The notes under the pieces are model-generated. The model was not told the DNA's origin. It searched no databases and was given only the letters and a program-made list of their open reading frames with translations. From positions 64,030-128,029 of the forward strand of contig MU271233.1 of the NCBI GenBank assembly GCA_021432655.1: a stretch of 64,000 bases of DNA, given 5' to 3'. Both the position numbers and the translations under genes were made by a program. Source of the DNA: Atractiella rhizophila (lineage: Eukaryota). Below, in pieces: positions 1-64,000 of this stretch (positions within the stretch are counted from its first letter, which is position 1; each line of letters starts with the position of its first letter).

Positions 1-481
1 TTTGTTCCTGTCCATATTGATCTCCTTTCCCAGACCTCAGGAGGGTCCAACTTGATGTTCAATTCCTCGTCCTGCTTCATGTTTGCACCTACGTTCAGCT
101 AAGCTCGTTTCTATTCTTTCTTTGTTTGATTCGTTTCTCCTCGTTCTTTGTTCGAAAGCCATCTGTGATTCCCACTTTCATGTTCACCCCTCGTTTCACC
201 TAACTCGTGCATTCTCGCTCTCCATTCTACCTACACATTTGCGTGAACTTGTAATAGCTCGTCCGACCATTTTGTTGGTGCAATAAAAATCTCAATAAAG
301 TCTCACAGTTCTGAAAAACCGAAAATGTGCTAGAACAGACTGTGTTAAGAAAAAAGTTATTTCTGACAAGTGTCTACATCAGTCACATTTCATTGGTAGT
401 TATTTCGAGCAAATGTTCAATACAAATTCTTTGTCCTTTCATTCCTTTAGCTTGAGTCCATGATAATTGACCTCCACAGTT

Positions 482-2610
482 TTACGAGCCCTTCCGATCT
501 TGAGGAGGCGGTGGTGCATGGGAGGTAGCACCATCTTGATTTGTATCCTCTTCCCATGGTTCATACGCCGGAGGAGCATCCTCATCGACTTCGGTACCCA
601 TTTCTCCTTCGCTCCTCTCCAATCTCCTCCTATTCGTGGTAGCCATCCGGTTCAGTCTCTCCTGCTGAGCCTCCATCGCTTTCCTCATGGCCGCGTCGCT
701 TTGCCCAGAACTAGAAGCAGTTTGAGGATCGAGGGTAGCAGAGGCTGAGGTGGAAGGCTGAGAGGTGGTGGCCATGTTCTTGAGTCGCTCTTCTTGCGCC
801 TCCATCGCCTTCTTCAGCGCCGCCTCGCTCGATGAACCACCAGCACCATGGCTTCCGCTCCCTTCCCCTTCGACAGAAATGACCGAGTCCCTTATCGTGG
901 CAGTGTCACTTGGGTGTTCTGAGCTCTTCCTCCCTTTCCCTTTATCCTCTCTCTCGCTCTTCAGCTCTGCCAAGCTGCCCTTCACTGGTCCACCGGTACC
1001 TTCCACCGGCTTTCCTGTTTCAGCAACAGTAGGCTGGTTCTGGGTTAAGACATCAACAGGACTGAGGGGTGTATCTGATGTGGCAGGAGGCGCGACGTCA
1101 GAAAGAGAGTGGGCTATGGAAGCACCGGTGATGTTGGTGGGATTGGGCAGGTCGCCAGATGCTCGAGGAGGGAGGGCGGGAGGAGACATGTTGATGTTTG
1201 GAGGGAGGGTACCGCCTTCCGGAAGTGGTATAGGGGTGCCAGTTGTAGCAGAGGCTGGAGCAGGGACTGGTCCAGGATCTGACAACTGTACGCCGTGAGA
1301 GGAGGCAACGGAACTAGGACGAGCGGCAGCAGGGAGTGGAGGTGGGAGTTTGTGGTGCGTAGAAGAGACTGATGGAGAGGGGGACAGGTGGCCTGGGCCT
1401 GGAGGAGTTTGTTGGTTCTCTTCTGTGATGTTCTCCAGATCCGACAACTCGTTTTGATGCGTTACAGCGAAAGACCTTTCTACTCGTCAGACTCACAGTT
1501 CACGACAGAGAAGCTGGAGGAGAGAACGCTTACCGAGTATCGGTTTCCCTCCTTCTCAGACCTTTTGCGCCAAGAGTACGTGACTGAATCTCACTGTTAG
1601 CCGCTGTCCAGCCCTCCAGTTCCTCCTGAACCAAACCCCTTATCAACTTGGTCCTATCCAGCCCATCTTCGCCGTATGACTTGTCTCTTCCTCCTTCCTT
1701 CACGTCCATACCTTGAAGCAACAGCTTGCCATACTCTGACATGATGGCAAGTTTCTCGCCGTACTCTTTCATCGCTTCAAATTGTTGGAGGAAAGAATCG
1801 TGGACCTTTTGTCTCTTGACAGAAGCCATCGAATCTTCGTAAGGCGCATCCGCTTCGTTCAGGGCTTGAAGCTCTCCCCGTAACTGGGCGAGTTGTTGAG
1901 CATATCTTTTGGCGGATGATGACCCTGATTCTGGCTTGTAGCCTTCGATCTTTGTGATTTCCTTCTTAAGAGCCTCTCGCTTGTCACGGCGAGGAATCAA
2001 GTTCTCCTCAAAGTTACGAATTTCCTACCCGATTCGAGTCAGACATGTTAGTTATTGTGAACTGATGAACGGCGAACCTTGAGGACTGTGCGACTACTTT
2101 CAAGCTTCTTCGCATATTCTCCCTCTAACATAGCGCTCTGGAAGACGAAGAAGGATAGACGATCGCAAATGTCCTTGTAATCTTGAAGATTGTCGTTGGC
2201 GAGATTGTCGAGGTTGTTGCTTAGAGCAGGCTGCTGAGAGAATATGAAGAAGGATTTGCTGAACTTCTTTCCAGCGTCTGCAGTGCTGGTGTGAGAGAGG
2301 GAGAGCGAGCGCATTTGAGAAAGGAGGACCGCAAGTTTGAGCGTATCTGTCAGACCATCATGAGTAATTAGCAAAGTAATAAGCAGCAAAACTCACATTG
2401 TGACTGAGCTGGGTTGTACGCTGCGTAGCTGCAACATTCGCAGCAATGTCAACATCAGAGTCTCTGACCCTCCAAGATTCCTCAAGAGACTCACCTCTGT
2501 CTTAAGCTCTGATGTACCGCCTCTACTCCAGGACCCAGACCTTGCGTGACCTTGTCCCGTAGGCCATGTAGCAAGCCACCGAATCTCCCAGACTCTTTAT
2601 CTTTTGACAT
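482..2610 (-). CDS. Pil1/Lsp1-like eisosome BAR-domain protein with long low-complexity C-terminal tail (multi-exon)
   Basis: Spliced N-terminus MSKDKESGRFGGLLHGLRDKV...YAAYNPAQ-YTLKLAVLLSQMR...DICDRLSFFVFQ...EYAKKLESSRTVLK-EIRNFEENLIPRRDKREALKKEI...VKRQKVHDSFLQQFEAMKEYGEKLAIMSEYGKLLL resembles the helical Pil1/Lsp1 BAR core. GT-AG introns join the ORF pieces; the Pro/Ser-rich tail is ORF 482-1447. Confidence 0.7.
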
Positions 2611-2924
2611 CTCTCCTTATCTAGCTTGGCTACTTCGATCTTTGCTCGGTGGCGATATAAACGCGACACAGCGGTAAGATGTTGATAATCTTGGGAGTTC
2701 TGCAGAGGCGTAGCAATTTTATAGATGCAGCAGTGGCGATGGACAAGTGAAATCGTCGTTTTTGCGCTTTACTCTGCCCGCTTTTGCCAAGCTGCGGAAG
2801 CGTCACAGGCAATTGCCATTCAGCATTAAAACCCTAACCCTATCACTTTCTTGGAGTCGCCGTCAAAGCTCAAAAACGACGACCTGGTCAATTCTGTTTC
2901 CTGTCCAGTTTCGCTATCTAAGAC

Positions 2925-5900
2925 ATGTCGTCGCCACTGGGGTCAGCTAACGGAGGGGAGGGGGATTATGATCCATATGCACAGCGTGAAGAAGAGGCGG
3001 GGGATGCAGGTGGAAGCGCTTCAAAAGAGAAGGAAGATGACGATGAAGACGAGGCAAGTCCTTTCTCGTGACTAGAGCAGGAAGTGAGTCCTAAATGTGT
3101 GGCTGGTGACACAGGAGGAAGAAGAGGAAGAGGAAGAGGTGTCTGGTCCACGACGGAAGAAGGTTCGTTTGCCTCTGTGCCACCACTTCGCAACACTTTG
3201 ACTTATGTATGGAATGGTTGTAATGGATAGAGAAAGACGCGGGCTGGGCTGTCTGCCTTTTTGGATGTGGAAGCAGAAGTAGATGAAGAGGAAGAGGAAG
3301 AGGAAGAGGAGGCGGAGGAAGGGCTAGACAACGATTTCATCGTTCATCGCGAGACTTCAGTTGGGGTTGCGGACGATAGAAGACACCGAGACTATGATAG
3401 GATGCAGCATGATTTACTGGATAAGAGCGCGCAGGAATTGGCAAAGGAGTTCAGGGAAAGGTATGCGAGGAGACAAGGAGGGGGGTGGGAGAGCATGGGA
3501 GACGCTGTGCCGAGGAACGTTCTTATGCCTGGAGTCAACGATCCGAGCATTTTCGGAGTTCGATGCAAGGTGCGATATACTTTATTTTGTAATGGGCAAG
3601 TGGGTAATGTTTATTGTGTGGGTTGGGAATGAAGCCAGGAAAAGAGCGCGACCTCGTCTCTTCCATCCTCCGCAAGGCCATCGCACTCTCCACGACCGCA
3701 CACCCTCTTGCCATCACCTCTGCTTTCTACCGCGACTCTCTCAAAGGGTACATCTACATCGAGTCTCGCACCGAAACTGCCGTCCGGCATGCTGTGGCGG
3801 GACTGTTTGGAGTCTACCTCTCTGCGCCGTCTACCGCCTTCCCTTCGAATCCAGGACTGTTCCTCGTGAAGATTGACGAGATGCCGGATCTGCTGAAAAT
3901 CAAGAAGAGAGAAGCGAAATTGAGCGTGGGCTCTTGGGTCAGGGTCAAACGTGGTCCTTATGCAGGAGATCTCGCTATGGTGTCTGAACTGGTGGATAAT
4001 TCGGACGAGGTTGGACTCAAGTTGGTTCCCCGAATTGACTTGGCCCCTCCCAAGGAGAAACGTACAGGCGGAGAGGAGGAAAGTAAAAAGAGGAAGAGGG
4101 CCGATTTCACCGGTCCACGTCCTCCTCCTCGACTGTTCAACCCGGATGAAATTAAGAGGAGGTTTGGAGCCAAGAGCGTCAGCAAACCGACCGGAGGTTA
4201 TGTCACCTTTCAAGGCGAAAGTTATAAGGATGGTTATCTGGAGAAAGACTTTAAACTCTCATCTCTCGAGCTGGAGGATGTCTCGCCCACTTTGGACGAA
4301 CTGGCGCGCTTTGCGGATACGGACAAAGGGGAGAACCTGGCGAGCGTCCGCAATGCAGCGAAAGCGAGTCTCCAACCGGGAGATAAGGTCGAAGTCTTCG
4401 TTGGAGACCAGAAGGGACTGGAAGGAGTGATCGAGAGCGTGAATGGGGACGTTGTGGCAATAATACCCAACAAAGACCTTCACCCTGAACTGGCCGACCA
4501 AGAGATCGAGTTTCCGACTACGAATGTCAGGAAGCTCTTCAAGACGGGTGACCACGTCAAAGTCATGGCTGGCCAGAATGTGGATGAGACAGGTCTCGTG
4601 CTGAAGGTCAAGGACGACACTGTCACTTTTTTGAGCGATTTGAATCAGAAAGAGGTGGAAGTGTTTGCGAAGGACCTGAGAGAAGCGGCAGAGGTCGGTG
4701 GAGGGATGAATACCGTTGGTGGGTATGAGCTGCATGATCTCGTGCAGTTAGAGTGAGTCTCGCAACCAATCTGAAAAGCGAAGACATTGGTCTGATGTGC
4801 ATGCTGAACAGTCGCGAAACAACGGGTGTAATCTTTAAGATCGAGCGTGACACTTTCCGTATCCTCGATCAAGGAGGAGCTGTCCGAAGTCTCAAACCAT
4901 CACAGATCGGTGTGAAGGCAGACACTCGGAGGTCGGTCGCGATTGATCATGACGGCCATGATTTATCGACGGGCGATCTGGTGAAGGAAGTTGCATCGAC
5001 GGTTCGTGTTCATCCCCTTCTTCACCCCTCATCCCATGGTGGATTCATGGAATAACAATGACACGGCGATGTTAGGGACGAGAAGGACGCACAGGACGAG
5101 TGCTGCACGTTTACAGATCAAGCTATGCTTTCCTCCACAATCCAGATCTCCACGAAAACAGTGGCGTGTTTCTCACATACGCCCGAAATCTCGTCTCCGT
5201 CGCCCCCAAGAATCGCGCCGATGCACCAACCAACCCTTCGATTAAGAATGCGCTCTCCATACGCCCTCAGAATGGAGCAGGCGAGGCACCCATTGTGAAA
5301 GGTCGGCGGGATAGAGCCATTGGCAAGCGTTGTCGCGTCGTGAAGGGAAATTATAAGGGGCATACCGGCGTCATTAAAGATGCGAATGGACCTCTGTGTA
5401 GGGTGGAGTTGCATTCGAAGAATCAGATCATCACAATCAAGCGGGATTTACTGAAAGGCCTTGCGTGCGTCCCCCTCCCCTTGTTAGCTGGGCCTTGTAT
5501 TAACCGATGGAGAGCTTAGCGAGAATGGCGAAACTTATCCTCTTGATGCGTACGAGCCGGGCAAAGAACCCCAACGCAACTTCGACTCCGCTCCAGCCCC
5601 GCCGTCCATGTCAGCACAAACGCCTTTCCTCTCATCCCGTACACCAGCGTGGTCTTCCGGACGCACACCTGCCCCTCCTCCTGATTCGGGACGGACGCCA
5701 GCCTACGGAGGGGGAGGTGGTGGATGGGGTGCCTCTGCTCGACCGGGAGGTAGGACGCCAGGGTATTCGAATACCTCGAGAACACCTGCTCCTGCAGCTG
5801 CAGATGGAGGCTGGGCGAGTGGAAGGACCCCAGCAGCTCCGTCAACTAGCGGAGGATGGGGAGAGCCAGCACCTAGTCACGGTACAACGAGCAGCTGGGG

Positions 5901-6895
5901 TGGTTCAAACGCTCCTGCACCGAGTGATAGTGGATGGGGGGCCGCAACTGCTCCAAGTCCACACCCAAGTGCGAGGAGTGGTTGGGGAGAAGGCACAAGT
6001 TCCGCCGTCAGTTTTTGTTTTGTCAGCTGAAAGATGTGATACTCATGTACTAAATGCAGTACCCGTCGGACCCTGCACCTCCCATGTCCAATCACGCCAC
6101 TCCATATCACAATCCTCCGACACCAGGCTCCTATGCTCCATACTCTTCAGCCCCGACTCCAGGATATCCCAGCGGTCCCACACCCTATGGCAGCGCACCA
6201 ACGCCTGGAGGACCAGCTCCCTATGCATCAGCTCCCACTCCTTCTCAGTACACAGCTCCTACCCCTGGTTCCCAGTACGCAGGGTCTAATTACGCTCCAG
6301 CGACCCCCTCTGCCTATGCTGCAACACCAGCAGGATACGGAGCACCCACACCATATGCTACTGCACCGACCCCCTATGCAGATGGAGCGGGAGAAACGGA
6401 GGAGGATGACTGGGCTTTCCCTGGCCTTCAGGTGTATATCACGAGGCATAAAAAGTCGATGAAACCGTATCAGGGTGGACGTTTCGACGATAGCCCTGCC
6501 GTCATTACGGGGATGAGACAAACAACGGTCGGCGTGAAGATGTTCGCTGTTCGCTTCCTCAATGCTGTTGGACATATGCCGAACGTCTCCCTCTCTGCAA
6601 TCGAGCTGGACTATCTTGAACCGGCAAGACCGACAGCGGTCGAACAAGTGTGCTACGCAATCGGAACGAGGTACGAATTGTAGTTTCCCCTTTAATTCAG
6701 GCCAACTGAGAAAGAATTGGTATAGGTATACGAGACAAAAGCTCACGACGAAGGCCAAGGATGAGAATGAGTTCTTATGCTTGTTTGAGAATGGTGGGCA
6801 GTCTGTACTGTTGAGTAGCGAGCTGTCAGTCTTTCCTTACCCCCCGCTGAACCAACTGACGCGCATTGGACAGGTGTTTGGCTGCTCAACCTTAG
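2925..6895 (+). CDS. SPT5: Transcription elongation factor Spt5 (multi-exon)
   Basis: Acidic N-terminus (FLDVEAEVDEEEEE), NGN domain (DPSIFGVRCK-PGKERDLV...SLKGYIYIE), KOW motifs (WVRVKRGPYAGDLA, KLFKTGDHVKVMAG, CRVVKGNYKGHTGVIKD), CTR repeats (GRTPA, PTPG). Last exons end ...VLLSSEL-CLAAQP* at 6895. Confidence 0.95.
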
Positions 6896-8197
6896 GTTTG
6901 TACGGTTGTATAACTAGTAAAAAAACGCCTTCTAATTCAATGCATCCGTCGTCATGTTCTGTCCGGAGTGTTGGTTTAAACCAGGTTAACAACTACTGCT
7001 CCCTAAAGAAAATATGTTGCTGTTCACATGAGCCACTAAAGAATTTTTTTCTGTCACTTTCAGACTTTCAGACTTTACCCTAACCGCAGTCAATCGAAGG
7101 GTCAACCCGATGAACTGTTGAAATGAGGTGTATCCTCAGCAACAGTTTATGGGGAAATGGCGGTCGATGAAAGCGATGGGTAGACGACGATAAGCGGCTT
7201 GGAACAGGGAGTCGCAGCAGTAACTATCTTCTTTTGACGTGACTGTGACCACACAGGACAACACACCTCAAAGATTTACACCGTGACTGTGACGAACTTG
7301 TCATATACCGGGTATTCGAATTCTCCTGGTGCGTCAAGTGAAGCGCTTAAGCTGGGACAGTGATTTCAGTTGTGGATATGCTGCACCGTGCTGGTTATAA
7401 TTACTTGGAGGTGCCTTGCCAATGCTTTTAAAAAACAAGTGTGCTATGCAATCGGAACGAGGTACGAATTGTCGTTTCCCCTTTAATTCAGGCCAATTGA
7501 GAGGGAATTGGTATAGGTATACGAGACAAAAGCTCACGACGAAGGCCAAGGATGAGAATGAGTTCTTATGCTTGTTTGAGAATGGTGGGCAGTCTGTACT
7601 GTTGAGTAGCGAGCTGTCAGTCTTTCCTTACCCCCCGCTGAACCAACTGACGCGCATTGGACAGGTGTTTGGCTGCTCAACCTTAGGTTTGTACGGTTGT
7701 ATAACTAGTAAAAAAACACATTCTAATTCAATGCATCCGTCGTCATGTTCTGTCCGGAGAGTTGGTTTAAAACCCGGTTAACAACTACAGCTCCCAAAGA
7801 AATATTTTGCTGTCATATGAGCCACTAAAGATTTTTTGTCCCTTTCAGATTTTACTCTAACCGTAGTCAATCGAACGGTCAACCGGGATGCACTGTTGAA
7901 CGAGGCTTATCCTCAGCATCCTCAGCAACAGCTTATGGGGAAATGGCGTAGATGGGGATCAGTTAGACGACTATAAGCGACTTGGAACAGGGAGTCGCGG
8001 CAGTCTGTCTTTCTGACCGTGACTGTACCACACAGGACAACACCTCGAAGATTTTTACCGTGACGAACTTGTCATATACCGGGTATTGGAATTCTCCTAG
8101 TCCGTCAAGTGAAGCGCTCAAGCTGGGACAGTGATAGCAGTTGTGGACATCCGTGCTGGCTATAATTACTTGGAGGTGCTATGCCGATGCTTTGAAA
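6643..8197. repeat. ~790-bp head-to-tail tandem duplication (copy 1 ~6643-7430, copy 2 ~7434-8197)
   Basis: aacaagtgtgcta(c/t)gcaatcggaacgaggtacgaattg recurs at 6643 and 7434. The copies stay colinear to ...ttacttggaggtgc...gcc(a/g)atgcttt (~7425 vs ~8190). Confidence 0.95.
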
Positions 8198-8405
8198 GAT
8201 GTATTCGTCAGTGCGCTCAAGTAAACAGAAGAAGCAAGGTTGGACGGGTTCAAGTTCTGAGGACAGAGACTAGCGCTATGACAGCCAGTCCGAGTCCACA
8301 CATATGGCGAGGTACAGCGATTGAGACAACAGTCTTTTCATAAAAGAGGGTCACCTTCATCCATAGGATGCCCTCTTCCAAGTCGTGTTCACAACATTAT
8401 TCAGT

Positions 8406-10473
8406 ATGAAGCCTATTTCAATCATTACCTCCTTCCTTCTCTCCGCCCACTCCCTCCTCGCTCTCCAATCCGAGTCTAGCTCTTCGCTCATCCACCACAA
8501 GCTCAAGCGTGCGCCACAGGATGCTTTGGTTCGTCTTCTTTCAGCTACCTTCTTGCCCGTCTCACCGCAGGTTTATCATTATCGACTGATAGCCTGGACG
8601 ATACATCGTCAAGCTGAAAACGGGCACCAGCAAGTCCACCCACCTCAAATCGTTCCATTCCTTTCTTTCTGGTTCAAAAGCAGACGCAGAAGGAAACACC
8701 GGCGCGGTGGTGGACGGACAGTGGTCCTGTGCGTTCCTCCTCCTCCAATCTTCGAGTTACGTCCTTTGATTCAGCTCGACTGACAAGTCGAGAGCAGTGG
8801 TCAACGCCTATTCTGCCGTCTTGGATAAACCCGCCCTCTTACATCTCCTCAACAGCCAAGATGTAGAATACGTCGAACAGGACTCTGAGATAAGCCTCCA
8901 GTCACCTGTCTCGCTCCAGGCCGCGGTGGTGGATCAAGGATCTAGTTCCAATTCACGTTCTGCGTTTGGAGGAGTGACGTTTAAAGCTGGAGATTCTCGG
9001 TGCACGAAGGGAAAGGGAGCGGGAGTCGACATTTACAGGTCCATCCATACTTCTTTTTCTCCTTCAATCAATCTCTTTTGCGTAATTGCTCATTTCCTCG
9101 TACAGTTAATTCGATCAGTTTTTCTTTAACTTTCATTGGCCTCGTCCGTTCCTTCAATTTTTCTTTATTCTTTGTTCCAGTTCCAGAGTATGAACCGTGT
9201 ACTGACGCTCCGCCATTGTGTCCTTCCAGCCTCGACTCCGGAGTCAATATCGAACATGAAGTCTTCGCTGGACGCGCCGTCTGGGGAGCAACCTTTGGAG
9301 AGGGTCTTCCCGACACAGATGATTACGGACATGGGTGCGTCTTATCTAAGTTTAACGAGGAGTAGAAAGCAGTGAAGAACGCTGCTGATGAGCGCCGATG
9401 GTGGATAGCACGCACACAATGGGCATCGCTGCCGGGCAGAACTTATATGGATTGGCGACGGAGGCAAAGGTGATTGCGGTCAAGATTCTGAATAAGAGGG
9501 GATACACGAACCTATCCACTATCATTTCCGGTACGTTCCCGCACATCACAATATCTAGTACATTGCCTCAAGACCCTATCAACTCATGACATTGTACGCT
9601 GCTGGGGTTGACAGGCGTCAATTGGGCGGTTGAGGCTGCACAAGCATCCAAGAAGCCGTCCATCCTCAACATGTCTATTCGTTGGGATCCCGATAGCACC
9701 TTGGATGCGGTGATCGATGAAGCAATAAAGAGCGGAGTCTGGGTCGTCGCCTCTGCTGGAAACAGTGATGAGGATGCTTCCTCCCAATCCCCCGCTCGTG
9801 TCCCAGCCGCTCTCACCGTAGGCACTCCAACTTGATTTTCAACTTGGAAAGAACTAATGGCTGTTGTGCATCTGTTTGGGTGCAGGTCGGTGCTGTCGAT
9901 GATCAAAATGTCAAGGCCGATTTTTCGAATTTTGGACCTGTGAGTACACAACTTCTTTAGCTTCGTTATTCCTCAATGGGATGACCTTAATGGTGACTAC
10001 AGCTTGTGGATTTGTTCTGGTACGGCGTCAACATCACGAGCAGTTGGGCATTCGAGCCTGAGTGAGTTCTCCCTTCCTCCTACCTCTCGCCTCCCACTGA
10101 TTACCTCTACCTCGAACTTCAGTCGCTACTACACCGCGAGTGGCACTTCTCAAGCTGGTCTGTCCCCTCCTCCCTCCAGATCTTCACCACAACGGGACTG
10201 ACGAGATTGGAATGAATAAGCGCCTGGCATTACTGGAATCCTCGCCTGCGCCCTCTCCGATTACGCCTATCCCTCCGTGCAGTCGCTCATCGACGAACTG
10301 ATCAAGGCTGCGCAACCAGTGGTTGATGTGTACGTGCTTCGCTGATCTATATTTGCTTTCGCTTTTCGGTGCTGTTTGCATTTTGGCGGAAGTGCTGATT
10401 ATTATGGTGGAACAGCGCGGGGACGAACACGACGAACCTTTTGGGCGTGCCGTTTTATCATGCTGATTCGTAG
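8406..10473 (+). CDS. Secreted subtilisin-like serine protease (S8A, proteinase K/B type) with I9-like prodomain (many exons)
   Basis: Signal peptide MKPISIITSFLLSAHSLLA; prodomain (YIVKLK; VNAYSAVLD...DVEYVEQDSEI); catalytic Asp (GVDIYSLDSGVN), His (DDYGHGTHTMG), oxyanion Asn (VASAGNS) and Ser (ASGTSQAAPG). Confidence 0.92.
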
Positions 10474-10950
10474 ATGCTTGGTGTTCGTGGGATGGGACGA
10501 GGACGACGGACACTTTTCGTTCAGCAGGTCTCGAGTTGTCGCGACATTTTCGGTCGGTTGTGTTAGCTTGTGTCTTGGAGAATGTTTCCAAGCGACTTCC
10601 TTAGGCACCGCCAGAAATGAACTGCACTTCTAGTGGCGCATTAATAATTTGGATGCATAATCAACGTAGATGAATCTCAGTATCTACTGAACGGAGAAGA
10701 AGGAGAAGGGCGTCGTTCCACTCTGCTGGCGTTAAATAAGGGTCGGCGAATAAAATCAGAAGCAAACAAAGTTTGTCGAAAGTTCCTCACGCTGTTACGA
10801 GCAGCAATCGTCGTTCTAGTCGCTCCCTTATAAATCTCAGTATCCCTAATACTTCCCTTCCCTTCCTAATACCTCTTCTAATACCCACCAACCCTTTAAG
10901 CCCAAAAAACCGCGTACATCGCACCAAAAATCATGGAATAAGGCGTGGAA

Positions 10951-13712
10951 ATGGCAGAGAGACAGGTATATTCGGACGGTGAACGGTGAGCTATTCTTCC
11001 TTCGAACGGTGCTCGAGCGGAGGATTGGGAGACTGATTCGCGTTGGGGTGGTGGTGGACGTCGTAGTGGCAGAGTCGGACACAGCCGGTCGACCTCTTCG
11101 CCCTCCCTCGAATCCCACGCCAACTCTGACGGAGGCTATTCCAACTCTTTCTACTCCGCCAGATCCCATGCTGGCTCTAGACTCGGCACTGCTACAGGTA
11201 CTTCTGGCGGAGGAGGAGGTGGCGGTGGTGGAAGGGAGAGGGGCGAGAGTATCTCGTCCCACGGACATGGACATGGAGTAGGACAAGGAGGAGCTTTGGA
11301 TGGAACACGGAGGTTTTACAGGCTTGACGAAGAGGAGAGGGAGAGACCAACCTCGGTCGCGGGGAGCATAGGAAGGGAGAGGGTCGTCTATTCCGTTGCT
11401 GGCAGCGTGAGCTCGGGTCGAGGCGGCCTGGGAGGGCTCGTCGGAGGAATGGGAGTGAGCGGAAGCGAGAGTGAGGGAGAACAGCAGAGGAGGGGATATG
11501 GGAACTATCAAGTCCCTTCCTCGAGGAGAGCTTCGGCTTCAGGCATGCCTCATGTCTTGGGAAACGTCATGGGAGGAAGCGGAAGTCCAGGCGGACATGC
11601 GCGCTCTATCTCCCTCAGGCCTGCGACCAATCGGCCAGGCTTCTCAATGGTTCGACAGCCTTCAGCTTCCTCAGCACGTCCGACCCCTCCACAACGCGGA
11701 CCCATCGTTACGCGTCCTCCGAGCATCCCAGCACCATCCATACCTCTGCCCTCTCCCCCTCCTCTCTCTCGCACCGCCTCCTCCAATTCTCGTAAGGACA
11801 AGGCTGGGAGCGAGGAGGAGAGCGATAACTCTCTCAGGAACTTAATTGCCGCTTCCGCGTTGGAGGAGGGCGAGTTCTTTATCAACAACCTCCTCCCAAA
11901 CCATCCTCTTGCGCTCCAAGCCCACACCAGGCACGAAGAAATAACCGTCCCCGAAGCGTTTAGGTCCAAACCCTCTTTCCCTAGAGAGCGAGCTCCGTCT
12001 TCTCCCACAGTCACCATGCATTCTGGTTCCGGAGCAGTAGTGAGGGGTGAGAACAGGAGACGACATACCTCGCTCACCTCCGCACCGTCTGGGAGTTCCC
12101 ACACCGCTGTGCCGTCGTCCTCAAGGAGGTCGAGGTTCCTGTCTCAAGACCAACTCCCGCGGGTGCGCGAACACGTCGTCAACATGGAGCATGAACGAGC
12201 GCACGTCCAAACGCCCCCAGCACCAAATCTGCACGCTCCGCCCCTCTCTTCGACCAGTGGCATGTCCTCGAAACCCTCTCAAGGCTCTTTGTCCTCCATC
12301 CCCCTCTCTAGCGACACCTACATCACCGTCCCTCAAGTGGGACCGGAGGACAAGTCCAACTTCATCCTCGTCGGATCTGGTACCGGAACAGGGAAACGCC
12401 ATAGCTTTCATAACTCTCTGTCCGCTAGACAATCCGCTGTCCTCCGTCCTCCCTCTCTCGTCCTTGACCCTCCACAGCCTTCGACTCAAATCGTGATCGA
12501 AACTGCCTCGGAAAAGTCGCCTCATCCTTCCGTTACATCTCGAGGACAGGGGAAAGACGGTTTGTGGCCGAAGCGGCAGGTGGTGGATGAAGATGGAAGG
12601 CGACTGAAGGTGTGGGAGGCGGTGGCAGCTCATAAGAAGGTCCGGTCCTCTCTATGGGGTAGCATTATGCTTTTGGTCTTTCCTGCTCTCGAAGGAGAAG
12701 AGGATAAGGGTCGTCCCTGGTCCTTCATCCTCTCCTTTCTCCTTCATATCGGTCTTGGGGCATTCTGGGCTGCAGCGGTACCGTCCCGCCTGCTCGACTC
12801 GACCCTCATCCCCCATTCAGCGGCCATAGTTCTCATCGCCGCCTTCGCATACCTTTACATCCTCTCCATCGCTGCCATGCTCAGGACCTCGTTCGCTGAC
12901 CCAGGATTCTTGCCAGCGAACCTGGATCCGGAACCGGAGTGGGAATGGGTGGGAGGGGAGAGGGCAGCGAGGATGAAGACGGTGAGGATGGACGGGCTCA
13001 GCGTGGATACGAAGTGGTGCGGAACTTGCAGGAGCTATAGAGGAGTGAGAAGTTCACATTGTAAGGTCTGCAACGTTTGGTTCGTCTTTCTCTTCCCCTC
13101 GCCGAAGAAAGTCACTGATTCCTATGTTGATTACCATGTAGCACGGAGGGAATAGACCACCATTGCACGTTCCTCAACAACTGTGTGGGCAGGCTGAACT
13201 ATGGCTCCTTCTTTGTCTTCCTCTCCAGCACTGTCCTCGGCCTCCTCCTCTCCCTCGCCGAAACCCTCCTCATCTTGTCCTCCCCACCATCTTGGGCACA
13301 CAACATCCGCTCCCATCCGCAAATCTTAGTCCTCGCCCTCCTCAATCTCGCAGTTCTAACTCCAATCCTCATCCTCTACTCCTACCACATCCGCCTCCTC
13401 GTCCTCGGCAAATCAACCATCGAACTCATCCGTGAAGGGGCAGCCAAAAGATTGTCCATCGCCCCTCAAACGCCAGGACTGATCCCTAGATCGCGATCGA
13501 AGGCCCCATTCTCCCAAGGAAGCGTGAGGCGCAACTTTCTTTTCGCACTGTGCAGGCCGGCGACGTTGGACGGATGGATCGAGTGGGAGGATTGGGCGGA
13601 AGAAGATGCCAGAAGAGAGAATCCGTGGTTTGAGAATGAGCAAGCAGAGGAGTCGGAGGCACAACATTTCGATGAAAGGGAGAGGGAGAAGACGCCTGAA
13701 AGTCATCGTTAG
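10951..13712 (+). CDS. DHHC palmitoyltransferase (Erf2-like) with long disordered N-terminus
   Basis: TM helices, RTSFADPGFLP, KWCGTCRSYRGVRSSHCKVCNV(C)-[intron]-TEGIDHHCTFLNNCVGRLNY, YHIRLLVLGKSTIE, PFSQGSVRRN. Start at 10951 inferred through an intron at ~10986-11066. Confidence 0.9.
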
Positions 13713-14399
13713 CCTGTTTTGGCATCATTGGCTGGCGTGACGACTAGAACCAGTTTGTTTTCTGGGATGTCCGCCGATAGTGTAGAGAAGTAGCAGCGAT
13801 TTATTTGCGTTCCGAAAGTGTTAGTCATTCCTTTAGCTTTTATCTCTTTTTGGATTGTTCTTGCTTTGAGTCCGGATTGTTGACGGTAGTAGAGGAGGAG
13901 GACTGGTTCAGATATCATTATCATTCACATACACTCGAAGTTATCATTTGGATTCTATCTTATGCTTGTCATCCATACGTTCATCATTCATCAACCGTTC
14001 TGGGATGTGCAATTATCATTGAATCGTCTTGAAGATTGGAGCAGATATTGGAGGTGCAATCTTTAGATTCCATCCACTATATGCACTGAAGAAGAAGCGA
14101 AACACAATTGACATAAGGCAAGGCAAACAAGCTTGGAAACTTTCGGTGAAGCGAAGGGATCGAAACAGAAAATGATTCCATTATTCAGACGAGACGGAGA
14201 GATAAAAAGGGATAGCGATATCGAGATTCTTTTGAGACGTATAACTGATTGATTCGATTCAGGCTGAGTTAGATAAGAGAAAAATGAAAAGCGAAAACTT
14301 TGGCAGGCCTTGTTTGGGATCCTGCAAGTCGATCGAGACTTCGTTGTTCTTCAGTCAATCGATCCCTATTTATTTCTGTGGAGACGAAAACCGGCTGTG

Positions 14400-15931
14400 T
14401 TATCCGCCTTGTATTGAGATTATTTCTTCCTCTTCTTCGGGATGTTGGTCCAAAAACTCCCGGCTGGCACCAACGAAATCGAGTACCCTCCTTGCTTCCC
14501 GAACCCTCTTCCTATCCTCCAATATCTCCTTCTTCAGTGCCTCTCTCCTTTCCTCCAAACCCTTCAGTTTCTCCTCTTTCCTCACTCTTGCCCTTCTCGC
14601 GCTCATCGTATTCTGCACCCTCTTCTTATCAATGATCTTCTTCACCTCGTCCCCAAGCATTTCTACTCCATCTTCTCCTTGCGCTCGGATCCGCTCTATC
14701 TCCTCTGGCGCATACCCTGCACGCAGGAGGTCCTTGTTGATGAACACTGGAAGGTCGCGCTTCGAGGTTGCCGACGGAACCGTGTAGTTCCTCGTTTGTG
14801 TGGGGGCGTTGAGGGGGATCGTCTTTCGGTTCTTCCGCAATTTTAGCCCTGGAGGAGTGTTGATCGACGGTGTGGGAGGAGTAGGGAAAGGGTGAAGTTG
14901 GGCGGATGACGTAGAAGGGAAAGTGCCTAGGGGTGGGGAGATGTTACTCGTAGAGACAGGAGGAGAGATATTGTAGAACTGAGTGTTGAGAAGAGCGTTG
15001 AGCGAGGCAGGTTGGATGTGAGACGAGCCAGGGAATGGGGAAGATTCCACTGTTGTCTCCCCGCTCTTCTGCGATGGTCCATGTAGTCCTGGAACCATGG
15101 TGGGAGAAGGGAAGAGGATATCCAAGTCTGTCGTCACCTGATCTTTCACCTCCATACTCGGGAACAGGTTCCAACCACCACCTAGACCACCAATTGAAAT
15201 TGGAGGCGAGAATTGGCTGTTACCGTTGTTGAATGATGGTGTCCTCAGCAGATCATCAAGCGGAGTAGACCACACGTCCGACCCCTCCCTGGAAAGAGAG
15301 AGGGGCGGCAAAGTGGTCCCACTCGAAGATGAGGACATGAGCGGGAAGGAATTGAGGAGTGATGCGCCGTCTTGGCCATTCGTGTTCGTTGAAGTGATAT
15401 CCGTTGACGGGAAGAGCGGCGAGGTAGGTTCGGGCAGGAGAGACAGAAGGGACACGTCCGCGGTGCTAGACGAATTCAGAAGGGTGGAGAAGAGAGACTC
15501 AAAGTCTGGTCCCTGAGTATGCGACGACTGTCCTATTTGCGATTGGTGGGTTGACGGCTCCAGCTGTGGTTGAGGAACCTGGACCGGGATTTGGAAACCG
15601 GACAGGTTGAAGTCTTTCACAGCACTCTATCAGAAACGCCATTTGGGGTACCGAGGGAGGGACAAAACGGGATAGGGATTGCTGACGAACCGAAATTGTA
15701 GTTGTCAAAGACACCCCCTGAATTTTCACCCTGCATAGGTTGCAGACTAATCGTTTCTTGCGGCTTCACGATCGAAGACGAAGGCAGGTCCGAAAGTGAA
15801 TCCGAATTGAGAGCGTTGACGAGATCGAAGTCGGTATTGGAGTCTCCGAAAAGAGCTTCGAAATCGTGATCAAAGATGTTCTCGACTTGATCGAGCGAGA
15901 GAGGTTGACGGGTCTGAGAGAAGGAAGACAT
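14400..15931 (-). CDS. Gcn4/Cpc1-like bZIP transcription factor (paralog 1)
   Basis: Acidic/Phe-rich N-terminus, motif IPLNAPTQTRNYTVPSATSKRDLP, basic region DKKRVQNTMSARRARVRK, then leucine zipper; one intron near 15615-15690. Confidence 0.8.
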
Positions 15932-16441
15932 GTTTTGGTCTTGTTCGGTATAGAAAATGTTTTGGATGGGTTGTGAGGCCAGATTGGGAATGTTGTTTTG
16001 GCTTTGCGCGTTAGGTCCTTCGGACGAGGGTATGATGGTTGCTTTGAGCGAAGAGGTTTCTTGAGATCCTTGAGAGATGTTGGATTGATGTTTGGATTCT
16101 GAGTGTCCGAAAAGACGAATTGGTTTAATTCTTTGGTAAAAAGCTGAGTAGCTAGCTAGCGAGCGCGATCTGGCCTTGGACCGAGATGATGATCTTCTTC
16201 CTTCTTCTTGCTTGATCTTCCTTCTTGATTTTTGATTCGAGACTTGATGAAATGACTGTTTTCTATCAAAGTCTCTGACCTATGGTCAACCTGTTGGTTT
16301 TATCTTGAAACGATTAGATTTTGGGTGAAAATTCGGGATTGGGCTGTAACATTCAGTCAGTTGATGCGCTCCAACTCAGAAGAGGAGGCGAAGGGTAAAA
16401 AATATGAATATTTACGGTAGCCGTTTAGAATTATCGCACAT
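15932..16441 (-). promoter_or_regulatory. Putative 5' leader of bZIP paralog 1: upstream AUG/uORF, probable leader intron, in-frame AUG-free open extension
   Basis: Minus strand: no ATG between 15932 and 16349; the main frame is stop-free 15932-16279 (116 codons); ATG at 16441; candidate intron gtaaat(~16415)...actgac...ttacag(~16344). Confidence 0.55.
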
Positions 16442-16983
16442 AATCTTGGTTTGCTGAAAAAACTGTTTGGTTGTTTCTGAACTTCTTCTCCTGCTTGAGA
16501 CGATGTTCAAAATTTGATTCGACACTTTGATCGATTTAGAGTACGAGGCCGAATACTACCTTTACCTTGACGATGCAAGACATAAAGCTGTTTGAGCTGA
16601 AGTTTTGGTGCTGGTTTGGGAGTGCTGGCTTGAAGTTTGAGGGTGGAGCAGAGGAGGAGCTGTTAGACTCTGTAAAGCTTCAATGCTTGATAATCGCTGT
16701 TGGGGAAAACTCGAGTCAACGACACAAACGAGGTTTATATGGCTCTCATTTGCTTCCGCCGCCCGAACCGACTGACCCTCCCAGCACGTGTAAGGGGTAT
16801 TCAACGGGCTTTCGACAGCTCAAAACAGAACTTGACTAGGGCATCCGGAAACAACAACTACAGCGGCATGTATGGTGACGGACAAAGTCAGGATTAGGTA
16901 AAGCAGGGATGGGCGGACTGCTCGCTCTCAGGTATGAACTTTTGTTTACAAACATTACTTCCTACACACGATACAAACCATTG

Positions 16984-19900
16984 TTAAGACCATCCAGAGG
17001 CAGATTTGATGAGCTCCAACTTCTTCAACACCTCTGACACCGTCCGATCGAGTTCGCCCGCGATCTGGGCTTGCTTGTTCATTGGAAGGAGGGCGAATTC
17101 GTCGCAGAGGTCGCCATCTACTACTCCTTTGACAGGAACGTATGAACCACGATAGGCGAGGTGGTCTCGACCTGAGCATCCGATCAGGATTTCCGTCTTC
17201 CGGTGCAGTAAAGAGAAACTGAGAAAGAAAAGAAAGACGTACCAACCAGTGATGGGGTTTCTGTTCGCAAGTGCATTTCCAAAGTTGAGAAGAAGTCGAT
17301 ATCCGTCTTCGTCGCAAACGGCACCAGCATTCCAACGCTTCCCATCAGGCCAGTATAAACAATTACTTCACGTCCACCTGCTACGAGCGAAGTCTTCTGT
17401 AAGCTCGTCACAATATCTCCAATGTGAAAGTGGGCGAGCAATTGACTCTTGTGCGGTGCTCCCATGAACAAACTCTTTTCGTGGAGGATTCCAGCTCCGG
17501 TAGGATCCTCATCAACTTGGTTCGAGGTCTGGCGAGATATACGAGAGATAAATATGTTCCCAAACTTGTCCCCTCCAGCCACTGTGTCGTAATCCACGAG
17601 AGTAGAAGCGGTGATCCATCGCGGAGATGTGTCGTCAGCAAAGACTATGAGACGGTTCTCAGGCGCTTTATATGCACCGTACAAAATTGATTCTTGCATA
17701 TCTCCGATGATGATTCGGTTTCCTATCGACTCGAGAGTTTTAATGTTCGTAGCAAAAGACTGCTCATCATTCATTCTTTAGCTTCTTTCTCCAAAGAGCA
17801 TGCAGATAGTGGGAGCGGACCTTATTCTCGGCTTTTCGTAGCAACTTCTTTTTCCCCATATCGTATATCCTCAACGCCTTCCCGACGCCGGCTAACAACC
17901 GCCCTTCGAGCGGAATGATGGCCGTGGGAATATCATCTGTTTCAGTCTACACATTCAAATCATCAACTCGACATCTCAGCTCAAGAGAACAAGGGCAAGA
18001 ACGAACGGAGTGCAGTAATTCGAGTTTCCTTCCATCCTCCAGCACTTTGTAAGTGCGTAAATATCCAGACCTGCAGGCTCGTGGGGCAAGATGAGCATCA
18101 GAGCCGGTACCAACAACCAAGAAGTGCTCTCCGGGCCGATTGGCAAAATCAACAAGTGCAAGAGAGAACGCCGCTTCGTTGTTATCGAGGATAATTTTTT
18201 CTAAAGTCGATTCTCCTGGTTCCTTTATAGCAGCGGGAGCAGCAGTCAACTTCCTTTAGCAGCCAACAGATGCACAGACCAACTTACCTTGAGCGGATCC
18301 AATATCCTAATGCAACTTGCCCATTCTCCCTCATCCGCTCGTAAAGGACCATAGGCGTCCAATCCAATTGATGCCAGGTGCGCTTCAAGATTATCGATCC
18401 CTTTCTTCTTTGCGAGTTCCTCCGAAACACACCGATGATCCGATTCTGCAATATACAGAAGATTCTTCGACGTGTCAGGGAGCAGCTGGCGTGGGGTGTA
18501 AGTAAGGGGATGGAAGGATTGTTGGACCGTTGTTCCCAGTTTTGGAAGGGTAAACATGCTGCACAGAAGGTCAGCAAATAATCCGCAGGAAGATAGATTG
18601 GCGTACCGTAGAGAATTTCCAGCAACGGCAATGAATCCCTCTGGACAAACTTCGGCTGTAAATCCAGCTGCGTGATCCAGAACATCGTAAATGAGCGGAG
18701 TCAGGTTGAGCTTTCCGCTGTAAGGATAGAGGAGCCATGAGCGAGTCGAGAGGGCAAGAACGGCGTTTTCACCCCCAACCTTGACGCGAATAAGCTTCAC
18801 TGCCTTTGAGCCTAAGAATCTATTTTCTTTTAACTCAACGTGTTGACAAAGAGAAATATATAATGGGCTCACCGCGTACGCGTATCTGTTAGCTGGCCTG
18901 TAATGGTGTCTAACACGGTTCGGAGGAACACGCCATTTGTTAGACCGATATTGACGAAAAGCGAAGGGTGATTCTTGTCAATGGAAGGATCGAAGAGTTC
19001 GGCCATGCAGATAGAACTGGGCATGGCCGTAAGAGCCTGTTCAGAGCGCATGGTGAGATCTCTACTGTCTGAGCAGTCAACACCCTACCTGAAGGGAGAC
19101 AGTTTCCAAAGCTTTGTCTGGGTCCAAGTCCAAGCTGAGCAGACGAATGGTTTGGTCTTCACATCCAACTGCAAGATATTCCACCCTTAAACGACCCTCG
19201 GGAACATCAGGTAAACTCATGTCAACAATTCCCGCCTCCAGGATTTTTCTCTTCTCGAATTCGAACAAAGTCCCATCTTGCACCTCGAAGTACACCAGCT
19301 CCCCGCCAGTGAGAGCAAGGACAACCTGCTTGTTATTCGAAGCAGCGCACACAATGGATTGGTGGCTAGGACAGTTCCATTCCACTACGTTCTCATCCGA
19401 AAAGACGTGACGCAAACCGCTAGGTAGAACTTGAAGAATGGAAGAGGTACCGATTTGTTGAACGTGGATTGTTCGCGAGCGCAATAAGAAAGGAGTTTCA
19501 GACTCGGAAACCTCTTCTATGGAATCCGAGATAGAGAGAAGAAGGGTGTCTGTGAGAGATGAGAAGAAAACAAAGTTGTCGTACGGATCTAATACCTTAT
19601 TCAGAATCAGAGCTGAAAAAGGAGAAGCACAAACCGTCAGCGTTAAATCGCGTCGTCCAGACCTTCTCTGGCTCCAACCGTAGCGTTTGTTTCTCAACAA
19701 CCTCTTCAGTCTCCATTCCTTGCCTAAGTATCCCGAGCTTGCTTCTTCCACTCCTTCCCCCACCGCTAGCGGTAATGACCTGAGGGGTATCAGTTCCCAT
19801 TAGATTAAGGATTTTGGCATCTGTGAGCGGCGAGAGAGAAACGATCTCGTCGGTAAGAAGAAGATTGGTGAGTGGTCGCGGAGTAAAAGATGCAGTCGAG

Positions 19901-22380
19901 TCGTATTCAAGTGACGACCATTCAGGTTCTGTAGGGTCATCTCCAAGCTTCTCGAATTGATATAGGTAACTGTAGTTGAACGTCAGCCTTTGTGATCACC
20001 TTACAGGGAACAAACTGACTGGTTTCCAGTCTCTGCCGCAGCGAATAGGAACCCGGATTTTAGGATACACATCGAGCTGGCTACTGGAATAGTGTCGAAG
20101 TACTTAATCTTTACTGCCTGCACCTCTTCATCTTGATGATCAATGGTGACTTTGAAAAGATCCCCTTCCTCCGTCTGCAAAAGAAAGAAGAAGTTCCCCT
20201 GGTCATCGATTTGTCAGTCAACACTGACAGGCGGAGGTGACGATCAACGTACCCGCATCTTGTGCATGACACCGCAGACAATGATGACGCTCTTGCCATC
20301 ATTGATTCCATCATTGCGCTTGGGGATAGGAATCTTGTGTTCCGGGACGCCAACATGTTTGTAAACGATGAAGTCCTCGCAGCAGACCAAGACTCCAGAC
20401 GGTCCATCAAATGCATTGGTGGCGCTGCTCTGACCACCAGGGACTGTAGCAAAATTTCAGTGCCAATGCTAAAGATTAACAGGTCTAACCACAAACCTTG
20501 CACGAGCATATTGGCCCGTGGATCTACTGGATCACTCCACTTTCGTACAACGTGATTGAGGCCTAGGTCGAGTTCGTAGTAAACGAGCAACTAGACATCT
20601 GTCAGCCATAAGTCGAGAGGGAAACACAGATATCTCACCTTTTCAGCATTTTCAAAAGCCTCCCCTTCCCAATCTTGATCCGACTCTGTATAATCTATCT
20701 CCAACACTGCAAAGCAAGGATTCTCAAATCCCACATCCATCCCAATGATCGAATGAATTACACTTCGCGCCTTGTGTGCTTCAAGGGGCGAGGAAATGGT
20801 CAAATTCGCCGCCGCATCCTATCGCCATGCAACCAATTAGGACCACCAACCCTGCAAACGGAGTGAGAATGCGCACACGATTCAAAATGTATACAAGCTT
20901 GCTCTTTTCCACAGCTCCGATCATGACTGCTCGACCTTTTGGATCGACTGCTAGATACTGTCCTGGAACAATACGTCTGGATCCTGAGCGGCCATATGTT
21001 TCTTGCTGCAGTTTGACGAAAGAATTTTGAATCGGATCGTACTCGAGGACAACTATTCGCCCCGAATCCGACGAAACAATAATGCAATCTAGAGGTATCA
21101 CAGTTAGAACAAGATCATAGTTGCCGAATAAAGGAATTTGGTTGGAACAGGAGCAGTGTACCAAGCGAAAGAACAACTTCGCTATCGAGCGAGAGATTTG
21201 TTTCGCTGAAAATGAAAATAATACCCTTGCAGACAATTTTCTTCGTAAGCTACTTCTGTCTCACATCTTTGCTATTTCCTCAGATGTGGACTCAGCAAGC
21301 GGCCAATAATCCGCGACAAGCAACCAAGGAAGAATGAACCGAAACAGATTAACATTTTGGCTCCAGCCGGCAGTCTCCCATCAGTAATGACCTTGACCGC
21401 CTGTCTCCAAGAGTTGAATAAGAGGTTCAATATGGGAGCACCGAGGCATTTCAAGGTCTCATGTTGCGAAAAGAAGACGAACATAAATAGTTGTCTCAGT
21501 TTGAGGGTTTGATGTTTGCGCACAACGCAAGAATGTAGACCACGCCAAAGACAAGAAGTTTTTCATAGGACTGGGTAGATATTCATGGCTGAAGCGTGTA
21601 TACTGAAGTCACTTATCTTGCAAGTCTGTTATGCCTTTGACGCAGGTGGGCCAAACCCAAGTGGTCAAAGGTAAGATTTAACATACAGCAAGCAGAGTCT
21701 TCAACGCCGGTTCTATGTTGTGCAACAATAAGCGTAATATGAAATAAGAACTGCACACAGAGTGAAGATTGTATGCAACGGTTGGAGCACCAGGTCAACA
21801 CTCGAGAATGAATGATTTCATGCTGCTTCAATATGACTGAAAATGGTCCAGAATCAAGTAATCTACAAAACGAATGGGAAGGAGATTTCGATACCCCCCA
21901 AAGGTAGGAATGGAATCAATAAACTACACGACCGGCGGTTCAGCTTCAACCTCATGATTCCTTCGCACAAAAAACAAACCGAGCCGTCAAATCAAAGCCA
22001 GCGGATCATTCTCCATGCCTTACTACGACTGGGATCGACACCACTCTGCCTCAAAACACCAAAACACGAAAAACAAACAAAACTGCAACACGCGTCCCAA
22101 ACATCCGAAGAGAACGAACGAGCGTACCTCTAGTCCCTCCCGTCAGCCTGAAGCTCTTCAATCCCCTCACGACGCCGTAAACGTCCCTGGAGCACGAGCA
22201 CTCCATCTTCCCCGTATTCTTATCCACCCTCCACAACTCCAACTTGTTCTGGCCGCGACATAACACCAGTTGCTGTTCCTTGGGCAGGTTTGAGTCGAAT
22301 GAGCCCAATATGGAGAGGTAGCATGAGGACGGTGGAACAAGGGTCACAGAGAGAGCGGAAAGGGAGTTGGGCGTTGTCAT
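16984..22380 (-). CDS. RSE1: Pre-mRNA splicing factor Rse1 / SF3B3 (SAP130) (many exons)
   Basis: [105 protein letters not shown]...[48 protein letters not shown]. Confidence 0.96.
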
Positions 22381-22981
22381 ACTGGGTTGGTTATCGAGGC
22401 AAGAGGAAGAACAAAAGTCGCCACTGAGTTCACTAACCGAGCAGACTAGACATTGCTCGATACTAGAGCATGACTAAGACAAGGAAAAGAAAAGGCTTCC
22501 ATTCCAATCTCTCATGGCAGGTTCGTTCAGTTCGGAAGGTGCTGCTAGTAATATTGATAGAGCCAACAAATCCTTTTTGCGATTGCACTCCTCATGACAG
22601 TCATAACGAGAGAAACTGTACAGTAGACAAGACGAAGCAAGCCGAATGGGTGATCCTGCTCCTCAACAAAACGAGGAGCCAGAATGTCACAAGTGATCGA
22701 GAACAGACCAAGCAAGTATATGAGACGGTTTGTTGTAGTTGGATTGGATGAGATGGGGAGGGGATGGCACGAAGGGGAAAGAGAACCCGACTTCGAACCG
22801 AAAGAAAGACATCGCTAGAAATACACATAAAGAAACACAGAGGCACTAACACCACTACTTTTCATCCACCACCAAAGCACACCCCTTCCACATTGGGAAC
22901 TAAAATCAAAACGCAAAAGTGGAATGTGGACGAAACAAAACGGACCAACACATGCCTTACCACACGTCCTCGCCTCCGCCT

Positions 22982-24485
22982 TCACTCCAGCATCCCAAAA
23001 CTCCCAGCGAAGGTCCTCCTTAACCTCAACCCTTCCTCCGCCACCCCCGCCCGAGCCTTCAACACCTCAATCTCCCCTCTCAGATCGGCGGCCATCTTCT
23101 CCAGCTCCTTGACATGCTCCTGCTTCTTAGCTCTCAGCTTCCGAGCGCTCACACAATTCGCCCGTCGCTTCTTCTCGATCGCCTCCTGAATCTCCTGTGG
23201 GACTTCCGTGATCGGGGAATCGTGAGGAGACTGCCGATTCCTCCGCACGGTCTCAAGGGAGATGTTTGAACCGAGCCGTCCCATCTTCTTATCCATGAAC
23301 GCTGGGATGACCTTCCGAGACGTTGCAGACGGTGTCAAGTACGCCCTGACACATCAAACCATCAGTAGGTGCACAAATGATGAGGAATGCAACAACATAC
23401 CGCGACTGAGTCGGCGCATCAATCGAGATCGGCGTCCTAACGTAGGGCGAGGCGCGCACAGGAGGAGACCTCAATGAAGGTGAACGCAGCGACCTCAAGG
23501 CAGGAGACATCATAGGCGCTGGGGAGAGCATAGGAACCACAGGGGAGGAGGTGGAGGCCTGGGGAAACACCGGCGGCGCAGACAGAGAGGTTGAAGCCTG
23601 TGGGAAGACCGGAGGAGCCGAGAGGGACGAACTCGTCCCCACAGGGCTGTACCGCTTCTTGTTGTTGAAGAGGGACGGAAACAGAGAAGCGTTCGGGAAA
23701 TCCATCGAGATATCGTTCATCCCGATAATCGGGGAATTGATATCGAACTGGGTAGCCGAACCCATCACAGAGCTCATGTCGAACTGAGCCATGGAACCCG
23801 CGTTGGAATTTTGACGGATTGCCGGCTGCCTTGCGTTCCCGTCCGTCAGCGGAGTAATGGGCAGAGGATCATCAGCTGGAGTGGACAAGTTCGACCCTCC
23901 AAGCAGAGGATGAGGAGTGCCAAAGAGCGGGTCGTTGTCGAACAGATTGGTGGGATGGGCATCGCTTTCCAAGTATGACGAGGTGGGCTCGGGAAGATAA
24001 TCGAAAACGGAGGACGGAGGGTGATTGAACGGCGTGAACACTGCTGGGCTCATGTAAACAGACCAAGCAGCTGCTGATGAGGAGCCCAAGAAGGCCGCAT
24101 CCTCTTCGTTCGTGTTCACGGGCACAGTGTTGAAATGCTTGCTGAAGTCCGTCTTCGAGAGATCAAGAGGACCAAAGTCAAAATCGGTGCTATCTGCTCC
24201 ACCCTTGTCAGTCGTAAGACCGGAAAACTTAGGACAGAGCGTACTGCTTCCCAGCATGGAGTCCATCACTCCTCCAGTCGAGGATTCCCAATCCATGCCC
24301 CCCACACCTCCGTCCAACCCATAAGTAGGAAAGTAGGACCCCTCACCGACCTTGGTTCCATTCCCACCCTCGCTCCCACCATTCTTCCCCAATAGATCGA
24401 GGTCTTCAAAATCGATGTCGAAGATGTTGTTATTGATTACTTCTCCCGAATCATTTCGGTCGAAGTCAGAGCTGTTGTAAGCCAT
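22982..24485 (-). CDS. Gcn4/Cpc1-like bZIP transcription factor (paralog 2)
   Basis: Same architecture as 14400-15931: acidic/Phe-rich N-terminus, ISIDAPTQSR-[intron]-AYLTPSATSRKVIP, basic region EKKRRANCVSARKLRAKK, zipper VKELEKMAADLRGEIEVLKAR. Confidence 0.8.
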
Positions 24486-27006
24486 GGTTTTGAAGTTCTG
24501 CTGAAGTGATTGAGCGATCCCTAAGAAGATTGGCTAGCAGAACGAGTTTCTCCTTTACTGAAGATAGATTTGAAGACCTTTTTGATGCGATATAAGATAG
24601 CTAACGATCCTAAAACCTTCGAAAAGGCCGGATAATGTGACTGTTATTGGTATTCGATATTTAGCTTGCTGAGTGGTATTCGACTTGTCAGCGAGGACGT
24701 AGCAGTCGTCGGGCTTTCGCAGACTTTGGTAACTGGTTAACAAAGTCAAAAATCGGATGAAAAGCCGCAGGAGGTCTGCTCATGATCTGAGGATGATGGA
24801 AAGGGCTTGGAAAGCGTCGTGGTGGGCAATAAAATCGACTTTGTCACGAATGAAGAAGATTTTAGACGCTATTGGGCATTATAAAGCCAGAGGATCCCTT
24901 GGAGGGCAGTTTATCGATTGGGATGAAAGAGGGGCATGACTTGGTCTCTGCCCTTTTATACCACTCGGAGGAGTCCGCTAAGCCCGCGAATTACCGGACA
25001 CACGAACTCCACGTCCACCGCGTTGGGCGTCAAAAACGAAAAAAAGCTCACATATACACAGCTTTCCACCTTGCCAGTTCGCGTTCTCGATGGACTGGAC
25101 ACCTTACAAAATCCAGCTAACTTGCCTCATTGACGAGAGAGATGGGGAACGATTCGCGTTTGTTGGACAGGCTAGGATTTATGATGCTGCGCTCCCTAAA
25201 TGCAAGCAAGAGTCAGGTTGCTGCAGCAGACCAAGAAAAGAGCTAAAGCTAAAGAGATACCTTTTGGGCAACCGGGATAGATAAGGGTGCAAGAACTTCG
25301 AGAAAGATCCAGAGATCCACTTTCGATGGAATCTTTGTGGTCTTTGCTTTGCTGTGCTGTGTCAAAAGGATCCGATGATGCACCCGCCAGTGTTTGCTGC
25401 GGAGGCTCTTGCTGTCGTGGAAGTCAGTGGGGAACTGGAGTGCAGATTCTTTCACAAGGAAACAGGAAACAAGTGGAACGTGAATGAGAGAAACGAACTC
25501 GTGAACGCGTGAACGCAAGGAAGGAGAGGTCTTCTTTCATCTTTATATGGAAGGATGACGTGCCGTGTTTATTTGCCCTCTTTCGCTACTCCATCGCGAA
25601 CAGAGCTGCCTAAAACTAACTCAAAAAGCGACAGGCGGCGAGAACCGCTGATCTAGCTGGTCAGGTACTGGCGTTGAGGTCATAGAAGTCATTCGCGAAC
25701 CAGATCGTTCGTGTTTTCCAGAGAAGCCGTGACGCTTGCATGTGAGGAGTCGAGAATTCGGCACCCTTCTCTGTAGTGGAAATCCGTCAATATGTACTCC
25801 AATGAACTTCCTTTTCAACTTCGTCTGACTGGGGCTGACTGGAGGTGGTTCAGGGAAACGGGGCTGGGTTCCCTGCAATCCTGACCTTGGCTGGCCACTT
25901 CTAAAATGACTGACGGAATGAACTTTGGACTGTACTGAAGCTTGACACTTAGATCACAAGGCATATCATTTGGCACGCTGTGAACTGGTGACTACTATTC
26001 GAATTGTCCATTCGCAAAGAGGAGACAACAGACCAAGTAGAACAAAGAAATCTCACGTGCTCCTCAAATTTCGGTCCCTTCTGCCAGAGTTGCATTCCAC
26101 CATAACAGATATAGTTACCTGCCCTTTGACATATCCTTCGCTTATTGCTTCTCTCATGCAGAAGTTTGAATCACTAAAATCAATTATCACGGTCTGTCCA
26201 ACTTCTGCACTTCGCCACCTCGCCGTCACTCCAGCTGCACCAGCATTACATCTCACCTCCTGCCGCTTCTATGGCACACAAAAAGGCAATGATAGTCGTC
26301 GTTTTCCGTCAGGTCCTCCATTAGAATTTGTGCGCCACCTCAAACCCTCCACTAAGTGCCATCTGTTGACCGTACCCATGTATTAGTTTGTGCTGAAGGC
26401 GCATTTCTGGTCACTATATCGCAACACGATTCGAGATACGCGGAGTGCGCCACTATCGCCTCTACTGTGCCTTTTACGAGTACTTAGCCGTTCGCAGGTC
26501 TAGGAAATCTTCAAACGCGCCGAGAAGCTGTCGATTTCATCCGCCATCAATTCGAGCGCTTCCTCTCCAATCCTGCAAATATGAATGGAGATCCCGTGTG
26601 TTCTTCTCCTCTTTGTACAAGCATGGAAAATTTTTCTGATTGTGGACGGATTGCAGGAAAAACTACGGGATTTTATAGCTGGCCAGAATAGGCAGGCAAA
26701 AGCCAGCTTCTTCGGCACTTCCAACGTTTTTCCTGGGCTTGGATGGACGTGGGAAGATACCAGATGATGTAAAGTGGAGGGGCATGAGAAGAGCGAAGTC
26801 ATAGCCCTTGCAGACAACTCAAAATTGACACCACGAAGTGAGTAGTTAGCAAAGGGCTCGCTGAGGAACAACTTAATCCTTCAGGCGGCACTACAGTGTC
26901 TCGCGCATTAATTCACGTCTTCACCTGCAAGCAACAAGCTCATAGCCATACCTACTGGTCCATTTTCCTGAAATGTCGTTCAAAACGCAGACATCAAAGT
27001 GATAGG

Positions 27007-27014
27007 CACGTGAC
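27007..27014. promoter_or_regulatory. CACGTGAC E-box (Cbf1/bHLH-type) ~105 bp upstream of the myosin light chain ATG
   Basis: Exact 8-mer in promoter position; function not demonstrated. Confidence 0.3.
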
Positions 27015-27117
27015 CCGAAGGATTGATAAAGTTTCGGGCGTTTGGTTAACAGTTTTCAGCATCCCTATTTCCTCTTCATTACATTACTACGAATCAAGTG
27101 TAAAATCCTACCAAACA

Positions 27118-27811
27118 ATGGTTCGTTTCTCTCCTCACTATGTTCCTCTCCTAATGTGTTTCTGGTAGGATCCCGATGCTGGTTTTTCGTTCCCTGCCCT
27201 CTTCAGCTCATGTCTGATGTGTTGATGTTCGGCAGAGGCGAAAGAGGCGTTCGCGCTTTTCGACAAGAAAGGGAATGGGACTATAGCCCGCGAATCGCTT
27301 GGTGATCTTCTGAGAGCTCTGGGGCAGAATCCCACACAAGCTGAGGTTGCGGATTTGGCCAACACCGCTCCGAGAGACAGTATGTTGCTTCTTTCTCCCG
27401 GTTCGTGGAAAGGGGGAGGTGATGAATTTACTGGCAGTTGATTTCTCAACTTTTCAGAAGATACTGAATCGTCCTAATGGCTTTAAACCGGCTGGAACTG
27501 CGGGTACGGTTGCTCCATTCTCACCGCGTCGTTTTGATGAGTGTCAATGGAAACAGATGAGTTCATCCGCGGCTTCCAAGTTTTTGATAAAGAACAGAAT
27601 GGGTATATCGGAGCTGGAGAGCTTCGATATGTTCTCACGAGCTTAGGAGAGAAGCTGACGGATGAGGAGGTAGATGAGCTGCTCAAGGGAGTTCACGTTG
27701 GAAGGTTCGTCTTCCGTCCGGTTACGATTGCCATCTAACGTATGAATGTGCTCCGAAAGTGATGGGAATATCAATTACAAGCAATTCGTAAACCAGATTC
27801 TCAGTCAGTAA
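27118..27811 (+). CDS. Myosin light chain (Cdc4/Mlc1-type EF-hand protein), multi-exon with very short 5' exons
   Basis: [43 protein letters not shown]...[46 protein letters not shown]...[16 protein letters not shown]. Confidence 0.92.
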
Positions 27812-28257
27812 AGCTGTGTCTACTCGAATTGATGTGTAGATTATGGGACAATTGGCTCTCCCACGGCTGTAATTCTTTATGATCCACCTCCTGCTTCCTA
27901 TTTGCACAGTCCACGTTAGCTCCTGTCATAAGTCTGTGAAGTACAGGGTGCGCCAGGCTTAAATGTAAGAGTACCTAATACTTCAATGCGTCGCGTGACA
28001 GAGATTGCAACCGCAATCCCTTATCGCAGCAGGGTAAAACCACCAAGATTGCCTCTACGCTCAATCACCTCAAATTGTCAGCTCCCCTTTGAGGGTTGCG
28101 AAATTGAAGCCGAACAGCCACAGCCTGCACGATTGATTGCGTCTGGTCTGGCGCAGCCTGAAGATATCTATATCGTGACAAACTGACGACTGAGAAGGGG
28201 AGCCATTATGATAGTTGTGACGGAACATTACTGACTAATAGAGTAGAAGCCTGAAAT

Positions 28258-30614
28258 ATGGCTCAACCCATTCCTGCCAGGACGAGAGAGAATGAAGGTC
28301 ACGAATCTGGAGGGAGTTCCTCCATTCTTCAGTCCTCCCTTGACCTCGTCTTCTCCTACTCCCGTTCACAAACTTTCTATGCCTCGAATCTGGCAACACG
28401 AGATGCTCCTTCTTTCGCAGGGAGTTATCGAGGCGAGTATGATGACGATGACGAGCGGGAATCTTTCGCTGACAGTGGTCGATACGACGAGGATCGACGT
28501 GACGAAGATGGGATGGATTGGGACGAGACGAATGAAGATGACCCAACGACTCCTCATGTTCCAGTATCGAATGAGGAACATGAGTGGAACGAACCTCTTC
28601 CTCAGAACGCGTCCTCGCTACACCGTAAACCGTCGAGAGAAGCGTCCGAGGTTGCGAACGAACGAACTCCCCTCATCACATCCAGAGGAAGACCAGCTCT
28701 CCGGGGAATCCTCCTCAATTCAGGCTCACCTTCTCAATCGCAGCTCCCATACAAATCTCCCGATCTCTCCTATTTGGGACCAACACCTCCCCGTCTTACG
28801 CGAACGGGATCCTCATCCTCTTCCAAGCACAAGCTCCGGAAAGGCATCCTACCCGCAGGCTCGTCCACCTTTGGCCAAACTCTATTCAACACGATTAACG
28901 TCCTCATTGGTCTGCTGTCATGCACCCAGGCTTTGAAAGAAATACTTAGAGTTTGGGTACAGGTGTCGGAATTCTTTCGGAACCTCTGGCTTTCAGTCAC
29001 GCTGGATGGATTGGAGGGTCTATTCTACTCATTTTCTGTGGAGGTGTAACGAACTATACGTGGGTCCTACCTCCTAACCTTTCTACAAACTAACACTGTC
29101 TCTAGTGGGAAACTGCTTGCTCGAATTATGTACTCGGATTCTTCATTGAAGAACTATTCAGATATTGGACTCAAGGCTTTTGGCCCAAACTCGAAGACTT
29201 TCATCAACATTCTGTTCTGCCTGGAGTTGTCAGCTCTGTGGTACGCTCGTTTTTCCCCCTGTTTCAGCCTATTTCACATTTCTGGAACAGTACTGCATTT
29301 TTTGTCCTTTTTGGAGATACCCTCAGCGGACTCTTGGGTTCGTCGCCCACGATGTTCAAACTGATCGGGTTCCTTCTGTCAGTTAACCCTCCGCACTAAT
29401 CATTTCATTGCACGGTCTAATAGTTGTACCTCAGATTTGTACCGACGGTCTTCATGCCACTACGACTTCTATCTCTTACTTCGCTCGTCGGAATATTTTC
29501 CTCTTTCAGTCTTCTTGCTGTCGTCTTGATCGACGGGGCGAGCAAGCCCAATGCTCCTGGAAGTTTACGGGAACCAGCGCATACATTCTGGAGTCCTGAT
29601 TGGCGCCGAATACCTCTTAGCTGTGGCCTCATCATGTCGGGAGTATGTGTGATCCTCCGCTTGAGAATCGGACAGGTAAACTGATGTCCTGTCCTGCTGC
29701 CCTGAACAGTTTTCTGGTCACGCTGTGATTCCATCTCTGGCTAGAGATCTGGATCGTCCTGAGAAGTTCGACAAGATGCTCAACATCGCTTACATCGTGA
29801 CCTTCGCTGTTTACGGAATCATGGGTGTAGCAGGTTATCTCATGTGCGTCGTTACCGCCGCTTGCACAACTGGGACTAGTAAATTGCTTAAACTTCTGAA
29901 ATAGGTTTGGTAGAAATATCAGGGACGAAATCACGATCAATCTGCTCGAGACGCCTGGGTATTCTGCCGCCCTGAACAAGTTTGCAGTCTGGATGATAGG
30001 CATCAATCCCGTGGCGAAATTCGCCCTTGGATTCAAGCCGCTCGCTTCCACTATGGAGCACATCCTCGCGCTCGATCTTGAAGATGAACCTCGACCAAAG
30101 AGGAGGAAGTCGAGAGACGAAGCAGAAGAAGATGGGTTACTCAAGCCACCCGGTGCTGGGCACTCAGCTTCCACGTCTTCTCTCCGTCCAGAGGAGGTAT
30201 CAGGCAGAGAGTCATCCTTCCTTACAGCAACAACAGAGGCTTACGATAGTTCTTTTTCCCACTACAACCGACATGTCATTGTCTATACGGCTCGCTCGAG
30301 AATGATTGGGAGAGCGCTGACGAAAGTCAGCCTCGTTACCTTACTGCTCGCCATTGCCATCGTTATTCCTGATTTCGACAGAGTCATGTCCTTTCTGGGA
30401 GCTTTCTCTGCATTCGTGATTTGTGTAAGCTCCTTAACTTCCTCCATCTTACCATGCTCATGCCATCAGGAAGGTCATCGGCCCTTTGACTGCATACATG
30501 ACCTTGTGGAAAGGCAAGCTTTCTCGAACTGAACTGGTCATCGATTATCTCCTTCTGCTCATTGCAACCATCCTCGCTGCAGTAGGAACAGTGTTCTCTT
30601 TTCTCCCTCATTGA
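28258..30614 (+). CDS. Vacuolar amino-acid transporter, AVT1-like (Aa_trans family)
   Basis: ERTPL sorting-type motif, [87 protein letters not shown]. Confidence 0.92.
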
Positions 30615-30887
30615 TGCAATGATGAAATTGGAAGCTATAATATTGATTCGTGAAAAGTCGTAAACCTGATTGATACCGGACAACCTTGATGATACAACCT
30701 GAGAATTGAAGCACTTCCGCACAACACGACTGAAAATAAGGCTGGAGACAGACTACTTATGGAGAGGGAGCATTGGGGTACGGATGAGAATAATGAGACA
30801 TAAACCGATAACGGCACCGAAGGCACTGATTTTGTGAACGTCCATGGGGCACTGAACGAATTGAGTTGGAAACGGATGGAGACTATG

Positions 30888-31874
30888 CTATGCCCCCGTG
30901 TATAGGAGGCATTTAGGGACGCGACCCTTGAGAACTGCAGCATGATGACGCCTGATCGCGGAAGATGAGACCATGAAGGAGCAAAAAAGTGAAGTGAGAC
31001 ATACTGCAGGGCGTCCGTTCTTGAGAAGCTTAGGGAACACCCTTCACACTTGTACGGCCTACGCATAGGATTCTCGTCACTCCCGACCTCAACGACGAAG
31101 AAAGAAGCACACCTTTCGCCAGTATGTCTCCTCGCATGTCTGTCCCTGTCATACTTCCTCGTAAACCTCTTCTTACAATTCTCATGGCGACAGAAAAATT
31201 TCCTCTCGTCATGCGCAATAACGTTGGAGGAACACTCTGGAGAGCCAGCGGATGTGGAGCTATCGAGCAATTCTGGTTCGGAGCCAATGTTTGATGGGCT
31301 GACGCTTCGCTCCTGCTAGATATGACGTCCGTCATTGGGAAATGGACGCTTGCAACTGAATGAGAAATGTAGACGAACCTTTGGCTGTAGTAATGAAGTG
31401 CTATCGTTGCTCGATGTCGATGGTGCCTTTATCGGGATATCGACGTCGGAGCTATGACGGTAGAGTCGATAAGGCGAAGTAGATGATTGCCCAAGTTGAG
31501 AGAGTCCGATGGCTGCTTGTAACTCTCGCCCAAGGTCTCGTGAGGTCCCACGTGCGGAGGAAGAGGAAGAAAGGTGGGAGGATTGGAGCGAATCGTATCT
31601 CTGAAAGGATGTAGACGGATATGGGATGGCAGGGATGTCGTGCATCGCCGAAAACGTTGCTCGAAGCCTAGTTTTGTCGCTGCCAATCATTCGAGTGACA
31701 AAATATTCTTCAGCGAAATGTTCAGTAAAGAAAACAAGGCAGATCGAAGAGGTGCTGACCAGCTTGGTAGCTTTCACTTTCTGCACCAAACCCATTACGA
31801 GTCGCGAGGTATATTTCTTCTCCCACCGCATCCTTGAGAGAAGGAAGCCGAATTGTGTTCTTGATGGAGGGCAT
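30888..31874 (-). CDS. C2H2 zinc-finger transcription factor (two C-terminal fingers); start uncertain
   Basis: FFCRHENCKKRFTRKYDRDRHARRHTGER-PYKCEGCSLSFSRTDALQ-RHH joined by GT-AG introns. Upstream exons are low complexity; start could be ~31645 or ~31874. Confidence 0.78.
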
Positions 31875-34531
31875 GCTGCGGGGAGGGAGAACAAAGGGAG
31901 AGTTGAAAGACAAATGGCGACCAAGGTGGAGCAAAAGCTCTCAAATGTCGACGTGAGGGCCTCAAAGCGGGCACCTTTTCCATGCGAGGTCGCTGTTTTA
32001 AGGGGGCAGACGCAGGCAAAGATGGTAAGGTTTACTGAGCCTGTTTAAATAATAATAGTTAGGCTTCGAATCAAATTCCTGAATAAAATGGGCCAAGTAC
32101 AACTCACCTACAGCCAGGTGGAGCACGCGCACCTCCAGATGCCAGGTAGGAGGCGAACGGAGTGCCTTCGAGCGACTGTGGGAAAGAAGGACCTTCAAGC
32201 TTTATATTTTGAAAACACCTCTGAATAGAGGTAAGTTTGTGAATCAAGCCAGAATCAGTGGCGGAGAATATGAGTGAGATAGAGTGTTGTCCCCTTACCT
32301 TAACTCTGTTTCTCCAGCCTCAGCCCACACGGGGTCGCAATTCAAGCGGGAGTTGAATTCCAGGTCCAATGCCACACCATGACGATAAATCGATTTATCT
32401 CTCACGAACGAGCGGGTGCGCGAATCGTTGGCGCTTTCACTCTGTCGTGAGCTTTGCGTGAGCAATTTCCACACAACTTCAGGATTCAGTCACGGAAGGT
32501 TTAGAAAGGTTCACCTCTCATCGTTCGGGAACGGTCGATCAAAGGGCCCACACAACCCAAAACCAGTTGCTTTTGGCGTTGCGCCGACGGCCCAGGACCA
32601 CGATCGATAATTACGCCTCCAAAAGTTACCAGAAGCTGAGCTTGTGTCCGTTCGTTACTGAGGAGATAGATTACTGAGGAGACACTGTAAGGATGGAGAT
32701 CTTTCCATTTGGCACTTCGAGAGGTCCCCATTCCCCTCACCGCTCACCTGCTGCTGCCCGATTAGTAATAACCGAGGTCTGCAGGGCAGGACGTCGACAG
32801 GTGTCAGGGTCAGGAGAGAAACGAAGATTATCCGTTCCAGATGCAAGATTCGGTGAAGGCTGGAGAAAGAAGAGGAGATGCGCCTTTGCCCTGGGAAAGC
32901 GCTAGAAGGCAATCAGCGCCGACGCCTGGCGCTGAGGCCAGGCTTGTGGCGCGATGAGATCCAGATTTGCCTTAGAAATAACAAAGTCGTCTAGAGTATC
33001 GAGAATCCAGGGGAAAGTCGCAGGGGACTTGATGTCAAGCACGCATGATGCCCTGAGGTGGGATCGGCCCATTGTACAGCACATCTTGCATCAGAAATCA
33101 TCCCTTCCATACAGCTTGAACCCGACAGCTGAAATCTTAGAAGCTCCAGTCACCGCTGCCCCTCTTTCCATCTCCACAGTTATCTCAATGCACCTCGAGG
33201 CTCAGTTCGAGGCTGAATTAAGCACCTATGTAATTTGATGGAGACCGACGTTGTCAAACCCCCTAAACTGAACAATAACCGGATCAGCAGGTCTCACCGA
33301 CGTCAACTTTGAAAGCTCGAAAGCTCCTCTTGTTGCAGCTAAGAACGCCAGACGGAAGCCAACGAAGGTGCGGTAGGCCGGGGTGTGGAGTTCGATGGAA
33401 TGCAAAGCCCAACACTATATGCGCAATATGATGCTGCAGGGGACACTCGATCTCCAAGGCATTGAACAAACACATCGACGAATTCGTCGATTGGCATGCA
33501 TGCGTTTGGAATAAGGCTTGGATATTGAAACAGGCTGAGCGTAGAAACTACCGCAAAGAAGGACCTGCACCGTCCCTGAGTGCGGATGACCCGAACGTAA
33601 CGCGCAAAGGTCCACCTCCAGTAGGTTCAGCACTCCGTGACAACATATATCGGAAATGGGGAGCAACTGATTGAATAGCAACGGGTGTCCTCACGAACAA
33701 CAGAAACGGTCTTCTGCAGCGAAGGAGTCAGCAAATATCTGACCTTGATTGTTTCCTTCCCCTCGGGATGGATGTCCCGAAAGAAAGCTGCGCTTCTAAA
33801 ACGAGGAAGCGACAAAACAATCCGAAAACATAGACGTTGTGCGTGCCCCGTTCATCTTCATGTATTAATCGTAGAAGCACGGGAGAATTCTCCAGCCAAA
33901 CTTCTAGAAGACGAGCTTGATTGATTGGGCGATCGTTCATCTCGTTGAGAAGACTATTACGCCGCCACGGTCGACGTGCATCTCAGCACAAAATCAGAAA
34001 GAGAAGCCAACGGAGATGGAACAAGAGCTCGATTTCGAAACCCCATGGCCGCCAGAAAGAGATAGACGGGCCCTGGAACGTTCACACTCGGTTGTAGACC
34101 GGTTTGGGCTCCAGGACCCTCGAAAGGGCTGAGAGCAGCCAATATCAACACCATCGGCGAGGGAAGAAGCGAAATACGGCGCGGCGCGATGGAATCGGTG
34201 TTCCTGAATTCGATGCGTTTAGGTCATTTTCTCGTGCTGCCCCCATAGAATTAAGACTGAACTTAAAAGTAATGCGAATAAAGCTGACCACCCTGACGCT
34301 AGCATGACAGAACAACCCGAAACAGGGAAAAGAATGTGAGTGTTCTTGATTAGTGTTGAGTACAGTCACGTGCTCTGCGTAGCCCTTGACCAAGTTCTCA
34401 AAAACTGGATTGTGATAGTGATATATACAAACTGAAAATTATGCACAGCAGAAACAGTCGGGTTTCTGCAAATCGCTCCACTTTTTCGTGCTCACATTTC
34501 TCACGCTCACGTTTTCGAAACCTCCCAAGCT

Positions 34532-35637
34532 TTATCCAACATTGACCTTTTCTCCTGCTTCTCCATCTTTCTCTACTTCGTGTTCCCCGAGCTCTATTGG
34601 AGGAGTGATAGATTGGGAATTGATGTAGGAGAGATAGATGGTCCAAAGGACGCCTATTACATTGCAACAATTAGAATCAAGTTAGCATGGGGCTACGGAG
34701 AAGAGACCAAGACAGACCCATTGATGCAGAATACGGGACTCGATAACGAAGTGGCAGATAGCGGAAGTTGATCAGCTATTCATGTGCCAGGTTAAATAGC
34801 GATTTGGAATGGTGAGATGGCGCCCTACTTGTATTATGGGCCATATCTGTTTTACCCGTCAGCGCCATTGTATCATGGAGAAATCAACGACCGCACCCGC
34901 CAATTAACGAGAAGGATCTTGAAATACAGCTCTTTGAATTTCTCCCAGATATCAGGGATCTCCATTCCCTCCAACAGACTGATACTCGTCAAAAAGAGAG
35001 CTAGTCCAAGAGGGGCCCTTCATCCGATGCAAAACCGACAGAGCAAGATATCAATTCACAGGCCGAGGACCGTCCATCGCAAAATAGGGAGAAGACATAC
35101 ATGAACATCTGGTCAGCGAACACCCTCTTTCCCAACTGTTTATAGCTGACTTCCTTCTCTCGTCCCCTCTCCTTCTCCTGTTCCTTCTCCCATTCCTCTT
35201 GTTGCTTCATGAAATCTTTCACAGCCTTCTCTGCGCTCTTAAAGTCATTCGCGTTCACACTTTGCTTCCCTGTCTGTCCCTTCGGCGCTTGAGGAATGAG
35301 AGGACTGATGGATGGAGGCCGGAGTGGGAATCTGTATTCCAGGTACTCGTTCCATTTGCCGATTAGGGGACCCATGGAACAACCGAAGGTTAGGAAACGG
35401 AAGGAGCGCTCGAAGTCGAAGGGGACAGGACTGCCCGACTGCACATTCCACATGGAACAGCATGAGTGTGTGCTCAGATGTTGAAATAAGGGAAGGTAGG
35501 AAGGAAACGCATACTAGGATGGGTATGAGCTGGGCCGCTGTGTCTCCCACGACCGAGAGAACGCCATTGGTGACGAAGAGAGTTTTGTAGGGTGAGCGCG
35601 CGAAGGACCGGTTGTAGAAATTCATGAGTGAAGACAT
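34532..35637 (-). CDS. Mpv17/PMP22 family membrane protein (SYM1-like)
   Basis: PYKTLFVTNGVLSVVGDTAAQL, FDFERSFRFLTFGCSMGPLIGKWNEYLE, KRVFADQMFM, IWPIIQ-LINFRYLPLRYRVPY, VLWTIYLSYINS. Confidence 0.9.
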
Positions 35638-36223
35638 TTTGAAATCTTTGCAGTAAATAGTGTGAGTAACTAGCTCTCCCAACCTCTCCACCGTTGCAGT
35701 AAGAAAGAAACACACCGATTTCGTTCGTCTGCCAAGTTCTATGCTGAATAGTTATTCGACTTTGCTTCTACCTTCCAACAATATCAAACTGACACTCTGG
35801 CGACAATCTAATTCGTCTTTCGATATAACAGGGAAATAAAGGGTGCCACTAGACTCTAAAAAGCAAGCAAACTGAAGCAGGGATTGTGAGCGTCAATGCA
35901 AAGAGAACAACCTGATGTCATAACGTCCGTACAGGATGCAAACCTGGCGTCCTTCGCGCGGACGCTTCTTCGATTCCGCGGCCAGAAAGTTGGGTCAAGC
36001 TGCTCAAGGTACGTGAACAGAAACAGGCCGACTGGCTCCAGCCAGAGAGAAGTACCCAATTGCCACTTTCTGGCTGAACAAGGTCTTCATGAATTCACAA
36101 AGCAGGGCGTTGGTTTGTGCGAAATAGCAAGATCACTGTCCGCGGCTAGCATTTGCCCGACTCGCAGCCGCGGAACTAGAGTGAACAAGAACCAAACCTT
36201 TGAAGAAGCCAACATCTTTGAAA

Positions 36224-38987
36224 ATGTCGCCCTTAGTAGCAGGCTACAACGATTCCTCTGACGAAGAAAGTCCCCTGCCTTCTTCTTCAACGTCTATTCC
36301 CACATCGAAGTCGAGTTCAGCTGCTTTGCCGCCACCGAGTTTGGATGGAGTGCAGGGCATGGATGAGGAGGATGAGGATGTCACTGTGGATGGAGATGTC
36401 TTTGGATTGTCTGGGATTGGGGATAAATCTACAGCTACGGAGGCCAAGAAGAAAGCAGAAGGCATGGAAATAGATTCAGCACCAACTGTGCTTTTGACTG
36501 TGCGTGACTTTCTATCTCGCCAGCGTTGGGTGTTGTGGTTGTGGCTGTAGAGGGGAATTAGCTGATTAAATCGTTTTTATATTTGTGGCGAATAGGAAGG
36601 GGTTCAAAATTCCTCTCAGATCCTCCTCCGTCCAGGAGACACGGAAATGAATGTGAATCTGGCCTGGGAGGACCTTTCCAAGCCAATACAAGGACCCAAA
36701 AACCCATGGAGTAGTCGATACATGGAGAGACAAAACATTCTCACCGGTGTGTCTCCACTCCTACTTCCTCTACCTCCCAAAAGCAAAAGCTAAGACGGCG
36801 GATACAAAGGCAACATCGAACCGCAAGCATTCAACGATGCCGACTTCATGAGACAACAACGCTCCTTCCACGTCTCAGGCTACGCGCACAATCCCTCCCT
36901 GTTGAATTCACACGTCCAACCTTTCATCGGCGACGTCCATTCCGCGTATTCGAACGGCGGCCAACTCTCCACCGATCTCGCACCCTCTCGTTCCGCTGTA
37001 CGGGCGACGAAGCGGAAGCGGCATGCGAAGGGCGAATTGGGCGTGTTCGATGAGGAAGGTCAGGAAGGCGAGAGTAGGGAGTATAAGGGACCTTGGGCGG
37101 GTTGGGAGGACGAAAGGGTGGGTGAGAGGGTGAGCCGACGCAGGAGGAGTGGGAGGAACAGGAAGTGATGAGTACGCTGAGGAAGGAGGGAGGGAAGAAG
37201 GCACGCATTGATAGAGGACGTGAGGTGGGCTTTGGGGAGGAAAAGAGCGTGTTTCATGGTTCGTCTTCTCCTTTGTTTTTTGAGTGAGAGGTGATGAGGT
37301 GATCGTTGACGTTGCTTCGTCCCGATAGGCAAGAGTCTTACAGACTATTTGGGCCGTACCTACATGCATATCCCACAAGATGTCGACGTCAACCTCACCC
37401 CCGAAGAGCCAGGACAGCAAGAATGCTACGTCCCCAAATCCTGCATCCACACCTGGTCAGGTCACACCAAAGGTGTATCTGCAATCCGTCTCTTTCCGGG
37501 AAGCGGCCATCTCATGCTCAGCGCGAGCATGGACAATCGGATCAAGGTCTGCTTCTCCTCTTCATTTTACTCTGCAAGCAGTCCGTTGATGAAGATGTTG
37601 GGTGGAATAGCTTTGGGACGTGTACCATGAAGGAAAATGTCTGCGCACGTTCATGGGTCACTCGAGAGCTGTCAAGGATGTATGCTTCACCAATGATGGA
37701 CGCAAGTTCATGAGCGCGTCGTATGACCGTCAGTTGAAGCTTTGGGACACTGAAACTGGTACGTCGTTGCATTCCATTTCTGTTCCGTTTCCGTTCCACG
37801 GCTCCTCCACCGCCTGCGCAATGAAGTTGGACTAGTGTGATTGAAACGATTGGGCAGGTCAATGCATCCAAGCTTTCTCGAATGGCAAAGTCCCCCACTG
37901 CGTGAAATTCAACCCGGATCCCGATAAACAGAACATCTTCCTCGCTGGCATGGCGGATAAGAAGATTGTTCAGTTTGACATCAATTCTGGCGAGATTACT
38001 CAAGAGTATGACCAGCATCTCGGCCCGGTGAAGTACGTTTCATTGTGTCTGTTCCTGAGGTTGGGGACTGACTCGTTGACGCCTTTTTGTGGGGTAATAG
38101 TACAATAACTTTTATCGATGAGAACCGTCGGCATGTCTCCCCCTCCATCCCTTTGATCCCGGTCTGGAGCTTGGATGATATCGCTAACGCGCCTCCGATG
38201 ACAGGTTCGTCAGCACCTCTGATGACAAGACGATACGCGTGTGGGACTTCGATATTCCAGTGGTGATCAAATATATCGCAGAACCAACTATGCATTCAAT
38301 GCCAGCTGTCGCCTCCCATCCGTCCGGTGCGTTCTGTTCTCATCATTTTCGTTCTCACCCCCGTCATCCAACAACCCTCTCTACTCGTTACGTCCGTGCG
38401 AAACTAACGCGATTGCGATTTGTTGCTGTGAATGGATAGGAAAGTACCTTGCCTTTCAATCACTCGACAACCAGATCTTCATTTATTCCACCGGCGAATC
38501 ATTCCGTCAGAATCGCAAGAAAGCTTTCAGGGGACACACGGTTGCGGGATACGCTTGCGAGATTGCGTTCTCGCCTGACGGAAAGTTCATCAGCTCCGGA
38601 GACGGACACGGTAACCTGGTGATCTGGGACTGGAAGAATTCCAAGCTGCTCAAGAAATTGCCTGCGCACAAGAAGGTGTTAATCAGTCATGCTTGGCTGC
38701 CTCACGAGACTGTGAGATTTCTTGACCTCTCTTTGTTTTTTGTTCCCCGCGTCCCTCCGTTATGTCCTTGCTTCTCCTTTCCCTTTCCGCCTTCCGATAT
38801 CATGTGGACGAGCACTGACGTCGGTTCGGTTATGCAGAGTAAAGTTGTGACGGCAAGCTGGGATGGAAATATATGTCTTTGGGTAAGTGATCCCGTTCCG
38901 TCATCATGCTCCCGCCTCCAATCTTGGCGATGGTTGAATGATTTCTGAAACTGTGACTGACGAGAGCCCATGTCTTGACAGGATTGA
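36224..38987 (+). CDS. PRP17: Pre-mRNA processing factor Prp17/CDC40 (WD40); apparent 1-nt frameshift at ~37131
   Basis: [130 protein letters not shown]. Confidence 0.95.
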
Positions 38988-39494
38988 TGTCCCCCACAGA
39001 CCTCGGCTTCCCACAATAAATGGTATCGATATTGCTGCCTCAGCACTGATTGCGCATGGAGATTGAAAACAAGGTGTCATTTGTTACACTCGCCCCATAT
39101 TGTGGCTGCAGAGCTGGGACGTCAATTGAAGCGATAGGCGCATAGGCCCTGCTTGGTTCGGCTTGGTTGGATGGAACTGTTCATCGTCGCCTGAACGTTC
39201 ATAAATGTCAAAGCTTGTGGTTAAATGCTGGATTCGTTTCGCGTTGCATCACGTGGAGGGGCCGTAGAGTTTGAGCGAGATCGTCAACGAACCGCGTGGT
39301 GTCGGCACCCCACTCAGACCTTGGTTGCACTAAAAAAGACGACCATTCCGAAGAGCGATCCCTCCTTAGACAAGAATTCTCAGAGCAGTCTATCCATTTG
39401 ATCATAGATACAGTATCTCTGAGATAAGACAGCCTCGCGTGTGCATTCCCCTTACCCCCCTCACACCTCCAGCGCTGACCGCACAGCATAGGAA

Positions 39495-40623
39495 ATGACA
39501 AAGTTGAACTTGCTCGTTTCGCTATCCCTTGCTGCCCTCGCTCTCGCGGCTCCAGCCAAGGTATGTCTCACTCTCTCCAGTTTTGCTGTGGAAAGATTGT
39601 TGAGATGGGTTGGGTAGCGCGCCGAGGTTGGCGGCAACGTGCGAAGTTTCATTTCATGACCGTCTCTCTATTGCTGAGCAGTTGCGGGAAGACAGTTCCC
39701 CGCCAAGCAAGCTCTCGGTGCTTGGAAGAGGGACACGGCTAACATTGGGGACGTGGAAATCTTGCAGAAGTCATGGAAGAGGGATGGAGAGGTAGCGAAT
39801 ATCGGAGAGGTTGAGATTCTGCAGAAGTCTTGGAAGAGGGAGGAGGTGGCCGATATTGGAAACGTTGAGAACTTCCAGAAGTCCTGGAAACGCGGAGTGA
39901 GTGTTTCTCATTTTGGTATTCGTAATGTGTGGGTCATTGGGTTTAATGTTTTGTTTCGGGTGTTTGAAGAAGGATGAGATCTCCGTCGAACAGCACTCGT
40001 GGAAGCGCGTAAGCTATTCCCTCGTCATCGCATTGTCCTATAGGTGTGGTGTTGACTGGCTTTTGCAGGGCAAGGATGATGACATCTCAACTGACCAACA
40101 CTCCTGGAAGCGCGGAAAGGGGGATGACATCTCGACGGACCAACACTCTTGGAAGCGAGGGAAGGGAGATGACATCTCGACTGACCAGCATTCTTGGAAG
40201 CGAGGAAAGGGAGATGACATCTCGACTGACCAGCATTCTTGGAAGCGAGGAAAGGGAGACGAAATCTCGACTGATCAAAAGTCCTGGAAACGCGGAAAGG
40301 GAGACGACATCTCCACCGACCAGAAGTCGTGGAAGCGCACGAAGGACGGTGAATATTCTACCGAGCAGCACTCCTGGAAACGCTCCAAGGATGGCGATTA
40401 CACCACCGAGCAACACTCGTGGAAGGAACGCGCACCCACCAAGGACGGCGACTACACCACAGAGCAGCACTCTTGGAAACGCTCCAAGGATGGCGATTAC
40501 ACCACCGAGCAACACTCGTGGAAGGAACGCGCACCCACCAAGGACGGCGACTACACCACAGAGCAACACTCTTGGAAACGCTCCAAGGATGGCGATTACA
40601 CCACCGAGCAACATTCTTGGTAA
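39495..40623 (+). CDS. Secreted Kex2-processed repeat protein (KEP): precursor of 17 Trp-terminated peptides
   Basis: Five exons (~39495-39560, 39618-39638, 39696-39896, 39970-40008, 40069-40623) with GT-AG introns. Signal peptide MTKLNLLVSLSLAALALA, then APAKR, then units ending W followed by KR or KER; final unit ends W-TAA. Confidence 0.9.
40069..40620 (+). repeat. Coding tandem repeat: 45-bp units, then a 99-bp higher-order unit (~2.4 copies)
   Basis: GK(G/D)D(D/E)ISTDQ(H/K)SWKR x6, TKDGEYSTEQHSWKR, then [SKDGDYTTEQHSWKER-APTKDGDYTTEQHSWKR] x2 and SKDGDYTTEQHSW. Confidence 0.95.
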
Positions 40624-41111
40624 TCGGTGCGAGCTGTCTCTTTTCTCCGACCAATGCTTTGTCTGAAGAAAAACCACAGAGCCCGACAGTTTTCCTTATC
40701 GCTGTCACGTCCCAACCGCTGAGCGTTCTTTGATCGTCTGGATCGTTCACATTTTTATTCTATTCCTTCGTCCTGTTCTGTCGCTTCGACGTCCGTACCT
40801 GTTCTGGAAAAATGCATTCTCTCAATCTCTCTCAACCCGACCACCAGTGCCAACCAACGAGGACGTTCTTTGCGAACCCCCTCTCTGTCCTAATTCTTCA
40901 ATCATTCAGTCCCCTGTTCTATGATCTGATCTGACCGTTTGTTGCACTGTCAAAACGGCCAAACGGTCGTTTTTCTACTATTCTGTTTTATTTCATTTCA
41001 CTCTGCCTGCTTGAAATGTCGCTTGTCTCATACCCTCTCGAAAGAAGTAACGAATCAAATCAATGTGCTGTGCCTAGAGACAGACTATAAAACCAAAATC
41101 AATCTCCATCC

Positions 41112-44100
41112 CTACGATCCTTGATATCTCTCCTGATTCCACTTCTTGAACAACTTCCTCAAAATCATCCGCTCTCCTTCATCTCGATCACTCAGATAGC
41201 CCTTCATCAAGCTCTCTCGTTCATGCTTACCCATACAACTCAGCACCTCAAACCAACCCGGTTCGAGCTCCTTCCTGAAACTCATTGGAATCGTGAACCT
41301 TGCATCTCCGACGCAGAATCGCAAGTACGACAGGAGAAGGAAGAGTCCGTGCTTCGACAGCGGGGCTGAGAGAGTGGTCGGCGGTGGTTTGGAAAGGCGA
41401 GCCTTTGGAACGTGGCTGAAGTGCTTCGTCGTCATGCTGCTTATCAGCCTCGAGAACGCCTTCGCTTCCTCTATCCCGAGACAAGGAGAAAGAGAACGTG
41501 GATCGGGCCACGCCCACGATGGGAACGTGATGACAGAGGAACGATGGGTCTTTGAACCGACGTCAAGTGTGAAAGCAGGAGCGCGAAGAACACTGAGCAC
41601 GGATGTGCAGAGACCAATGAGGTGAGGAAAGAGGGTAATTAACTCTTCTTTCTGATGGCGGATGAGAATCTGTAAACTGCGGCAAACGGATTGGAAGATG
41701 TATTTTCCATGAGCTTCCATTGTCGTGCCCCGACTTGCAGACGTCGAAGCGGTGGTCGATGGCGGATCGATCATGTAAAATGACGGAGGGTGGAAGATAG
41801 TGTGCAAGACCGACAGAATACGGACGACATCATTTCTCTGTAGCAAGGTCTATTTCCTTGTCAGCATCCGTATTAATTCATTTGAGGATAAATATACCTG
41901 TTCCCGACAATAGTTTTCTATAACCTTTACCACAATTAGCAGGATAGGCACTTTGCGGACGACGTCTTCTTCCCTCCTGTTGAGTGAGCCAATATGCGCA
42001 TCGAGTTGTACCATGATTAGGGTGAAGAATGCACTTGTTTGCCTGCCCGCGTCTATAACAACCATGAACAATTGAAGGGGACTGGAACTAGGAGAGCGCG
42101 AGCGCACCAGCAGGTTGTACTAACAGAAACGCCTCTGCTAACTGTATTACGGCTAGGACCATAGAATCGTCCTGGGTCACAACGGCATCCGCCAAAACCG
42201 TGTGAACATGTTCGAGCGCCACTTCGTACTCCACCACTGACATTGCTCTGATCATTTCCTTGAGGCGTCTTTGGATCAAATCTGTGCTGTGAGTGAGATT
42301 GTAAGCTCCGCCGCCTGAAAAGACACACACCATGTTGACCAGAGCCTGCAAGTCGGAGAAGCTCCAGGTAGGAACCTACAATCACCAAAGCGGGACGTGT
42401 AGATATCTTTCCCTTGGCTGAACGACGCCTGAGATGGATTGAAACCTCGAACAGGCTGAATGCAGATAGGACAGTGGACAGGGAAGCGCTATCGAGGGGT
42501 GGAGCATTTCGAAGATATTTTGCCGTCGCCAATGCGGATAGTTGAGCAAAAGTGAGAAATTCATTGTCGAAAGTGTCTAGTTAATCAAGTTTTCAAACAA
42601 TTTTCTTACTAGGAAAGATTGTACACTGACCGATTTCAAGCCAACGCGCAAGCCTCCAAAAGCTCCTGAGAACATCCATTGCCTCTTTAAGGCTTTTGAT
42701 GCCTGCCAGATCAGCACTGAACTTCTCTCCTAATTCTTTTGCAAGGTGGGACAAAGGGCTGCTTGCTGATTCCACGTAAGCGAGAAGATGCGTCTTGACA
42801 GCGGATGGGATTCTAAGATAGTGAATTAGCATATGGAGCAGTAATGAAACATGACCGTACTTCTGAGAGGCTGGTATCTGCTCTAGTAGTCTGTCGACCA
42901 TAAGGACAAAAGCTTGCTTGGAGCATTGGGAGAGCGCCGAGAAATTATCGAATTTAAACATTGAGAAGAGGTTCTGCAGTCTTTCTTGTCCAAGTCCTGT
43001 GTTCACAGAAGCGACTATCTCCCTGAGGAAGCGTCAAATGCCCTCTATCATAAAGCGACAAAGCTCTTACATGACGTTCAAATCAAACATTTCTAGTGTG
43101 GGCTGTACCAGTTCTGGAATAACTTCCTCAGTTGAGACCTGCCAATATAAAATGTGCGGCGCGATATTCTGCAGCCTCATCAGCTGTGTCCTTAGCTAAG
43201 TCAACGGCGTACATTCCCGAGCCATGCTCTAACCAGCTCTCTGAGCATGATCCGTTCCTGATATCTGTCGCTTCCAGGCTCAGATGGTGATAAGAGAAGT
43301 ATATCCAATATGACAGCCTTTTGCACAAGATCCCTTCGTACTTTCTTTGATAAGTATTCGATGGGGAAGTTCTTTATTAGAGTAAAGGTGGCCAGTGTGT
43401 CTAACGTCTCCTGGTCGATTGTGATGGTGCTAGTGCGTAAAGCCTTCAGCGCCTGCGTTGGTCCCTCATAGGGAACAGAAGTCGATTCCATGAGAGCAGT
43501 CAGGATACTCGCTGTATTGATGGAGAGACGATCAGGCGAGAAAACAGCCGAAAGGAAACTCACTTCGTAGCCTGGTAAGTTCATAGAAACCAGCCCATCC
43601 CAGAAGCCTCAATTGGCCAGCAGCAAAGCCTTTGGCAAAGGATGCATCATGGTTCAACACCGGCAGGAGAAGAATCCTTGCTAGGCTATCTAATTGTTGG
43701 GAAGAGGCATACGTTCTATGTCAAAAGAATTAGAATTTGCTTCAGTCTAGATGGAATGACGAACGTACGAGAAGACCTCTATCCTCCCTTCTCGACTTAT
43801 GAAATCCCACACTAGCAACGCCAGCCTTTCCTCTCCTTTTAATGAGCTATCAAGTGGAAGGCCACCCATGCCACCCTTCTCTCCCAAACCCGGCGCAAAG
43901 GTCTGGGTTAGTAGCTGCACAGTGCGACTCAGAAAATCTTCCACTGCTTGCTTCGTTTTGGCCATTTTCGGAAACTGACTCGTCCGGAGTAAAGGAGAAA
44001 ACGAGACGTGTCTTCTTTTGCAGTCAGTAGTTGCTTCTCGGATACAGATGACAGAACACACAATAGAGAACCATTGCTGCGATCTATTCCAGTCAATATT

Positions 44101-46258
44101 TCTGAACAGAGGGGACAGCAACTCCCATTCCTCCTCCTCATTCCCTCTCTCCGACAGACGCATTTCATTACACACGGCCTTGAGAGTGATGCAGTCTGCA
44201 AGACTTCTCGATTCCTCCTCAGATAAAGCCTCGCCCTCTCCAGTGGGGAAAGATGAGAGGAAAGAATCGACTCGTTCCTCAAGCCTCTTTACTTCCTCTT
44301 CTACCCCGTATCCTTTCGTTCCTTCCAAGAGAATGAAACAAAGCTCAACCTTCTCCCCATTAATGGCGGTAGTATGGTCAATTCTCCTCCGCTTATGTGC
44401 TCTCTGCAGCGTCTTCTCCTCTCCCTCGTTTTCTCTCTCTGGGCTTCGAAAAAGCTCCGCCATGGTTCGTACCAGCCATCCTGCCTCTTTGGTTCCTATC
44501 ATCATCCGCAACTCGCCTATTACCTTCTTCATCCCTAGCAGACCCCTCGCACATCCTCCATCAGGTTCGTAGATCTCGGCAAAGAACTCTTCTAAAGAGC
44601 GCCTTCGTTGGTGGAGCTTCAGAATCGCGAGTGCGAGCTCCTCAGCGTGTGAAGAGTCCTCACACAAGGATCGAGATAAAGGCACAACGTGGTCCAACTC
44701 GCAGAGGACAATGAGGACCTCTTTTCCTCCCTGAAGCATGACATCCCGATAAAGGCTAGCCCACTCCTCTTCTGCCTCGCTCTTTACATACAACTTTGCC
44801 ATTTTCACGTACTCCAACAGCCTCGCCATTTCTCGGTCCTGCTGTGCTTTTCTGTCCTCTAAGTTATTTGCAACAAACAAGATTAACGTCTTTAATACCC
44901 CTCGACAAGCTTCCCGATATTGTCTGCCAGAATACGCCTCCTGCGCAGCGCGACCTTCTCCTCCGCCCCCCGAACGGCGCTCAGCTTTTGGAAGGGGGAA
45001 CAGTGCATCCTTCTCCCTTTCTAACGTGGCACAGAAACCGCGGAACCATTCCGCGAGAAAGGAGGGCTCCACTCGACCGAGCGCTTCCGGGATTGAACGA
45101 GGGAGAGAAATGAGTTTACGGATGGCGTCAAGACCTGGAGCGACATCGTACAATATACAGTCGATCAACGAAACGACAGCTGGAGGGAGGGAGGAATGAC
45201 ATCTTGAAAAAGAGGGGATGATGGAAGAGGACGAGAAGTAGAGGTCGTTCTGTATCTTCTTCCGAGATGCAGCAGGTAGGTGCAAATACCACTCCTTGAT
45301 TGGCTCGCAAAAAGATGTGGCGTCTTTGTCCATTGCTAATTTGGAGCGAGAGGCAAGGACATCGACATACGCTCTGAGCAGATCCAATAGGGGGTCAACA
45401 TTCGTAGTCCTAGCCAGCGTAGGAGGTAAAAGAATGCCCGAAACGATATAGAAGTCCAGTAATTCTCGATTGTCGTGGTAGTATGCGGGAGAAGAAGCGG
45501 AGGAAGTCGAGCGGAGGAGGTTTGAGAGGATGGGGAGGAGCGGTGTTTTGGAAATCAAGGCCTGCACATCTTTTGGCGTTAAAGCGTGGGCATTGTCGAC
45601 CTGGGTGGAAAAGAGGATATCTGCTAGGAGTTTCCAATATTGTTGCCTTGTTGGCGCATCGTCGCTATAGAATCAATCATCAGTCATCCATTCAGAATTG
45701 TGGTGCTCCATAATGACGGTGAACCAGAGAATCTTTCTTTCCTAAAGACTTCTCTAATCCATGCCAAAAATGTAATAAACGGTTTTCAAGGCATATACAT
45801 CCTTGGGCCATAGGATCATCTACTGCCAGTGCTGTATCACATCCAACAGCGGGTCTCCCCGAGGGATACACCATCTGTCTCATGATATCTCGGCTGTCAA
45901 TTACCATCTTTGGACTAATAATGTTGTTGCTGCATTGATAGTGCGCTATAATATGACATTTTGAAATACGAGGAAGAGATGCACAAAACTTCCAATTAAT
46001 TCAGGAGTGGAACAGTCGGCTCAACAAGTATAGACGATGATTGAGAAGGGCAGCGCACCCGAAGTTCCCCTTCAACAATCCCTCCAGCACCCATTCCGCC
46101 AGATAGAACCCCTTTTTAGGCACACCAAAGCCGACCTCTCGCGAAGGTGTGTACCATAACGCTGAAGCAAGCTGGACCTTAGACGATGGAGCTTGTTTTG
46201 GGTCGCGGAGTGTGCGGAAGAGGGAGTTAGCGTTATGCTGAGCCAGAATAGAGGACAT
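41112..46258 (-). CDS. URB2: Nucleolar pre-rRNA processing protein Urb2/Npa2-like (large, multi-exon)
   Basis: C-terminal Urb2-type domain (PLSKHGLFLLLSYL...RKELEPGWFEVLSCMGKHERESLM...ERMILRKLFKKWNQERYQG); N-terminus LFRTLRDP...SKVQLASALW...LAEWVL; exon 2 YWKLLADIL. Confidence 0.75.
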
Positions 46259-46359
46259 CGCTGATGCTCAGGCTCTTCGTCTTCCTAGAAGCGCGTGGAA
46301 GCCTACAAGATGCGGAAGCCGTGTAAGCTGTTACCTGGAGTGTACCAAATTTTTGAGGG

Positions 46360-46367
46360 GTCACGTG
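46360..46367. promoter_or_regulatory. GTCACGTG E-box ~100 bp upstream of the URB2 ATG
   Basis: Exact 8-mer, same element and similar spacing as at 27007. Confidence 0.3.
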
Positions 46368-48102
46368 CTCCTACTTACGCTTAAACGTTACCTTGAATAC
46401 TTCTGTTTGCATTTTTCGTGAGCGAGAGAGCATTGCAAGGACGATAGGAGTGGGTTCAGGAGATGTCGGAGGGGTATGTCGTGTAGAGTGTTTTTGTTTC
46501 GAACGATCTGGTGAGGTTGTATTTCACTTGACAGCCATGACTTGAAAATGTCCAGTCTTCATGCTTATCATGCGTAATGTATCTCTCTCGCCCATCTCAA
46601 GGATGGAAATGCATGCAGTTCTTGTTGGTAACTTCTCTTTGCCTCTATTTTTCGCTGTCTTCCGCTACATCCTAAATTTCACAAAGTCATGTGAACTTCG
46701 AGCCAGTTTGTTCATCATGATTCCAGATTCCAGTACTTTTGTGCTCGCCCTTGCTATATTAACTTCACTGTGACCCGACTAATGAGTACGGACGCCCGAG
46801 GTTTGGGTCGTTTGGGAGGGTAGCCCAGTTCACGATTGAAAACACTCCGTCTGTCCCTCTGCGATAGAATCATAATCCTGCGTTCAAAAAAAGGAGATAT
46901 GAGAAGAACTGCAAATATCTCGCTCGCTAGTCCCGCCATGGGTGACTGGCGGGACGCGCTACAGCGCTTCTCTGACCTCAACTCTGGAAGTCAATTGAGA
47001 TCGAGAATTCAAAAGGTCACTTGTTCTCAAGTTGGAAAGGACTTTTTAAACTCTCACTACTGGCGTTTCTTACCTGACTTAGGTGAAACTGCGCTTAGGT
47101 ACAATTAGACCACAACCCCTTTGTAAGAATCCTGTTGCTATCAGGTGGCAGGTGTGTGGCTTAACAGTGGTGCGGTGGAATCGATGCAGAGTGTGAGATG
47201 TAATCCGACGAAAGACATATATCCTCATACTTTTCCTAATCGCGCTGTAAGGACTGTTAGCAAGGTATCCGAGCCTTGTTCTTTTACGGTGCTTTGCACG
47301 TATTCCACAATAAAGGATTTGTTCCGCAGAAACGTAAAGAAGCGTGAAGGAAATATTCCGTACAAAGGATATCGTTTCATCAACTAAGCATTCATTACTT
47401 CGTACCCAAAACGTGTAGCTTACAATGCTTGAGTCCAAATACTCGTAGTGTATGCAATGAAGCTTTGTCAAAACCAAACCGCTGTATTAACAAGATAGAT
47501 GAGAGAATCAGAGCAACACGAACTGTTGGCGTTGAGCCAAGGACCAACGGCCAAACAGGGTACTATCAACATGTCAACCTAAGACCTAGACTTACCAACT
47601 ACCAACTTACTGCTGAACTGCACTCCCAACACTAAGTTGATCACTAACAAGAACCGAGAAACAAGAAAAAAGACAGGATTCAAAGCAAAGTCAAAATCGT
47701 ACTCGGAGGTAATCTACAACGGCGTTCATTCTTTCATTCTTTCGTGTTCTGAGCCTAAAGCGACAAGCGACGTTCAAGTTGGATGTTGCCAGAAACGAAA
47801 CGCATCCGTAGAGCTGACAATCAGACGAAAGAAGATGGTGTGTGATGTGGTGGGTTATGCAAGACGGATCCCTGAGTTGGCGACGGAGTGAATTTGAAGA
47901 TGTATGTGTATGATTGCGAGTTGAAACGGGGCGGCGTCCGTGGCGATGGTATCGTTAATTCGTTGTTAGTTCATGAAGTGACGCTTCCCATCTGGTGGGA
48001 TTTTCTTCAATTTACTCTGTTTCTCAAACAAGTCAACGCACGCCCTCTGCCTCAGAGCAAACAAGCGAGAGAAAGCGCACTTTTGAGTTCCGTTATCATC
48101 TT

Positions 48103-49878
48103 TCAATTCGTCAATCCCCCGGGCACAGCGATGGGCGTTTCCCCCCTCATTCCACGTCCCCCTTTGACATCAACATCCCCAAATGAAAGTTCCATTTCCT
48201 GTGTCCCATCTTCGTCTTCGTCCTTCCCGCTCCCACTCTCGCTCCCGCTGGATCCTGCGCTGGCGAGACCGTTCAAGATGCTTTTATAGGTCTACACCCA
48301 TCAATAACCAAAGCCAGAACACGTTCATTCGTAGTTCGATACGTTCATTCGTAGTTCGATCTGGACAAAAATGAATGGACCGACCTCAATCATCCGCTTA
48401 TCCATGTCCGCACTCTGTTTTCTTTTCCTCTCTTTCTCTTCTTCAGGCTCCTTGAAGCTACTGTAACCCTCCATGGCGGTGACGAAGGAATCTTCCCACA
48501 AGCTCTTGTCCGTTAAACCATCGTTTGGCTGGTATGACGACAACATGGCAGCAAGGTCGACCTGACCAACCTGACGGGTATGCGGTTGAGGAAGCGGCAG
48601 ACGAGTAGATTGTTGTTGCTCCACGATGGAGTGCAGAGATGCCAATCTATCGTTTACCTCGGCGAAATGAAAAGCGAACGAATCCCTCAAAGACCTCTTT
48701 TGATCCTCCGCCGCAGTGTGCACTCTCGCCCCGACGTCAATGAGAAGGCCTTCGAAGGTCTTCGTGAGCTCGGTCAAGTTGGAAAGCGCGGAGTGGAGGC
48801 TGCTGGAAGACTTGGTTGTGGAGTTGAGCAAGTCCTGCATTGAGGATTTGAGCGAACTCTGGACATTGACGAAGGGATCGAGCTCGGTCGAGAGACGGGA
48901 GATGAAGTCTGCCTTCGCCTGTGTCCTCAACTTGGACAGGTCAGACATGAAGGTCGCAAAGTCGGCTTTGGTCGCGAGGGAAGGAAGTAATAGGGAAATG
49001 CGCTTGGTATGCTGATAATTTTGGATCGTGATGTAGAGGTGTGCGAGGGTGAGAACGCACAAGAATATCTGCTTCGGTTTGTCAGCTAAAAAAGGAATGG
49101 AGTCAAAGAAAGTGGACGAACGAGTAGATGAGCAAGGTTCACACTGAGCCCGAGAATGGAAAGAGTGGGCCAAGGGATTTCGACCCCCGACAAATCACAT
49201 TTGACCACTTGCAGCACCTCTTCCTTCGTTTCATGATGAGGAGAAAACCATCCGAACCAGGAACTCCTGAGACTATCCATTTTTTCGAAGGGTTTAAAGT
49301 TGACTGAACAGAAATACTGAAGCTATGAAAAGTCGTAGGAAGTTGGTCGTCAGAAGAGAGGGCGAGAGGGCGGATCGTTGCTTTTGAACTGGTGCAAGTT
49401 GAGGAGAACGTCTGAAGGTGGGCTTGGGCGCAAAACACGATGGCAAGATTTCGACGTGAGACACAAGATTGGGTGCTGAAATTGAGAATTGGTCGGACGA
49501 GCTACAAACAGACAAGGCTTCAATTTGGCATTTGGGCGTAATGATGATCTGCCGCAATTCTTCCACTGTTCAAGTTGTCGGCGTCGCTATGACCAGTCGT
49601 TTGAGGACAGTGCAAAGCGTGTCAAAGCATCCAAGTGTCTCAAGAAAGGGAGAAGCCTTTGGGCAGTGGCTACTAGGATTACTGACTGGCGAACCCTGAC
49701 CAGGAAATAGTGACGAAGAAGGTCGAGGAGTGTTCCATCGCAAAAGCTTATCTTGTTCATCTTCAATCGCATCTCTGGGATGCGAGATGCGAGATAAATG
49801 ACTTGACCTCCCAAACCAACAAGCTCCTGTCTTTGCTTACAGTTGGCTTCCAATGATGGTAAACTTGGGTCTGGGGCA
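48103..49878 (-). CDS. Hypothetical protein with a hydrophobic segment and coiled-coil region (multi-exon; 5' structure uncertain)
   Basis: ORF 48325-49173 (IFLCVLTLAHLYITI, then heptad-rich helix), flanking exons with GT-AG sites, last exon ...ETPIAVPGGLTN*. No family recognised. Confidence 0.45.
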
Positions 49879-51930
49879 GAGCGAGTAAAGGACATCTTCA
49901 ACTACACGCGGGCGAATTGTGTAAGAGCGGATGGTTGGAGAACTGGTGGTGGGATGGACACTGGGAAGGAAGCATTGTGATAGCCATTTAGATGCAGATG
50001 TGAGCGTCTATTCCATTGGTGGGGATGTGAATTCCATCGTGAGAGGGCAAAGAACTCTCAGAGTTCAAATTTCAACATTCAACGGCTGACAGTTTCATTT
50101 CAACTGGCTGCCTCCCGAGGCACTCCACCTCTATTTCAGTTGAAATTCTGGCGTGTTTCTAGGCAAGGGAACCGGTGCGGATCATACCGTGTTCGTTTCT
50201 GGAAAGTGAATCACTCGATTTGAATACAAGCATGAGGCCTCAGGGTGGGCAGGAGCTCCATTTTAACCGAAGAAGACCTTACCGTGCACGTTCATTCGGT
50301 GGTTCTTCCTTCTGCTTTGACTGCTCCGTTCGGGGCAAAGCGCATAGTAGGACCAGGAAGGCATTCCTATTTGACATACAAAATGGTGCTTGACGGACGT
50401 TTCAGCAACACAATTCCACTTTCCTGTGAACTTCATGTGTGGAACGTAGAACATACTCTAGGACAATATCTGACTGGGAAAAGGAGCGTGTGGATGGAAT
50501 AGTCAGAGAAATTCGAGCTGGGAGGTGGGCGGAAATCTTGCTTGAGCTTTCACTCGGAATTAGGTTTTCGTTGCTCAAGCAGAATCTTTTGTTGGCAAGA
50601 TTTAAGGCAATCTGTCCTTATTTTGAGAGCGAAAGTGTCGAATCTTTTCTATCATATGTGGTTGGATCTCTTACTACTGCGGTTGAGGATGGATTGAAAA
50701 CAGAATGACCAAGTAATCACTTTCATCCCTCTTTGGCAGAGGACCTGTAGCGCGAGTGATTGAAAGCCCTAGCAGATTATCTTCTGACAAAGGGGCAGAA
50801 GTGAAGCTAATAGAAGAGATCTTCTTCTCACGAATACATTGTGGTATGGTGTTCCAAACCATTCTTCCAAGGTGCACAAGGACCGTAGCTTGTTACTTGC
50901 CCGTCCCGCATTTACAGTTTTGCAGCTCAGGCAAATCTGTAAGGTACCTCGCCGAAACTGTTTCGTAACATCTTTGTTCCCTTGTCTAGCGCGGTTCCAT
51001 TTTTAATCCATTCCTACATTTCTTCACTTCGAATTCTCTCTCGGCGTTTGTTCCCTCATTGACGAAGAGTACATAGCTGACCAGAGGAATAACGTGTTCC
51101 CCCTTCCATTCAAGAATCATATAATATTGAATAATCTCATGGTCTGTTGGAAGGCTTTATCGCTCTGATGAATTGATATTTGGTTGTCAACGTGACTTGA
51201 TTTGACCCTCGTGAGGTGTCTCAGAGTCGCAGTAGCAGCGCATTTGGTCCATTGAGCGCTTTGATACCCATGTATCGCCACGGACAGGTCCGAGTTCTAC
51301 TTTTTGCGCTCTTACGGAGGACGGTTCCCAGCATTTCTTAGAGTCCCTTATTTCCTCGCAGTAAACGCTCGTTGCATGGTCGGTCCCTGCGTACATACAG
51401 TGAGGAAGTGGGAATGGTCCAGCCTAGTCCGGAGAGGAAAGGACTCCGTCAAAGGAGTTTGCGTTGGAGCCGCAAATTGAGCAGGATGCTGCGTCTTGGC
51501 GCAATGATCTCCTGATCAGCGATGACCTGAAGACTGGATATGAATGGATAACGATAGTACAGCATCTGTACAACATTTGAGATACTGGCGTGATTTCCGG
51601 AAAACAATTGATACTGGGACAAAGGGTATAAAAGACCCGCATGGAGGCCAAAGTCAATTTCAGCCTTTGTCTTGTGCAATATTTAACCACTACCACTCTC
51701 AACATCTGAAGAAACAGGCCGCCTGCGATGTGGGATGCAGATGATTGGAGTGATGAGTCCAGAGCATCGGATTCCGATGATAGAACCAATGTAAATCGCC
51801 AAGTACAATCACAGCTTGGACGGCGGGCAACCAGAAGGAAGTCTAAGAGGAGAAGTGAAGTTATCGCTAATAGCTCACGTATGAGATTCTCTTAAGCAGA
51901 TTTCAATAGGTTGATGGCGAACCTTTCCAG

Positions 51931-52934
51931 GCTTTGAGGCGCAGCGGCTGTCATCATACAATCGTTCGATCCTTCGTCCTCATGGACGACATGCTTCCGC
52001 ACCAAATTTCCCCCTCCAGTACCACAACCACAACATTTCCGCACCGTCACCGATCGAAAACACGCCGCCTGATCCTACTTTCCGAGTGAAGCAATGGCAA
52101 GCGAATATACACGAGAGCAACATCCTCCCCGCCTTACCTTCCACCTCACAATCACACGAAGAATCGCAGACCTCCAGCTCGCAATCCAATCTCCAGAGTC
52201 TGAACATCGTAGCCTCCTCATCCAGCGTTACTTTAACACACTTCTCCCTTCCGCCTCGAATCGGCGAACCATCCCCTCTTCGTTCCAACATGTCAAATGG
52301 AGAGAACGCTTCTCTGAACCTTGTTGACTCCCCTTCCTCTCAACCTTCCACTCAAGACCATCATCCTGCCTCTAAACGCGATCTCCAACTCCATCCTATT
52401 GCCCCAGATCATTCCGCTCATCCTCGACGGGATCAGTCTCCCCTTCGATCGTTTGTTTCCAGTGCCTCCACCTCAGAGGTATCACCTTCACCAATCCGAA
52501 GTCCAGATCCCTTTTCTAATCTGGACGCAACTCACGGTCGTCCAACAGCTTCTTCACAGATTGATCTATTACCTCCGCTTCCTCCAAAGAACTCAGCACG
52601 ACTGACATTATCTTCACCACTACGAGATAATGCTGAGCGGCTTGTGATAACGAGGACGAAGGAAGAGACAATCATGGTTAGCAAGAGCCCGAATTTCATC
52701 AGTCGTAACACTCCACATTCAAATCAGACCTTTCATTCAAACGGTAAAAGGGATGCAAGACGCTCTGCCCCGGTCCCTCGTCCTATTTTTGTGAGTTTTC
52801 GACAATCTTCAGATTTCACAAATACCACTACTTCGTCGATGGAAGCGCGAGCGGAGGATGTGGAGGTGAAGAAGCACGGAATTGCTGCTTCCTTGGGCAG
52901 AAAGATAAAACTGTTTAGAGGGAGAAATAAATGA
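51931..52934 (+). CDS. Last exon of a hypothetical Ser/Pro-rich protein; upstream exons probably within ~50230-51880
   Basis: Open frame from acceptor ttccag (~51930) to TGA 52934, ending LGRKIKLFRGRNK. No family recognised. Confidence 0.45.
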
Positions 52935-53295
52935 TAATATGGCACCCTTCGCTGCTTCTTGTCATATTCAGTGACAACAGTTGGTAACCGATCCAACATC
53001 TGCTACAGTGTTCCAATTTACGTCTCCCTGAAAGGAATACGAGAACTAACGATGATGGGCAAACTCATGTCTGACGCTGAAGTTCCATTGAAGTCATCCG
53101 TAAAGCTCGGTTACTTCCACGCAACGGCGGCAGCTTCCTTCCGTTTCACCCACTGGGAACTCTGAGTTCCATCTGCCATCTCAGCTTCTTTACGATCAGA
53201 CAGCTGAGAGCGATCTTTTCACATCGGTAGGGAGGCCAGGAAGGATTGATATTCTGGAATACATTGTTTGGGCACAAATAACGATACAGTGCTTT

Positions 53296-55199
53296 TCATT
53301 TGAGCGTCCAGGTCTCCTCATGTTTCTCAATAGAGACGCTCCTCTTCTCATCCAAGCTCTTCCTTCCAGCTTCAAGGATGGCAGTCGTGAGAACAGTGTT
53401 TCTGCCAAAAATGGTCCAAGTCAGCACTTTTTTTCCTAGCAGAAACAGACGTACCGGATAGTGGGGAGTCCAATCCTGTCTAGATCTGCAGGAGTCGTTT
53501 TGCCGGAGTTCACCGCGATGCAACCGTCAATGAATTTCTCAATACTCTAGTACACAAGTAGTTCAAAGGAATGTCGTGGAGAAGTTGAGCCAAGAGAGAC
53601 GTACGACGTATCCATATCCCCTCTGTCCGTCGAACTCTCCTGCTTCATTTGGTGGGTATTTCATGTAGAATGGATTGATCCTGTCATGAAATACTTAAGT
53701 GCCCGGGCATGTTCTAAACCAAGCGACATACCAAGATATTCCTGAATTATCCAGCTGGTAATGATTCTCAGTCAACAGCTTTGAACTTGAAACAAAGCTC
53801 ATACGCCGACGGAATATCCCCTCTTCGCTTGATCTACGTGAATTTCGCCCTTTGCTCCCATGTAATGGAATCCTACACGGCATTGTCAGCATTACTGTTG
53901 CAGTCAACCAAAGCTGACTGACTTTGATCGGAATGTACTCCAACACCGACCTGTGTTTTACTTAGAACATTTCACCCCTTAGGAAGAAATAACGAACAGG
54001 AGCAGTCCAAGACCTGAGAAAAGTTAGTTTCAGTTTCTCACTGGATGTACAACTGCTTACGCAGTGTAGATAGCCGTCCCGAAATGCTTCTCTGATTTCG
54101 TAGATTTCCACTCGACGAGGAGGGATATTGTGTCCTAGCAAGCAGATATCAGGCACTGACTGCTTCTAGCTAGAGTCAGGCATACTTCGGTCCCCGCGAC
54201 ACATCCACAATCTGTCTCTGCAGTTCCCCGGCTCGCGCTGGCAGTCACTTTGACGGGCACAGCACGGTCTCCTACACTCCAGACGTGGATATCAATATGG
54301 TGGGAATTCAGGTAGTAGGAAATGTCGGAGTCCTGCCCAGCTGTTACAAGGTTAGCAACGCTAACCCAAGATATAACAACCTACCCCAAGCTTTGAAGGT
54401 TTCGAGTTGTGTTTTGGGTTGGCTCATGTACGAATTGAAGTAGTTAAATTCGCCTAATATTGACCTTCAGTCACGATGTCTACCGTGATTGGAAGCAACA
54501 GACCTAATAGAGCAGCCTTGGCTTTCGCATCGCCATATACTGGGTCAAACCTATAGCAAATTAGGTTACCTAGGTGAAATTCATGGTAAATATCGTACCT
54601 CTTGTGATGTTCAACCATGACGAAAACTCCATGCTTCTCAGCTGCGGCAATGAGCTCTTGGTGATGCGACAGAAGTTGAGTTGCCGGTTTCGTGACGAGG
54701 ACGTGTATCCCTCTTTCGATTGCGTAGAGAGCAATGGGAAAATGTGTTGAATCAGGAGTGAAGATGGTCTATGAGATTGTTCAAAGCTTTTCGGGACCAT
54801 CAGGAAGAAAGGCTCACGATCGCAGATCCTTTGGGTAATTGATCGATTGCCTTCTTATATGCCTCTGCATCCTTCTCTTGATCTCCAGGAAAAGACTCAA
54901 AGGAGCAATCCATTCCCTTATATGCGTCCTCGATGTTCTTCTTAAAGTGCTCTCGAACGGATGGAAACTTCGATCCACTTGTTCCCACAATGCTCAACTT
55001 CCCGACTTTCCCTCGTCGTCTTAAATCGAACAAAGTCAGTCCGACCACTCCGATCTTCTTGTCTGATGGACTGGCACCACTTCCTACGAATCCAGTTGTG
55101 TACCTGGCTGCTGTCAACTTGCCATGATTGATTGAAAGATCAGAAAGCGTACTCCCCACTGCCAATCATAGATACTGCTAACAAATCGTTGGATGCCAT
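53296..55199 (-). CDS. Gfo/Idh/MocA NAD(P)-dependent oxidoreductase, similar to fungal D-galacturonate reductase (GaaA-type)
   Basis: MIGSG-EYTTGFV...[103 protein letters not shown]. Confidence 0.85.
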
Positions 55200-56161
55200 C
55201 GTGGAACCTTTTCTAGCGATCTCGCTTTGGAATGAGATGTGGTTTGTGTGAGCTCTAGGTGTCAGAGCAGAAGTGCTTTTATGGAGGTTGTGGTGGAAGG
55301 GGCGGCCCGCTAGCCGCTGCTCACGCGCTCACGGCTCACTTTCCGGACCCCAGACAAGGAACGGAAGAGAGCAAATCAGGGTCTGAAGGAGAGGGAAATA
55401 AATCAGACGATGTGGATGAACGGAGGAACCACAATGTTTGGGGTGAAAGAACATAAATGACATATAGATACGATATGATAATATACAGAATCGAGTATCA
55501 CACGGCGCTCCCGCTCATCCTCAAACAAAAATCAGGGGATGAGAGAGAGGGAGAAGGGGAATCCAGAAACTAATGGGAGAATTCTACAGAGATATAAGCA
55601 CTGTCAAAGAGATTTTTCAACTCAGCGTCGTCCAATGAAGCAACATTCCTGACACAGAACAGAACAAGGCTTGATTTAACTCGCACCGAAACCATCCAAC
55701 GAAGCAACCAAAAAACCACCACTTGTAGGAAACTGCTCAACCGACTGATTGTGAAGAAAGTTAAAGAGGAATCGAATGTGTGTGCCGGGAGTGTACGATG
55801 TTTTGGAGAGAAGCAAGAACAAATGCGTTTGACTGCTGTTAGAAGCGGAGAAGAACTGGGAGAAACGGAGAGAAATCCTTGGAGAGAGAATCGCGGATAA
55901 GTAGAGAACCTGAGATATATATTTGGGGAGAGACGAAGAAATCATGCTGCAGGAAGCGAGATCCCAATTCGTCCAAAAGGGGAACAGAACGACGTATGGA
56001 AGAGACTTGTATGTAAACTTTTCGAGACAAAAATGAAGACCCGGATGATATTCGACCTTGGTGATGGAGCTCGGGTACTGTGATTCTCGATGAGCAGCGC
56101 TCGTCGACGTTGACAATTGAAACCGTTCGATGCAAGTTGATCTTGATCGATTATTGATCTG

Positions 56162-57424
56162 TTATGACCTTCCTTGAAGTGCGGTGGGAGAGATTCTGCA
56201 TTTCTTGTGTCGTCTAGCGGAAGACTTCAGCAAATCTTCAGAGATGATAATGGAGCTTACTCGAAAGTATCTTTGCGGAAGAATTCCTGACCACACAGGT
56301 TGCAAACCGCGACCGGATTGCCCTCATGTACGCGGTTGTGCCTCTTTCGGTCCGTTTCCTTCATACCAACCGTTCAGTCAATAGTAAAGTAAAGAGGAGA
56401 GACAACGTACCCTTCCGAACGTGACTGTGCAAACTTCGCCATTCTCGTCAACGTAGCCACAGGTAATGGACGAAGCTCTCGATCTCTCAGTATTCCTGTT
56501 AGTCTTCCTGATTCTCCTCTTCGGCTCTCCAGAATGAGTCGCTTGTGCATCGCTCAACCTTCTCCTCCCTAAAACCTGCGCTGGAGCCATCAGCGTCGAC
56601 GTAGAGCTGGATTCAGCAGCACTAGTTGTAAGCGCACGAGAACGAGCTCCGCGTGGAGTAGGGAGCGGGTCGTAAGTCGGGCCATAGGTGGAAGTGACAG
56701 GAGCTTGAAAGGTGAATGGTGTCGTCATGGAAGGGGCAGAAGACGAAGTGCGCGGCGGTGAAGACGTCGTCGGAGACATCATCAGGGGTTGGAATTGATG
56801 GGGGCGTTCTGGAGGCGGAGGTGACTTAAAATGATGCGGATGGTGAGGGTCTGAGTTATGGAGATGAACAGCTTCGAAGGGATCGATCCAATGCTGCTTC
56901 AAAGTGCCCTTCACTGTGCTCGACGAATTGGAAAGAGGGTAAGATGATCCCTGTGTCTCTTGTAAGTTTGGGTGAAGATAAGGGACCTGATCCCTTACCG
57001 AATCGCTCGAAGTCTTGTGCCTCAATCCCAAACCGCTGAAACCATTCTCTAGAGAACTGTACTCGCTGTGGAGTGTTTCTGTGCTCGCACTTGTGAAGAT
57101 GGACGGAGTTGGTGAAATGGAAGATGGGCTGTTGAGGCAATACATGGATGGATCCGTCGAGGCAAGTCTGGGTAGACCAGCAGGTAGAGGAGGGAGTGGA
57201 GATGGGGGCAACGGAGGCAAAGAAGAGGCGAAGGGGGGAAGTGTAGGTTGGCCTGTCAATGGCAGTCAACACAAGGACAAGGAAATCTGAATTGGTGACG
57301 TACTCTCTTGAACCCACCCTCTTCCGAAACCTCCTTCAAGGGACCAAGATGTCTCCTCCTTCTTCCATCGCTGTTCCTGAGGGTAGACGTGACCGTCTAA
57401 ACGATGTTGCTCCCAGCTGGCCAT
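56162..57424 (-). CDS. Zinc-finger transcription factor with Pro/Ser-rich N-terminus (C2H2 plus C2HC-type finger)
   Basis: Spliced C-terminus CGYVDENGEVCTVTFGR-ETDRKRHNRVHEGNPVAVCNLCGQEFFRKDTFE-RHKKC; exon 1 from ATG 57424 splices in phase. Confidence 0.78.
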
Positions 57425-59701
57425 ACTCTTTCTACTTCGATTCGAACTTCCAGGTGGCTAACGGCGACGACTTGACTCGATACTTCCCCTATGACTAGCC
57501 TATGGGTGACCGAGGTTGATGGAAGATGAAATGGAGGATGAGAAAGGGATGAGGGGGTTTTGAGGGCTAAGGAAGGAGGAGAAGAGTGGTGTGATGAATC
57601 AGGAACCGTCCAATTCGCGATTGCTCCAAGTTGCTGCCGCGCTCATGAAATGGAGCCCAAATCTGAAGGGACGGTGGCGTACTTACTGCACCGAAACGAT
57701 TCACACGAACAAAAAAGGAGACCAGGGTCGGCAGACGAAGAGCGCGAGATCGACTGAAGGGACAGGTATTTATACAAACGGAGTCGGAATTCGAGCAAGG
57801 GCGGCGGCGTGCGTGGGAAAAGGCAACGGTTTTCAAGACCATTCTAATAAATGCTCAAAGAAGAAAGTTGAGTTTCAACAACCTTTTCCAACGCATGAAT
57901 CTCAGATTGCGTTCCACATCCCCGGATAATGTCTCCGCCTTCTGGTTGCTTTGATAGCCACTTTCGAAGGCCTTGTAGCCTGCAGTTTCACAAGATGATT
58001 CTACCGATGTGCTCTTGGCCAGATAGGCAATCACGATGAGGGAAGGAGAGGCCAAACAAGATCGAAGGAATCTCGACAGCCATCTCAACCAGCAGAACGC
58101 CCATCTACGCCCAAGGCAGGACCGAAGTTGAAGCTGAATGTCGGCTCCGATGAGGTTAAGACCGTGAGATTGGGTTAAAATGGCTAATTGCCTTTTTGTC
58201 TTTCAACTCGAAAAAGCTTCTATGGCGTTTTCAACGACAACGGCTTTCGTTCTTGAGAGATGTCACAGAAGGAAAGGACCATGACAGGTGTGGATGGCGA
58301 AGGGGATCAAGAAGAAAAGAGCCACAGAAGCAAGAGGCGTCGGAAGCCCGACGTTAGGAATGTTACAATCGGCATATCGGCCTGAATTAAATCCCAAACA
58401 GAGGGAGAGGATAAGAGGGTGACGCCCAAAAGACGGGATATTTGGAACAATCCCAGTTTTTTGGTCGAGCGCCGATGGACTTGCACGCATACCCTTGTGT
58501 GCGACCGTGTACATGCATTTGTTTTCTCTCTTCCTTCTTGATGCGCAATGGTTCTGCCCACGGCGCTCTAAAAGTGGTAGAATTGTTAATAACTCCACTA
58601 AAGGTGCAGCACCGATACTGGAAGCCTGGAAGCCTGAAGTCATAAAAGATCATTCGCCAATTATTGGCGAATCGGCGGCCTTCTTCGTTTGGGACAGAGT
58701 GTAAACAAAATATCCTTCCTGCACTCAACTTCAAGACTCAACTCAACCTTGTCCACCAAGCTTTTGCTCAAGGTCACGGCGCTGAGTTGGGGAGATCATG
58801 ACTTAACAGCAAGATTGGCATCATGATAACCGGCGTTGTCCAATGAAAGGGATTGTGGGCATATCCTTAAAAATAAGGGGGCGGTAAAGGACAATCAGGT
58901 CACGATAGCTCCTTTGCTCGCTAGAAGAGGAGAACGAGACACAGGAGAACCTCACTCGTACTTCCCTGACCTCTTGATCGCACCTCTCTGGAAATGGACT
59001 GCCTAGGCTGCGCGGTTGCCGCCCAAATGGTCCTGCTTTCTGTGGGAATGACAGGCCGGGATGACGCGAGAATGAACATTGCTTTCGTCCACACAACACC
59101 ATCTGCTACGGCGGCAAGTCATGTCCTCCACTGCCTCCCATGAGACAAGAAAGGGTGGGGGTTCAACGATTCACATGTCGGGCCTGCTCTCAACTAACTT
59201 TGATGGCGTTCATTCAAGAAAGCTCAAAGGTTGCCAAAGGGGCTGGGAAGAAAGAAAGGCGAGAGGGACAGATGGCCGAGGTGTTCTTATTTCCTGTATC
59301 GTTTATCGTTTATGCATGTGGACCGATGATAAACGCCCAGAAGGAAAGCAAGAAAAGAAAGAAGCTTTGCTGCAAATTACCGAAGCTGAAGAAGAGGAAG
59401 CCGGAGGGACATGTTTGGAAGAGCACGAGTTGTACCTTTGAGCGCAACATCATGTGCAAACAGCTCATCGTTCCAACTCCGTCAGCTCTCATCTATCTAA
59501 TCCCTGATTACGTCGGAAGGGTATAGAAAGCAATTAAACGTGTTCCCGCTCTTCATGTCGGTCCAGTCTTCCATGGTTGAACACCATTGTAAAGCAATCA
59601 TATTGAGGAAGGGTTTCTTTATACGCTGCTCACAACAATCACGAGCGTAAATAAGAGAAGACAGCGTAAATAAGAGAAGACCACACACAAGCAGAAAGTC
59701 G

Positions 59702-59794
59702 NNNNNNNNNNNNNNNNNNNNNNNNNNNNNNNNNNNNNNNNNNNNNNNNNNNNNNNNNNNNNNNNNNNNNNNNNNNNNNNNNNNNNNNNNNNNN
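59702..59794. other. Assembly gap (N run)
   Basis: Run of n characters. Confidence 1.
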
Positions 59795-62700
59795 TTCTCA
59801 TCCAACTCATTTTGATTGTCGTCAAATAATGCCAAAAATGAACTTATAACACCTCGCGAGTAATGAATCTCCCTCTCCCCGCGTTAGCCAGGATCACGAC
59901 ATGGTTGCCGTTGAATGTCGAAGCAGGTTGCATGAGGATTAGAGCCTCAAACCGGCTTGAAGTCACAAAGATTGAAAACCGATTGTCATATCAGATTCTT
60001 CCCTAACAAAGTCACGACATTGCTGCCGATGGAGGCCGTGTGTAGGTTGCAGAAGGATGAAAGATCAACCCTATTCAGTCTGAAAGATGAAAAGGCATAA
60101 GGCGTTGATAGCGCTGGCAGACCGCAATGATGTGTATCCTCCTTCGTGCCTCTACCGTTGTTCTGTTCGAAGCAAATGGCAAAAAGCTTCATGATAGCGA
60201 ACCTTTTTGACCCACATCTAAATGCTTTGAGCAACAACAAGGGGCGAGGCAGAGGATGAACTGTAAAGTGTAGGGACAAGAAGAGTGCGGCGTCACCTGG
60301 GTCACCGTGACAGCAAGAGATGTTGAATTGAGCTTCCTCCCCATATGGTAGCGTGCTCATTCGTGCACAAAACGCAGAGTCAAAAACTCCAGCCATAATA
60401 CATATGAATGCCCACACATGTGCAACCATAGACTTTCCACATTTTCTTCTGCCAACGGCCGACTCCCCACCATTTCCTAGCTAAAGAATAGACTACCAGC
60501 TCACCTTTCAAGGACCTGCACCTGATTCTCCTAGCTTAGCATATTAAGACGGAGGGACGGGAGTGTGAGACGAAACGACCTAGGAGCTGCGTTGGAGGCT
60601 AGAAAGCAAGAGAGGGCCGGGGCGAGGCGGAGCAACAAAGAGAGAAAATAACTGACGTCACGCGTCTGCGCTTCCTCGCGACTCCCTGCGCGCCCCTGCT
60701 TTGTTGCAAACAGAAATGGAATGTGGAATCTGGAGAATCAAGGATTGGTCCTTCTACGCTGCTGCACTGCTACATACTCACTCACGCAGCGCCGGTAACC
60801 ATCGGCCGTGAAACTAAAACTTGGGAGCTTATAAGGGAAGGAGGTAGCTTCATTCTGGTTTTTCTGTCAGTTGGTACACTGGTTCACCGCGTATGAGCTG
60901 CATAGCGAGATGAAGAAAGCTGATTGCGTTGAAGGAGGATATAGAAGACAATTTCGGAAAAACGGCGGCTGAGATTCCCTCAGTCTAGACCGGCATGTGA
61001 TGACGAGACAAAACAGCCAGCGTTTCTCAAAAGGCAACCAGAGGAGTTGCCTCACCCGCCGTGTTCTAACTCGACTGAGGAGGGAAAGGCATATTAACGG
61101 CTCCTTGTCACTGCGTTAGTTTTTTTTAGCAAGATCGATTAATCTGAAAGAACGTACTGGCGATCAATCCACTCATGACAGTCAACATCATGTCTTTCGG
61201 GAAGAGGAGCCGTTCTCCACCTACTTCCACTATGTAGCACTTGTCCTTGTCATCCTGGCAAAAGGCATCGGACAGGATAACTGGAAGGATAGTGCAGGAA
61301 ACTCACGATAATTCTCCAATGGAAAGTGTTGGGGGACGTTTCCATATTGTGCGTATGATTAGAGCAGTGGATAGAGTCAAGATGTGAGATTTCAGAGCCT
61401 TGGATATAGCTAGTGGACATAATCGTCCTTTATATCTAGCCCATGTACGCTGACGGCTTGCAATATGCCGGCCTCCCCAAAGGCTGGGCTGCGTCAGCCG
61501 TCACCTCAGGCGCCGAAGGGTTTTCATGTCAAGTTGTTGTTGAAAGATCAGCTCGAGATGTGATTTCAGGCTTCTACGAAAAGATTCGACCGGGTTCTGA
61601 GGTCAATGTAATTGTACAGAAAACGTATAATTATACATGAGGAAGCTGCGATTATTCATCGTACTGTCCATGAGTTCAGCCTGCGGGCACGTCTAGCGTC
61701 TGGTTAGCTGCGAGTGAATGAATGTGAATCACCCACAACTTCCAGGCCGTCGTTGAATATCAGTTTAATCACCCATTGCTCGTCCGTTAGACCGATTGCT
61801 CCTTTGTGACGTGTTCTCTCCAAAAACTGCGGCTGTGGGGCCCAACGAACGCTGGACGAGGAGAAGGTCGAGATTGAACGACGAGGTCGACACTTGGCGA
61901 AACAGATTACATTCGCAGGCACCCAGAGACCTCCCATTGGTCATCGTACAAGAACGGGAACAGTCCAACTCGGGATGCAGCATGGTTCGCTTACCGAGTT
62001 TTCCATTCAGGTGTTGACTCTTGAAGCCGTATTTTTATTAATAATACGTAGCAGGTTCCAGGTAAGGACATAAGCATGAGAAAATAGCTTGTCTTGCTTG
62101 AGACTTCGAGTCAAAGCACGAACATCGTCCCACTAGGTGAATGCAGCAGAGGAGGGTAAGGGAAGCGGGAGTTTGTAGCTTCAATGTCTTTCCTGGGAGT
62201 TATCGCCTCACGTGACCTTCATATGGTTATATGAATGCATTTCAACATTCAAGCGCAGACTAGAGGGAGGAACATCACTTGGCTAAGTTGTCTACCAATA
62301 ATGCTACACTCCAACGGGACGGCCATTTAAACGCCTTAACCCATGGTTCAACGTGTGTCCGATAAACTGAAAGGACGTACGGGCCAGCATTATAGCAAGG
62401 ACATTCAAAACCATTTCCTCAGGGAAAAAGTGTCGCTCACCATTTACTTCAATGATGTATCCGCCTTCAGTTTTTTCCTACAAAGAGGCATCAACCGAAG
62501 AATGAACGCGAAAGAAGAAAAGCGAGAGATCTACAGCCAATCGCCAGTAGGGAGCATTCAAAGATGATTCCATGCTGGTAGTCGCAATGCAATCGATAAG
62601 ATGACAGGAGGGTTTCAGACTGTTGGAGTTGGGCGTGAGTGGCACTTGATGGGGGTGGCGCAGATCTGGAGGGGAGTGGCAGGCTTTTTCTACTCCCATG

Positions 62701-63607
62701 TTTGTCTCTGCGCCTCCATCCCTCGAGTAACCAAACCTCCAAGCGGTTATTTATAACAACTGTGTTTGAATCGCACGACGTGGATGTTGACATCCAATCC
62801 CTTATTCATGCGGCCCTCCGCTATACCCAATCCGAGACAATTACCAAACGCCCTCCAATCTCAAACCAGGACAAAAAGTGACGAATGAAGTTACTCGATT
62901 AGGAACGAGGAGGACGAGAGGTGAGCAGGTGTCCAACCCGTCAAAGTCTGCCGGTTGATATATTGGCCGGAATGCGTTGCCCACCCCATTTGGGTGTCAA
63001 CCCTCCGTTTTTTCGCTCACCACAGTGTTTGTTCCTGCATCCACGACGTCCCACGAACTACTGGCTCACAAATAATGTGAAACCATCCCATGAGATGTTT
63101 GTAAGAGGACAGCAACCACACGAAGTGTCTCTCGCATCTTGGAGCACCCCTGCAATTGGGTCTACTCACAAACTCATCGATCATGGGGATAATGAAAGAT
63201 CAAACCGACATCATGAAGGGCCGGGCGTCCCGTGTCGTCCCCCATCCGTCTTCCTCTCTCTATGAGCAGACTAGCCAACCCACCAAAACCCATTCTTCGC
63301 CAAAGAAGAATGCAACTCAGCGTTCTCGCAGATCTTCCTGCCTAACTTATGCTTCATCCTCCTACCCCAGCATAGAAATACGGAGAACTTGAAAGGACGC
63401 AGAAGGTAGAAGGGAGGAAGTTGGTGGATTCAAGGGGATTAGAAGAATTCTATGATGTCGACTGTCTACGCGTGGCGACTTCCTGCGCCAGCCCATGTCA
63501 TACACCGCGCCGCATTCTGGAGAGTTGCACGCGTCCAATTTAAAACCGAACTCCACTTGCTCCCATCCCATATCCTCTCCTTCCCACTTCCCAGGGTCAA
63601 AGCCAAC

Positions 63608-64000
63608 ATGAAATCGAGCAAACGACCCCGCTCCCCTTCTCCACCTCCTCAACCTTCCTCGTCGGCGGCAGTTCTCCCACCAACTCATACGAGGAGCAGT
63701 GCTGCCGACGTGAGCTTTGATTCGCTTTCGCCTTACCGCCTCTCCCAGCTGCCTGACAGCGAATTCTACTATCTATCGTCCCTTCTTTCTCTCCCTTCCC
63801 CTCTTTCGATAACGTCGAACAAGACTGCCGTAGTCGCAGAAGACGAACGGACAAAACTAGAAAGATGGTACAAAGACCTCATGGACTCGTGTCCCTGTAC
63901 TTATCTTCCTCCTTCCCTCATTTAAATTGTAAACCATCGCTGAGACTATCTTCCTTGGAATTGAAAGGGTACCACCCCACGCTGAAGCTGTACGGCAAAC
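63608..64000 (+). CDS. Probable 5' part of a gene running off the window (hypothetical)
   Basis: ATG in good context (aacATGa), MKSSKRPRSPSPPP...ERTKLERWYKDLMDS, then a candidate intron. No family recognised. Confidence 0.35.

Follow-up and report, generated by a model that had tools for sequence, protein, structure and literature searches.

A gene on the forward strand of the 64-kb window (the whole stretch of DNA that was analysed), spliced together from positions 39495–40623, probably codes for a Kex2-processed repeat protein (KEP) in a basidiomycete-like fungus associated with roots; the peptides cut from this protein would most likely be secreted as extracellular signals. The gene is real, being transcribed and spliced as predicted, and its product, new and seemingly an orphan, belongs to a class that is well described and common; it does not represent a new type of system. 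An earlier reading of the same DNA, made from the letters alone and referred to here as the sequence-only reading, had the mechanism right and overstated the novelty.

The open reading frame is assembled from five exons that give 882 nt in frame, corresponding to 293 codons and a TAA stop, and all four coding introns (57, 57, 73, and 60 nt) run from GT to AG. Coding exon 1 (39495..39560, + strand, as are all features of the gene; the exon proper starts at 39492) carries the signal peptide and the beginning of the pro-piece, and is followed by intron 1 (39561..39617) and by coding exon 2 (39618..39638), which in 21 nt encodes the Arg that completes the first KR, together with the beginning of unit 1. 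Intron 2 (39639..39695) leads to coding exon 3 (39696..39896), encoding the last part of unit 1 and units 2–4, intron 3 (39897..39969) to coding exon 4 (39970..40008, 39 nt), which holds unit 5 and its KR, and intron 4 (40009..40068) to coding exon 5, the first part of which (40069..40337) encodes units 6–11 and the second (40339..40620) units 12–17. The TAA stop codon (40621..40623) lies directly 3′ of the last Trp codon (40618–40620). The transcript is also spliced outside the coding region. Upstream, a 5′ UTR exon (39387..39438), the start of which is a lower bound set by the first base under an RNA contig from run X6, is separated from the coding region by a GT..AG intron of 53 nt (39439..39491) that ends 3 nt upstream of the ATG. 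Downstream, a second 53-nt GT..AG intron (40627..40679) starts 3 nt past the stop codon, and the 3′ UTR exon (40680..41000) extends at least to 41000, towards a convergent Urb2-like gene; RNA contigs span 40679–41000 and are joined to the coding exon in X6. Because the 3′ UTR intron begins only after the stop codon, the stop stays in the mRNA and the protein really ends in Trp.

The splice evidence comes from the RNA runs X6 and X20 and the probable RNA run X12, three RNA runs from three studies, set beside the DNA run X1; the runs were compared as contigs and therefore inform on presence and splicing, not on expression level. The sequence-only reading had proposed the five-exon model with its four introns and had asked for RNA data to confirm it, and the joints in the RNA match the predicted borders exactly at all four introns. 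The joints 39560>39618, 39638>39696, and 39896>39970 are each present in X6, X20, and X12, and 40008>40069 is present in X6 and X20, with loose ends at both borders of intron 4 in X12 that are compatible with the same joint. An alternative acceptor of intron 3, 3 nt further on (39896>39973), appears in X12 only and would remove one codon. The two UTR introns, which come in addition to the proposed model, are documented by the joint 39438>39492 in X6, with a near-identical one at 39434>39492 in X20 and X12, and by the joint 40625>40679 (cut at +1) in X6 and X12, together with a 55-nt variant in X12. None of the coding or UTR joints occurs in DNA run X1. A further joint in X12, 40436>40588, was rejected as an intron, its CA..AG borders and the extra letters between them being marks of short-read repeat collapse. 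As the GT..AG orientation sets the + strand, the long antisense and out-of-frame ORFs that lie over the repeats are by-products of those repeats. The search of sequencing runs listed 24, of which 20 contain the whole or part of the gene stretch. Six of these 20 are recorded as RNA, all labelled root metagenome and belonging to six studies, and the two that were compared (X6 and X20) both carry the spliced form.

The protein opens with an N-terminal piece of 23 residues ending in K-R, after which come 17 units. The signal peptide was called by rule, from hydropathy and the −3/−1 rule, and its hallmarks are a single Lys (position 3), an uncharged stretch at residues 4–19 with a mean Kyte–Doolittle hydropathy of 2.17, and A-L-A before A-P. 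This N-terminus holds the most hydrophobic 11-residue segment of the protein (2.45, against at most 0.78 elsewhere), and the protein after the signal peptide has a mean hydropathy of −1.73 and no N-glycosylation sequon. A cut after A-L-A would leave a pro-piece of 5 residues, closed by the first K-R. All 17 Trp of the protein stand at the end of a unit, so that W closes all 17 units. Position −2 is S, position −3 is H or K, and position −4 is Q in 16 of the 17 units each; unit 1 is the only exception, with A where the other 16 have S before W. The sequence-only reading described 17 units closed by W, 16 of them with a Q[H/K]SW end, and a final unit that stops at the W; this is correct, as are its lists of the units, and its statement that there is no CaaX box agrees with a protein containing 0 Cys.

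The protein contains 15 KR, 0 RR, and 0 KK; K-R occupies 14 of the 16 inter-unit junctions, the fifteenth K-R being the end of the pro-piece, and the two remaining junctions (40423–40431 and 40522–40530) read K-E-R followed by A-P. Units 2–4 have 15–17 residues, end in QKSW, and are each followed by KR; units 6–11 are six 13-residue units of the GKGDDISTDQHSW type, again with KR after each; and units 12–17 are of the SKDGDYTTEQHSW type and include both K-E-R/A-P junctions. Units and spacers together make up 92% of the 293 residues. This part is hydrophilic, acidic, and repetitive, with 54 D+E and 51 K+R among 270 residues, and Tyr occurs, as [DE]-Y, in 6 of the 17 units, the other 11 being without it.

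At the DNA level, the repeats fall into separate arrays. Tandem Repeats Finder reports a period of 54 nt at 39761–39889, a period of 45 nt in 5.8 copies at 40078–40337, and a period of 99 nt in 2.9 copies with 94% matches at 40338–40620; no comparable array exists elsewhere in the 64-kb window, nor any further KEP-like ORF, given that three or more W[KR]R occur only in two ORF pieces of this same gene. The three otherwise different arrays have little in common but the block Q-x-S-W-K-R, which is spelt in many ways: Q is CAG in 9 cases and CAA in 7; S is TCT in 7, TCC in 4, TCG in 4, and TCA in 1; K is AAG in 9 and AAA in 5; and R is CGC in 8, AGG in 3, and CGA in 3. Since differing arrays share little more than this block, written with varied codons, the pattern exceeds what chance or plain DNA duplication would give: purifying selection keeps Q[H/K]SW and KR, that is, the peptide end and the cleavage site, while the codons drift. 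Sixteen differences were found between the runs and the window, 4 in intron 4 and 12 in coding sequence, although some may stem from contigs set on an adjacent repeat copy; of the coding differences, 9 are synonymous and 3 change the residue, and Q[HK]SW and K-R are untouched. The sequence-only reading had called the free Q[H/K]SW end the selected active motif; its "selected" is seen in the codons, and its "active" goes beyond them.

A protein counts as a KEP if it has a signal peptide and three or more similar motifs set apart by KR, RR, or KK, and if its repeats are clustered and account for 15% or more of its length (PMC6339444). By the rule-based reading, the present protein has the signal peptide; it has 15 KR and 17 W-ended units, 16 of them ending in Q[HK]SW; and its repeats are clustered and, at 92%, far above the threshold, so that the Kex2-processed repeat layout named in the sequence-only reading is upheld. 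In the KEP pathway, as described in PMC9769878, signal peptidase acts first, a late-Golgi kexin cuts after K-R, and Kex1 trims the basic residues. By analogy with alpha-factor, with the KEPs of Coprinopsis, Lentinula, and Pleurotus, and with MiSSP8, signal peptidase would here cleave following A-L-A and kexin, in the late Golgi, following each K-R, after which a Kex1-type carboxypeptidase would strip K and R and leave a free C-terminal Trp on every peptide. K-E-R is neither dibasic nor a canonical kexin site, and strict dibasic cleavage therefore gives fewer products than the 17 peptides that the sequence-only reading had the precursor release: K-R cuts alone would yield 13 linear peptides of 12–17 residues with a net charge of 0 to −3, plus two double units of 31 residues. 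The number 17 stands for the W-ended units, and would hold for peptides if the lone Arg of K-E-R were cut as well. Single-Arg cuts have been seen in Coprinopsis KEPs expressed in Pichia, and there is evidence for Ste13-type removal of XA/XP in basidiomycetes (both in PMC9769878); the A-P exposed by a K-E-R cut would be a substrate for such a dipeptidyl aminopeptidase. The resulting peptides are most likely secreted extracellular signals, unmodified or minimally modified, that would act between hyphae or at the root interface, by analogy with MiSSP8. KEPs do not as a rule have a signalling role, since knock-outs have been without phenotype, as reported for six deletions in Coprinopsis (PMC9769878) and for six in Fusarium.

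Peptides ending in Trp are well represented among basidiomycete precursors. In many KEPs of basidiomycetes, tryptophan is the C-terminal residue of the core, and mass spectrometry has detected such peptides from Agaricomycetes, including QYKAPSW, GPPAPSW, SGTGEASAADW, and SGVAADW (Vogt et al., PMC9769878), while an XSDW repeat is conserved in Basidiomycota (Le Marquer et al., PMC6339444). The present protein resembles KEPs 490115 and 447393 of Coprinopsis cinerea, KEP 2599 of Lentinula edodes, and KEP 1091723 of Pleurotus in its signal peptide, its short W-ended cores, and its dibasic spacing. For the Agaricomycete KEPs, PMC9769878 describes linear products detected by mass spectrometry, single-Arg cuts, and XA/XP removal, with two cores ending in S-W and no function found. 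There is, however, no detectable homology between these and the present precursor, the cores of which are acidic, have a greater length (12–17 residues), and close with Q[H/K]SW; dipeptides of the STE13 type are present here only at the two KER junctions, and the host lies outside the Agaricomycetes sampled.

A closer precedent in function is MiSSP8 of Laccaria bicolor, a (DSDW-RR)n protein that KEX2 cuts in vitro and that is needed for ectomycorrhiza, knock-down giving a phenotype in the formation of the mantle and Hartig net (bioRxiv 10.1101/218131). Like the present protein, it is secreted and unstructured, consists of short acidic W-ended units before a dibasic site, and is expressed in roots; unlike it, it has 4-residue D-W-R-R cores, the cores here being three to four times longer. 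The corresponding DW[K/R]R family, defined by DW[K/R] occurring at least four times at a spacing of 2–20 residues, comprises 38 retrieved proteins with 3–17 repeats (10.1101/218131). The present KEP does not belong to this family because it is without D-W, the dipeptide occurring in 0 of the 17 units. Qsp1 of Cryptococcus is likewise a secreted basidiomycete peptide ending in Trp, an autoregulatory, quorum-sensing-like 11-mer, but it has a single-copy core where the present precursor has repeats, and shows no sequence likeness to it. The maturation and uptake route of Qsp1 differs from the KEP route.

Pheromone precursors offer a partial resemblance. With Saccharomyces MF-alpha1 and the ascomycete alpha-pheromones, the present precursor shares a processing logic, with a signal peptide, KR sites, and, as predicted here, Kex1 trimming and Ste13 removal of XA/XP, and many Sordariomycete pheromones end in W, in a "PCW" motif (PMC6339444). 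In contrast to alpha-factor precursors, it has no Cys pair and carries A-P only after two KER junctions, not XA/XP after each KR; the ORFs covering exons 3–5 have no MF_alpha or MF_alpha_N Pfam match at E ≤ 0.001; and basidiomycetes are not known to use alpha-type pheromones in mating, according to PMC6339444 and PMC9769878. Nor does it have the features of the a-type lipopeptide pheromones of basidiomycetes, as it contains no Cys or CaaX box, carries a signal peptide, and has W as its last residue.

The surroundings of the gene are those of housekeeping genes. The Pfam scan took in all 160 ORFs of at least 100 aa throughout the window and, between 28.0 and 55.5 kb, 184 out of 205 ORFs of 55–99 aa, the other 21 overlapping either the KEP gene (8) or the Urb2-like gene (13); it is a scan that intron-split domains could escape. 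Its matches in the window are to housekeeping families only: Pil1, Spt5, DHHC, CPSF1/RSE1, and bZIP upstream of the KEP gene, an amino-acid transporter (Aa_trans) near 30 kb, a WD40 gene ending near 38.9 kb, the Urb2-like gene at 41.1–45.7 kb, convergent with the KEP gene, and a GFO_IDH_MocA piece at 54.5 kb. No homeodomain, pheromone-receptor, or other mating-locus gene was matched in the window, and no DUF3328/UstYa, tyrosinase, P450, or methyltransferase within about 11–15 kb of the KEP gene. The lack of tailoring and mating genes nearby argues both against a clustered pathway for ribosomally made, modified peptides (RiPPs) and against a mating locus. The neighbours were also used as queries. 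The Urb2-like gene gave no match at E ≤ 1e−10. The Spt5 core (3608–4753) has at most 53% identity to any protein matched, with best matches spread across Pucciniomycotina and Agaricomycetes, and its nearest Atlas clusters are mostly from Basidiomycota; in a quick tree, which has no outgroup and carries a long-branch warning, ten Agaricomycetes exclude it (SH-aLRT 100), and with a branch length of 1.04 it groups loosely with Pucciniomycotina. The host is accordingly described as a basidiomycete-like fungus with no close relatives among annotated proteomes, present in root samples. A Serendipita-type endophyte, considered at first, was set aside in view of this divergence; the three KEPs of Serendipita indica in the expression sheet of Le Marquer et al. 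have lengths of 2100, 801, and 363, none of which agrees with the 882 nt of the present gene.

Three other accounts of the protein have to be weighed. One holds that it is the precursor of a dikaritin-like RiPP, in which KR-spaced cores are cross-linked or otherwise modified at Tyr or Trp by enzymes of the DUF3328/UstYa type or others, either before or after the kexin cut, to give cyclic products. Precursors of dikaritins such as UstA and PhomA do have the same architecture (PMC9769878), W is present in every core and Y in 6 of 17, and the list of Umemura includes a type of KEP that combines W with P and has DUF3328 genes alongside (PMC7329392). A DUF3328/UstYa gene near the precursor is what marks the dikaritin type, however, and neither that family nor any other of the tailoring families named above was found among the 160 ORFs of the window and the 184 shorter ones; DUF3328 lies within 15 genes of just 103 of 1680 basidiomycete KEPs (6.1%, PMC7329392); and the cores are longer than those of dikaritins, acidic, variable at the position of Tyr, and not centred on it. 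Cyclic products of this kind are therefore considered quite improbable. In a second account, the protein is secreted and stays largely intact or associated with the wall as an acidic repeat protein, serving as a structural, adhesive, or ion-binding coat, and KR is incidental to the repeat. The sequence is indeed unstructured, repetitive, and highly charged, the products of Ustilago Rep1 are associated with the wall (PMC9769878 and 10.1101/218131), and in the MiSSP8 study the peptides expected from the precursor escaped detection in vivo, where they are possibly bound (10.1101/218131). Against this, K-R at 14 of 16 junctions in three diverged sub-arrays, with its Arg written in 3 codons from 2 codon families, would hardly be expected unless the site were selected, the Trp before every site and at the C-terminus suits a released end, and even Rep1 undergoes kexin cleavage, all of which leaves an uncleaved coat protein little probability.

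In the remaining account, the peptides would be directed at the host, as effectors or as mimics of plant peptide hormones in roots, with, for example, the D-Y of units 12–17 resembling a sulfotyrosine site. Mimicry of plant peptides by root microbes is known, the transcripts come from root metatranscriptomes of several studies, and six units carry [DE]-Y; however, none of the plant peptide families known to us resembles the units in sequence, and 11 of the 17 units have no Tyr at all. MiSSP8, the nearest functional precedent, appears to act on hyphal aggregation and not on the host (10.1101/218131), and a function aimed at the plant is accordingly thought very unlikely. The preferred reading remains that of a KEP whose peptides are secreted as signals.

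Searches for relatives returned nothing that resembles this precursor. The last exon (184 aa), run against an index of 5.8 billion proteins, yielded 127 candidates sharing words with it, of which 0 reached E ≤ 1e−3, and the best score in the ESM Atlas was 0.86, under the lead level of 0.9. An exhaustive HMMER search of 1.84 billion representatives produced 26 matches at E ≤ 1e−3, the best at 1.1e−10; the 11 of these that were inspected were rejected as homologues, all being unrelated repeat proteins without the signal peptide and W-KR layout. Among metagenome contigs, 25 pattern matches suggested related loci and 0 were upheld by tblastn, while a degenerate two-unit DNA pattern picked out 112 stretches, none of which reaches three W[KR]R within a single frame; 12 of the 112 have two W[KR]R, and all of these look like chance. 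The product of the gene itself is not in the protein collections searched, probably because two of its exons measure only 21 and 39 nt. No named product with a Q[H/K]SW core was found among the papers listed by a search that covered running text, none of these papers being about peptides. With no homologue found, there is no cross-species conservation to support a function. As evidence of rarity, the lack of homologues is weak, because short cores diverge fast, the proteome of the host seems to lie outside the collections, and 2560 of the 7878 catalogued KEPs stand alone without a homologue (PMC7329392). The same figure bears on the "candidate new family" of the sequence-only reading: no named product or homologue with this core turned up, but W-ended KEPs have been published before and orphans are frequent among KEPs.

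KEPs are common, at about five per fungal genome, and almost all are without a function. Against this background, the present KEP brings to four the unrelated core families known from basidiomycete precursors of Trp-ended peptides, and leaves the understanding of how such precursors work unchanged. Given that its gene model is proven by RNA, that its transcripts are present in root metatranscriptomes, and that it constitutes this fourth family of Trp-ended cores, it is a reasonable candidate for peptidomics and for colonisation tests of the kind applied to MiSSP8. It is tempting to go further and to regard the Q[H/K]SW peptides as a signal of the colonisation stage in a root fungus outside the Agaricomycetes, and the Trp that recurs before the kexin site in unrelated basidiomycete precursors (DSDW, AADW, APSW, Q[HK]SW, and also the end of Qsp1) as the mark of one shared recognition step, although this is a speculation to which only a small chance is given. 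In such a step, the free C-terminal Trp might be read by a receptor that the peptides share, by an importer of oligopeptides, or through a rule of processing or protection. If true, it would turn many orphan KEPs into one testable signalling class.

Among 690 matches to the Spt5 NGN-KOW core encoded at 3608-4753, the best share only 49-53% identity with it, and a quick tree, built without an outgroup and carrying a long-branch warning, places the core on a branch 1.04 long. Judging from these comparisons, the collections searched seem to contain no close annotated relative of the host lineage. The assembly is interrupted in the window by a gap, a run of 93 N at 59702-59794.

Several open frames in the window lack a Pfam match. 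On the forward strand, a frame of 721 aa without any such match (10990-13152) leads directly into an ORF for a DHHC palmitoyltransferase (13131-13709), which lies in a different frame; 10990-13709 is probably a single gene, in which a long unrecognised N-terminal region precedes the DHHC palmitoyltransferase part. Downstream of the Urb2-like gene, the convergent neighbour of the Kex2-processed repeat protein (KEP) gene, no ORF of at least 55 aa in the roughly 9 kb from 45700 to 54400 gave a Pfam match, including those of 289 aa (48328-49194, reverse strand) and 339 aa (51915-52931, forward strand). An exact tandem duplication of 20 nt is located at 48321-48360. Lineage-specific genes, or else repeats that have decayed, could be present in the 9-kb region as a whole.

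The KEP gene carries a 53-nt intron in each UTR, the 5′ one (39439-39491) at most 3 nt from the start codon and the 3′ one (40627-40679) at most 3 nt from the stop codon. Introns very near the stop codon are not expected to provoke nonsense-mediated decay, and the 3′ UTR intron is therefore not expected to trigger it.

Within the gene, 39963-40106 is present as two contig versions in the DNA run X1, one the same as the window (depth 89) and the other with six differences from it (depth 163), four of which fall in intron 4 (40009-40068). These paired versions suggest that the material sequenced contained two haplotypes or nuclei. Intron 3 (39897-39969) ends at a tandem acceptor, AAG-AAG (39967-39973), and both acceptors, 39970 and 39973, are used in one probable RNA run (X12). 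Choice of acceptor 39973 would remove one Lys codon from unit 5, the fifth Trp-ended repeat, which is encoded by exon 4 (39970-40008).
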